Shown here in pieces: positions 1-64,000 of a DNA stretch of 64,000 nt (the stretch's first letter is position 1; every line of letters begins with the position of its first letter). The notes under the pieces were generated by a model. It did no database searches. It had not been told where the DNA came from and saw only the letters and a list, made by a program, of their open reading frames with translations. The stretch is taken from positions 194,990,001-195,054,000 of the forward strand of contig OZ024740.1 of NCBI GenBank assembly GCA_964016885.1, in the 5' to 3' direction. A program made the position numbers and the translations under genes. The DNA comes from Eledone cirrhosa. Its lineage: Eukaryota.

Positions 1-1289
1 GTTGAGAAAAAAAATTAAAAAATGCTTTATTGAATATTGGTATTGGTTTGAATCACCTCAAAGGTACTGTGATATGTTATTTTAACCATGCCTCTGTTTA
101 TTACTAGCTCATATCCCATCTTTTCTTAATTAAGTTGAGGGGAGGAATGATGATTTTGTATTGAATAAAGATTGATGCATTATATTGAATAAACGACAAG
201 ACAAAATAAGTTAGTGTGAGCTTGTATCATTTCCCTGTTCATACATTTGTATATATTGACAGATATATTACAAAATACAGTCATGTACACACACTTACAC
301 GAGCAGAAAACCCCCTGGAAGGCAGTTTTTCTGCCAGTGTGTATACATATATGTTTGACATTTTGTTTTTGTAATTTATCAGTGTTTATATTACCAATTT
401 TTAATGTTTCAATATACTGTATAAATATCTTGCCCTACTCTTTGTTTTTATATAACTATGTATGTATATTCCCACTTGTCTTTGTAAACCCCATTTTGTA
501 ACATTTTATTGTATGTATTGATGGCCCCTGCTGGCAAGAAAAAATGACTACTACAGCTACTACTATTCTATCAAAGAAATAAGTTAAAAATAAATCAAAA
601 TAACTGAAGAGGTATTACAGAGAAGGGAATACACATATACACATAATGCAATATTCTAGAAATATTCAAAAGGTTTTCCTAATAGCACTTTTCAATAAAT
701 GTTGTTCTGTATTGTTTGAAGAGAAAGACATTACAGTAAGTGTCTTAAAGGAACAAACAAGCTTTATATCTTATACATCAAAAGAAAATATACATTAGTC
801 TTTGTTGTGACAAAAACAACAATAAAACAATAACATCCATAGGAATTTATTTCATAAATTACTTTTTATTGCCCTCATCTAGTATTTCTTCCATAAATTT
901 GCCTGAATTTCAGTGCAATTCCAACATTTGATTTATCTAATTTTGCCTTAGTCTCACTACAATTTCAGGCTTTGTTTTTATCTGATACTCTAATATTAGT
1001 ACAAATCCATAAAAACATTATTATAATAGTATCCCCCAACTTCAAGAATTGTAAGCACTATCATATTTTGGTGAGGACTTAATTATATTTTTTTTACGAG
1101 AAATAAACAGAACCATATCAAGAGATAAATGACAAAATTTGAATGAATCAACCTGGAAAATTCTGCCTGGTGACTCAACTTACTGAAATAGTAGCTTAAC
1201 CTCTCAAATTACACTCCATAGCCTTTAAAAAAAAGAGAAAGGAATGTTGGGTAATGTAGTCTGAGATATATTATTACAATATTGCTTCT

Positions 1290-1685
1290 ATATGAATACA
1301 ATTTCAATATCTGTTTTGTTTTATCCTATCTTTATCTCATTACAATCTACCACATATCTCAATATAATTTGAATCTCTGTTTTATCTAATCTTGTCTCTA
1401 TCTAAATAAAATTGGAATCACTGTTTTGTCTAATCTCATCTCTATCTCAATACAGTTTGAACCTCTGATTCATCTAATCTTGCCTTTAAATCAATAGAAT
1501 TTGATCTTCTGTTTTATCTAATCTTACTTCTGGTTTAACAAATTCTGCCTTTCCAATAGAACTTCAATATCAATACAACTTGAACCTGTGTTCTATCTAA
1601 TCTTGCTTCTATGTCAATACAATTTCCACCTCTGTTTTATCAAATCTTTCCTGTATCTCAATGCAATTTCAACATCTGCTTTAGA
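1290..1685. repeat. Degenerate minisatellite, ~44-bp unit
   Basis: Recurrent TCTCAATACAATTTGAAYCTCTGTTTTATCTAATCTTG-like units with register points at 1361, 1405 and 1449; a related unit lies near 910-990. Confidence 0.75.
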
Positions 1686-2020
1686 TTTGTTTTATTAGAG
1701 AATGCAACCAAACAGAGGCAGTTTGAATTAATATTTTGTAGTTGATGACATGCAATACTATAGAGAAGATATCTAAATTTCTGGAGGGAGAACCAAATTC
1801 AGAAATTCATTTTGATTTATGGCTGGAGCCATTTTGCTTGTTTTGCATCAGCCACTAATACCCAATTGAAGATTCAGGAATGCTAAAACATATCCCATAT
1901 TTCTATAAGCAATAAATAAATCTATGGTCTGCTTAGTCAGAATGAATCAGCACTTACTAGTTACAAAGGTTCTAAACTCCACCCCAATACACACACACAC
2001 ATTTACATATATATATATAT

Positions 2021-2544
2021 AATCGCTTTTTAATTTATTATTTAAAAGATTGTTTGATAATTGCTTGCTCCGCTCATTTTTATAGTTCTGGTATCTCAAA
2101 TTAATACCATCGAACCACAACTATTATAAACACCATGCATATTTCTATAGGTACCTAGTGCCTGTTGAAATATCCATACCCTTTTATGATTTTTCTTCTT
2201 ATGTAGAGAACAAAACGTTGTATCGCGCTGTTATTTTTAGTGGCATGATCAACAAGTTTATAATAACCAGCTTTTACTTGTGGCCTAATTTTGCATGTGC
2301 GTCGCTTTAACGGCTTGACTGCATGCATCGGGCAGTAAGCGAAATATTGACTTACTATGAGATTTGCACCCTTATGGTATGGAATTAGCTGTCTGAAGAT
2401 CTAATTCTTTCCATTGGAAATTCTCTGGATTTCTAATCTTTTGATTAGTGAAACCGTCGGTAACAGCAATAGAACAGATGAATATTTAAATCGTTTTTTA
2501 ATTTATTTAAAAGATTGTTTGATAATTGCTTGCTCCGCTTATTT
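2021..2544 (+). mobile_element. Non-coding hammerhead-bearing element with ~56-bp terminal direct repeats (retrozyme-like or PLE-derived)
   Basis: AATCGYTTTT...GATAATTGCTTGCTCCGCTYATTT at 2021-2079 and 2489-2544; (TA)n on both sides; internal HHR; no ORF in the track. Confidence 0.75.
2384..2470 (+). ncRNA. Type I hammerhead ribozyme
   Basis: Stem I GCTGT/ACAGC; core CTGAAGA at 2393-2399; stem II CTAATT/GATTAG with inner helix ATTGGAAATTC/GGATTTCTAAT; GAAA at 2450-2453; stem III ACCG-T-CGGT; GUA cleavage triplet ending at 2462. Confidence 0.85.
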
Positions 2545-2553
2545 ATATATATA

Positions 2554-2707
2554 TGTGAGTCCTGGGTTCATTCGGGGGTAACCATAGTAAGGTACTCAAT
2601 ACATTAGTTGAATGTATACAACAAATTTACTATAGAAATGGCTTCTACAGGACTAGAACTGTTTTATTCGAAGGAAATCATCAGGAAAGCCCTGATGATT
2701 TCCTTCT
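2554..2707 (-). mobile_element. Short TA-flanked repeat with HHR-like core and terminal foldback (family also at 53762-53918 and 41270-41372)
   Basis: The reverse complement aligns by eye to 53762-53918 (CTGATGATTTCYTTCGAATRAAACAGTTCTAGTCCTGTAGAAGCCATTTCTATA...GGACTCAC). Confidence 0.7.
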
Positions 2708-3113
2708 AATAATAGCATACAGTATGAAGCGTCTTAAAGCTTTGGATACTAGTCTTTCACTAGAAAAAAAAGGATCTTTCAAGAAAGAATAGAAAGGAAA
2801 GAGAGAAAAAGGAAAACGGAGAGAAAAGGGAAAAAGAAAGAAAGCACATGTGTGGTTGAATGTTGTCAGGATTTCATTTTTAACTAACATGAACCTGGGA
2901 TTGATTAAATAAGGTCAATTAAATAAGGTCAATTAAAATGACTACCACCACCAACTTTTTCTAAAAAATGTTATTTCTATTTGAAAACAATATATATATA
3001 TATATATGTAGGTATTGAAGTTTCCGTTGAAAATAGAAAAAAATCATAGGAGTGAAGAGTGCTCTATGTAAGTACCAGAGCAAAATTTAATGTATAAAAA
3101 TCAATACAAAATA

Positions 3114-3191
3114 ATTACCTCATTACCAGAGGTTTCCCGAATAAGACGAATACGAAAGAGACATCTTCATTCGTTCGTCGGACGAGGCAAT
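3114..3191 (-). ncRNA. Type I hammerhead ribozyme motif (core variant CCGACGA) in the PLE 3' region
   Basis: Minus strand: ATTGCCTCGT-CCGACGA-A-CGAATGAAGATG..CGTCTTATTCG-G-GAAA-CC-TCT-GG-TA-ATGAGGTAAT; 10-bp stem I with two G-U pairs. Confidence 0.75.
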
Positions 3192-4365
3192 ATAAAACAT
3201 AGATACATATTTTGAAAGTCTCCTCAAGAAATGCAAGAAAAATTATATATATATAGATGAAGGTAATACAATAGACATATAAAATATAAAATATATAAAA
3301 AAATATTTTAAGAAATATATTTAGGTGTGTGTATATGTATGTATATACACTCACAGATATACATATGTATATATGTATAAATGCGTGTGTATAGTGAAAA
3401 TGTGTGCGTAAATATATGTATATATGTAACGATAGACACACACATGATATGAGTGTCTGTTTGACAGATATACAGAGAAAACAGGGTGTTAGATACATTA
3501 TAAGAATATGAAGGCACGCGTATAAACACACACGCACGCGCGTACACTTATATGCGGAAGAAAAAGGGGTAAGGGAATGTAATAGTAAAAAGAAAGTATC
3601 AATCTCGATATAAATATAAAAATGGAACAATAAATTTGCAAAGTAAAGAAAAGAAAACAAACAAGGTACACGCGTACATACATATATCTATAAAAAATAT
3701 ATATATATACACACGCAAAAGGTGCAGACAAAAGCGTATGCAAACGTACATACACACATAGGATGCACATATATATATATACATATACATCGCCCCGTGT
3801 ATATCTAATACGCATACGTACGCAACTGTATACACACACAACACATACACACACAACACATACACACACATAAATACATATATATATATATACATACGCA
3901 CACATACACATCCATATATGCAGTACGCACACACTCACACACACACACATATATACACTCACGCACGTTGACCCGCTAACATGCACGCACATAAAAATAA
4001 GAATGTACAAAAACATAGATGTAAAGACACAGATATAAAAACACACATACAAACACATATATATATACACGCACGCGCGTGTACATACGGAGGCGTTCGT
4101 GTACATATACAGAAAGTATACACACGTAAAGATGCTCAGACACATAGATACAGGGTGTAAAAACAGCCTTGTGAATGAGTGAGTGCAAATATAAAAATAT
4201 AAAACTGGCTGCTAAATAACAGAAAATATCTGGAGTGGAAAACGCAAATGACTTGTGTAATCAGGTAGTGAAGAAAAAAGGGAAGTAAAAGGTGGAAAGT
4301 GAAGAGATTAGGTAGTGAATCGGAGAGTAAAGTGTGTGGGGGGGGGGTTAGTGGTGGATGTGAAG

Positions 4366-4449
4366 TAAAAATAAAAATAAAAATAAAAATAAAAATAAAA
4401 ATAAAAATAAAAATAAAAATAAAAATAAAAATAAAAATAAAAATAAAAT
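4366..4449. repeat. (TAAAAA)n hexanucleotide array
   Basis: Read directly; accounts for the KIKIKI ORF. Confidence 0.95.
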
Positions 4450-4525
4450 TAATAATAAGGTTAAAAATGAAAGTAAATCAGAAAAGGTAGTCTTAAAGCG
4501 AATAATTTGAGTGAAGAATAAGAGC

Positions 4526-5725
4526 TTATGGAGGATAAGTATCTGAAAGTGTGTTAAGTTTATATGAGCTGGAAAGCAGGTGTGATTTCATGTGTGGGCA
4601 ACTGGTGAAAATTTCTGTCTTTGTGTTTAGGCAGGTCTTTGGTGATTTAAGGTTTTGTAAAATCCAATATTTTTCATTTATGCAGAGCGTGCATTTTCTT
4701 GTTTCTCGTGCATATTCTTTAGATTGGTTCAAAATTGACCAATCCAATTTATATTGGATACCTTGGTCTTTCAAATCCCATATTCTACTAGCCACAGCTG
4801 TTGTAAATCTTTTTTCTGGGTGTCGAAAGAATGCGACATGTGAGTAATAACGCGTTTTGAATTTGTCTTGCGTCATACCCACATATCGTTCACTGGTGGC
4901 TGGTTGGTTGTTGCTGATGGTTGTCACTTTAGCCGCATATACAATGGCTTTGGTGTTGCATTTACCTTGTAATGGGCATTCACTTTTGATTCTACAGGAG
5001 CAATGTTGATGTTCTCTAGGTGATTTTTTGTTGATTATATAAGATTTAATAGGGGGACCGCAGGAGTAGCTAATTTTGACACAGTTTCTGTTAAAGATCT
5101 TATAGTATCTATGTGTTCTAGGGAAATGTTTATCTAAGAGCTCTAGGAATGTTTTGCCTACATTAGTTTTAACTGCTAGAAAATAGGGGGGTGTGAACCA
5201 GATTATTTTTCTTTTCCTGTTATTATGTTTATTAGAGTTAGTATAGTTGGGTATGTATTTAATCAGTTCGCTAAAACCGCTATTTTGGAAGGCTTTATTA
5301 TAGTAGGGGGATGCCTTATTGAAAATAGCTTCTGAGGAAGAGAGGGTGGAGATCCTACGGCTAATATTAGGGATAAGGTTTTTAAAAACTATAGAAGGAT
5401 GGCAAGAGCCTTTATTTATATATTTTAAATTTTCATTAGGTTTATGGTATGGTTTATAAGAAGCAGTAGGCAAATCTAGGTTTATATCTAGGAAATTTAC
5501 ATTAGAAAGGTTAGTGTCAATAGTGATTTTAAGATTAAAACTAGCAAAGGTTTTTATTAGGTCTTTCCTTAATCTATCTAAGTTATGGCCTATGGTAGTA
5601 AGGGAAAGTATTAGACCATCGTCACGATAAAGCCCCAAAATATGATTAGGGAATTTTTCTTTAAATGTGTGTAGGAGGAATAGGCCGACTAAATCACAAA
5701 CATCAGCACTGTCATAAGAGCCCAT
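4526..5725 (-). CDS. Penelope-like RT C-terminal half, Cys-rich linker and GIY-YIG endonuclease (5'-truncated; frame continues upstream toward 5799)
   Basis: MGSYDSADVCDLVG (RT5-like), GLYRDDGL (catalytic DD), VNFLDINL, YHKP, IIWFTPPY, CSCR..CPLQGKC, IVYAAKV..YVGMT..FKTRYYSH (GIY-YIG), CTLCINEK, CPH. Confidence 0.9.
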   Translation of the reverse strand: MGSYDSADVCDLVGLFLLHTFKEKFPNHILGLYRDDGLILSLTTIGHNLDRLRKDLIKTFASFNLKITIDTNLSNVNFLDINLDLPTASYKPYHKPNENLKYINKGSCHPSIVFKNLIPNISRRISTLSSSEAIFNKASPYYNKAFQNSGFSELIKYIPNYTNSNKHNNRKRKIIWFTPPYFLAVKTNVGKTFLELLDKHFPRTHRYYKIFNRNCVKISYSCGPPIKSYIINKKSPREHQHCSCRIKSECPLQGKCNTKAIVYAAKVTTISNNQPATSERYVGMTQDKFKTRYYSHVAFFRHPEKRFTTAVASRIWDLKDQGIQYKLDWSILNQSKEYARETRKCTLCINEKYWILQNLKSPKTCLNTKTEIFTSCPHMKSHLLSSSYKLNTLSDTYPP

Positions 5726-5815
5726 TGAGACATCGAATGGGCTCTCTGGGTTAGATATTTTTACCCAAGTGTCATTATCAGTAAAGAGTAGAGTGTTTCT
5801 ATATATATATATATA

Positions 5816-6063
5816 TATGAATGTATGTATAGTATATTTGGCAATATACTGTATATTTAATTAAAAACATTTAGAAGAACTTTCGCAATGAGTTTTAAAG
5901 TAGTGACTATGTCACTTATTTATTCTCAGCAAAAACAACTGTTGTTTGTTTTTGTCGAGAATAAGTGACATAGTCGCTACTTTAAAACTCGTAGTGAATG
6001 GTCTTCTAAATGTTTTTAATTAAACATACAGTATATTGCCAAATATACTAGACATACATTCAT
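5816..6063. repeat. Imperfect foldback palindrome (~120-bp arms) between TA arrays
   Basis: ATGAATGTATGT-TAGTATATTTGGCAATATACTGTAT... is mirrored by ...ATACAGTATATTGCCAAATATACTAGACATACATTCAT; axis near 5940. Confidence 0.9.
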
Positions 6064-6092
6064 GTATACATTGCTATTTCAGAGCACCATTA

Positions 6093-6129
<37 letters not shown>

Positions 6130-7379
6130 TCAAAGAGATAGCGGTCATGCATGTGTATGTGTGTATGTGTGTGTGTGTGTGTACGTGTTTGTGAAACCAG
6201 TCTAAACTAATGCATCAAAATACACTCTCTTTATATCAAAAGTTAATTTAACCATTTGAAAAATATAGTTCAATAAAATATATGCCAAACTGAAGTACTG
6301 GTGTTGATATGATGGAATAAACATGCATGAAAGTGATGCTCCAGCATGGCCAATAGCTTAATGTCTGAAACCAGTAAAGAATAAACAATAAAACATATCT
6401 ACAATGATCTAACCTTTTATTACCTTCATTAAAGTGCATGTGTTACCCTCCAAGTAGTGATGCAGATACTGCAGCATTATCAATTAGTTTTGCTCTAGAA
6501 ATGTTTAGTTAATTCATTAGCATACCTTGGAAAATTTAGCAAAAAAATTATAGATTTTGCATAAACTGCTTATTTGAAATTATTAGCAGTTAGATATATA
6601 AGGTAGTTGGCTGACAGAAATGTTAGTGTATTAGACAAAGGGCTTGTGTTAAATGCTCTGGCTCTTTGCATTCTGTGTTCAAATCCCAATGGGATGATTT
6701 TTTTTTCCTTCTATCTTTTTCTCCTTCTTGTTTCTCTCACTCTCTCAGAACCAGCTAGACTATCGACATCGTTACCTAACTGAGGGATTCCAATAATAGG
6801 TGAGGTGACACATTGGTTGGGAAACATTGTCATAACATCAATGACATGGGCGGATCCTACACTGAAGCAAGACAAATGCTAAAAAAAGAAGATAAGTAAT
6901 TACATGGCCCATCTTAGAAACATGTATCTGTTTAGTCATAAAAAACTAGTTATGCAGAAAGTGGTACATATTTTCAATTAGATTGACAGAAATGAAATAT
7001 GTTACCTTCAAGAAGCATGTCACAATGATTGTTATAATTCTTGTTGTTATTTAGCACCACAATTACCCTTATGTATTTTAGTTATGACAACCAATCTTTT
7101 TGTGTATACATATATACACATTTGGCTCTACACATGACGATGCTTTGGGATCACTGGCTTTGGATGACCCTGCACTCATTGTGCAAAAGCAAAAATAAGT
7201 AGATATATACACTACACATGCACAAACACATTTTATGATAGCACCAGCATGAGTGAAGTTACTTTGAAATATGCAAGACTAAGCATATTCACTATACTGC
7301 ATATTATAGAACTATTATGTGAATAACTATCATTTGACATGTATTAACTGTGGCTACTTCAGTAATAAGGTCAGGCTAG

Positions 7380-7720
7380 GCTTCTGACTACTACTGGTAC
7401 CATGTAAACCAGTACAACCTGCTTCATGATCGAGTTGTTGGAGACTAAACTGGCTCTCCCATCAGACCCTGGTCTGCTGAGAAGGGCGAGTAGAACCCCA
7501 GCAGCACAAAAAACAAGAGCTGTTAAAGGATGGATAAACTCCCCAAAGTCAACAGCCATCCACCCCAACTCTGGGTTAAATAGCCTCATCAACCTGTAAT
7601 TGGTCAAGTGTAGTGAGTATAGCTACACGCCTGACCTGACCAAAACCAAGCAAAAAGTGCAGGATGTCAACCAAGGAGGGGTTCCCCCAACAGGAGTAAG
7701 AAAACCATAGATTGGATTGG
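7380..7720 (+). repeat. Unclassified interspersed repeat with (TTGGA)-like tail; related copies at ~45365-45660 (-) and ~47770-47960 (+)
   Basis: Shared TAAATAGCCT..CAAC, GGCTAYACCCCTG and GTCAAYCAGGGAGGGGTTC..CAACAGG motifs. Confidence 0.6.
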
Positions 7721-8689
7721 ACTTCAGTAATCTACTTTTTCATATATTTTTTTACATAAAGGCAATAACGTAAACTGAAGTGAACTGAACTAAAATATTT
7801 GCTTGAAACTATTTTCATAGTTTTGAGAACTCTGCTAAGCTTCCAGTTTCTCAACAGAATACAAAGATGTATTGCAGATAGATTAGTGAGTAAACTAATA
7901 TATAGTAAAGTTGAAGAAGAGTTGTTGTTTTTGAATTACTGACTAACCAGACACTAGAATCCTTCTCCTGGGTCTTACAAGATTGATTTGTTATATTAGT
8001 AATAAACAATGATAACACAAAACATGGTTCTGTAAAAGCATGACTTCAGTGTAGATAGAATGGCTAAATATGCAGAATACAATTGCTTGGAATTTTATCC
8101 AATTGAGAAAAATGTCTTGATAAAGAAATAGATTTCCACTAGAAAACAATTCAAGAGCAAACACATTATGTAAATGTTCTATTGATTACAAATGACAGCA
8201 GTCAGTGATCTGTAAGAGATAGTCTTCTGAGCAAAGGCTGTCTTTCTTACTGATGCTCTCTTTAGTGACACGCTGTACACTGCAATAAAGACAGTTGCCA
8301 TATTTACTTCAATATGTGACAGCATATTTAATGTTTAAAATATATTTATAATTAATATATATATATATATATCCCTGACTTTTTGAATACACTTAGGAAT
8401 ATAATCCAAATATTATATTACAAGAAAACTAAATATGTTTTAGGTAAATATGCTCTTCTAAGCATTAAATAGATCAAGACATACTGAGATATTTGGTATA
8501 TGTAGCACTCAGTGGCTACCATATGCTTTACCTGATAGTAGAAAATAATTCACATTTGATAACAGAGACTAATCCATATTTTCAAAAGCCCCGTTTTTCA
8601 GTAGATATATGGAGCTCCATTGATTTTGACAATGTGTATTCCAGGTGGTCAGTCAACAGAAAGGTCTTCTTTTCTGCCCACTTATTCTT

Positions 8690-9500
8690 GGGAGGGTCAT
8701 GGAGGTAAAGTTTTCAAGCATGTATTCCAGTGGATCCTGTCAGAAGCAACTGTTGCCAATTGATCTGGATATCCCCAAATGCGAGCAGCTGAGCTCGTGG
8801 ATGTTACCCAACCATCTGCTGGGGTCTACGCCTGAGTCTCCTGCCAATTGGTTTTGCCTGTAAAATCTATCCAGTGATTTTTTTTCCTGAGACATTCTGA
8901 CCATATGGCCATAGTATCGGAGCTGTGATAACCCAATTCAGAGTAGCAGCTCTGCCTGGAGTGAATCCCTGATCTCCAAGCTACACACTATCGAGTACCA
9001 TTGCTCCAAAGACCCTTCGGAAGAACCCCATTTTGGCCGCTTGTATTTGTGATCATATTCTTTCAGTCATTACCTACAGGTAACGGTTGGCACAAATACT
9101 GAATTGAAGTTAAGAAAGAGAGGACTTTGGAATTGAGCTGGAATCCTACTTCAAATCAGCAAAAAAAGTATACTGGGAGTCCATAAATCAACTTCATAAT
9201 AAGAAGACTTCCTCCACACATGCTATCAGGAATGTGTCAGGGGTTCTCCTCTCTTCAGAGACGTGTATCCTCACAAGGTTGAGAAGATACTTTGCTAAAC
9301 TCAGTCACAACATCTGATGTACATGGGGTGACTAACTTCTTGGAGATTCATGTCACCAGAGCAATTAAAGAGCTCAAATGTGGCAAGGCAGGATGAAATC
9401 GGGCATGAGATGTTAAAAGCGTTAAATAGGAAATGCATTCTTTGGTTGGCTCATGTATGCTCGGTAGCCTAGATCTCTGGAAAGGGAGCTAAACAATGGC
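8690..9500. pseudogene. Rex3/Expander-like (RTE clade) LINE relics: RT C-terminus on minus (8690-9075), pre-RT linker on plus (9085-9500)
   Basis: Minus translation MTERI*SQIQAAKMGFFRRV; plus AIKELKCGKA..DEI.HEMLKALNR; many stops and frameshifts. Confidence 0.65.
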
Positions 9501-9837
9501 CAGAAAGATCTACTTGTTAAATTAATGTGAAACTGGCTGACTGTTCCTTAGTCCCATGTACACTTAGATTCAATGAGGCACAGTGTCTGACAAAGGAGAC
9601 CTTTGAATTACTGCTACACCATTTAATGGGATTCCACTCAGTTTCCATCTATCAAATTTCACTCACAAAACATGGGTTCACCCAAAGCTATGGTAAAAGA
9701 TATTTGTTAAAAATGCCACACAGTGGGACTGAACATGGAACCACATGATTGTGAAGCAAAAATCTTAAACATTCTACCATATTGCACTACAGCTCTAACA
9801 ATACAAACCAATTATGTTGTAAAGGCTCAAAGAAAAT

Positions 9838-10130
9838 GGAGACATGTGGCATAGTGTTAAGGGTGTTGGACTTATGATCATAATGTTGTGGGTTCAATTC
9901 CTGGACTGGGTTGTGTGTTGTGTTCTTGAGCAAAACACTTCATTTCACACTGCTCCAGTATACTCAGTTGAAAATGAGTACCAGCAATAGCTGGGGGGGG
10001 GGGATTAACTCTGATGGACTGGAATCATGTCCAAGTGGGAGTCTTGGTCTTGTACTTTCAGTCACTTCATGTCACGGGAATCTGGCTGGTGAGCCTCTGA
10101 GCTACAGACAATCTTTAGACTTTAGGCTTC
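9838..10130 (+). mobile_element. tRNA-derived SINE with CORE-like centre; copies at ~22870-23117 (-) and ~25115-25256 (-)
   Basis: A-box TGGCATAGTG, B-box GGTTCAATTCC, followed by GTGTTCTTGAGCAAAACACTTCATTTCAC..TGCTCCAG. Confidence 0.7.
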
Positions 10131-11582
10131 AAACAAATTGCTTTTATGTATTATATTATATCTTTATATCTCTTTACATTCTGATGTCAAATTTGTTTTT
10201 CCTCCTTTTGGAGTTGATCAAATACATATAAGTTAATTACTGAGTTTACTTCTGTGGCATTTTGCCAATGTTATACCTTTGTACTGGCAGACATGTTAGA
10301 AAGTCAGGCAAAATTCCTTGTGGTGTTTATTCTCGCACTTTATGTTCTGAGTTCCAATCTCACCAAGGTGAACATAGCCTTTCCTTGTCCGGAAACATAA
10401 AGCACCAGTCAAGTTATACAGAAAGCATCAGTGGTATCCGAACCTTGCAGGCATGAATTGCATCAAAGCGAATTCTCTTCTTTATCAGTGTGTTATATAT
10501 TTATATGTATAGACACATACATGCATGCACACACACATATATATATAGAGAGAGAAAGGAGAAAGAGGCGGGGGAGAAAGCATGTGCATGTAAATTCATA
10601 CAAATGCACATATGTATGTGAGCATTTATGAATGTAATATGTGTAAGTGTTCTTGAAATATTTTAACAGATATCTATGTTAACGTTAAATTGTTAAATTG
10701 AAATGAAAGAAAATGTTATTCTCATCATCTCTGACATAACACCCACCCCACGACTAACCTACCTGCTCCACAAAAAAAGAAAAAGACAGCAGAAAATTTT
10801 TAAAAAGAATTTTTTTTTTTTTGAATCCTATGTAATACCACAAATTTAAAGATAAGCGGGATTTCATTTGGCATCTAAGTGTTAGAATCTTTACTCAAAT
10901 CTTTGCTTTCATCATCTGCCTTGCTTCCCAGTAATTATTAAAATGGTTGCAGCAGTAAAGGTTTTAAAAAATGATAAGAAAACAAATTATATTTATAAAT
11001 AAATAAGTAAGAAGCAAATGAAAATTTCAGTTGGCAAATTTGCGAGAAATATTCATTTTGAAAAAGAGAAGAATATATTTCAGTGTTGGAAAGATGAGAA
11101 ATATATCTGACAGTTTCTAGGCTGTTCCTCTCTACTGAGATTAAGCAAGCTCAACAAGAGAGAAACAGAAAGGAAAAAATATATATATATATATACATAC
11201 ACGCAGACACACTCACACACACATATATGGAGAGAGAGCGAGAGAAAGGAATGTATGGGACATCAAGCCTAAATATTGAGAAAAGGGGAGAGAAAAAAGT
11301 AAGATTTTTCCTCCTACCAAATACAGCAAAATATAAAACAGTATTATTAACATTTAGATTTAGTGATAATGCTCCTAATTTTTTTACTAAAAATGCCAAT
11401 AAAAATATTTTATAAAATCTGCTTGTGGCATAAATAAATATGGGGTATTTATGTGTGTGTATATATATACACATATATATGTATATACACACACATATAT
11501 GTGTATATATAAATATATTATATATATATATGTACACATGCATATGTGTATGTACAAATATATTATATACATATATGTAAAT

Positions 11583-11618
<36 letters not shown>

Positions 11619-11740
11619 GTTTAACGTCCGTGTTCCATGCTTAATATATGTATATAATATATTTATATATATATGTAAATATATATATATCAACCCATGC
11701 TAGCATGGAAAATAGACGTTAAACGATGTTGATGATGATA
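11583..11740. mobile_element. Two divergently oriented very short RTE 3' tails separated by TA repeat
   Basis: (CAT)n-CGTTTAACGTCC..TTCCATGC on minus and ACCCATGCTAGCATGGAA..GACGTTAAACGATG on plus; the same tail ends the RTE copies at 21770 and 39475. Confidence 0.75.
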
Positions 11741-12407
11741 TAAATATATTTTTTTACATATATATAAATATATATGTGCATGCATAAAGGGTTGGGAAGA
11801 CCCTTCATTCATGTCAAGGACATGACAACCTTCTAAGTGTTGGTGACAAACACGATAAACTTCATACTGAAATTCTCAGGTGTTCAAGCAGTAAAGCAAT
11901 AATCATGAAACACAATTTCCACTAGCGAGGGCACATGATCCATATGGATTAGTGCCAACAGTCAAGGAGAGTGTTTTATAGTGAGCTAAATGTGGGTTCT
12001 GATCAATGAAGTGTTCTTTAGAACCTTGAAGGACTTGCTGTCGATTGGAAGGTGTGGAGGAGAGCTGTATTTGATGGTATGCAACAGTTTGAAGCTGAAC
12101 ATACTAGGCAATGGGATAATCGAAAGACAGCTAGGCAACACTGTCAATTTTGGGCATCCAATAACAATGTGGTTTATCATACATGTCCAGCTTATCCTCT
12201 GATCAATCTTTCACATATTAGACTTATACCAAAATTGCATGCTCATTAGAGATGTGGTCAAGATAGATGTGAGAGAAGCAATGTCAACACCGAATTGATA
12301 ACAGTACATATACATATATACATATATACATACATATACATACATATGCATATATACATACATATACACATACATATACATATACATATATATACACATA
12401 TACATAT

Positions 12408-12445
<38 letters not shown>

Positions 12446-12446
<1 letters not shown>

Positions 12447-12713
12447 GCGGCGATGAATTAGTTTTGCGAGGTTTTTTATGTTGCAGATGTGCAACGAAAG
12501 ATTTATGTAAATTATGTAAACTATATATATATGTGTTTGTCTATATTGTATCTGTATTATTTTTGACCGCCGGTCAGTCAATGGCAACATTGAGGACCGA
12601 GTAAGTTAGATCGCAGATATATATATATAAAAGACAGCGAGAAGCGAAAACCAACCAAACAGTGAGTGTGTTCTGTTATTAATTCTGGCAATATTACGCA
12701 AATATGACCCTCC

Positions 12714-12716
<3 letters not shown>
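12446..12716. repeat. Unclassified TA-flanked repeat; shorter copy at 16836-16950
   Basis: Near-identical GAAGCGAAAACCAACCAAACAGTGAGTGTGTTCTGTTATTAATTCTGGCAATATTA..CTCCCCA in both. Confidence 0.8.
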
Positions 12717-12754
<38 letters not shown>

Positions 12755-13259
12755 CATATACATATATCTATATATATACGTACTTATACATATACATACA
12801 TACTCATAGTTTCTATTTATCTTTTAGAGTTTATTCATATCTTTTGTATAGTTTCTTCACTTTATTTCTCAAGATATTCTGATAGAATCACTAAAATTCA
12901 GAAGAAACCTAAGAAATGAGACACATTAAATAAATATATATATATATTGAGTTTGATGTGTACATTTTATATATTTAGTTATAATTATTATTGATTCATT
13001 TTTATTTTTTGCAAATTTGCTTTCTCATGAAAACATTTTTTATGTAATAGCTTTGTAAAATATACAATGAAATTTTAGAAATAAATTATCTACAATTTTC
13101 TTTGCACCTTAAAAATGTCAAATGGAGAAGCAAGCATCATTATAGTTGGGAGATGAATGACTGATATGTCAACATTAGAAAAATGTTCTTTCCCCTCTCC
13201 CTACATATATATATATATATAGTGCGTGTGGCCTTCGTTGTAGTATCAAATTTAATTTT

Positions 13260-13291
<32 letters not shown>

Positions 13292-13470
13292 GCATGTATG
13301 TATGAATCCTAGATAGTTTAAATTATTAATCATTGAATCATGAAGGAGAGAATGTACATCCTGAATAGATTCACTTACTGTCATATATATATATATACAC
13401 TCACACACACACACAACACAGACAGAGGTAAATTTATGCATATATCTATATATATATATCCACATCATAT

Positions 13471-13660
13471 TTGGATTGGCAGTATCGGTAGAGGGTCGGA
13501 TGCCGTGCTTTGACGCATAGAGTTACGGCCCTTGCCATTCTGAGTTCAAATCCCACCGAGGTTAACTTTGCCTTTCATCCTTATGGGGTCGATAAAATAA
13601 AGTACCAGTAATACACTGGGTAATTGCTGGCCTTGTGCCAAAAGTAGAAACAATTATTAT
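13471..13660 (+). mobile_element. tRNA-derived SINE with Meta-domain-like centre
   Basis: A-box TGGCAGTATCGG, B-box GAGTTCAAATCC, GCCTTTCATCCTTAYGGGGTCGATAAAATAAAGTACCAG, (ATT)n tail. Confidence 0.85.
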
Positions 13661-13820
13661 CAAAATTATCATTATTATTATCATCATCATTATTTATTAT
13701 TAAATCAAATTGTGCTGGAGTGCTGAGAGGATTTTTTAGAGTTAAACAGCAAGTAGCTAGATAGCAACAGAGAATAAGAAAATGTTAAAGAAGCAAAAAG
13801 ACCTCATACAATCACCACCA

Positions 13821-13861
<41 letters not shown>

Positions 13862-14599
13862 AGATTGGATTTTAAAATATATAAATACTGCAATATATTT
13901 TCAAGATGTTTCTGTTGCTTTACATATAGATATGTTTATATCATCATCATCATCATCATTTTTATGCCTGTTTTCCATGTTTGTATGGGTTGCATGACTC
14001 ATTATGTTTCAGGAGACCATGTCTTAGTCAATACATTCCATTTTCGGTATGGGTTCTATGGCTGAATGGCTCTCTTAAATGCCAACCACCTTACAAAATG
14101 TACTGGGTACATTTTATAATGACAGCAGCACAAGAAAGTTGTTATGATTTTGATATGGCTGATTAGTTCTGTCAACCCTTTCAGCATAGTTTCTATAATG
14201 GGATGACCTTCCTAGATACCTACCAATTCAGAGAGTTTGCTGGGTAAATTTCAAGGGAGATTAAAATATTTGCCCCATGTCTAGAGAGGCCTTACTAGCC
14301 TATGTAGTTTAACCACATTACAAAGTATACCAAGTGCTTTTTATCATGGTACTCACTAAAGGCTGTCATAACCATTAGTGTATAAGATGGACAGTAATGA
14401 CTAAAGGGAATTACAGAAGGGAGGGGGTGGGTCACCATTCAAGATGAACATGATCATGAGCAGAGATGGGAAGAGTATATATAGGGAAAGACATGTGGAG
14501 ACATGATGTACTGGAGAAGACTGGAATAGTGGCTCTAAAAATTTTGCAGATAATATATATGTATTAGAATAGGAGTTGGCATAAACTCTATAGAATGTA

Positions 14600-15370
14600 C
14601 ACAATGCAGATCTTGGGTGCACAAGAGGATAGCAGGCAAACTAACAGGAAGGGAAAACTTCATATCAGGGAAATTTGATAGTAGAAGTGTCAGTGATAGG
14701 CACATTTTTCAAATGCAGGTAGGACTTATAGAGATGGTTGATAGCTTCCGATACCTTGGTGATCAGATTAGCAAGGGGGAGGATGTTCCGAGGCCATATT
14801 ATCTAGAATAAGGACAGGATGGAAGTAGTTTAGGGAGCTGCTTTGTCTGTTGACAATGAAGAGTTTCTCCTTATGAACAAAAGGTCAGTTATATGATGCC
14901 TGTGTGAGATACGTGATGCTGCATGGTAGTGAAACATGGGCAGCAACTGCGGAGGAAATGCGACGGTTGGAGAGAAATGAAGCAAGCATTGACATTGCAC
15001 ATCCATCAGAGCAATGGATGTGCAATGTCAATGTGCGTAAATGACCAAGCATAGATAAGTTGAGAGTGAAACTGTGTACAAGAGGGATAACATGTAGTGT
15101 GTGGGAGAGAAGACTGCATCAGTATGGTCATGTGATACATGTGGAAGATGACTGCTGGATGAAGAAGTACCAAGAAATCCCGGTGGAAGGAAGACGCAGT
15201 AGAGAAAGACCATGAAAACATGGGTGGAGGTGGTGAGAGCTGACCTGAAATCGCTGAAGCTCACAGATGAGATGACGATAGACGGTAATGAATAGGGAGA
15301 TGGTGTGCTGAAGAGGACACATCCCAACCTTGTAAGCAGGGAAAAGCAGACGTATGATGATGATGATGAG
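14600..15370 (+). pseudogene. Old 5'-truncated RTE LINE fragment
   Basis: VHKR..VDSFRYLGDQIS..LYDACVR..LHGSETW with stops; (GAT)n tail. Confidence 0.8.
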
Positions 15371-15587
15371 TGTATGTGTACATATATATAAATCTATTTG
15401 AAAATGTGAGGATATTAACACTTTAAATTTATATATTTATATATATATACACATCATTTGACAACTAATGTATATATATATGAATATTTAATCTATATTC
15501 TATAATAGCTTTTCTTTTAAAGTTAACAGCTTCAATGCAGTTTTATTGACTATAGTCAGTGCTGCCTACACGCGTACACATATACAC

Positions 15588-15669
<82 letters not shown>

Positions 15670-15750
15670 TAGAAAGTAACTATATCGCTGTATCAAACAT
15701 GTATAAACATATATATGCATGTTTGATACACCCATATAGTTACATCCATA

Positions 15751-16801
15751 CATCATCATCATCATCATCATCAACGTTTAATGTCAATCTTCCACGCTTG
15801 CATGGGTTTGGACGGGAGTTTTCCCACTTGGGGCAAGAGTGGTTGTCTTGCTCACATAGGACTGTCTGGCGGGTTTTCTACGGCTGGATGCCCTTCCTAA
15901 CACCAACCACGTTTACAGTGTGGACTGGGAGGTTTTTACCGTGTTACCTACATGGCCACATTACAGCGTGGACTGTGTGTTTTTTTGTCGTGACACCTAC
16001 ACGACCTCATTTGTTTCGGCCTGGATGGTGTGGTACCAACATAACTTTACATTGAAAGGGGTAGTGGAACGGGGGTGTATTTTGTTAGAGGTGCCTACTG
16101 ACATTAGTAGATTTCACTTTGTACTTAGGTAAGGCGGGTCTTCTGTATTACTGTGTAGCGCCAAAGATCTTGGTCCAGTGACATTGTCTTGGAGAGGTGT
16201 AAGTGTGTGAGGTCGGAATTTATCACGCCGTCCCAGGTTTTTCTGGGTCTGCCTACTCCGTGGCTACCGTCTATTTTTATTGCCCTGCACTTTTTTATAC
16301 AGCTGTCGTCTTTCATGCGCATCACGTGACGATACCAACGTAGTCTTCTCTCGAGGAAAAACATCTGATCCCTCTTATTTCTAATTTTTCCGTTAGTTCG
16401 TTTATGCTTTGCCATTCACATATATTACTATTACACATCCAGCGGAGCATACAAGCTTCGTTCCTCTCCAGTCTGCGTATATCCTCTGCACACAATGCCC
16501 AGGTCTCACTGCCATGTAGCATTGCTGTTCGTATGCAGGCATCATACAGCCTGCCTTTCATTTTTAGAGAGAACCCTTTAGCGGCTAATAGTGGTATAAG
16601 CTCTCTGAACTTTTTCCATCCAGTTCTGACTCTAGCTGCTGTACTTTCAGAGCACCCTCCACCACTGCTGATTTTGTCACCCAAGTAACGGAAGGTGTCC
16701 ACTATTTCTATAGAACCATCTGTGCAATGGAATGAGCCAGTATTCCGTGGGCACTTGCTGCTACTTATTGCACCAGAGCACCGGCCACATATAAAATCTA
16801 T
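15751..16801 (-). mobile_element. 5'-truncated RTE LINE copy, inverted relative to the adjacent long copy
   Basis: ORFs 16322-16702 and 16125-16415 match the C-terminus of the plus-strand copy; 3' UTR and (GAT)n tail present. Confidence 0.92.
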
Positions 16802-16959
16802 GTAAAATACATATATTATATATATATATATATATAGTTTTGCGATATATTAACTGATATAAAAGACACAGAAGCGAAAACCAACCAAACAGTGAGTGTG
16901 TTCTGTTATTAATTCTGGCAATATTATTACACAAATATGATCCTCCCCAAGTATATATA

Positions 16960-19900
16960 TATATATACTTTATTTAAACTCTTAACCTCTGCTCCCTCCT
17001 ATCTTCCCCCCCCCCCACTATATCCTGCTGGTTCACCCCCAATCCCTTCCTCTCTCTCCAAATATAAAATAAATCCTTTGCAAGTACGAAACCTCAGAAA
17101 CCGCCAACCCTATTCAGGCTAGGCTGCTAACACGGTGTAATGTAGCGTACAAATATTTGTTCATTCTTCTCACCATTTTAATTCCCTAGTCCATTCATCA
17201 ATCTGTATCATTTCTCCCAGAATCCAATCTTTGTTGCTTTTCTATTCGATAATTCTAGCATATTTTTCAAAACAAATCTTGTATTTTTTATGCTCGTTAA
17301 ATTATGCCCAAAATACGGTGATCTTATTTAAACCTTAACCTTCTCGCTAACTACCCAATATCCCTCCCACCCGCCCCCACACACCACCATTATTACGTGG
17401 GCCAATCATAAGTCAGCGGCCTATGCTATCACTTACCTGGTTGCCTTTCGATATGATGGATGGACTACGGAATTCTGGAGAGTTTGAAAAGAAAAAAATC
17501 TGGACAGTCAGTGACAATGCCAAAGATAAAGACAAATTCTCCTCATGCTGCCGGACGAGAATGCAAGGACTCCTCCTCTTTGTTTCGGCCGCGGATGGCT
17601 AACATAACCCCGTCATCCTCACCCCCCACCCAACCACCCCCACCCCCACCGCTCCCACCCTCCAAACGCAATCCAAAACTTCAGAGTTGGTACCATGAAT
17701 GTAGGCACCTTAAAGAGTCGCTCTAACGAGGTTGTAGAAATGCTTGAATGTAAGGAGGTTGATGTTTGTTGTATTCAAGAGACCAGGTGGAGGGGTAGGT
17801 CTGCTAGATTCATTGTGGGTAAAGAACGATGCTATAAGCTTTTCTGGGTGGGAAATGACAATGGGCTGGGTGGAGTAGGAATCATGGTAGCAGAAAAGTG
17901 GGCAGATAAGATAATAGACGTAAATAGAGTGAACGACAGAATAATTGAAATAAGACTTGTCCTCAATAGAACTATGGTGACAGTAATATCTGTGTACGCA
18001 CCCCAATCCGGACTGCCCGGCACTATAAAAGACAGATTCTATGAGACACTGATGCTCACTACCTCCCAAATAACCGACAGTGACTATATAATTATTGCTG
18101 GCGACCTAAATGGTCACGTTGGACAACATTGTGACGGCTATGATGGAATCCACGGAGGCTATGGGTTTGGTACTAGAAATGAGGAAGGCTCCAGAATCCT
18201 GGAATTCTGTGACGCAAATAACCTAACTATCTGTAACACTAACTTCAAAAAACGAGACAATCACTTGATTACCTATAGATCGGGGGAACACACAAGCCAG
18301 GTAGATTATATCCTTACCAGGAGACGTGACAGAGTGTCTGTTGTAAACACTAAATCCCTCCCCCATGAAGAATGCACTTCTCAACATAGACTCATAATTA
18401 GCGACCACATAGTCAGGACGAGACGTACTGGACAACAGAAGAGGACTATCCTCAGGAGAAAAATATGGAAGTTAAAAGACCCCACAGTCAGTAATAAATT
18501 TAAAAGCATATTACTTGAGGCTTTTGATAGTAAAGAAGAGCAATTAGAGTTGTACAATATAGAGGAACAGTGGGAATTCCTGAAAGCTAACCTACTGAAG
18601 GCGACAGATGAAACCTGTGGCTGGAGCAGACCTATAGGCAGGAGGAGAGTAACTTGGTGGTGCAACAGTAAGGTGGAGGCGTCAATCAAGGCCAAAAAGC
18701 AGGCTTGGAAAGCATGACAGGATGGGGGAAGTAGAGAAGACTATCAAGTGGCCAGGAGGGAAGCTAGGAGACAAATGTACGTAGCAAGAAGGGAATCAGA
18801 GGAAAGACAGTTCAAGCATGTTCTACAATGCGAGGACCAAAAACGTGAGGTGTTCAGGATTGCTAGGCAATGTGTCAAGAAAAACAGTGATATTGTCAGT
18901 GAGAAGTGTGTCCTTAATGATGATGGTGTACTTGCCATCACTGACGCTGATAAGAAGGTAGCTTGGAAGTGTCACTATGAAAGGCTACTAAATGAGGAGA
19001 ATAATTGGGAGAAAGACAGTCTCCCCCACATCGACCCAATAGAGGGACCAGCAGTGCAAGTTGAAGGTAGTATAATAAGTAAGGCGATCAAAGACATGAA
19101 AATGGGCAAGGCGGCCGGGCCTTTGGAAATAGTTGCTTAAATGCTGAAAGCACCTGGAACGGTGGGACACACTATGGTCACCCGGATAGTAAACCAAGTC
19201 ATACAGAATGGGGTCGTTCCGAAGGACTGGCGGAGCAGCATCATCATTAACTGCTACAAGGGTAAAGGTGATGCCCTAGATAGGGGAAACTATAGAGGCA
19301 TTAAATTAATTGACCAGATCATGAAGGTCACAGAAAAAGTAATAGCGCAACTAATCAGAGAGTGAATTGATCTAGACGAAATGCAGTTCGGGTTTGTGTC
19401 AGGTAAAAGTACAACAGACGCTCTCTTCATTGTACGACAACTACAGGAGAAGTACCTAGCTAAAGGTAAACCCCTATACTTAGCTTTTGTTGACTTGGAG
19501 AAAGCCTTTGACAGAGTACCCCACTCGATTATCTGGTGGGCTCTTAGAAAACTAGGTGTTGATGAATGGCTTGTGAGAGCTACACAAGCCATGTATAAAG
19601 AAACAGTCAGCAAGGTTAGAATTAACAACGAATATAGTGAAGAGTTTAGCGTAAAAGTTGGTGTTCATCAGGGGTCCGTCCTTAGCCCCCTACTATTTAT
19701 TATTGCCCTTCAGGCTATAACAGAGGAGTTCAAGACCGGCTGCCCATGGGAACTCCTATATGCAGATGATCTAACGCTCATAGCTGAATCAATGGCTGAA
19801 CTAGTGAAGAAATTCCAAACATGGAAGCATGGCCTAGAATCAAAAGGCCTTAAAGTTAACTTGTCTAAGACTAAAGTACTAGTTTGTAGGAAGGAAAATA

Positions 19901-20733
19901 GGGCACCGGTCCCATCTGGGAAATGGCCATGCTCAGTGTGTAGGAAAGGAGTAGGCAGAAACTCCATTTTATGTCCCAAATGCAAAGTATGGGTGCATAA
20001 AAGATGTAGTGGGATCACAGGTAAGCTAACTAAGAATATAGATTTTATATGTGGCCGGTCCTCTGGTGCAATAATTAGCAGCAAGTGCCCACAGAATACT
20101 AGCTCATTCCATAGCACAGATGGTTCTATAGAAATAGTGGACACCTTCCGTTACCTGGTTGAGAAAATCAGCAGTGGGGAAGGGTGCTCTGAAAGTACTG
20201 TAGCTAGAGTCAGAACGGGATGGAAAAAGTTCAGAGAGCTTATACCACTATTGGCTGCTAAAGGGTTCTCTCTAAAAATGAAAGGCAGGCTGTATGATGC
20301 CTGCATACGAACAGCAATATTACATGGCAGTGAGACCTGGGCATTGTGTGCAGAGGATATACGCAGACTGGAGAGGAACAAAGCTTGCATGCTCCGCTGG
20401 ATGTGTAATAGTAATATACGTGAACGGCAAAGCATAAACGAACTAAGGGAGTAATTAGGAATAAGAGGGATCAGATATTGTTTACTCGAGAGAAGACTAC
20501 GTTGATACCATCACGTGATGCGCATGAAAGACGACAGCTGTATAAAAAAGTGCAGGGCGATAAAAATAGACGGTAGCCACGGAGTAGGCAGGCCCAGAAA
20601 AACCTGGGACGACTTGATAAATTCCGACCTCACACACTTACACCTCTCCAAGACAATGTCACTGGACCGAGATCTTTGGCGCTACACAGTTATACAGAAG
20701 ACCCGTCTTGCCTAAGTACAAAGCGAAACCTAC
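16960..20733 (+). mobile_element. Near-full-length RTE-clade LINE
   Basis: C-rich 5' region, then a single EN-RT frame; its own 3' UTR is replaced by a second fragment. Confidence 0.9.
17695..20715 (+). pseudogene. RTE ORF: APE endonuclease + RT + PHD-type finger; five in-frame stops
   Basis: NVGTL, CIQETRW, YAP, GDLNGHVG, SQVDYIL, SQHRLI (APE); NYRGIKL, QFGF, FVDLEKAFD, GVHQGSVLSPLLF, YADD (RT). ORFs starting 17695, 18748, 19141, 19381 and 20515 are all in one frame. Confidence 0.93.
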
Positions 20734-20734
20734 A

Positions 20735-21770
20735 TATACCACTATTAGCCGCTAAAGGGTTCTCTCTAAAAATGAAAGGCAGGCTGTATGATGCCTGCAT
20801 ACGAACAGCAATGCTACATGGCAGTGAGACCTGGGCATTGTGTGCAGAGGATATACGCAGACTGGAGAGGAACGAAGCTTGTATGCTCCGCTGGATGTGT
20901 TTATAGTAATATATGTGAATGGCAAAGCATAAACGAACTAACGGAAAAATTAGAAATAAGAGGGATCAGATGTTTTTCCTCGAGAGAAGACTACGTTGGT
21001 ATCGTCACGTGATGCGCATGAAAGACGACAGCTGTATAAAAAAGTGCAGGGCAATAAAAATAGACGGTAGCCACGGAGTAGGCAGGCCCAGAAAAACCTG
21101 GGACGGCGTGATAAATTCCGACCTCACACACTTACACCTCTCCAAGACAATGTCACTGGACCAAGATCTTTGGCGCTACACAGTAATACAGAAGACCCGC
21201 CTTACCTAAGTACAAAGTGAAATCTACTAAAGTCAGTAGGCACCTCTAACAAAATACACCCCCGTTCCACTACCCCTTTCAATGTAAAGTTATGTTGGTA
21301 CCACAACATCCAGTCCGAAACAAATGAGGTCGTGTAGGTGTCACGACAAAAAAACACACAGTCCACGCTGTAATGTGGCCATGTAGGTAACACGGTAAAA
21401 ACCTCCCAGTCCACACCTCTAACAAAATACACCCCCGTCCCACTACCCCCACCCATCCACACCACCCCCTTAAATGTGAAGTTATGTTGGTACCACAACA
21501 TCCAGGCCGAAACAAATGAGGTCGTGTAGGTGTCACGACAAAAAAAACACAGTCCACGCTGAAATGTGGCCGTGTAGATAACACGGTAAAGACCTGCCAG
21601 TCCTCACTGTAAATGTGGATGGTGTTAGGAAGGGCATCCAGCCGTAGAAAACCCGCCAGACAGTCCTATACGAGCAGGATAACCAATCTTGCCTCAAGTG
21701 GGAAAACTCCCGTCCAAACCTATGCAAGCGTGGAAGATGGACGTTAAACGATGATGATGATGATGATGAT
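20735..21770 (+). mobile_element. Second RTE 3' fragment joined in tandem, with duplicated 3' UTR block and (GAT)n tail
   Basis: Restarts at IPLLAAKGFSLK (cf. 20241); ORF 20919-21209 is identical in protein to 16125-16415. Confidence 0.92.
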
Positions 21771-24326
21771 ACATATTATAAATATAAATATATAGATATC
21801 TATATATATATATATACATACATATATATATATATATATATCTATATATATATATATAGACTACATGGTTTCACGCAGGAATTCCCCACATCCTTTTCAA
21901 ATGTTTCTTTTAGGGACCTATAAGTTTGTATAGGGACCCTAATCAGTTTTAGGTTCAGTTTTTGTTATTTTTAATAGAGTGGGCGAAAGTTTTCCCTTCG
22001 GTTTTCACCGATGGGTTGTTCGTGATGGTCTCCATTAGTGTTTTGTTTTCAGTGTTTATGTAAGTGTAAGTGTAATTTTCTTGTGTTGGGTTTGTTTTTG
22101 TCTGTAGTTCTTGTGTGTGCTTTCATTTTGTTGTAGGTATTGTTTTCAGGAGGTGGGGGTTTTGTTTGTGATGTTTTTGTTGTTTGTGTTGGTGGTTGTA
22201 TGTTTGTGGTTGTATGTTTGTGGTAGTGTTTGCTGGTTTTTTGTTTTTGTGGTGTCTTTTCTTTCTTTTCGAGCGTTAGGGTTCTCCCTCGTCTTCATTG
22301 GGTGATGTCGAGATAGCCTCATCTGTTGTATCGTCTGTGTGATTGGGGAGGGGTATGTCTTGGGGAGCTGTTGTCTGTATGTGATTTTGCAGTGGTTTTA
22401 GGTGGAGTGGGGTTGGGTGGGACTGTGTTTGCAGTTTGGTTTGTTTTTGTTATTTTTGTGTGTTGTTGTTGTTGTGGTGGTGGTGGTTGTGGTGGTGGTG
22501 GTTGTGTTGTTGTGTTGGGTGTCGCCAGTAGTGCCTTTTCTTTAATGCAGTTAATTGAGGACAGGAAGCCCTCAGGTGACCACTGCTTAAACGCTGGTAA
22601 CATGAATGCTGCCTACCCTCAACAGAAATGTTTATGTAGGAATTTCCATCCAAAGGCACACGTTGTGGTATTCTAGCTATCCGTTCTGGTCTCATTTGGA
22701 CCAGAACTTCTAAGCTTGTACCTTAATTCAACAATATGGTGCCGTCATAATAACAAAGGTACCATTAACAAAGACTTTTACTGGCAGCATAGCAATTAGA
22801 AGGTGGAGTTACTAGTTTATATAAAATGCAATATCTGTTCAAGACAGACTTTAGACAGGTCTATCTTGAGATCTGGAGGCTCATCAGGCCAGTGATTATC
22901 CTAGTTTCCATGGCATGAATAGAATGAGAGTAAAATACTCCCTCCTGGATGCAATCCATTGCAGGGTTAAATGCCTACCTAGTGCTGGTACTTATTTTCA
23001 GCTGAATATACTGCAGCAATGTGAAATGAAGTGTTTTGCTCAAGAACACAACACTCAACCTAGTCTAGGAATCAAACCCACAACATTATGATTCTAAGTC
23101 CAACACCCTTACCACTCATTTTATTTCCTAAACTTTAAAATGCAAGAAATGTGAAAACTTAAACCCACCATACATGCTATCTGTAAGAGATGTGTGTAAG
23201 CTTGTCAGTGCATGTGTACATGTGTACGCCTGCATGTATAAATGTGTGTGTATGTGTAACATCTGCCAAATGCCTGGTTAACCTGAAATATTTAAGTATT
23301 AACAGCATAGGTCATCAACTTTTTTTCACAAAGTTCTTTGAAGATGAAATATTTTGACATGACTTTATACTACACTGAATATAGTAAGACATGTTTCAAT
23401 TTCTCAACTGGAAATAAATACATATTCACTCAAACTATCTTGATAATAATTGCTCTCTTCTTAATTTCTACTACCCCAGCCCATACTTCCATCAACAAGC
23501 CTGCTTATAATCAAAATGGTTTACCATTCATAATTTATTTCAATTCAGCCTTTGCTCCCTTGAGTGTCTGCCTTTCATCATCATGTATTAGAGTCCTAAT
23601 CTTCAAACATCATAAATCTGTTCTGTTTGTTAATGTAGCATGAATCCACTTCCATCCCTTATAATCAAGAGCCATTTCCTATTTCGTGATTTCCAATGAT
23701 TTTCAATAATTTCTTGTGAATTATTACTACTCGTTCTCAGCAACATTTCTCTTATGTGTGGATTATTTCATGCTGTTGTCCCCCACCAACCTTTCTGTAC
23801 ACATTCAACCTCACCTATCTTGACAATCTCCTTCTATTCAATATCAAATGACTTTCTCTCTTAGCTAGCTTTATTCTCTCTCTCTCTTATATATATAGAC
23901 ACACCTGATCAACGAAACAATTGTCAATACTTTAATTAAGCCCTTATTGTACAGCCAACCATGTTACTCTTCTTTCTTTAACTATATATATATATATATA
24001 TATAAACACACACTCACACACACACATGTATATATATATACATTTTAAAGTTGAGACAGTAAACAGAAAACAAAAAAAACAAAAAAATGTGGAAGCGAAG
24101 AGGCAGTACAAATGTTAATATTAGTTTCACGCTTGAGAAACATCAGCTTCCCAACAGTTAAAATATATCCCATTTCTTTGCGTGTGTGGTTAATTGGATA
24201 TGCATGTCATGTGTGTGTATATGTGTATCATCATCATTGTTTAACGTCCATCTTCCATGCTAGCATGGGTTAGACAGTATACATGTATATATATATATCA
24301 GAACTAGGGACTGTATATACATGTAG

Positions 24327-24350
<24 letters not shown>

Positions 24351-24359
<9 letters not shown>

Positions 24360-24771
24360 TAAACAAATAATGAATAAACAATGAAACAGTTCCTTATATT
24401 AAACAAAAAAAGTTCATTATTTAACGATCGTTTCTAGGATATATATGTGTTAGAATTGGCATGCATATTCAACAGATCTATGTACAAAATTATACAAAAT
24501 TATACAAACTATCAAGATTAAATATACATACCAACACATATATACGCCGTCTTCAGAAATTATTTCTGAAGACGGCGTATATATGTGTTGGTATGTATAT
24601 TTAATCTTGATAGTTTGTATAATTTTGTATAATTTTGTACATAGATCTGTTGAATATGCATGCCAATTCTAACACATATATATCCTAGAAACGATCGTTA
24701 AATAATGAACTTTTTTTGTTTAATATAAGGAACTGTTTCATTGTTTATTCATTATTTGTTTAATATTTTAT
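24351..24771. repeat. Perfect palindrome, 210-bp arms, 1-nt spacer at 24561
   Basis: ...CGCCGTCTTCAGAAAT-T-ATTTCTGAAGACGGCG...; no arm mismatch seen by eye out to ATAAAATATT/AATATTTTAT. Confidence 0.95.
24559..24706 (+). ncRNA. Type I hammerhead motif with ~115-nt stem II domain (mirror copy on minus in the left arm)
   Basis: ATTATTT-CTGAAGA...GAAAC-GATC-GTT-AAATAAT (7-bp stem I); stem II helices TATATATGTGTTGG/CTAACACATATATA and GGTATGTATATTTAA/TTGAATATGCATGCC with G-U pairs. Confidence 0.7.
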
Positions 24772-25254
24772 CTTGACTCTGTATACCGTTTATCTTTCAC
24801 CGAAAGTGATTTTTCATTACATCTCTTCTTTCCATGATATCCGGAATACATTGAGTTCTTCATACGGATTGGACACTACCGTATACTCTTGGTAGATTTA
24901 TCTACATATATCATCATTTCATCATCATTTCATTTTACATCCGCTTTTTCCCTGCTTGCAAGGGTGGGATGGGAACTGATGCTGGCTTGATTTCTACAGC
25001 TGGATGCCCTTCCTAACACCAACCTCATTTACAGTGAGTGCTGGGTGCTTTTTTGCCGTGGCACCTCCACGACCACTTTACAGTGGAATGATAGGGACAC
25101 CAGTCCCTATCATCTCATTTCTACAGCTGAGTAAACTGGAGCAATGTGAAATAAAGTGCCTTGCTCAAGGAAACAACACATCACCCGGTCTGAGAATTGA
25201 ACTCACAACCTTTCGATTGCAAGGCCAATGCTCTAACCACTAAGCCATGTGCCT

Positions 25255-25315
<61 letters not shown>

Positions 25316-26914
25316 TGTATGTATGTATGTTCTTCTGGTTTTATAATTTCACAAAGTTTTACCAATAGAGAGAGAGTCGGTTTCTAACAAAGACACAAGA
25401 CTCTCTCATTTGAATTTACACAACATCAACTAGGTAGATATGTATGTCTGCATGTATGCATGTGTAGATATGGATGTTATTGTATGTGTGGATGTGTATG
25501 TTTTGAGTTGTATGTGAGGCATGTGTATATGTTTTGTATCTGTACATGTGTATATGCAGTTATTAGATGCAAAATTTTTGGAATGTTTTACATATTTTTA
25601 CTGTTCCATTAATGGATTGTACTTGTAGTTTCCTAACTAGTTGTGTTCTTTCTGTTCCTGTGAAGCCTATGTATGTATGTATGTGTATATATATATATAT
25701 ACATACATACATATATACATATATATATACATGTATACTGTCTAACCCATGCTAGCATGGAAGATGGACGTTAAACGATGATGATGATACACCATATACA
25801 CACACATGCATATCCAATTAACCACACACGCAAAGAAATGGGATATATTTTAACTGTTGGGAAGCTGATGTTTCTCAAAAGTTGAGTACTTTGAAGAAAT
25901 CCATCAGTGCAAAAAGAGGTTATGGAAAGCATAAACCACAATGAAGGCAACATTTATGAAAAGAAGAAGCTGCTGATGCAAGATTGAGAGTGCTCATTGA
26001 AACTGCAAGATAAAACTCTCTGCTATTGGTTAAGCAATATATACACTTAATCCATTGTTAACTTTTTGTAATAATGAGGCATCTGGTAGTAAATCTCTTC
26101 CAATGAACCCTTTAGATATCAATCTACTGATGACAGTCCCTAGTTCTGATGAAAAACCTCTTGTTTTTACCCTTTCATTATCAAACTCTGGTTTTATGAA
26201 TAAAAACCATCCATTTTAAAAGATTCCTAACTAAATAAAAATGTTCAAATACAAGTTTATCTGAGAACAATATGTGTTTTACTATCTTAGTAATGAAATA
26301 ATTAATAATTCTAGCAATTAAGTCAATCTTTTTCATTAATTAATCCAAATAGAGGGTATTTCATTAGAAATATGGTAACAAAAGAGTCTTTCATAAGTAA
26401 ATTAAAACTGCTCATCATAATTCTATGTAAGAATATTTTTATTTTGTTCTAGGCATCAGCTTAATAATAATTTCTACATTAAGTACAGGGCCGAGGAGGG
26501 GAAAAATTGATTAAATTGACCCAGTTATTCAATGGCACTTTATTTTATCAACACTAGAAGGATGAAAGGCAAAGTTAACACTGGCAGGATTTAAACTCAG
26601 AATGTAAAAAGCCTTAATAATGATAAAGTTATTTTCCTCAATCTCAGTTTATTTTAAAAATTAATCTAAAACCATATATACTTCCCTGGAAGCATGGTAA
26701 CAAAAGGGTTATAAATATGCAGCACATAAAATTAGATCACAACGGGACGCATGTTATGTTAATACTTCTAATAGTAGAGATAGATTTGTGTGTCCATGTC
26801 AGTACTCCTTGACTGCCATCAAACAAGTCTACCTCCAGCATCTTGATCCAATGAGGAAACCTTTATATAGTCACTCAACTTATAAAAAATAGAAAAAAAA
26901 TCTTACTATATTTA

Positions 26915-27098
26915 ATAATTGTATCTACTTTTGGCACAAGGCCAGCAAATACCTAGTACATTACTGGTACTTTATTTTATCAAGCCCGTAAGGCAAAGTT
27001 AACCTCGGCGGGATTTGAACTCAGGTCGTAAAGGGACGGAACTCTTTGCATCAAAGCATGATGTCCGACCCTCTACTGATACGGCCAATCCACCGCCC
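26915..27098 (-). mobile_element. Meta-domain-like tRNA SINE
   Basis: Reverse complement of the 13471 family. Confidence 0.85.
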
Positions 27099-27244
27099 TT
27101 ACTATATTTAATAATAAAAAAAAACACACATTGGGTGTGTGTGCATGGCTAGAATGCTTCTGATCATAGGCCTTTCAGATCTAACTTAACCCTTTAGCAT
27201 TCGCATTAATTTTTAAATGTCATACTTCTCTGTTCGCATTATTT

Positions 27245-27627
27245 TGGTGGATTGGCAGTATCAGTAGAGGGTCGGACGCCATGCTTTGCAGCAAAGAGTT
27301 ACTTCCCTTTACAGACTGAGTTCAAATCCCGCCGAGGTTAACTTTGCCTTTCATCCTTACGGGGTCGACAAAATAAAGTACCAGTAATACACTGGGATAA
27401 TTGCTGGCCTTGTGCCAAAAAGTAGAAAATTATTTTGAATTGGATTGGCAATATCAGTAGAGGGTCGTACGCCATGCTTTGATGCATAGAGTTACAGCCC
27501 ATGCCATTCTGAGTTCAAATCCCGCGGAGGTTAACTTTGCCTTTCATCCTTACGGGGTTGATAAAATAAAGTACCAGTAATGCACTGGGTACTTGCTGGC
27601 CTTGTGCCAAAAGTAGAAACAATTATT
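27245..27627 (+). mobile_element. Two tandem Meta-domain-like SINEs (27245-27434 and 27441-27627)
   Basis: Each has the A/B boxes, central domain and tail seen at 13471. Confidence 0.88.
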
Positions 27628-27794
27628 TTGAGTTAATCATACTCAAGAGGGTTATCAATTTTATTTGTTTGTAATTTTCTTAATTTTCTATGTGCAGGCT
27701 TGAAATTTTGTCAGTAGATGTTTAAATATCAATAATTTACAATTATATAATTTTACCTGTTTTGGTTAAATTTGACTTTTATGGGCCGGTGAAA

Positions 27795-28405
27795 TTAATT
27801 AATAGGGGCATTTGAAGTATCAACCAGGTGCAAATACTGGTTTAATTTTAAATATGTTGTTTTCGGCATAATACTTGATATATAAGGATCACTAAACCTT
27901 ATATCAGTGCTCCAGTAATTCCACAATCTTGGAAATTGTTTTATACCAAACATAATATATATGGTAAAAAATGCTTGCATTTCCGCAGCATTTGTCGGTC
28001 GCCAAACAGATCGGGTTTTCCTCGATTTGAAATCTGTCTGTTGTCGATCAATCTCTTCTGCCACAACTTCGAAGAAAGTTTGTGGTAAAAACAAAAAGAA
28101 ATAATCCAGTGATTTAGCATCGGGCGCTAATGTGTGTTGTGGACCAGTATTTTGAATAAAATCGGGAATATATATTAGTGTGGTATTTTTCAACCACATT
28201 GCTGTAATATTTTCAATGGCGTCCTGGAGATCTCCTTCGTTTTCACTTTCAAAACAACAATCATCGTCGGATGAAATTTCAGAAATGTAAACATCTGATT
28301 CATTTGAAGATAAATCACTAATATTATCTTTTGTTTCTTATTCATTCTGAATGTTGTCGAGTGTAAAACCATTCAAAGTCGGTATCGCTACTTTCACAAG
28401 CCATG
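27795..28405 (-). pseudogene. piggyBac (PGBD4-like) transposase N-terminal fragment
   Basis: Acidic N-terminus, then LDYFFLFL..WRPTNAAEMQAFF..IMFGIKQFPRLWNYWS..ISSIMPKTTYLKLNQYLHLVD; catalytic DDD region absent. Confidence 0.8.
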
Positions 28406-28663
28406 TTGATACACAAAAAATTTGTTCTACTGTCAACGTTAAAAAACACGTGTTGTTTTACCTTGTTTCACAATATTAAGTGTTAATTTTTGTGGTAAGG
28501 GCCTAATCTCGCAGTAATCTCTAATTGACAAGATTTTGATGATGGTTTGTTTATTTTTAGAACGATATTTTAGTGTGGATGTTATCGGCCAGTTTCGGGC
28601 AGTTTGAACAAATGAAGGGGAAATAGTTTCGGGCGGTTTGAACACTAAAGGGTTAAAGCTAAA

Positions 28664-28760
28664 TAATTGTTTCTACTTTTGGCACAAGGCCAGCAATTAC
28701 CCAGTGTAACTGGTACTTGATTTTATCGACCCCATAAGGATGAAAGGCAAAGTTAACCTC
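28664..28760 (-). mobile_element. 3' half of Meta-domain-like SINE
   Basis: Matches the 3' half of the 13471 family. Confidence 0.8.
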
Positions 28761-29059
28761 TAATAACAACAAATAACAACAGCAATAATCTTCTATTCAA
28801 ACCAATGAGCAAACATTTATGCAGTCACACAATATGCTAGACATACCAGCCAAACACCAGAAGAAACTGTAGACCTAGATTCTCTATTTGAAAAATAAAA
28901 AAAAGGTGTGATGGTCACAGTCAGAATGCAGCTCAATGTGCACTGGAATGAAATGTATCAACTTTGATGCATTGAAACTATATTAATTTCCAGAAGCTGA
29001 CTGAAGAGAAGGGACTATCCATGTTTCTGTTGTGGACTCAACTTGTTTTGGATACACAT

Positions 29060-29091
<32 letters not shown>

Positions 29092-29429
29092 GCATACATA
29101 TATTGTTATACCTTGGGAGGGTCATGCTACCAATAAAAAATGTGAGCTCTCAAAAACAAGATGGTGTAAGAGAGAACAAAGGAGGGACACAAAATAACAA
29201 ATTAGTCACTGAGGAGGTCACAGAATGTGTGACAAAAGGTTTTGACAATCAACAAATAAACACCCATCTGGTTATTAAATTAATCGACTGGGAGTTTATA
29301 ATAAATCGAAGTCAAAACCAACAGGAGCATGTGTTTTAATTGGCAGCATGATCCACCCAAAGTATAACAATATCTGTTTCAACACACATTTTCAGATAAG
29401 AAATCTTGCAAAATAAATATATACATACG

Positions 29430-29472
<43 letters not shown>

Positions 29473-29751
29473 ATTTGTGTATAAAACTATGGATTATATA
29501 CAAGTTTCTACATAATCTGGACATTATTTATCCCAAATTGTAGAAATCTTATAACGAAACGATCGTCTGGAAGGAAAGAGATATTTATTTAATAATGTCT
29601 CATATAAAATAATACAACCAGCTATCCACGAAATACTGATTAGTTAGCACCCCAAACACTAAATTGGGAAAATAGTTAGGTATATCCTAATGTTTGTTGA
29701 ATGAGATGGAGTTGGTCAGAGTATCGCTTAAGGCTTTCTCTGTTAATGTAT

Positions 29752-29834
<83 letters not shown>

Positions 29835-31384
29835 CTTCCACATTGTTTCCATCTAACAAACTTAACTCACAAAGCATTTGTCAGCTCAAGGTGGTACGCA
29901 GTGGGATTAAACCTAAAACCAAATGGCTGCAAACCAACCCTTTTGATGACATAACCATGTCTACATATACATATTTCAATCTTAATAGATCCCATCAGTG
30001 TAATGTTGAATTTTAATGTTAAATTTACTCATATTCCCATTTAGGAGGTTATATGAAGAAAGACCATGATTACACAAAACTACATACTTTACTCCACATC
30101 GTTATATATCTTGGTTCTTCTGATAAAATGCCAAGTTACAATAAAACATTTTCTGCAAAATATAGATGGCATGCCACCAACCAGTATAGTGGAACAAACT
30201 TAGTAAGTTCATAAAATGTTAATGTATATTTCAGTTCTAACAGACATCATCAGTTTTAATTCACACCCAGTATTTAAGTAAATTAAATGGCTTCTTTCCA
30301 TTGCAAAAGTACTATGTCCAAAATTTATATTTTTCATTTTTGCTGCATCTTTATTTGTATTTCTATGTCTATAATCTCTATGTAACTGTTTATTTTATAA
30401 TCTCTTTAAATAAATGTGTTGTTGTTAATAGGATTAAAAATTTTCAGACTATTAATTAACCTCATCTTTGGAGATTAACATTTAAAAAGATATTTACATC
30501 TATATTACATTTTAATCATAGTGTCAATAAAAGAAAAAAATTGTTTTTTAATGTTCATATCTAAATATGAATTTAATCTTGTATATCTATATGTATATTT
30601 GTATATCAATCGTTCTGATAGTGGTATACCAACATATTGACAGCTACCTAGCTAGAAATATTACTAGAGAATGCTATTTATCTTTCTTTTAACATATTTG
30701 TTGATATATATATACATCTACCTACCAACATACAGAGCTATCTATTCTCCATAACTACTAACATAACTATTTACCTATTTATAAACATAAAAGTTTATAT
30801 CTAAGTAACTGAAGAGTTTTTAAACTATTTCAATTGAAGCTTAAAGACATTCTTTTTCATAAGTTAAGAGGAAGAGCAGTACTCATAATCTTTTCAGTGC
30901 TTCTGAGACTGTAGGCAGGGGGGTAAGAAGGCATCTTCAAACTGGAGACCTGGCCCAAATGCTTGCAATAGAGTAGACTCTACTAAAGGCATCTGAGGGT
31001 CAGGGGGTGATATTAAACAAGGTAATGAATTTAATCTACTAACCGAGTAGGCTACAGCAGGATTTGAACTCAGAACAAAAAGATCCAGAATAAATTTCAC
31101 AATGTATTTGATGCTCTATTGAGTCAACTACTCCACTAGCCTAGCTGGTTCTCTATTTATCAATTCCAAAAGGATGAAAGACACAGTTGACCAGGCAGGA
31201 TTTGAACACGGAATAAGCAGTATATTATTGCCCCCTTTAGGCCACCAAGGGAAGCCAGATACACACCACAGTATGTCGGATACCATCCCCTTACTTCAAG
31301 GCCACCACCATCACCCTGCCCACTCAACAGTACAATGTCTTTTCCACAGCCCCAGCCCCCTCTAATACCTCCCCAGAAAGACCA

Positions 31385-31688
31385 AGTATACTGAGCACCT
31401 TAGTGCTACAAGGAGGTAGTGCAAGTGCCATAATAAAAGCACCAAGTCCACTCTGTAAGGTGGTAGTGTAGGTGCCACGACAAATGCACCCAGTCTACCC
31501 TGTAAAGTAGTAGTGCCAGAGTCAGGATAAAATGCTCTTAGTTAGGGAGAGCAGTCATAGAAACTGAGCCAAATCAAAATGTATGAACAAGACCTAGTCA
31601 TCTGACTGGTATGGCCTCAGCATATGAAAGCTATCTAACCCATGCAAACATGGAAAATAGATGTTAAATAATGATGATGATGTTGATG
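31385..31688 (+). mobile_element. RTE-type 3' UTR remnant with tandem units and (GAT)n tail
   Basis: GTGCCA..AAAAGCACC..CTGTAAAG units, then AACCCATGCAAACATGGAAAATAGATGTTAAA(TGA)n. Confidence 0.6.
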
Positions 31689-32969
31689 GGCTATTTTAAA
31701 AAGATAACTCATCAAATATGTTAGTTCAAATCCTGAAAAGTTTGCTTTAGTTAATTGGTTTTGTTGGATCAGGTTATCAAGAACCAAACTGCATCTGTTG
31801 TATTGATCTTTGTTAGCCACCACAAAATATCCCGTGCCACTGATATAATACAACACTGTTTGGTTCGGTATGAAACAATCAGAGATAATGTAAGTTCACA
31901 TAGCCTATTCAAACATCTCACATTGCTGGTGTTTAATCAGCTGAAGTTTTTCCTTCTAATTTTATATATGAATCAAACATATTCTTTTAATACTTTCTAA
32001 CTTTTACAGTGTCTCTCTTATCAGAGATATTTTCCCTGTGATGCTGAGGTATCGGAATTGGAAAGCATTATTTAGAATGGTTGTAGCCTAGTTTTCTGAA
32101 TATCCACTGTGTATCCCTGGATAAAAATGTTAACTTCAGGAAGGCTATCAGGATATATAACATTACCTCAAAAAGTCCCATCCAGCCCATGGCACCATGA
32201 AAACATGGACATAAAAATGATGATGTAAAAGCAACCCAGCAAGCCATAAAAAAAATAAGCAACACAGAAATAATAATTTCTAACATAATCATAAAGTCTC
32301 AAATTTAGGAGAGAGGAGTAAATTGATTCCATTACATCATTGGCACTTTCTTTTATCAACTGTTGGAAGAATAAAAGGAAAAGTAGGCTTGAATAGGATT
32401 TGAATTCAGAATATAGGTTCACAACTAAATACTGCATTGCAGTATGTGTATTACAGTTGTGTTCTGAATTTTGGGGTGGTAGATCTAAACCTTAATTCAG
32501 TTTAACAGAACCTAATCTTTGGGTGCATTTAGCAAGCTTTTGGTCTAGGTTTCCTCCCTTCCTCCCACTATTCTTGGAGACTCTGAAAAAATAAAGTGAG
32601 GGACACTGCTTTTTCTGCCCTGAAATAATAGTGAAAAAAAAAAAAAAAATTGTTTAGCTCACTAACCACTTGAGTATTACATATCATTCCTAGTGAGACC
32701 AACTTGCTCTTTGTAGCAATGCACCAAGAGAGATAGCTTTTTTTAATATATGTAATGATTTTATGATTAATCTTATGTATATATATATATATAATTCTAT
32801 TCAAGAGACTATGGAAATCAAAACGCAAAAGAAGAAAAGCTCATATATTATAAACCTTCTGTATAGAAGGATATCATTTCACTCTTCCAGATGTGAATAT
32901 ATTTATTTTCTTAAGTATTTTTGATAACAAAAAATAGCTATTACTTTTTAATATCCATATACATTCTTG

Positions 32970-33014
<45 letters not shown>

Positions 33015-33046
33015 AAATCTCCCACCCCCCCTCTATATATATATAT

Positions 33047-33079
<33 letters not shown>

Positions 33080-33126
33080 TACACACATACACATATGTGT
33101 GTGTGTGTGTGTGTGTGTGTATGTAT

Positions 33127-33173
<47 letters not shown>

Positions 33174-33788
33174 ATGTTGGAAAAATATGAAATCATTTCC
33201 TTTTTCTTTATGGAAAATCAGTGTTACAACTCCTTCACCCAAATTAATTTTCATTAGTTTGGTGAAATATTATCAAGTAAACTATAAAAGGAAGAAGAGA
33301 AAAACCAACAAAAAATGCCTATATGTTTTAGCTTACGGTTACATAAGAAGTGAGATAAATAAAACTGAGAAGGAAAAAAGTTATAATTTGGAGATTTGAG
33401 CAGAATATATTATTGGATATCTCTCCTTCAGGGATATCTTTGTTATTTATTAATCACAAGAATACATTATCATATTCTCTTTTAGTTTAGTTCTTCTATT
33501 GGTTTACTTCCATTTTGGTTTTCTCCGTTAATTCCACCCTCCTGACAAAATGAGTGTATGTGGGAGTGTGTGTGTGTGCATGCATGTATGTATGTATGTA
33601 TATGTGTATATATATCGTCTTTCTCTAACTGCAGTGAAATATCTCTTTCAAATCAATATTTAAACCAAAACTAACAAAAATGAAAACCAAATATATGCAG
33701 CTGATAATATGTGAGATTATATATACATATATACACACACACATATATACATATATATATTATATATATATACACACACACTCATATA

Positions 33789-33864
<76 letters not shown>

Positions 33865-34959
33865 ATATATATATATATATATAAAGAGAGAGAGGGGAGA
33901 GATAATATTTGTTACTAATAGTGACTGTTTACTTAAGATATTCTCTGACATTACCAGCTTATATATATACACACATGTAAATAAATAAATAAATAAATAT
34001 AAAAATGGTGCAGATTGAAGCAAAGTATATGTGATGGAAAAGTGATTTGATTGACCACCTGCTAGCTAGGCAGAAATGACTTTCTCTATAAACAATGAGT
34101 TCTGCTGCATACAGGCTAATCTTAATGAAAAAGCAACTCAGAATATAACTTACTAATTCAATGTGTGGTATCATTTCAAATAACTGTTGGCACAAGGCCA
34201 GCAATTACCCAGTACATTATTGTACTGGGTAAATAATTATAACATTTGAGCCATACCACCAGTAATGATGACAATAGCATTAAATGTATCTAATTTGGGG
34301 GTTTCAGGATTGGTATCCTATATATACCAAAATTACCAGATATATGAACCAACAAACTGGGTAATTTGAATTACTGATTTGTATAAAAGAAACCCTATAG
34401 TTTATATACATAAAAAATTGAGAAAACACATTGCTAGAACTGCCATTAAACAGCTAAATGCTGTCAAAGACAATGTTGGGCAAAAATGCCTCAGAGTACA
34501 GAGACCAGCGGCCAGTGGTCAACAGAAAGACACTCCACAAGATGAAATATAGAAAAGATTAAAAAAGGAGGACAAGGGGAAGTGTGTTGGTGGATAGAAG
34601 ATGGAATCTAACTTGTTATTTCATTATCCACCAACACACTTCTCCTCGTCTTCCTACTCTTTCAATTTTTCTATATTTCATCTGCCTGTCACCCACCTTG
34701 TGGATTGTTTTTCTGTTGACCACTGGCTGTTGGTCTTTTATTTTGACAGCATTGAGCTGTTTTAACTGCAGTTCTAGCAATGAGTTTTCTCAATTTTATA
34801 TGTATTCAAATACATTCTCGCTTCATCTCGATCAGAGACAACATTATATTTTCCTATAGTTTATGTTGATTACTTACACATGGAAGTGATTATAAATAAA
34901 AATGATAATTCAATGAGATATTTCTAAGATATAATCACATTGTCAGTAGAGCTGTTCTG

Positions 34960-35930
34960 CTATAGAATGGGTCGCAGGTGAATACCTAAATCCAAGAAAA
35001 GTGACAAAACTTGCAGGTCCACCTCTACCTACAGGATAAAGTGGGAAATACTGACAGATAAAGAAGTTAGGAACAGGTTTGTTGATACTATTGCATTCAA
35101 CTTCAGAGAACTCCATGAGCAAACTGAGAATGTTGAAATGGAATGGAGACTGTTCTGCTTGCAGTTTCTGCTTCAGCTGTTAAATGAATGCTGAGAGCAA
35201 AGGTAGTTTGGTGTGGTGCCATGTGACAGGAGCGACACTTGGTTCAATCTAGTGGTCAAAGATGCTATCCGAGCAAAGAAGGAGGCTTACAAAGTTCCGG
35301 TTAGAAATAAATCCTCCTTCTTACATATGCAGTACAAGCAGGCATGAAAAGTCGCAGCAGAGACAGTAAAAGTGTCCAAAGTTATGACAAAGGGGCAGAC
35401 TATCTGCTGACTTCGTATTAAGAAGTCCTCCTCCATGCTTGCTATTAGGAACGCATCTGGGGGATCTCCTCTCTTCATAGAGGTGCATACTCATGAGGTA
35501 TAGAGAATACTTTGATGTCCTAAACATCAGTATCCTCTGATGTATATGAGGTGCATCTGGAAGCAAAGACAACATTCTCTGATGTTGAGGTCACAAGACC
35601 AACTAAAGAGCTCAATTGTGGCAATGCCACTGGGGAGGATGAAATTCATCCTGAAATGTTAAAAGCTTTAAATAGAGAAAGTTTCATATGGTTGACTCAT
35701 GTGCCGGGTGGCCTGGGTCTCTGGAAAGAAACCTAAACAATAGCAATTGCTTGTGATGATACCAATTTTCAAAAACGTAGACAAGAGAAATTACTCCAAT
35801 TGTAGAAGGAATTCCTTATTAAGTCGGTAAATTCTATGTGAAGTGACTGGCAAAGAAATGTAGGGATATTCACACTGTAGTAGGTCTTTGAGAAATCATG
35901 GCAGTATTGCCAAGAGGTGTATTTTTGTTT
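34960..35930 (+). pseudogene. Rex3/Expander-like LINE relic (linker and start of RT)
   Basis: EVTRPTKELNCGNATGEDEIHPEMLKALNRESFIWLTHV..IPIFKNVDKRNYSNCRRNSLLS; heavily decayed. Confidence 0.7.
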
Positions 35931-36149
35931 TGTATTTGCATTCAGATAAATGATGCTAAGATAAAACCAAGATTCAATGTATGAGGAACTTTGGAGAAAT
36001 AATTATTTACAGGAACAAATGTAGGGTTAGATAGCAAAGTTCTTATAATAGTAATTTGACTAAGAAAATGCAATTTGTATAGTACTTGTATCAAACTATT
36101 TCACCCAAATCTCCTGAGATGCTATAAGCCATGATGGCTACCTATCTCA

Positions 36150-39100
36150 CAATTTCCCTCCCGCCACCATAGCCTGTTCGACCAATCAACCTCAGCAACA
36201 TGTTCCCCCACCCCCACCCATTACCAACCCCAACAAACTCTGCCATTACTACTACTACCTTTCTTCTCGCCCGTACCAGCCCCAACAAACCCAGGCATTA
36301 TTACCGTTATGTATGGATGAGCTGAGGATAAATGGAGCAACTCGAGTTGCTCGAGTCCGCTTGAGTCCTTGTAAGCAAAAGTCAGTGCTACAAATTTTTC
36401 TGCGTGGGAAATGACAATGAGATGGGTGGTGTAGGTATTCTACTAGCTGACAAGTGGGTAGATAAGGTAATCTCAGTGAACAGGGTGAATGCAAGAATCA
36501 TTAAACTCTGACTAGTCCTGAATAAAACAATTACCACAATAATATCAGATTACGCACCCCCAATCGGAGTTGCCAGACAAACTTAAGGATGGGTTTTACG
36601 AGTCCCTAATGCACACTACTGCTCTAACAAACGACAATGACTTCCTAATCATTGCAGGAGATTTTAACGGACACGTAGGTAAACACCGTGCCGGCTTCTA
36701 TAGAGTCCATGGAGGCCACTGGTTTGGCACAAACAATGAAGAAGGCATCAGGTTTCTAGAATTCTGCAACGCCAATGACATGTCGATATGTAACACAAAC
36801 TTCAAAAAATGCGACAACCGCCTGATCACCTATAGATCAGGGGAGCATTCTAGTCAGATAGATTTTATCCTCATCAGAAGATGTGACAGATGGATGGTCG
36901 TAAACACAAAAGCCTTCCCTGGTGAGGAATGTACCTCCCAACATAACTTAGTTGTCAGCGACCTCATTGTCAAAACTAGACGGACTTGGAAACAGAAGGC
37001 AACCTGGAGAAGAAAGATCTGGAAGCTGAAAGACCCCTCAGTCAGTAACAGATTTAAAGATATTTTACTCGACGCCTATGACAGTAAAGAAGAACAGCTA
37101 GAGACATTCAATGTAGAAGAGCACTGGGAGTTCCTAAAAAATAACTTACTAAAGGCGACAGATGAGATCTGTGGCTGGAGTAAGACTACAGGCAGGAGGA
37201 GAGTGACTTGGTGGTGGAACAATAAGGTAGATGAGGCAGTTAAGGCTAAGAGACAGGCATGGAAAGAATGGAAGAACGGGGGAAGCAGGGTACGTCACAT
37301 AGAGACCAGGAGGGAAGCTAGGGGACAGTATACTTAGCTAGAAGGGAAGCGAAGGATAGAAAATTCAAGCATGTCTTGCAACGTGAGGACCAGAAACAGG
37401 TATTCAAGATTGCAAGGCAGTGTATCAGAGAGAATTGTGATGTCATTGGAGAGAAGTGTATCTGGAATGATAAAAGTGAGCTTGCTTTCACAAGTGCTGA
37501 GAAGAAAGATGCATGGAAGAGCCATTATGGAAGATTACTAAAGGAGAATGCATGGGAAGAAGAGAACCTACCCCAAGTAGACCCTATAGAGGGGCCAGCA
37601 GTATAAGTCAGCAGCAGCGTAGTAAGTAAGGCAATCAAAGATATGAAGATGGGGAAGGCAACCGGTCCATCGGGTATAGCTGCCGAGATGCTGAAGGCAT
37701 CTGGGTCGGTAGGTCACACCATAACCATACGTATTGTTAACCAGGTAAAACTAGAAGGTATCATACCAAAGGATTGGTGCAGCAGCATCATTGTCAACTG
37801 CTACAAGGGTAAAGGTGATGTACTAGATAGAGGAAACTATAGAGGTATAAAGCTGATGGACCAGGTCATGAAAATAACAGAAATAGTTAAAGCACAGTTG
37901 ATTAGGGACCAGGTGAAACTAGATGAGATGCAATTTGGGTTTGTACCTCCTCCTTGTGAGGCAGTTACAGGAAAAGTACCTAGCTAAAAGCAAGCAACTC
38001 TACCTGGCATTCATCGATCTCGAGAAAGCCTTTGACAGAGTTCCATGTTAGAAAACTAGGAGTAGATGAATGGCTTGTGAAAGCTGTACAAGCCATGTAT
38101 AGGGGAGCAGTCAGCAAAGTTAGGATTAGCAATGAGTATAGCGAGGAATTTAGCGTACAGGTTGGTGTCCACCAGGGCTCTGTTCTTAGCCCTCTCCTGT
38201 TCATCATAGTCCTGCAGGCAATAACGGAGGAGTTTAAGACCGGATGCCTATGGGAACTCCTGTATGCAGATGACCTCGTACTTATAGCTGAATCTATGGT
38301 AGAACTAGAGAAGAAATTCCAAACATGGAAGCAGGGACTAGAAAGAAGAGGTCTCAAAGTCAACCTGACAAAGACTAAGGTCCTTGTAAGTAGACGACAA
38401 AATAGAACCCAGATCCCCTCAGGGAAATGGCCTTGCTCAATATGTAGGAAAGGTGTAGGTAGGAACTCCATCCTCTGTGGGTACACAAGTGATGTAGTGG
38501 GATCTCAGGAAGCTTAACTAAGAATGTAGGCTTCACATGTAGCAGTTGCACTGGGACAGCAAGCAGCAAACAACCACAGGAAACAAGCACCACCAAACTC
38601 TAGGAGACCGAATTAGCAGCGGAGATGGGTATTCGGAAAGTACAATAACTATGGTAAGAAGTTCAGGGAGCTACTTCCACTGCTAGCTGCAAAAGGCTTT
38701 TCCCTCAAAATGAAGGGGAGACTGTATGATGCGTGTATACGAACAGCAATGTTACATGCTATTGAGACCTGGGCGCTGTCTGTAGAAGACTTGCGTAGAT
38801 TAGAAAGAAACGAAGCCTGCATGCTCCGATGGATGTGTAATAGTAATATACGCGAATGGCAAAGCATAAACGAATTGAGAGAGAGACTGAGCATAAGAGG
38901 AATCAAATACTGTATGCAGGAGAGGGGGTTGCGTTGGTATGGACATGTGATGTGTATGAAGGATGACAGCTGCATAAAAAGATGCTGAATACTAGAAGTC
39001 AATGGAAGCCGCAGAGTGGGGAGACCCAAGAAGACCTGGGATGAGGTGATAAAAGCCGACCTTACCCAATTACACCTCTCAAAGGCGATGACACACGACC

Positions 39101-39475
39101 ATGACTTCTGGCGTCACACAGTAATACAGAAGACCTGACCCCCCACGGGTACAAGCTGAAGCTAAAGCATATAGACAATATGTCCCCACGCCCTCCCACT
39201 GCAAAGTGGTCGTGGAGTTGCCACGGCAAAAAAGCACCCAGCCTACACTGTAAAGTGGACGTGTAGGCGCTACAGAAAAAAGCACCCAGCACTCACTGTA
39301 AATGAGGTTGGTGTTAGGAAGGGCATCCAGCTGTAGAAATCAAGCCAGAATCAGTTCCCGTATGAGCAAGACATAGTCAGCCGACCGGCTACTGCCCACA
39401 ACAGGACAACCCATCTAACCCATGCTAGCATGGAAGAACGGACGTAAAACGGTGATGATGATGATGATGATGATG
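36150..39475 (+). mobile_element. Second near-full-length RTE LINE (related subfamily), frameshifted and deleted
   Basis: APE (GDFNGHVG, SQIDFIL), RT (NYRGIKL, GVHQGSVLSPLLF, YADD), partial PHD finger, 3' UTR units, (GAT)n tail. Confidence 0.92.
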
Positions 39476-40875
39476 TATGAGTGTGTAAATCTTTTTAAAA
39501 AGTCACACACACACACTTATATATATATATATATATGTATATATATCATCATCATCATTTATCGTCCATTTTCTATGCTAATGCCATATATAAATATCAT
39601 CATCATTGTTTTAATGTCTACTCCCCCTGCTAGTAAGGATAAACACTAATGGGTTATTATGTTTGATGGTTTCTAATTTTGGTACAAGGTCAGAAAACCT
39701 TGTTTTTATTATATCAACCCTGGTACTTGTTATGGCCCCTTGAATAGCTGAGAGAGAGAGAGAGCAATTATTTCAAAGCATCCTATCTAATGCTCAAACA
39801 AATCTGCCAGTTTACCATTATAGATACTTTGCCTAGAAGGATGAAAAGCACATTCAACAGGATTTTGAACTTTCAGTGTTGGAATCTATACTGCAAGGTA
39901 TTTTTTGTAAAAATTCTCTAACGATTCTGCCAATTCATAATTTAAATCAGTATTTTAGTTCTCAACATAAGGATAAAAGGCAAATTTGAAATTGGCAGGG
40001 TTAGAATTCCAAGTGCAGAGATCCAGTATAAACAGTAATTCTGTAAGGCATACCATCAAATGTGTTAACCAGCCTGCTAATTTGTCACCTTTATTACATA
40101 ACTCTTTACATAAAGAATATATTTAAAACAAATAGCAATATGTTTTCTGTGCAAGCTAGCTGAGCGCAAATTACTATTTGACGAGTAAAATTTGAGTGAA
40201 AGTTAATACATGATCAACAAACATTTATCTTCTGCTGATTCTCTATAACAACCATAATACTCTTGATATTCTTTTTTATTGCTGTTGTTGTTTTGGGGGT
40301 CTTTCTATTGGCTGTCCTTTTTTGTCTTATCTTTCTTTTTTCATTGCTTCTACATTTCATTTGCTCATCAATCTTTATTTATATTTATATTTGTATTAAT
40401 TTTTGGAAGTTTTATTTATCTATTTATTTCCTTTCTTTTTACTATAAACAATTTTTTTTTCTAGCAAAAAAGAATTATTGAAAAGACAAAAAAAACTGAC
40501 AGGAAATAATCCTTGTTTTGTTGTTGCAAGGAAAACAAAGCTTCCTGTTTGGAAAAGAATGGAAAAGTAAAAAAGGTGGTGGTGGTGATGTGTGGTGGTG
40601 GAGGTGATGGTGGTGGTTGTGGTGGTGATGTGTGGTAGTAGAGGCAGTGGTGATAGTGATGATGGTGGTGGTGTGTGCACATAAGGAGGGGTAGTGATCA
40701 AAATATGAATTCAAGAATGAACAGAACAAAATGAAATAACAACCAAAGATTTTTATCACTTTTACCACTTTAAAGAATATTTATGTCTATCTGGTTACTA
40801 TAAACAATATAAACATGTGTTTTATGCTGAGAAATATACCATATTGAATGATCTTGAACTGAATTTGCCAAGAAA

Positions 40876-40931
<56 letters not shown>

Positions 40932-42957
40932 GTATCTATGTATATATGTGTGTGTATATATATATAAATATATACATATAAAGTAAAGAGAAATAACAAA
41001 GCAATCGATACAGTACAACAAAGTAATATATTAGTTTAATGCTTGAAATAATAGGCAAAAAAATTCTGTTCCTTCCACTTCTTACTCTCTAGTTTCCTGT
41101 TTCATCTTTTATTTCTTCCTCTATTTTCTGATGATGTACTAGTGTCTGAAACATAAAGACTCTTTTCCTACCACATAAAGCACTAAACTAATATATTTCT
41201 TCATTGTACTGTGCTGTCTGCTTTGTTGTTTCTGTTTACTTTGACCATATATATATATTGTGTGTGTGTGTGTGTATCCCAGGTTCAATCGGAAGTAACC
41301 ACACATTAAGTAAGATAGTCATCCTTCGAATGAAACAGTACTAGACCTATAGAAGCCATTCTATATTAAACATTATATATATATATATGTATGTGTGTGT
41401 GTATATATATATACACACACACATATATATATATATTTATATACATACATACACACACACACACACACACTCCAATTTTTTTGCCACACTGCAAATAGTC
41501 TTGGCAAAGACTTAAATATTACCCTTCTTATCTAAAATACAGAGCCTGTGTGCTGTGTGCTTAGCATGAAGAAACTGTCATTTTATTTAGCTTTCACTTT
41601 AGATGATGCTAAAGCAAAACAAAGCATAAATGGAAGAAAATGAATATATATAACACATCACAGATTCCTGTTAGAGACGAAAACAGTAGTGACTACTATA
41701 ACTATTCAACCCAGTTGGTTATTTGAAACCTTTGTTGTGACATATCACCAATATACCATGGTTCAATATTTGCTAGTAAATACTTGCCACTGTAGTATGT
41801 CACAGTTTTGTTCAACTCTAATGTGTTATAAGTATTATAGTAACTTCACAGTGATACAATCTCATTACTCTCCACTTTGCTTAGTTGAGCAAATTTCATT
41901 TTTGTTACAAAAATCACATAATTGCGTAATTACATTTTTAGATCTCTCGTTAAACTGCCGTTAATTTAATTGTCACCAACCAATCAGTCTCTAATAGAGA
42001 TTAATAATAATCTGTATATTCTCTTGTGCTCCTAACCCAAAACTAGTTCGTTCAACTCATTTTGCAACATAACTTAGAATATGCTACAAATGTTACTCCA
42101 TATGTATCTAGTGCAAAGTTAATAATGATATGAACTCATAAGCAAATACTCATCTATATATGGAAGGATCTTGCTCTTAGGAGCAATGCAGTTACATTCC
42201 ATGTAAGTATTTGTAGCTACATGGTATGAACTAATACATGTATTGGCCATGCATACGGACCAGTGTTGGTATGGAATTTAAATTATAGTCATTAACACAA
42301 CATATAATCCCTACTACTGATTAAGTTAGCTGGGATTTGTGAAAATAGGAAGTAAATGAAAATTTTAAGGTTCCTTATCACTAATATTGAAAAAGATCAT
42401 ATGCCTGTGTGTGTCTGTATCTGTGCACATGACTCTGTGTGTGCGTGTATGTGTGAAAGAGAGAGAGAAATATTATTTAATACATAGGCATATTGGGTGG
42501 TTAAGAAATTGGCAGGCTCAATCTTATGTATATCTTGAGCAAGTATCTTTTCCAATAGGGTTGACTCGAGCCATGTGAAGATAACTAAGTAAATGGAAAC
42601 TATCCCAATGTGGGTTCAATGAAATGTACCTGTAATTCAAAGGTCCAGCCTTGTCACACACGGTCACATTGATCATCATCATCATAATCATAATTTTACG
42701 TCCATTGTTCCATGTTTGCAAAGGTTGGATGGGTCCTTCTCAAAACAGCAAATCTCCAATTATCGCATTCCTTTGTCATCTCCTATTCCTAGGTGGTTGA
42801 CAAATGAACTGAGATAACCCAGGATTGAAAGAGGTCTCTTTGATCTGATCAAGGACTTAAACTCTCTAGTGGTGGTGTTAATGGAAAGTGGATGGTAACT
42901 GAATGGAGAGAATACAAGGTAAAGAGTACTCTTCTGTGAACAAATGATAACTTCTCT

Positions 42958-43375
42958 AGTGTTGGTGCCATGATAAAATGCACACAAAATACTCTGTAAA
43001 GTGGTAGTGCTGATGCCACAATGAAATACTGTAAAATAGTAGTGCTTGTGCCAAGATAAAATACACCCAATACATTCTGTAAAGTGGTAATGCTGGTGCC
43101 AATATAAAATGCACCCAATACATTCTGTAAAGTGGTAGTGCTGGTGCCAAGATAAAATGCACCCAATACATTCTGTAAAGTGGTAGTGCTGGTGCCAAGA
43201 TAAAATGCACCCAATACATTCTGTAAAGTGGTAATGCTGGTGCCAATATAAAATGCACCCAATACATTCTGTAAAGTGGTAGTGCTGGTGCCAAGATAAA
43301 ATGCACCCAATACATTCTGTAAAGTGGTATTGCTGGTGCCAAGATAAAATGCACCTAACACATTCTGTAAAGTAA
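42958..43375 (+). repeat. 48-bp minisatellite derived from an RTE-type 3' UTR unit (~8 copies)
   Basis: GTGGTAGTGCTGGTGCCAAGATAAAATGCACCCAATACATTCTGTAAA; RTE-like tail follows at ~43485-43530. Confidence 0.9.
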
Positions 43376-43988
43376 ATGGAATTAGAAAAAAGCATTTAGC
43401 CATAAAAACCATGCCAAAATATGGATAATACAAGCAAAACATAACTAACTGATTTAACTTGTCTGAGAGCTTGTGAAGACAAGTCTAACCCATGGAAGCA
43501 GGGAAAACATACATAGTGATGATAATGATGGTGGTGGTTGTTGTTGTGGTGGTAATGTGTGTCTGCGGTTGTGTATGTATGTATGTGGGGGAGGGGGAGA
43601 AAGAAAGAGAAAGAAAGAGACAGAAAGAAAGTGAAAGAGAGAGAGAGAGTGATGTAGAATTTTGTTAAGAATTGAAATATAGTTCCAAAGTAACAATATA
43701 AAATACAGCTATTGCATATTTTAGCTTATCAACATGATATATCAACTAATTTGTCTACAGGCTGCTTATGGCTGAGAGAGAGACAGTCACATTGAAGAAT
43801 GATAGATAAATGCTGGGACTAAAATAAAATAAAAGAATTCAATACAAAATAGAAAGAAACATCATTCATGTTATCAGCTACTTTATTTAGTATTTCTTTT
43901 AGTTTTATTTCAATTTTATTTTATTTTTCGTTTTGTTTTACCTTATCACTCTCTCCCAAGGATATTATGTAATGACAATATATATATA

Positions 43989-44080
<92 letters not shown>

Positions 44081-44152
44081 CGTATGTATGTATGCGTATA
44101 TATATATATATACACACACACACATATATATATATATGTGTGTGTGTTTATA

Positions 44153-44198
<46 letters not shown>

Positions 44199-44777
44199 CA
44201 CACATATTCATACTCTCCACACAGACACACACTGAGTAATTTTACAAAATCTATGTTCTTCAAGACTTTGTCATTATTTCAAACATTTTCTCCTTTTGTT
44301 TGTTCTTACTAATGTCAGCACCCCTCTCCTTTGCTTTACTTCGTGTGGGGGTGGAGGGGAGAAATGTCTTTTGTATTCTTTTATTTATATTTATTTATTG
44401 CTCTCTATAGTTTTCTTCCTGTTTGTTTCATTCCTCCCCACCAATGTTTTTTTTTTTCAATGATACTACTGTGTAAATGTCAACATTTGTTTTGTTTCTC
44501 CCACCCACTGTAATACAAAGAGATGACATGGTCATCCTCTTTACTTTAGGTTGTTGTTGTTGGTGGTGGTGGTGGTGTTTTTGTGGTTGTTATTATTTGT
44601 ATTTTTCTTCTTTTTTTTACAATCTGAATTCAAATCCTAACAAGGTCGACTTGGAATTTCATCCTGCTGGTATCAATAAAAATATAGTGCAATCGAAGCA
44701 CTGGGCTCAATTTAATGGACTCTCCCCTGCATCAGATTTGCTGACTTTGTGCCTAAATTAGAAATTATTATTACTTC

Positions 44778-45232
44778 AGAACTGGCAGAATTGGTAGAGC
44801 ATCGGACAACATACTTAGCAATATAGAGTTATAGCCCTTTATGTTCTGAGTTCAAATCCTGCCGAGGTTAGTTTGCCTTTCATCCTTACAAGGTTGATAA
44901 AATAAAAAAATAAAGCACCAGTAATACACTGGGGTCGATTTAATTGACTTTCCCCTTCCGCAAAATTGCTGTCCTTGTGCTATAGTAGAACTCATTATCA
45001 CTGCAGGAAATTGATAAAAGTGATATAGCATCAAACATAATGCTCTGCAGCATTTCTTCTTGCCTTCTACTTTCAGAGTTCAAATCCCACTGATGTCAAT
45101 TTTGCCTTCCAGCCTTACAAAGTCAATAAAACAAACGACCAGTAAAATCCTAGGGAAGGTGGGTCGAATTAATCAACTGTTCCTCTAACTCCAAATTGCT
45201 GGCCTTGTGGCTAAATCAGAAACTATTATTAT
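44778..45232 (+). mobile_element. Tandem older Meta-domain-like SINEs
   Basis: Two GAGTTCAAATCC B-boxes, each followed by TTTGCCTT..ATCC and the AAATTGCTG.CCTTGTG tail. Confidence 0.7.
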
Positions 45233-45743
45233 TGGAAGGAAACTGCAAAATTGTCAGTACATCAAATAGAACATTTGTTGTGTCGGATTATGTTCTGAGT
45301 TCAAATTCTCATGACTTCAATCAGTGGTTAATTATCTCTCTTGGGCTTAATAAAATAAGCTAAATCAATCTAAGGCCTTCACACTCCTGTTGGAGGAACC
45401 CCTCCCTGGTTGACCTCCACTGCTTTTGGTTTTGGCCATGTCAGGGGTATAGCCATTCTCACCATGCTTGGAGAATTGCAGGTTGGCAAGGCTATTTAGC
45501 CCATAGTTGGGATGAATGGTTTTGACTCGGGGGGGGGGGGGGGGGGGGGGTCATCCACTTTATTAACAACTCTTGTTTTTTGTGCTGCTGGAGGTTTCAC
45601 TTACCCTCCATACCAGACCAGGATCTGATAGGGGAGCCAGTTTAGTCATTGAACACTTAACCGTGAAGTATGCTGATGATAATGTTGATAGTATCTTTCC
45701 TCCAGTAGTTGTTATTATTGTTGCTACTGCAATTGTGGTTGCC

Positions 45744-45936
45744 AATAATTGTTTCTACTTTTTGGCACAAGGCCAGCAATTACCCAGTGCATTACTGGTA
45801 CTTTATTTTATCGACCCCGTAAGGATGAAAGGCAAAGTTAACCTCGGCGGGATTTGAACTCAGATCATAAAGGGACGTAACTCTATGCTTCAAAGCATGG
45901 TGTCCGACTCTCTACCGATACTGCCAATCCACCACC
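45744..45936 (-). mobile_element. Meta-domain-like SINE; near-identical partial copy at 49931-50093 (-)
   Basis: Reverse complement of the 13471 family; both share CAGATCATAAAGGGACGTAACTCTATGCTTCAAAGCATGGTGTCCGACTCTCTA. Confidence 0.88.
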
Positions 45937-47081
45937 AATAATGATGCTTATTGCTATTGGTGTTGTTGCTTTTACTTTTGTTGTTCTTGCTGTTGTTGTC
46001 ATGTAAGTCTGCCTTCAGGTGATTTTAAATTTTATTGTTGTTGCTCTTGATGTTAATTTTTATTATATGCTATTATTCTTTTTTTTTTTGTAATTGTTGC
46101 TATTGTAATAACAGTTGTTGGTTTTGTAAATTTTCAATAATTATTGTTGTTATTGTTTGTTGTTATTCCAATTTTAGTTATTTTAATTGTTATTAGTTTT
46201 GTACGTTTTCAATATTTCCTATTATTTCATTTCATTTTATATTTTAGTTTTTTTTTTGTTGTTTTAATGTGATTGTGGTTGGTGTTTTAATGTGATTGTG
46301 GTTGTTGTGGTTGTTGTTATTGTTTATTTTATTGTTGCTATTGTTGTTGCTGCTCCTACTGCTGTGGTTTAAATTTCTTCTTTTTTTTCCCTTCGCCACA
46401 CACATTCTTTCAAGTATATATCTATTTTGCTTGATTCTGTGATTGTGTATGTTTCAGTATGTGTATGTTTCAATATGTGCATGTATGTGTGTGAGTGTAT
46501 GTATGTATGTATGGTTCAGTGTGTGTGGGAGAGAGAGAGAGATAGTCTATGTGTGTGTGTGCTTGTGTATGATTCAGTATGTGTATGAATGTATGTGCAT
46601 ATGAATCAGTATGTGTAAGTGTATGTAAATAGGCATGTGTGTGAATATGTGATTGTGTGTACAAGTGTGTATGCTGCCTTTCTCTAGATGCAATACACCT
46701 TGAAGACAAAGAGGTGTTATTTTGATGTGAATGTAAAGCCAGAAGGTGGAAGAAGAAAGAGGAACAAAAGCAAAACAAAAAGCATCAAAGCAAAAGCTAA
46801 GAGACAGTATTTGTAATGATTATGATGTTTCTTCTCAACATACATTTGTACCCACCCACACACAGACATATATATATATACATACATACACACACACACT
46901 CACACACATATATATATATATATATATACATACACACACACATATATATATTTATACACACACATGCATATATATATATATATATATATATGCATACACA
47001 CACACATATATATACATACACACACCCACACACATATATACATACACACACCCATATATATATATACACACACACACATGC

Positions 47082-47116
<35 letters not shown>

Positions 47117-47232
47117 AGATACAAGTGGAAAGTTCAGCAATGCAAGAGAAATTTACATTGGTGGCAAGTTATAACTGTAATCCAGCTTTGCAGTTTTGTT
47201 TTTCAGTTGAATATTGATGTCTAATATATGTG

Positions 47233-47289
<57 letters not shown>

Positions 47290-49131
47290 GAGGGACAATC
47301 CCAGGTGGACCAAAAGTAAGTAATGTACTGAATACATTGTCTTGTAGAAGCCATTTCTAAATTATATTTGATATATAACATTTTGGACACAAGTCCTTTA
47401 TCAGAAGATAGACTTAGAAATAGAAGATAAATAGAAAGAAAAGAGTGATGAGAGGAAGGAACAAGGAAAATGAGGGGGAACAAAATGGGGAGAAAAAACA
47501 CACGTATATTCAGTCAGCCATCTTGGAATATATAGGAACACAGCCAAATATATTTAGAAGGAAAGGTGTAATCAAGTGTATTGACCCCCATAATAAGACT
47601 GTTATGTTGTTGATTTAAAAGGGTGGAAGGAAAACTGAACTTAGGTAGGATTTGAACTCAGAATGTTAACAAACATTGACTTCTAACATTGGAAGATTCC
47701 TCAAATCTTGAGGAAGTGATTTTGATTATATCAGTGACATAATATTTCTGGCATTGTATGTTATCAACGGGATGAACTCCTCAGTCAATGGCTATCCACC
47801 ACAACTATAGTTTAAATAGCCTCACCAACTCGCAACTGGGCAAGTATGATGAGCATGGCTACACCCCTGGCTAGTACCAAAACCATATAGAAGGGGTGGA
47901 GGTCAATCAGGGAGGGGTTCTTTCAACAGGTGTGTGAAGGACCTAGTTTGGATTGGATTATATGTTATCAAATGTGAAAGGATAAACAGTTAAGTCAGCC
48001 TCACAGGAATTTGACTGAAGAATGTAAAGGGCTGTAACTAGGTACTGATTTTTTACATAAGCAGGTGATAAACTTTTAAGGAAAGTGTATTATCAATTAT
48101 ATTGACATTAGGACATCACTGATATTTTATTTTATAGACCCTGTCCAAAAGGATATAAGGCTAAGTTGATCTTGGTGATATTTCAACTCTGAATAGTTGT
48201 AACTAAATATCTAAATACCATATAGCAATTTGTTTGATGCTTTACCGACACTGCCAATCACTGATGTCAGAATATTGGCCACTCATTGTCACAAGGATAT
48301 AAATTTATAAAGTTTATATTAGTTTGTTCTGAAAGAAGAAGCTGTGTCCATGATATTTGGCCCTCTAAGAGTGATGTGACTAATATTCCACATAAACTGC
48401 TACAGATCAACGACGATAGAAAAGTCATATGCAAACCCAGAGAGGCATGTACCTAAATAATGCTGCAGCCAACCATATTTGTATTTATAACAATGGAAGG
48501 ATGCTCTGTACAACAATATTGGAAAGTTCTGACAGTATATGCTTTTAATCAAAGGTCTACCAGATCAGTGCTGACCTGCAGCTAAACAATAATAACAACA
48601 AAAGCAGCAATAACACTGCTACGAACATCATCAACAATAACAACAATTATTTAAAGAAATTATTCATGGACTTACATTATATATACACTGAACAGCAAGA
48701 CCAGAATATGTGATTTTTTTTCATTTTTTTTACTCTCATTTATCAAACAGTTCCAGAGAATAAGATCCTTCAGGATTTTATCAAAATTGCTATAGCTGCA
48801 AGTTCTCAAGTTGCACAGCAAGAAAATTAGTCTGCAGAAGCCAGAATGCTCATCCATCAATGATATGGACCTGATTCTTTGCCATTCTATATTATTTTTC
48901 TATTTTATTTTTTCCTTTATGATTAGTGCTTTTCATTTTTCAACATATACATACTCATCATATACATACTCATACTTTCAACATATACATACTCATACAC
49001 AGATACAAATACATGTATATGTAATACATGAAAAAATTGAAGTTTCCTTAGTAAATGTGCATATATGTATGTGTATATATATATGTGTGTGTGTATAGAC
49101 ATACACACACACACATATATATGTGCATGTG

Positions 49132-49185
<54 letters not shown>

Positions 49186-50232
49186 TCAGTAAGCCTGCTT
49201 CAGTACTGACTTGGTCTTTGTAAACCCATCCAATCCTTGCTAGCAGGGAAAAATAGTTGTTAAAACAATGATATTGATGTCATCCTCACATGCACATGAG
49301 TGTGTGTACAACTTGAAATATATATATATATAAATAAAAAAGGATCTTTGGTTTTGTCAAAGGAGCAACAACCTCTCTAATGTTGATGATCTACATGATT
49401 AATGCATTCAATACACACTGTGTAGTGGTTGGAGGTAAGAAGGGCATCTGGTTGTAAAAAGCTTGCCAAACAAAGAGTCAGTAGGACCCTTCGATTGTGT
49501 CAAAGCAATGACAATCCCAGAAGTGTTGGTGATCTACATGATAAACACATCCAGTATACACTATGAAATGGCTGGTGATAGTGAAAGCATTCAGCATAGA
49601 AAAATTTGACAAACAAAGGGTTTAGAAGTCCTTTCAGTTGTGTCAAAGACATAACTGTCTCCTTAGTGCTGGTGTCATGATAAAATGCACATGCTAGAAT
49701 GTGGGATCATATGTAAGCGAGATGTGGGTCCCAGCCAGTCTGAAGAGTTAGTAGCCCTGATTGAATACTGACTTGGTTTGTGACGACCTGCCCAACTCAT
49801 GCTAGCAGGGAAAATGGATGTTAAATGATGATGATGATATATATATATATATGAGAGAGAGTGTATATATATCATAAATATCAAGTTTACATGTATTTAT
49901 GCACATGTGTGTCTATACATAACATCAGAATAATTGTTTCTATTTTAGGCACAAGGTACATTACTGGTACATTACTGGTACTTTATTTTATCGACCCCGT
50001 AAGGATGAAAGGCAAAGTTAACCTCGGCAGGATTTGAACTCAGATCATAAAGGGACGTAACTCTATGCTTCAAAGCATGGTGTCCGACTCTCTAACATCA
50101 GAATAATGAAGTTTTTCCCTTCTCATTTATACAAGTATATATAAGTATGTGTGTGTATATATCATCATCATCATCATCATTTTATGATGATGATATATAC
50201 ACACACATACTTATATATATGTGAGTGTTTGT

Positions 50233-50265
<33 letters not shown>

Positions 50266-50327
50266 CACACACACAAAGTCTTACTGAAACTGAATTGCAA
50301 TGTGTTGCAAATTACTTTCCATAAATA

Positions 50328-50361
<34 letters not shown>

Positions 50362-51130
50362 CACATGTGTGTATGTGTGCACATGTGTGTGTGTGCATGT
50401 GTGTATGAGTGCACACGTATGTATGTGTGTGTGTGTGCCTTTCAGCTTATGTGTTGGTTGATCTATCTTTATGTATGTATGCATAAACTAAAACTAGTCC
50501 AATCTGTGTTCTATATAAACATATATTTCAAAGGAGCTGTGGTCAAAAGCACACAATGTTTTCTCACTAGATATCAAATTTATTTTACTACAGAAAAAAG
50601 ATGCTTGTCTCTTTGTTGGTGCTGTTGTTTTTTCACTCTCTTTTTTTAATTTTAATTTTTTTTTTACTTTATTCATATCCTGGTTTACTTTGATACACTG
50701 AACTTCCACTTTATCAATTAGTTTAATTTTCTTTTTCTTTTCAAAACTGAACACATTTTTTTTATTAATATCTTTATTTATTGATTGATCTGTTTATTTA
50801 TTTGCTTATTTACTTAACCTCCACCTCTAGTTAGTTTCCAAAAATTTGCAGTTTCACTTTTATACCTAACTTGGCAGCAATTCTGCAGCATAAGCCCTAT
50901 CATATATCCTACTATTTATTATTTTGATTTTGTTTTATATTTAGAGTCAAAGTAGTAAAGATAAAGGTGGTGAATTGGCAGAATCATTCAAGCATCAAGC
51001 AAAATAACCTGCACTAATTGTTCCAGCTCTTTCTGCTCTAAATTCAAATCCCAGGAAGGTCAATTTTGCCTTTCATTCTTCCAGTTTTGACAAATAAAAT
51101 ACGAATCAAAAGTTGGAATCAATTTCTTTC

Positions 51131-51315
51131 TCTCTCTCTAATCAGGAAAGGCATAGACTGTTGGGATCAAATACTCCCCCTCTCTCTCTCTCTTTCTTCC
51201 CTCTCTCCACTCTCTCTCTAGTCAGGAAAGGCATAGACTGTTGGGATCAAATACTCCCCCTCTCTCTCTCTCTTTCTTCCCCCTCTCCACTCTCTCTCTA
51301 GTCAGGAAAGGCATA
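51131..51315. repeat. 80-bp tandem duplication (2.3 copies)
   Basis: TCAGGAAAGGCATA at 51142, 51222 and 51302. Confidence 0.9.
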
Positions 51316-51681
51316 CAAAAACTGCACAAAAGAGATCTTAACCAACCCATGCAAGGACGGAAAAACAAAAATGATGATGATGATGACAATGGTGGCGCAC
51401 ACGCACATATACATAATGGGATTCTGCAAGGAACCAAATTTTACTGACAAGGAATTGCTCAGCCTCAAGGTACAGTAGAAAACCTTGTCTCAAGATACTG
51501 TACTGTAGAAATGATCTTGAATTTCTTAATCATATGACTAGCAAGCTCAGTGCCCAATGATAAGATGTGTGGTGGAATGATTATGATGGTGACTATTTTA
51601 CATGACCCCCCACTCCCCACCCATAAACACACTCAAATCATTATTACTTACTGTGATTGGAGGCAACATGCTTTCAGATTA

Positions 51682-51729
<48 letters not shown>

Positions 51730-51732
51730 GGA

Positions 51733-52352
51733 TGGTGGATTGGCAGTACCAGTGGAGCATTGGAAACCATGCTTTGTGGCAAAAAGTAACGACTTTTTTG
51801 CTTTTTTGCGAAGTTAGCTTTGCCTTTCATCCTCACGGGGTTGATAAAATAAAGCACCAGTAATGCACTGTGGTTCAATTTAATTGATTTTCCCCTTCAC
51901 CCAAATTGCTGGATTGTGCCTATATAAGAAACCATTATTATTATTATTGCAAAATTTGTTCCAGTATTTTATATTTCGAGTTCAAATTCTGCCATGGTCA
52001 ACTTTGCCTTTCATCCTTCCTTGGTTGACAAAATAAAGTACCAGTAATGTACTGGTTCCAATATAATCGACTTTCCACTTCCCACAAATTGCTGGTCTTG
52101 TGCTAAAATTAGTAATCATTATTATTATTGCAAAATTTGTTCTGGCTATTTGCATTCGGAGTTCAAATCTCATCTGAGTCAACTTTACTTTTCATCCTAT
52201 AAAATTTACTTTTCAACCAGTAAAATAAAGGAACAGTTAAATAATGGGGTCAATGTAATCAGCCCTCCTTCCTGGAGTTGCTGTAATTAGACTCCCCCAC
52301 CTCCCCAAATAAAAAATAACTGCTGGCCATGTGCCTAAATTAGAAACCGTTA
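51733..52352 (+). mobile_element. Cluster of three tandem Meta-domain-like SINEs
   Basis: Three successive TTTRCYTTTCATCC..AAAATAAAG..TGCTGG.YWTGTGC modules. Confidence 0.75.
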
Positions 52353-52893
52353 TCATTATTGTTGCTGCTACTAGTAGTAGTAGCAGCAGCAGTAGTAGTA
52401 GCAGTAGCAGCAACAACAGCAGCAGACAATTAAATTCAAACTATTCACTTAGTTTCTTGAACATTATGTAGAATGCAGTAAAATTGTCTTTTACCATTCA
52501 CTGAATCTAATGTGACAATGAATAAACCATGTAGGAAGTATAATGAAAACGGAATCACAGAGCTAAGGATAATAACAGCGAGCAATGAATAACACAATAT
52601 ATAAGTCTTAGATTTTAATTGGTTGTATTGCAGTAAAGGAGAACTGGACAGAATATAATCCTATCAGCTTTGGTGGGCCTTCAATGGAATTTACTAGTGT
52701 AGGCAGAGATAGGTTATAGCTTACTGTAAGTATATCCATGGTGACAGCAAAGGTTGCCAGATCAATTTCATTAAAACTAGACAAAAGTTTTCCAAAAGCA
52801 ACAAATTGATTGTATTAAAAATTATCCCTAAATGAAATTTTGCTAGTAAATAGGTGCCTGTGTGTACACACACACACACTATATATATATATA

Positions 52894-53752
52894 TGATAAA
52901 TATGCTGGGTCCGTCAACCCTTATTGTTATTATCTCCCAACAAGCGGAATATTGAGAGTAAGTTAAACAATTTTTCACTTTTTATTGTGTTTTTGTTTTG
53001 ATATGCACTCTTTTCCTGCTACTAATTTTGTCTCTCACTCTGTTAAGTTGGGAATTAGACTGGTTATCTACGCACGTGGCTGACACATTTCAGCTCGCTA
53101 CTATATTGTTATATAATGGATGATCGCATTTAAAGTCCATTAAAGGTTCTTGGCACTACCATTGTTAGCATCGCTTTCCTCTAGCCATGGGGCTTGGAGA
53201 CATGAACCGAATGCTACCATTCTATTTTATATCAATGTGAACTGCTATTTCTAATAGCCATCTTTTCACCCCTTGATAATTTGTGTGTGAGACACGTTGG
53301 CTGAGAGCTTCTGACGGGAACTAAAAGATTGATTCTTTTTAGCTTCCCATCCCCATGTAAAATTTGTAAATCGGTGGCTAGTTGAGAGATAGCTAATCGC
53401 TTTACCGTGTCGGTTGTCACAAACAGTCATGACCGGCATGGGCCGGTGTTTGGATTCTGTCGATCGATTGGTTATTGATTAGGCGATACCCGCTGATGAA
53501 GTCGCATGAGACGATTGTGCATTGTTGCATAATATATGCAGACAGATGGTGCAGTGCACCATACTGCTGCATTAGTGCGGCAGAAACTCGAGTCCGGGAA
53601 CCTTATAGGCACCTGTTTTACGTGTGTTGTGTTGAGGCAAATAACTATGTGTATACTCTGGTAATGTATCTTACATTGCCCATTGAGTGCGCTGAGATAC
53701 AACCGGTACTGGCATTGATAAATATGCTGGGTCCGTCAACCCTTATTATTAT
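52894..53752 (+). mobile_element. Non-coding hammerhead-bearing element with 37-bp terminal direct repeats (retrozyme-like or PLE-derived)
   Basis: TGATAAATATGCTGGGTCCGTCAACCCTTATTRTTAT at 52894-52930 and 53716-53752; (TA)n on both sides; internal HHR. Confidence 0.8.
53481..53604 (+). ncRNA. Type I hammerhead ribozyme with branched stem II insertion
   Basis: CCCG-CTGATGA(53493-53499)-A-GTCGCA...TGCGGC-A-GAAA-CTCGAG-TC-CGGG; palindromic stem III ACTCGAGT; GUC triplet ending at 53594. Confidence 0.85.
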
Positions 53753-53761
53753 ATATATATA

Positions 53762-53918
53762 TAAAGAAATCATGAGGACTTTCCTGATGATTTCTTTCGA
53801 ATGAAACAGTTCTAGTCCTGTAGAAGCCATTTCTATATTAAATTTTATATATACTCTACTAATGCATTGAGTACTTCATTTACTGTGCTTACCCCCGATT
53901 GAACTCGGGACTCACACA
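53762..53918 (+). mobile_element. Short TA-flanked repeat with HHR-like core and 5' foldback
   Basis: AAAGAAATCATGAGG-ACTTT-CCTGATGATTTCTTT, then CGAATGAAACAGTTCTAGTCCT; homologous to 2554-2707. Confidence 0.7.
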
Positions 53919-53942
53919 TATATATATATATATATATACATA

Positions 53943-54946
53943 CAGGGTGGGGCATAATTCCTGTTACAAAGTTTTAAATCAATTTAAAAATACATTATGT
54001 TGCTAATATAACTAATATATTTGTATCAAATCCATGCACTATAACCATATTAACTATTTTTCAGAACATTACTCCATTAACAATTTGCAATGTCCATAGA
54101 ATTGAAAAGAAAGTTCATTATAGAGAAGCATGAAAAAAGGCCTGACTCCACCCGAGATATTTAAACTGGGGAAAATTCTTAAGATCAATAGAATGTTGAT
54201 CAAAAGGACAATTGATCGATTTAAGGAAACTTCCTCAACCAAAGACAGCCCTCAATCCAGATGCCCTCGCACCTCAAGAACACCAAAACTCGTTAAAAGT
54301 GTGAGGGGAAAATAAGGCGTAATCCGAGAAGGTCCATGAGAAAAATGGCAGAAGAAGCAGATGGTTTGGGCAGCCATTTCTGAAAGAGGGAAGTCTCCTC
54401 TGATTTTTGTGCCTCAAGGAGTTAAAATTAACAAAGAACTTTGCATAAAGGATATTTTGGAAGGAGCACTGATGCCATGGTGCACATCTGTTTATGGCGA
54501 TGAAATTTGGACTCTCCAACAAGATGGACCGACGAGCCACACTGCTCGGGTAACACAACAGTGGTATAGAGACCATTATCCTGCATGGATCAGTAAGGAA
54601 GAGTGGCCTCCCACATCACCAGATCTCAACCCTCTCGATTTTTCTTTATGGTCAATTCTTGAGAGTAAAGCCTGCTCTACTCCTAGCCAAAATATTGAAA
54701 CTCTAAAATCAAAACTGAATAAAGTATGGGAGAAAATACCCATGGAAACTGTTCGTGCAGACATCGAAGACTTTCCTAGAAGTCTTCGAACAGTAGTGAG
54801 AGCTAGAGGAAAGCATTTTGAATAAATTTTTGTGCAGTTGTTTAATAGTATATTTCTTACTATTTGTTGAAGTCAGATCTTGAAATAAATGTTTTTTCAA
54901 GAACTATTTGCATTTTATTTTGTAACAGTTTTTATGCCCCACTCTG
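53943..54946 (+). mobile_element. Tc1/mariner-superfamily transposon, maT (DD37D) family, internally deleted
   Basis: TA-CAGGGTGGGGCATAA..CTGTTACAAA and TTTGTAACAG..TTATGCCCCACTCTG-TA terminal inverted repeats. Confidence 0.92.
54089..54825 (+). pseudogene. DD37D transposase remnant
   Basis: HTH-like N-terminus with frameshifts, then MVWAAIS..QQDG..WPPTSPDLNPLD; 37 residues counted between the second and third D; first D region missing. Confidence 0.88.
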
Positions 54947-55474
54947 TATATATATATATACACATACACACAGTTATTCCTTTCTAGGTTTCAGTCTTTT
55001 GATTGTGGCCATGCTGGAGCACCACCATAATTTATTTCCTTTCAGTTTTGTTATAATTTTAGGACCAGAAGCTGAGGTATTATTAAGTCTGTAGCAGCTG
55101 ATCTTCCTCCAGTATATCCTTGAATATTTGGTTGATACGGTATTTGGTTAAGAGATCATCCAATATTTGGTTGATATGGTATCTTGATTACGAGATTATC
55201 AATAGTTCATTGATACAGTATTTTGTTTAGGAGATCATTCAATGCTTTTTGGAATGTTTCAATAGAGATTTCTTTTATATTCTTGATTTATCAAGGTAGG
55301 CAATTGAACACTTGATCACTTCTAAATATCAAACTAGTACACTAGAGTGTGTTTCTTTGCTATTTGGAAGGTAGTATATTCAAAGAGTCAATGTCACATG
55401 CCTGAGTCTTGTCATCAAGAGCAGAAGAATGCAGCCGGTAGTGCATGTCTTCTGTAGGAGGGACAATATACAAG

Positions 55475-55990
55475 CACTTTGGGGAGCTGCTACCTCTATT
55501 TATGATAAAAGCCTACACTCTGTGAACAAAAAGCTGGCTGTATGATGCTTATGTGCAGTGTGCGATGCTGCATGGTAATGTGACATGGTCAGTGAATGCA
55601 GAGGATATGCAAAAGCTGGAGAGAAATGAAGCAAGCATGCTTTGATGTGTGTGCAATGTTAATATGAACAAAGAGCAAAGCATAGATGAACTGAGAAAAA
55701 CATTGGGTATAAGAGGAATCAGATGTAGTGTGCATGAGAAAAGACTGCACTGGTAAGGATAAGTGATGCACATGGATGATGATCACTGAGTGAAGAAGTG
55801 CTTAAAAATATCAGCAGAAGGAAGCTGCAGTAGAGGAAGAACAAAGAAGACTAGGAAGGAGGTGGTGAGAGTTGATCTCAAATCACTGAATGTCAACAAG
55901 GAGAAGACAAACGAATGTGCCATGGAGGGATGATGTGCTGAAAAAGACTCGTTCAAACCATGCAAGCATGGAAAAGTGGACTTAAAATAG
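55475..55990 (+). pseudogene. Old RTE 3' fragment
   Basis: FGELLPL..LYDAYV..MLHGNVTW..LERNEASML..GIRGIRC with stops. Confidence 0.75.
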
Positions 55991-58925
55991 TAATGAAATC
56001 AGTTTCTGTAACTAAATCCAATTCATATATTTTAGAGAAGGAGCAACTATCACAATTTCTTATTTTTTTTATTCCCACTATAAAAATACAGGGACCATTT
56101 TAAATTATATGAAGAAACACATTATTACTGCTAATAGAATTGTTGTTATTGTTTGTTACAGACAATATCTATTTTGTTTTGTGGGAGTAGTTGCTTTGTG
56201 TTTCATAAGAGGCAATATAAAGGGTTGGCTACCCGAAGGGCATGCAGCCATAAAACAAAGCCCCCAAAAGGACTTGCTGTTGAGTTTGAACCTGTCATGG
56301 AGCTTGCAAAGCCAACTGCTTGTTTAGCTGGGAAAATGGCCTTAAAATGCTTGTTGTTGTAGCTGTTTTTGTTCTTTTTGTAATTTATTTGTTCATTTGT
56401 GTTCCAGTCAAGGGGCTGAGGCCATGCTGGGGCAATAATTTATTTTCTTTTATTTAATTAAATGCTTAGAATATCTTAATTTTAATTTTGAGAATGTTTT
56501 GTTTGTTGCACTTGGAAAGTTGGTTGATTCGTTTTGTTTTGATCAGAGTTAAAGTGTTTAAGTTATTCACACCATCTAAACTGAAAACAAATCAATTAAA
56601 GATTAAAGATTTCCACTTAAAATTTAGACTTCATAAACTAAACTATGAACTATCAGAAAGAGAGAGAACAAAACAAAAGATGAGGTTTGTTTCATTTGAA
56701 AACAAAACCAAAAGACAAACAATGAAAGATAAACACCAAGACTACAGTGTTAAAAATCAAATCAAAACAAAAACAATAACAATAAATCAATAAATTAATA
56801 GATAAATAAATAAATAAACAAATGAATATAGAAACACTGCAATATGTCTGTATGTTGGTCCAAATGTGTCTGCAATTATATGAAATAGTTGATAAATCTA
56901 GATTGGAAGTAGAATAAAATTAAAAAGGGGAGGTATGGGAGGATGAAGGTTAAAAACAATGTTTTTGTGATACTTATTATCTGAATGAAGGTGACAGATG
57001 GCTGGTATGTTTAACATACAATGTACATAAACAAACATCAACTAAAATCTGATAACGACAACAACAGGAGCACATAAACTAATATGAACAAGAGATTGTG
57101 ACAACACCGATACCAATATTAACATACTCAACCTGCTAGAATTGAATCACCCTCAAATTACACCCTACCATCATGAAAAAAATGAAGGATGCTTTGGATT
57201 ATTGCAGTCCTTGTTGCACTGTCTCTGAAAACAAAACAGGTTGCCCATAGCTGGCATGTCTTTAACCCTTTTGATACCAAACCACCAGAAACTACCCCTG
57301 GTTCTATGATACTAAGCTGTTTATTTTAAAGTGTTTATATTTATCTAAAAACATTCCATCATAATTTTATATAAGTACTTTTGTTAAGCTATGTTCCAAG
57401 CACAATATAAATGATGAGAAAGCCACTTATATTACTAAACCCCTCTAAATAAGATATGAATGCTTCAAGAAAAGTTATCTTTGTTGCAAGTATTTGGTCA
57501 TGGTTTCAGAATAGCTTCCACTTTTGGAAACTCACAAAAAAGGGTCATAGGCACTGCTTTTTATTCTCTAACAAATCCATAAAAGAGTAGGAAGGGGGGA
57601 TATGAGAACTTTACTGTATACATGTGTACCACCCATGGGCATTCTCTAGTTGTGCAGCAAGTTGTTGAGGTGAGTCAAAATATGATATGGTATTTTGAAA
57701 ATTAGTGTTTTGTTATGCATTGCACTGGTAAATGTGTATTTCTTTGTAGCAAATGAAAGGATGCACCCATATCTGTTTTAAAATAATTTTAACACACTTT
57801 TATATATAAAAGATTAACATTTTTGATAGAGCTCTGTAATGCCTTATTAAGTACTGTGGATTAAAAAGATTGAAAATCACAGTGAAGCCATAGGGAATAC
57901 ATGGTGGATATGCAATCTCTTGGTCATCTATTGTCATTCATTGACCAAAGGTGATACATGTTGCTGGGCAGAGGAATTTCTCTGAGGTCAATGTTTAGGA
58001 TCAGCTCCCAAAGTACATTACTGCTAAGATCTATAGACATGGCAACCATAGATGTGAAGAAACTATAAAATATTTTTAAACTAATATTTAAAAAAAACTT
58101 GACTAGATGAAGAATGTTACTACTACAGTTTTTTGTTATTGTTTTGTCCAATTCAGCTCTGATTGATCAAAATTATAATCAAAGACATTCCTGTGATATC
58201 CTTCACATTTTTTGTATATTGAGGATTAGATTATTTTAATGTGTCTTGTGTTTAATTTTTAAGGAAGGGTGTGATATGATTTGTAGCAACAAGGGCAAGT
58301 CAACTCCCACGTCAGAGGCAAATCTCTACATCTTAGAAATTTGCTTCTATGAAGGTAAGCATAAGGTTACCAGATAGACACAAGTATGTCAGACCCATAT
58401 AAATGTTTGTTTATTTATATTTTTGGATGTATGGCCATTAATTTTGCTGTGTGAAATATTTTCAAATATAATATCATCATCATTTTTACATCCACTTTTC
58501 CATGCTTGCATATATATATGTATATATATATTGATGGATGTATATCTGGAGGTGACTTCGGTTAAAAAAGGTACTCTCACATAAATAGAATATAGACATA
58601 TATATTTTATTATAGAATTAGAAATGTTTCATTATATATATATATATATATATAATGAAACATTTCTAATTCTGTAGAACTAGCCGACCATGTTATTCTT
58701 CACTCTTTCACTACTATTACTCCAAGAATAACCTGCATGAGAATTCTCGCAAACTATGGAAACCTCTTGTTGAGTCAAACAATGCCATATGTTAAAACTA
58801 TCCATAGTACAGAGTACTCACAACCTCTAACTGGATTACCTAAAATGATAACTTGTTATCCCATATATATATCATCATCATCATCATCATTTTACATCCG
58901 ATTTTCCCTGCTTGCAAGGGTGGGA

Positions 58926-58972
<47 letters not shown>

Positions 58973-58973
<1 letters not shown>

Positions 58974-59320
58974 TAGCTGACGTACCCAGCTTTGCCCGGG
59001 TAAACAGATGATAAGAGAAGACAGGTAAAAGAGAAAATGACTGTATTGGATGTTTGTCTGATTACAGTATGAGGCGAGTCCGTGGTGTCTGTCTGATACA
59101 AAAAACAGTAAAAGAAATCTTTCAGATATACCAGATTCTTCGTTGTACCGTTTGTGCATAGTATATGAACAATTCTAGGTGCTCCCACCTAGAATAGTGA
59201 CCTCTAGGAGATGGTTCATCTTCTGCCTGACTGTAAAACGTGTATCATTGCATAGACGTGTGGTTGTTTCTCAAAAGGATGATGGAAGTTCCAATCTTTT
59301 ATATTATATGTAGATATAGA
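58973..59320 (-). mobile_element. Non-autonomous Helitron
   Basis: Minus strand begins TCTATATCTACATATAATATAAAAG and ends with a GC-rich hairpin ACCCGGGCAAAGCTGGGT then ..CAGCTAG; flanked by A and T, no TSD. Confidence 0.7.
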
Positions 59321-59861
59321 TTTAGATAATTAATATAAAAGATGTCCGTCAATGTAAAAAAAGGTCCCTATTTACTCCCTTCACAACTCTGTATATGTTA
59401 GACTGACAGACAGCCACACAGACAGATAAACTGCATGGCAATTGTGGGATGCCGCACATACACACACATACACGCATGGAAACGCGCACACGCACACACA
59501 CTTACACACACACACATCTTGATAGTTTTACTTTCTGTGGAACGCTGCACGCATGCACACACACATAAACATACGCTCATGTACATACACACGCACACAT
59601 GTTAATAGTTATTGCTTTCCTTCCCCTCTTATTTCCACACACACATGTCTCTACACTGACACATATACATAGGTTTATCCAAACACAGCGTTCACCTTGC
59701 CTCTCTCTCCCCTCTCACTCCCTCATTGGCATTATGCATATTCATTTCAGTTTGGCGTCGTTGAGGTGGGCGGAGTCGTTTGAAACATATGAACCAATGA
59801 TAATCGAGAATTTGACGGAATACTGACATTGTTCAAATTAATATATAGATATATCGAGGGG

Positions 59862-59895
<34 letters not shown>

Positions 59896-60261
59896 GAGAG
59901 AGTCCGCGGTGCTGAGACTGAGGAGACCACTAAACATGGGAGTACTCGATGTATGGGGAGATGCAGAGATATGTAAAATCCTGACTGCAGATTTTATATA
60001 CCTACCCCCCCCCCCCTCTCTGTATGTATATATATATATAATATATTAATGTTGAGTTGTAGATTTATAGGTATATGACAATAAGTATCTACCGATGTGA
60101 TGCCTCCATACTTGTGATAGAGTTTATATTTATTATTTATCTTGGTTGACTGGTAGTCAAGTTACTGCATTGCTGGCTAACTATCTAGCATTGATGAAAC
60201 TTGAATACCAGTCAACTGAGATATATAATGTATATAAACAAATATAAACAGACGCTCACAG

Positions 60262-60665
60262 ATCATCATCATCATCATCATCATCATTTAACATCCACTT
60301 TTCCATGCTATCATGAGTTAGATGGGTTGTCCTGTTTGAGGCAATTTTGGTCTGGTAACCATGTCTTGCTCATACAGAGCTGTTCTGGCTTGGTTTCTAT
60401 GACTGGATACCCTTCCTAATACCAACTACAATTGCAGTGTGGACTGTGTGTTTTTTGTTGTGACTCCTACATGACCACTTTACAGTATGGGCTAGGTGCT
60501 TTTTGTCATGTCACCTACAAGACCACCTTACAGTGTGGGCTGGGTGCTTTTTGTCATGTCACCTACACAACTTTACAGTGTGGGCTGGGTGCTTTTTGTC
60601 ATGTCACCTACACAACTTTACAGTGTGGGCTGGGTGCTTTTTGTAATGACACCTACATGACCATT
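60262..60665 (-). mobile_element. RTE 3' UTR remnant with ~45-48-bp tandem units
   Basis: (CAT)n-TTAACATCCACTTTTCCATGC and repeated TTACAGTGTGGGCTGGGTGCTTTTTGTCATGTCACCTAC. Confidence 0.8.
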
Positions 60666-62064
60666 GTGTTCTTCAGCAAGGCATTTCATTTTACATTACT
60701 TTTTCAGGAAATACAAACTCATAGTAGGCCAGCGAAACATACATAAGTTTGTGCAGTAAACTTCATTTCATATTTTCCTTTCATATATGTGTGTGCATAT
60801 ACACAGCATATAGAAACAACAACAGAAAGTGAATAAATGAATGTTCACATGAAATGTATTTAATTTTCCTGAAATAAAAAAAATAAAAAAAATAGACTGG
60901 AAAAAAAGTTATTGATCAAGAGTCAATAACTATAAGAAAAGACCCTTAGTTGATGTTTTGGTTAGTCAGCTTCAACATAGAATACAAAGCTTCGGGGAAT
61001 ATCATTGACAAGATAATGGAAACTAAGTTGTGGCAGGCTGGTTTTCTTGTGACAGTAGACAACAAAATAATATTATTATACATAGGAAATATTCCAATAT
61101 CACACAGATGTTACAAAATGGTGAAAAATCCCCAAAAGTAAATAAATAAATAATAAATAAAAATTAAAATTAACAAAAAAGAACACAAAAACCACACAAA
61201 AAGCCATTCCTATTAAAAACAGCCTGCGGTAGCAAAAATCAAAATTTTCCACAAGAAAAAGTGAAGTTCATTTATACATTTTCTCTTTTTTTTCTTATTT
61301 GTTATATTTTTGAAATAACAAGAATTATTTGCAGAGTTCTTGATATTTCTAGAATCTACATGTTGTTAGTTAGCTAGTTTATTTGCTGCCACCACCAAAT
61401 CATAGATTGTATTGTAAAGAAGAGAATTCTATTTTCAGATGGGTCTCCCCATATATATATATGCCTAAAGCTGAGATATGTCATTGACTTCTTCAGGTTT
61501 ATTCATTTTAAAACAAGGTTCTATTTTCATCCTACTCAAGTATGAGAGTATTAATTTTACTGATTCCATGTTGAGAGAGTAATGAACAACCATTGTTGTC
61601 ATTGTATTTTAGCCCTAGGTCAATCATTATTAAACAGGCCTTCAATCAATCAATCAATCAAAGGCATTCAATTTGTGACTATTCTGTCTGATTCCTTAGT
61701 ATCCGAGAATGATTTAGCTGCAATTTTAAGAAAGTCAGGCAACTATGTAAAGGCTCTTTCATTGGCTCACACAGATTCAGTTGTTGCTGTTTAACCCCAG
61801 GGAAACTTTGACCCAAGGAACCTATGATCCATCAAAGACATTCCAGCCATCAACCAACCTGTCTTTTTCCTATGTGCAAGGAACCTATGACTACATTAAC
61901 CTAATAACATATACAGAGAAAGAAGAAAAGAGAGTGTCACAGAGAGAGAGAACGATTAAGACAGAAAATAGATAGAAGTTTAAACCTGCATTATACTCTT
62001 ATGTGTCTTTGTTTAAGAGGCTACCATATGATGTGAGGTACATTTCACTATGACAGGATATCAT

Positions 62065-62230
62065 AAGTGAATGAATACCAATTGGTGCCAAGCTGTATCG
62101 GCCTTTGCCTTTGACAACATTGGTGGCGTGGAGAGGAGAAACTAGTATGAGCAACTGTTGGTCTTCCACAAACAACTTTGCCCAGACGTCTGTCTCTGAG
62201 AGGAACTTTCTAGGTGCAAATCCCATGGTC
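62065..62230 (-). mobile_element. Probable RTE/BovB-type 5' UTR fragment
   Basis: Minus GACCATGGGATTTGCACCTAGAAAG..CCTCTCCACGCCACCAATG..CCGATACAGCTTGGCACCA resembles RTE 5' leaders from memory; not checked against a database. Confidence 0.4.
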
Positions 62231-62941
62231 TTTACCCATTTTACTAATTGAAGAGAAACTACTGAACCAGGAACGAATTGAACCTAAACAATAGTCTCAG
62301 CTTGGCAGGCGCTTATCTCTATAAGATATTCACTCTCTTACCTTCCCTCCCTCTTTCTTTTTTTCTCTCTCTCTATCACTCACACACATACACACATAAA
62401 CACATCCCACATGTATAATAAAATATACATACAAGCACAAAACCAAGATCATCTGAAGAGCAGCGATGCTTCATTTATGTATTTATACAAGTCACATTGT
62501 AGAATGCATGTCTTTTGAACATAATGAATCTAGTTTCTACAGGACTTCTTATCTCTTTCTTAAGGCAGACATTAATATTAAAAATTAAACTTTTCAGATT
62601 GTTATTTACCTGAAAAAGTTTCCTTTCTGACTCAAAGGATAAGGCAATCTCACTTACTCCAGAGTCCCTCCCCCAAATAAAAAAAAACACAAAAGGAAAA
62701 AGAGTAAAATAAAAGATACAACAACAGCGACAACAACAAAACAGCAAATGCTAGTTAATTAAGAAGTATTCCACTTGTTTGTACCACTACCATATACAAT
62801 ACTAATCTGCCATGATCCAAGGCAATTTACATACACATGTGACCTATATATACACGAGCTGTTCAATCTAAACGCATGCAGAAAAAGAGGAAGAGATAAA
62901 GACGGAGAAAGATTAAAACAGAAAGTAGATAGATGTTTTAA

Positions 62942-63162
62942 CCCTTTAGCATTTAGATTAGTCTATATATACTATTGTATTTTCATGGTAAAGGCTTTAG
63001 CTCATATAATTATCTCACATAATATCAAATCTATGAGATTTTGATATTATTTATTTTGAGAATAATACCTTAAAATCAGTATGAGTGCCCAGTTACAGCC
63101 AGTTTGAACAGAGAGTGTTGAGAAAATTCTGGCCGGATATGGCCGATTTAATTGTTAAAGGA
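62942..63162. mobile_element. piggyBac-type MITE
   Basis: TTAA-CCCTTTAGCATTTAGATT ... GATTTAATTGTTAAAGGA-TTAA; same left end as 27190. Confidence 0.7.
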
Positions 63163-64000
63163 TTAAACCTTTATTATAAACTTGTATTGTTATAGTTGTA
63201 TATTCAAGGAAATAGCAGTTTCATAGATATTGCTGATAAAGAACATATTTTCCATTATCAAAAGATGCACCTTGCCATGACCAATCATTAGTCTTGAATA
63301 CATAAATATTCATAGCATACAATTAATACTGTGTATTAAAATATATAAATTATCTCTAAGGGTTTGGACATTTGGAAGAACATATGTACGTACATATGAG
63401 TGTACACATGCATTATGGGTGTGCACACGTATGTTATAAGTGTGCAGCATACTCTATCCAACACAAATTTATGAGAAAATACAAAATAGTGTTCATAATT
63501 GGAATTATACCCCTATATCTCTCTGTCTCTCTCATTCACTACTCACATGTCACATGCATGTATGTGTGTGAGTGTATGCATATATAATATTCTGTTTCTG
63601 CATGTAACAGTAAAAACATAAGAGTGCAATTTACTTGGCAGTTTTGTTAGGAGAATTTACTGAAACATTTAAGAATCATTTGAAAATTCTTGAAATATTA
63701 GTATTGCTTTTATGTCTTATAGCTTTTTCACTAGATTTTCTTCCAGTAAATTTGTGTCGAAACTGCTTCACTTGAGAGATTTTGCGGAATTGTTTAGGAA
63801 GTTAATCCAGTTGTCTGAAATATTTATTGATTTGCTACATAGAAATATGTAGAGTCACATCTGGTCCCCTCCTTCCTCAGTCTATATATAGTGTCAGATT
63901 ACTGGCTAAAGTTTTGATGGTTGGTTCAGATTCCATTATCAACACTGAACCAAGACACGTAACTCATTTGACTCCTAAATCAATGAGCCTACCTCATCAA

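What the first reader, a model, noticed from the sequence alone, without database searches (positions are those of the whole stretch)
24351..24910. Perfect 421-bp palindrome folded at the 5' edge of a giant-stem-II hammerhead
Seen: 210-bp arms with a 1-nt spacer; the axis (24561) is 5 nt upstream of CTGAAGA. Each arm therefore encodes the HHR core pointing outward, one per strand. The element continues unpaired to about 24905 and its left end abuts (TA)n. The stem II mismatches are U-G compatible in the ribozyme sense. Established: PLE insertions often carry an inverted partial pseudo-LTR. Inference: cDNA snapped back near the ribozyme and copied itself. A transcript would form a 210-bp dsRNA (ADAR/Dicer substrate) that competes with the ribozyme fold.
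Basis: partly seen in the sequence, partly recalled or inferred. Interest (0 to 1): 0.75.

Follow-up and report, generated by a model that had tools for sequence, protein, structure and literature searches.

The report
Head-to-head Penelope stub, copied twice
The perfect palindrome is real and is one of over a thousand near-identical stubs left by a Penelope-type jumping gene, each likely made when both cut ends of the target DNA copied the same RNA from two fixed start points up to its likely capped front end and the two copies were joined, rather than by one copy folding back at the ribozyme.

Summary
The 421-bp palindrome (210 + 1 + 210) and the long-stem hammerhead motif are there as described. 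It is the shortest insertion form of a young Hydra-type Penelope-like retroelement (6,672-bp unit, 813-aa ORF). The genome holds 1,113 such junctions, against 10 for the control pattern.

Axes cluster as predicted, but at a sharp stop (+1 = 24559, initiator-like, extra G in 14 of 29 informative arms), 140 nt before the predicted ribozyme cut. In 62 of 65 loci one arm ends at +213 and the other at +350; none had two like ends. In dozens of insertions each arm holds sequence the other lacks. Long arms stop in excess at the short arm's start (30, against 12, 11 and 11 elsewhere).

This favours two target-primed cDNAs on one RNA, joined head to head. It disfavours snap-back, the self-priming reading in print. 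The cap, cleavage and double-stranded RNA are untested, as no RNA run was listed. The layout is known. The scan reached a similar reading on other DNA; the collision class is what this family adds.

The parts
24314..24353 (.). (TA)n target microsatellite at the left end
24351..24560 (-). short arm: element +4 to +213 read leftwards; likely the cDNA primed at the +213 site
24557..24565 (.). junction AAATTATTT: long arm from +1, short arm from +4, 2-nt microhomology; this junction type is seen in 6 of 65 loci
24559..24908 (+). long arm: element +1 to +350; +1 is the inferred RNA start (native context TTC/ATTATTT); 2 differences in 350 from the ORF-bearing copy L046
24559..24706 (+). type I hammerhead motif: stem I 24559-24565 with 24700-24706; core CTGAAGA 24566-24572; stem II about 24574-24686 (113 nt); GAAA 24688-24691; palindromic stem III AACGATCGTT; predicted cut after GUU at 24699; C-A mismatch at the 10.1-11.1 position
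   Evidence: cleavage untested
24772..24908 (+). 137-nt one-sided tail between the two fixed 3' ends (+214 to +350)
   Evidence: (TA)n loose ends at both sites in reads
24905..24911 (.). short TA run at the right end; no target-site duplication can be read in a TA repeat

Best explanation
This is the shortest insertion form of a Hydra-type Penelope-like retrotransposon, likely made when both DNA ends at a cut (TA)n repeat primed reverse transcription on the same RNA at two fixed internal sites (+213 and +350), both copies ran to the RNA's likely capped first base (+1), and their ends were joined head to head by short microhomology. Shown: the family, the ORF motifs, the fixed ends, the one-of-each rule, the sharp stop at +1, the extra G, the junction spectrum and the excess of long arms stopping at +201 to +214. 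Inferred: that +1 is the transcription start and the G is the copied cap; that both copies use one RNA, the +350 copy usually displacing the +213 copy and sometimes stalling on it; that host end-joining closes the centre. Every transcript has both priming sites in its first 350 nt, so protein-less stubs would be a built-in by-product. They lack the bases upstream of +1, so most are predicted to be dead ends. The hammerhead sits at the axis because it begins at +1, not because it folds or cuts there.
For: One short and one long end in 62 of 65 palindromic loci by local alignment, 52 of the 55 not chosen for having a long arm; two more show it by BLAST, one was too diverged, and none had two like ends. 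The same rule holds in 12 of 14 resolved kilobase-scale inverted insertions. Arms begin exactly at +1 in 72 of 130, are shorter in 46, longer in 12, and more than 2 nt longer in only 3. G stands at -1 in 14 of 29 informative arms, against 7 G or C of 68 other untemplated bases (Fisher p 8e-5); both arms have it in 3 loci. An extra 5' G is taken as a copied cap for L1 (passages of PMC11702581 and PMC9341517). Junctions: microhomology 33, blunt 6, insert 26 of 65. Long arm stopping at +201 to +214 and joined to a short arm at +1: 30 matches, against 12, 11 and 11 at three control windows (p 1e-4); 21 of the 30 were inspected and all have this layout. The two arms of a locus share their subfamily variants, 0-7 differences apart and up to 28 from the reference. 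In vitro, a Penelope-like protein cuts and extends both strands and starts at two internal RNA sites that bound the tail (PMC11167929, parts 1-2 of 4 read).
Against: No RNA holder was listed, so the start site and cap rest on DNA footprints. No downstream promoter motif sits at +28 to +32 (read from the sequence, motif recalled), and an AATAAA lies 15 nt upstream of +1. One long insertion has two +213 ends and one has a +129 end. The collision excess is under threefold, and AT-rich microhomology could add to it. In vitro both strands used the same start sites (PMC11167929), which does not by itself give a one-of-each rule. A second, smaller axis cluster at +142 to +162 (45 junction matches) is not explained by a cap.
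Confidence: 0.67

Rival explanations
1. Twin priming as above, but on two separate RNA molecules held by an asymmetric protein dimer, one half using +213 and the other +350.
For: The related protein is predicted to dimerise (PMC11167929). Two RNAs avoid the need to displace 213 nt of RNA-DNA hybrid. Arms from one source locus would still be identical.
Against: It gives no reason for long arms to stop at the short arm's priming site (30 against 11-12). Arms share subfamily variants even among young groups. Both arms stop together at +142 to +162 in 45 matches.
Confidence: 0.14
2. Self-priming: one cDNA or an antisense RNA (Arkhipova et al. 2013) folds back at +1 and copies itself, and the endonuclease then trims the copy at +213.
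For: It explains identical arms and the 22 of 65 perfectly palindromic centres. It is the published reading (PMC3846280, passages). Seven junctions centred on the palindromic stem III could be hairpins with a 4-nt loop.
Against: Centres unpaired for 0-2 nt in 46 of 65 cannot be priming loops without specific added bases. Non-overlapping arms occur in 21 inspected collision loci. The +213 arm reaches further 5' than the +350 arm in 6 long insertions, two of which may be one event. The extra G points to a capped sense RNA.
Confidence: 0.09
3. Twin priming, but +1 is not a capped start: it is an end made by 3'-end processing at the upstream AATAAA, or a structural stop at stem I.
For: AATAAA lies 15 nt upstream with a CA at -1/+1 and a GT-rich stretch downstream. 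The second cluster at +151 to +162 may show that the hairpin can stall copying.
Against: It does not predict an extra G. 2,017 places pass through +1 into native upstream sequence. Penelope has an internal promoter in its pseudo-LTR (PMC2377424, section read).
Confidence: 0.08
4. Library or assembly fold-back artefact.
For: This one locus was not bridged by independent reads.
Against: 1,113 junctions against 10; 33 distinct junction sequences in 65 loci; arms diverge from each other in older copies; 11 raw reads from three other samples change strand at +1.
Confidence: 0.01

Closest known systems
Hydra clade of C-terminal-endonuclease Penelope-like elements (Craig et al. 2021, PMC8557442; section 11 and passages read)
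   Same: Single ORF with RT and then a YIG endonuclease; DKT, CxCx5C linker, CxxC and CxH; (TA)n targets; hammerhead in the pseudo-LTR; partial tandems with an inverted 5'-truncated copy.
   Different: Unit of 6.7 kb (described as generally under 3 kb); RWR where RWK is described; 113-nt stem II with a C-A pair at the core; 137-nt tail where 30-40 bp is described.
Inverted pseudo-LTR plus optional tail, with palindromes at the inverted junction (Arkhipova et al. 2013, PMC3846280; passages read)
   Same: Head-to-head layout, one-sided tail, palindromic junction, initiator-like motif in the pseudo-LTR.
   Different: That paper reads the palindromes as self-priming on an antisense template. The counts here favour two primed copies of a capped sense RNA.
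Poseidon element of the green anole in vitro (Frangieh et al. 2024, PMC11167929; parts 1-2 of 4 read)
   Same: Both strands cut and extended; two internal start sites bounding the tail; uncut RNA is the main template.
   Different: Its two sites bound a tail of ordinary length (30-40 bp) and are used alike by both strands. In the parts read it does not treat the inverted junction, its position or a one-of-each rule.
L1 twin priming and the cap-derived 5' G (passages of PMC11702581 and PMC9341517)
   Same: Second DNA end primes internally; microhomology at the internal joint; extra G at full-length 5' ends. The collision class here looks like classic twin priming.
   Different: In L1 the second site varies and the inverted part is not duplicated (recalled). 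Here both sites are fixed and the first 213 nt are usually copied twice.
Minimal hammerheads of Penelope-like elements (Cervera and De la Pena 2014, PMC4209133; parts 1-2 of 4 read)
   Same: Type I layout, palindromic stem III suited to dimers, extra base after A9; opposite-strand pairs 100-700 bp apart were noted in Schistosoma.
   Different: Stem II is about 113 nt, not 7-8 bp, and the highly conserved G10.1-C11.1 pair is missing.

Membership tests
Penelope-like element, endonuclease-positive | single ORF with RT followed by a GIY-YIG endonuclease | tested here: met
   813-aa ORF in L046 with FDID, YRDD and YIG. By motif only: Pfam and PDB searches gave no significant match.
Penelope-like element, endonuclease-positive | tandem or partial-tandem units forming pseudo-LTRs, with an inverted 5'-truncated copy | tested here: met
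   6,672-bp tandem unit and inverted copies
Penelope-like element, endonuclease-positive | tail at one end only | tested here: met
   +214 to +350 on one arm in 62 of 65 loci; 137 nt, longer than the 30-40 bp described
Hydra clade | DKT motif, CxCx5C linker, CxxC and CxH in the endonuclease | tested here: met
   residues 115, 673, 771, 799, against the description
Hydra clade | RWK motif | tested here: inconclusive
   RWR at residues 37-39
Hydra clade | insertion into (TA)n | tested here: met
   TA runs at nearly all ends
Hydra clade | phylogenetic placement of the RT; absence of CCHH | not tested
   no reference Hydra proteins fetched; the paper's supplements were not opened
Type I hammerhead ribozyme | CUGANGA, GAAA, NUH core and three stems | tested here: met
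   the 3' core is nearly invariant in 64 long arms, though most are young copies
Type I hammerhead ribozyme | G10.1-C11.1 pair closing stem II | tested here: not met
   C-A at that position, A129 in 64 of 64; no Rfam match
Type I hammerhead ribozyme | self-cleavage | not testable with these tools
   5 loci have both arms starting at the predicted cut (+142), but the next window has 40, so this is no clean footprint
Non-LTR retrozyme | head-to-tail tandem monomers, each with a hammerhead | tested here: not met
   the stub is head-to-head and single; definition from 10.64898/2026.07.22.740005, part 1 of 5 read

The most novel reading that the evidence does not exclude
Penelope-like elements copy one capped RNA twice, from two fixed sites, into the two ends of a double-strand cut, and the reverse transcriptase strips the first copy off the RNA as it goes. 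Inverted repeats, tails and about a thousand protein-less palindromes are then one mechanism. Changes present in the RNA, possibly A-to-I edits in the giant stem II, are frozen into both arms, which makes these stubs a fossil record of the template RNA.
Probability: 0.45. Interest if true: 0.72.

Novelty: new variant of a known kind. Interest (0 to 1): 0.5.

Why it matters
The papers read call the origin of tandem and inverted Penelope structures undefined (PMC8557442) or ascribe it to self-priming on antisense RNA (PMC3846280). This young, very abundant family gives hard counts and a 350-nt template with both start sites, so the question can be put to the published in vitro assay directly. 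The single locus is ordinary: one of more than a thousand. The stubs also scatter perfect hairpin-forming DNA through a 3-Gb genome, which would matter for double-stranded RNA load wherever they are read through.

Tried and rejected
Expression: no RNA holder listed, so start site, editing and small RNAs were not tested.

Locus-level read support: RAD depth was zero over unique flank 24145-24195 and the TA run was skipped; no verdict.

Family labels: Rfam at gathering score, Pfam and PDB sequences gave nothing useful.

Ribozyme cut as the main axis: rejected, 5 loci at +142 against 1,113 near +1.

A clean in vivo cleavage footprint: looked promising against a control of 0, but that probe occurs in only 16 of 64 arms, and a better control at +151 to +162 gave 40. 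Downgraded to inconclusive. The control used the same weak probe and was left out of the collision test.

Structure at the two priming sites: the fold of +151 to +421 is no better than shuffles (z -0.3).

Covariation in stem II: 10 of 48 pairs have more than one pair type and only 1 changes on both sides, in 13 haplotypes; weak.

Self-propagation of stubs as a non-autonomous family: not tested. Source copies are plentiful (1,207 matches to an RT motif).

A host gene around the locus: a six-frame look showed mostly transposon fragments; not settled.

Full report
1. Observation. The palindrome is exact: arms 24351-24560 and 24562-24771, one T between. The right arm continues to 24908 and both ends meet TA repeats. 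The + strand from 24559 reads as a type I hammerhead: a 7-bp stem I, CUGAAGA, a 113-nt stem II (fold z -4.9), GAAA, a self-complementary stem III and a predicted cut after 24699. The pair next to the core is C-A, with A in 64 of 64 long arms, where G-C is described as highly conserved (PMC4209133, parts 1-2 of 4 read). Rfam does not recognise it. Positions below count from +1 = 24559.

2. The family. All 40 scored genome matches to 24562-24910 were 99-100% identical, and a 30-mer from the core has 1,178 exact matches. Upstream-intact copies belong to a 6,672-bp tandem unit with an 813-aa ORF starting at +502. The ORF has FDID and YRDD, then YIG, with DKT, CxCx5C, CxxC and CxH. These match the Hydra clade description (PMC8557442 section 11), except RWR for RWK. 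No tree was built, and Pfam and PDB gave no significant match. An RT motif has 1,207 matches and the native upstream junction has 2,017. The window copy differs from the ORF-bearing copy L046 at 2 of 350 bases.

3. The palindrome is a mass product. A pattern for head-to-head cores within 19 nt gave 1,113 matches, against 10 for the control. Of the first 30 loci, 11 had an inverted arm with its axis near +1. By coordinates alone, the first 100 matches gave 16 pairs with gaps of 8-37 nt, 15 with gaps of 1.8-14 kb and none between (paired by hand). Raw RAD reads of three other samples show 11 reads changing strand at +1, and 364-635 reads per run with loose TA ends at +213 and at +350. This locus itself was not bridged.

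4. Where the arms begin. I parsed 65 palindromic loci: 10 chosen for a full long arm and 55 by junction or coordinates. Arms begin exactly at +1 in 72 of 130, are trimmed in 46, extend further in 12, and by more than 2 nt in 3. The native context is TTC/ATTATTT, like an initiator (consensus recalled). Where an arm starts at +1 and untemplated bases follow, the next base is G in 14 of 29, against 7 G or C in 68 other untemplated bases (p 8e-5). Five ambiguous junctions were left out of that count. Three loci have the G on both arms. For L1 such a G is read as the copied cap (passages), and Drosophila Penelope has an internal promoter in its pseudo-LTR (PMC2377424). So +1 is likely the capped start. 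The hammerhead begins there, and its cut lies 140 nt away.

5. Where the arms end. One arm ends at +213 and the other at +350 in 62 of 65 loci. Two others show this by BLAST despite internal duplications, one was too diverged, and none had two like ends. Kilobase-scale inverted insertions obey the rule in 12 of 14 resolved cases; one has two +213 ends, one has a +129 end, and a fifteenth was unresolved. Both ends share 2-3 nt with (TA)n. This matches the two internal start sites that bound the tail in vitro (PMC11167929), but the tail here is 137 nt.

6. Snap-back or two primed copies. Junctions show microhomology in 33, blunt joins in 6 and inserts in 26 of 65, and the centre is unpaired for 0-2 nt in 46. 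The commonest junction (10 of 65) is what two ends at +1 give by annealing through AT. In 6 long insertions the +213 arm reaches further 5' than the +350 arm, so neither is a copy of the other; two of the six may be one event. A long arm that stops at +201 to +214 and joins a short arm at +1 has 30 matches, against 12, 11 and 11 at windows ending at +130, +237 and +274 (p 1e-4). A fourth control gave 0 but used a probe present in only 16 of 64 arms and was dropped. All 21 of the 30 inspected have non-overlapping arms with the usual ends. This is what a collision of two copies on one RNA would leave. Arms of a locus share subfamily variants and drift apart with age. The published reading is self-priming on an antisense template (PMC3846280), and these counts go against it.

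7. Results that complicate the picture. A second axis cluster lies just 3' of the cut: 5 loci with both arms at +142, 7 on stem III and 40 matches at +151 to +162, of which 20 inspected keep one short and one long end. The window at +114 to +125 has 3. Cut and trimmed RNA, or a stall at the foot of the hairpin, would both fit, so in vivo cleavage is not shown. An AATAAA 15 nt upstream of +1 leaves 3'-end processing as a minor rival. Rare changes shared by both arms are A-to-G in 9 of 21 (6 of 17 distinct), against 6 of 57 one-arm changes (p 0.003 and 0.025), mostly in helices. Editing of the template RNA or selection for pairing could each explain this; it is a lead only.

8. Double-stranded RNA. 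A read-through transcript would fold as the long hairpin (-323.6 against -43.1 kcal/mol). RNAs starting at +1 on either arm point outward and would not pair. No RNA data were available to test editing or small RNAs.

9. Novelty. The layout is described (PMC8557442, PMC3846280, PMC4209133). Nine searches found no paper that ties the axis to the capped start, states a one-of-each rule or reports collision products. The library lacks most subscription journals, older Penelope reviews were not read, and supplements of PMC8557442 that may hold this family were not opened. I wrote down the twin-priming and cap reading before the first look-up. Earlier AI notes on other DNA reach the same reading; they are unchecked and are not independent support. 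Verdict: a real feature and an ordinary locus of a known kind, with family evidence that makes an open mechanistic question testable.

Noticed in passing
window 24133-24351 and 25672-25878: An older inverted duplication of local, otherwise unique DNA (few differences over the first 165 nt) brackets the insertion. Its left copy is joined through a TCTCAA overlap to the 3' stub (24042-24138, - strand) of another high-copy hammerhead-bearing repeat family, which suggests target DNA was copied in during an earlier insertion.
   Followed up: partly
L180-L199, L142-L151: Second axis cluster at +142 to +162, just 3' of the predicted ribozyme cut, mostly in older subfamilies; cut RNA or a stall at the hairpin foot.
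   Followed up: partly
L152, L154, L157: Long arm starting at +142 joined to a short arm at +1 through the stem I complement, so the ribozyme's own stem I serves as junction microhomology.
   Followed up: partly
L006, L022, L033, L042, L088: The junction with a single C-G pair between two full arms recreates TCATT at +1 on one strand, so some stubs may regain an initiator.
   Followed up: no
stem II and stem I of 64 palindromic loci: A-to-G excess among rare changes shared by both arms; possibly editing of the template RNA.
   Followed up: partly
L046:3283-7011: The unit carries about 3.7 kb of microsatellite-rich 3' sequence after the ORF, unusual for a clade described as under 3 kb.
   Followed up: no
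window 4529-5860 (-) and 2393 (+): A related Penelope-type RT fragment and a second hammerhead-like core lie in the same window.
   Followed up: no
window 58614-58673 and 26990-27350: A 60-bp perfect palindrome centred on a TA run, and a 105-nt, 90% inverted repeat within a 193-bp tandem.
   Followed up: no
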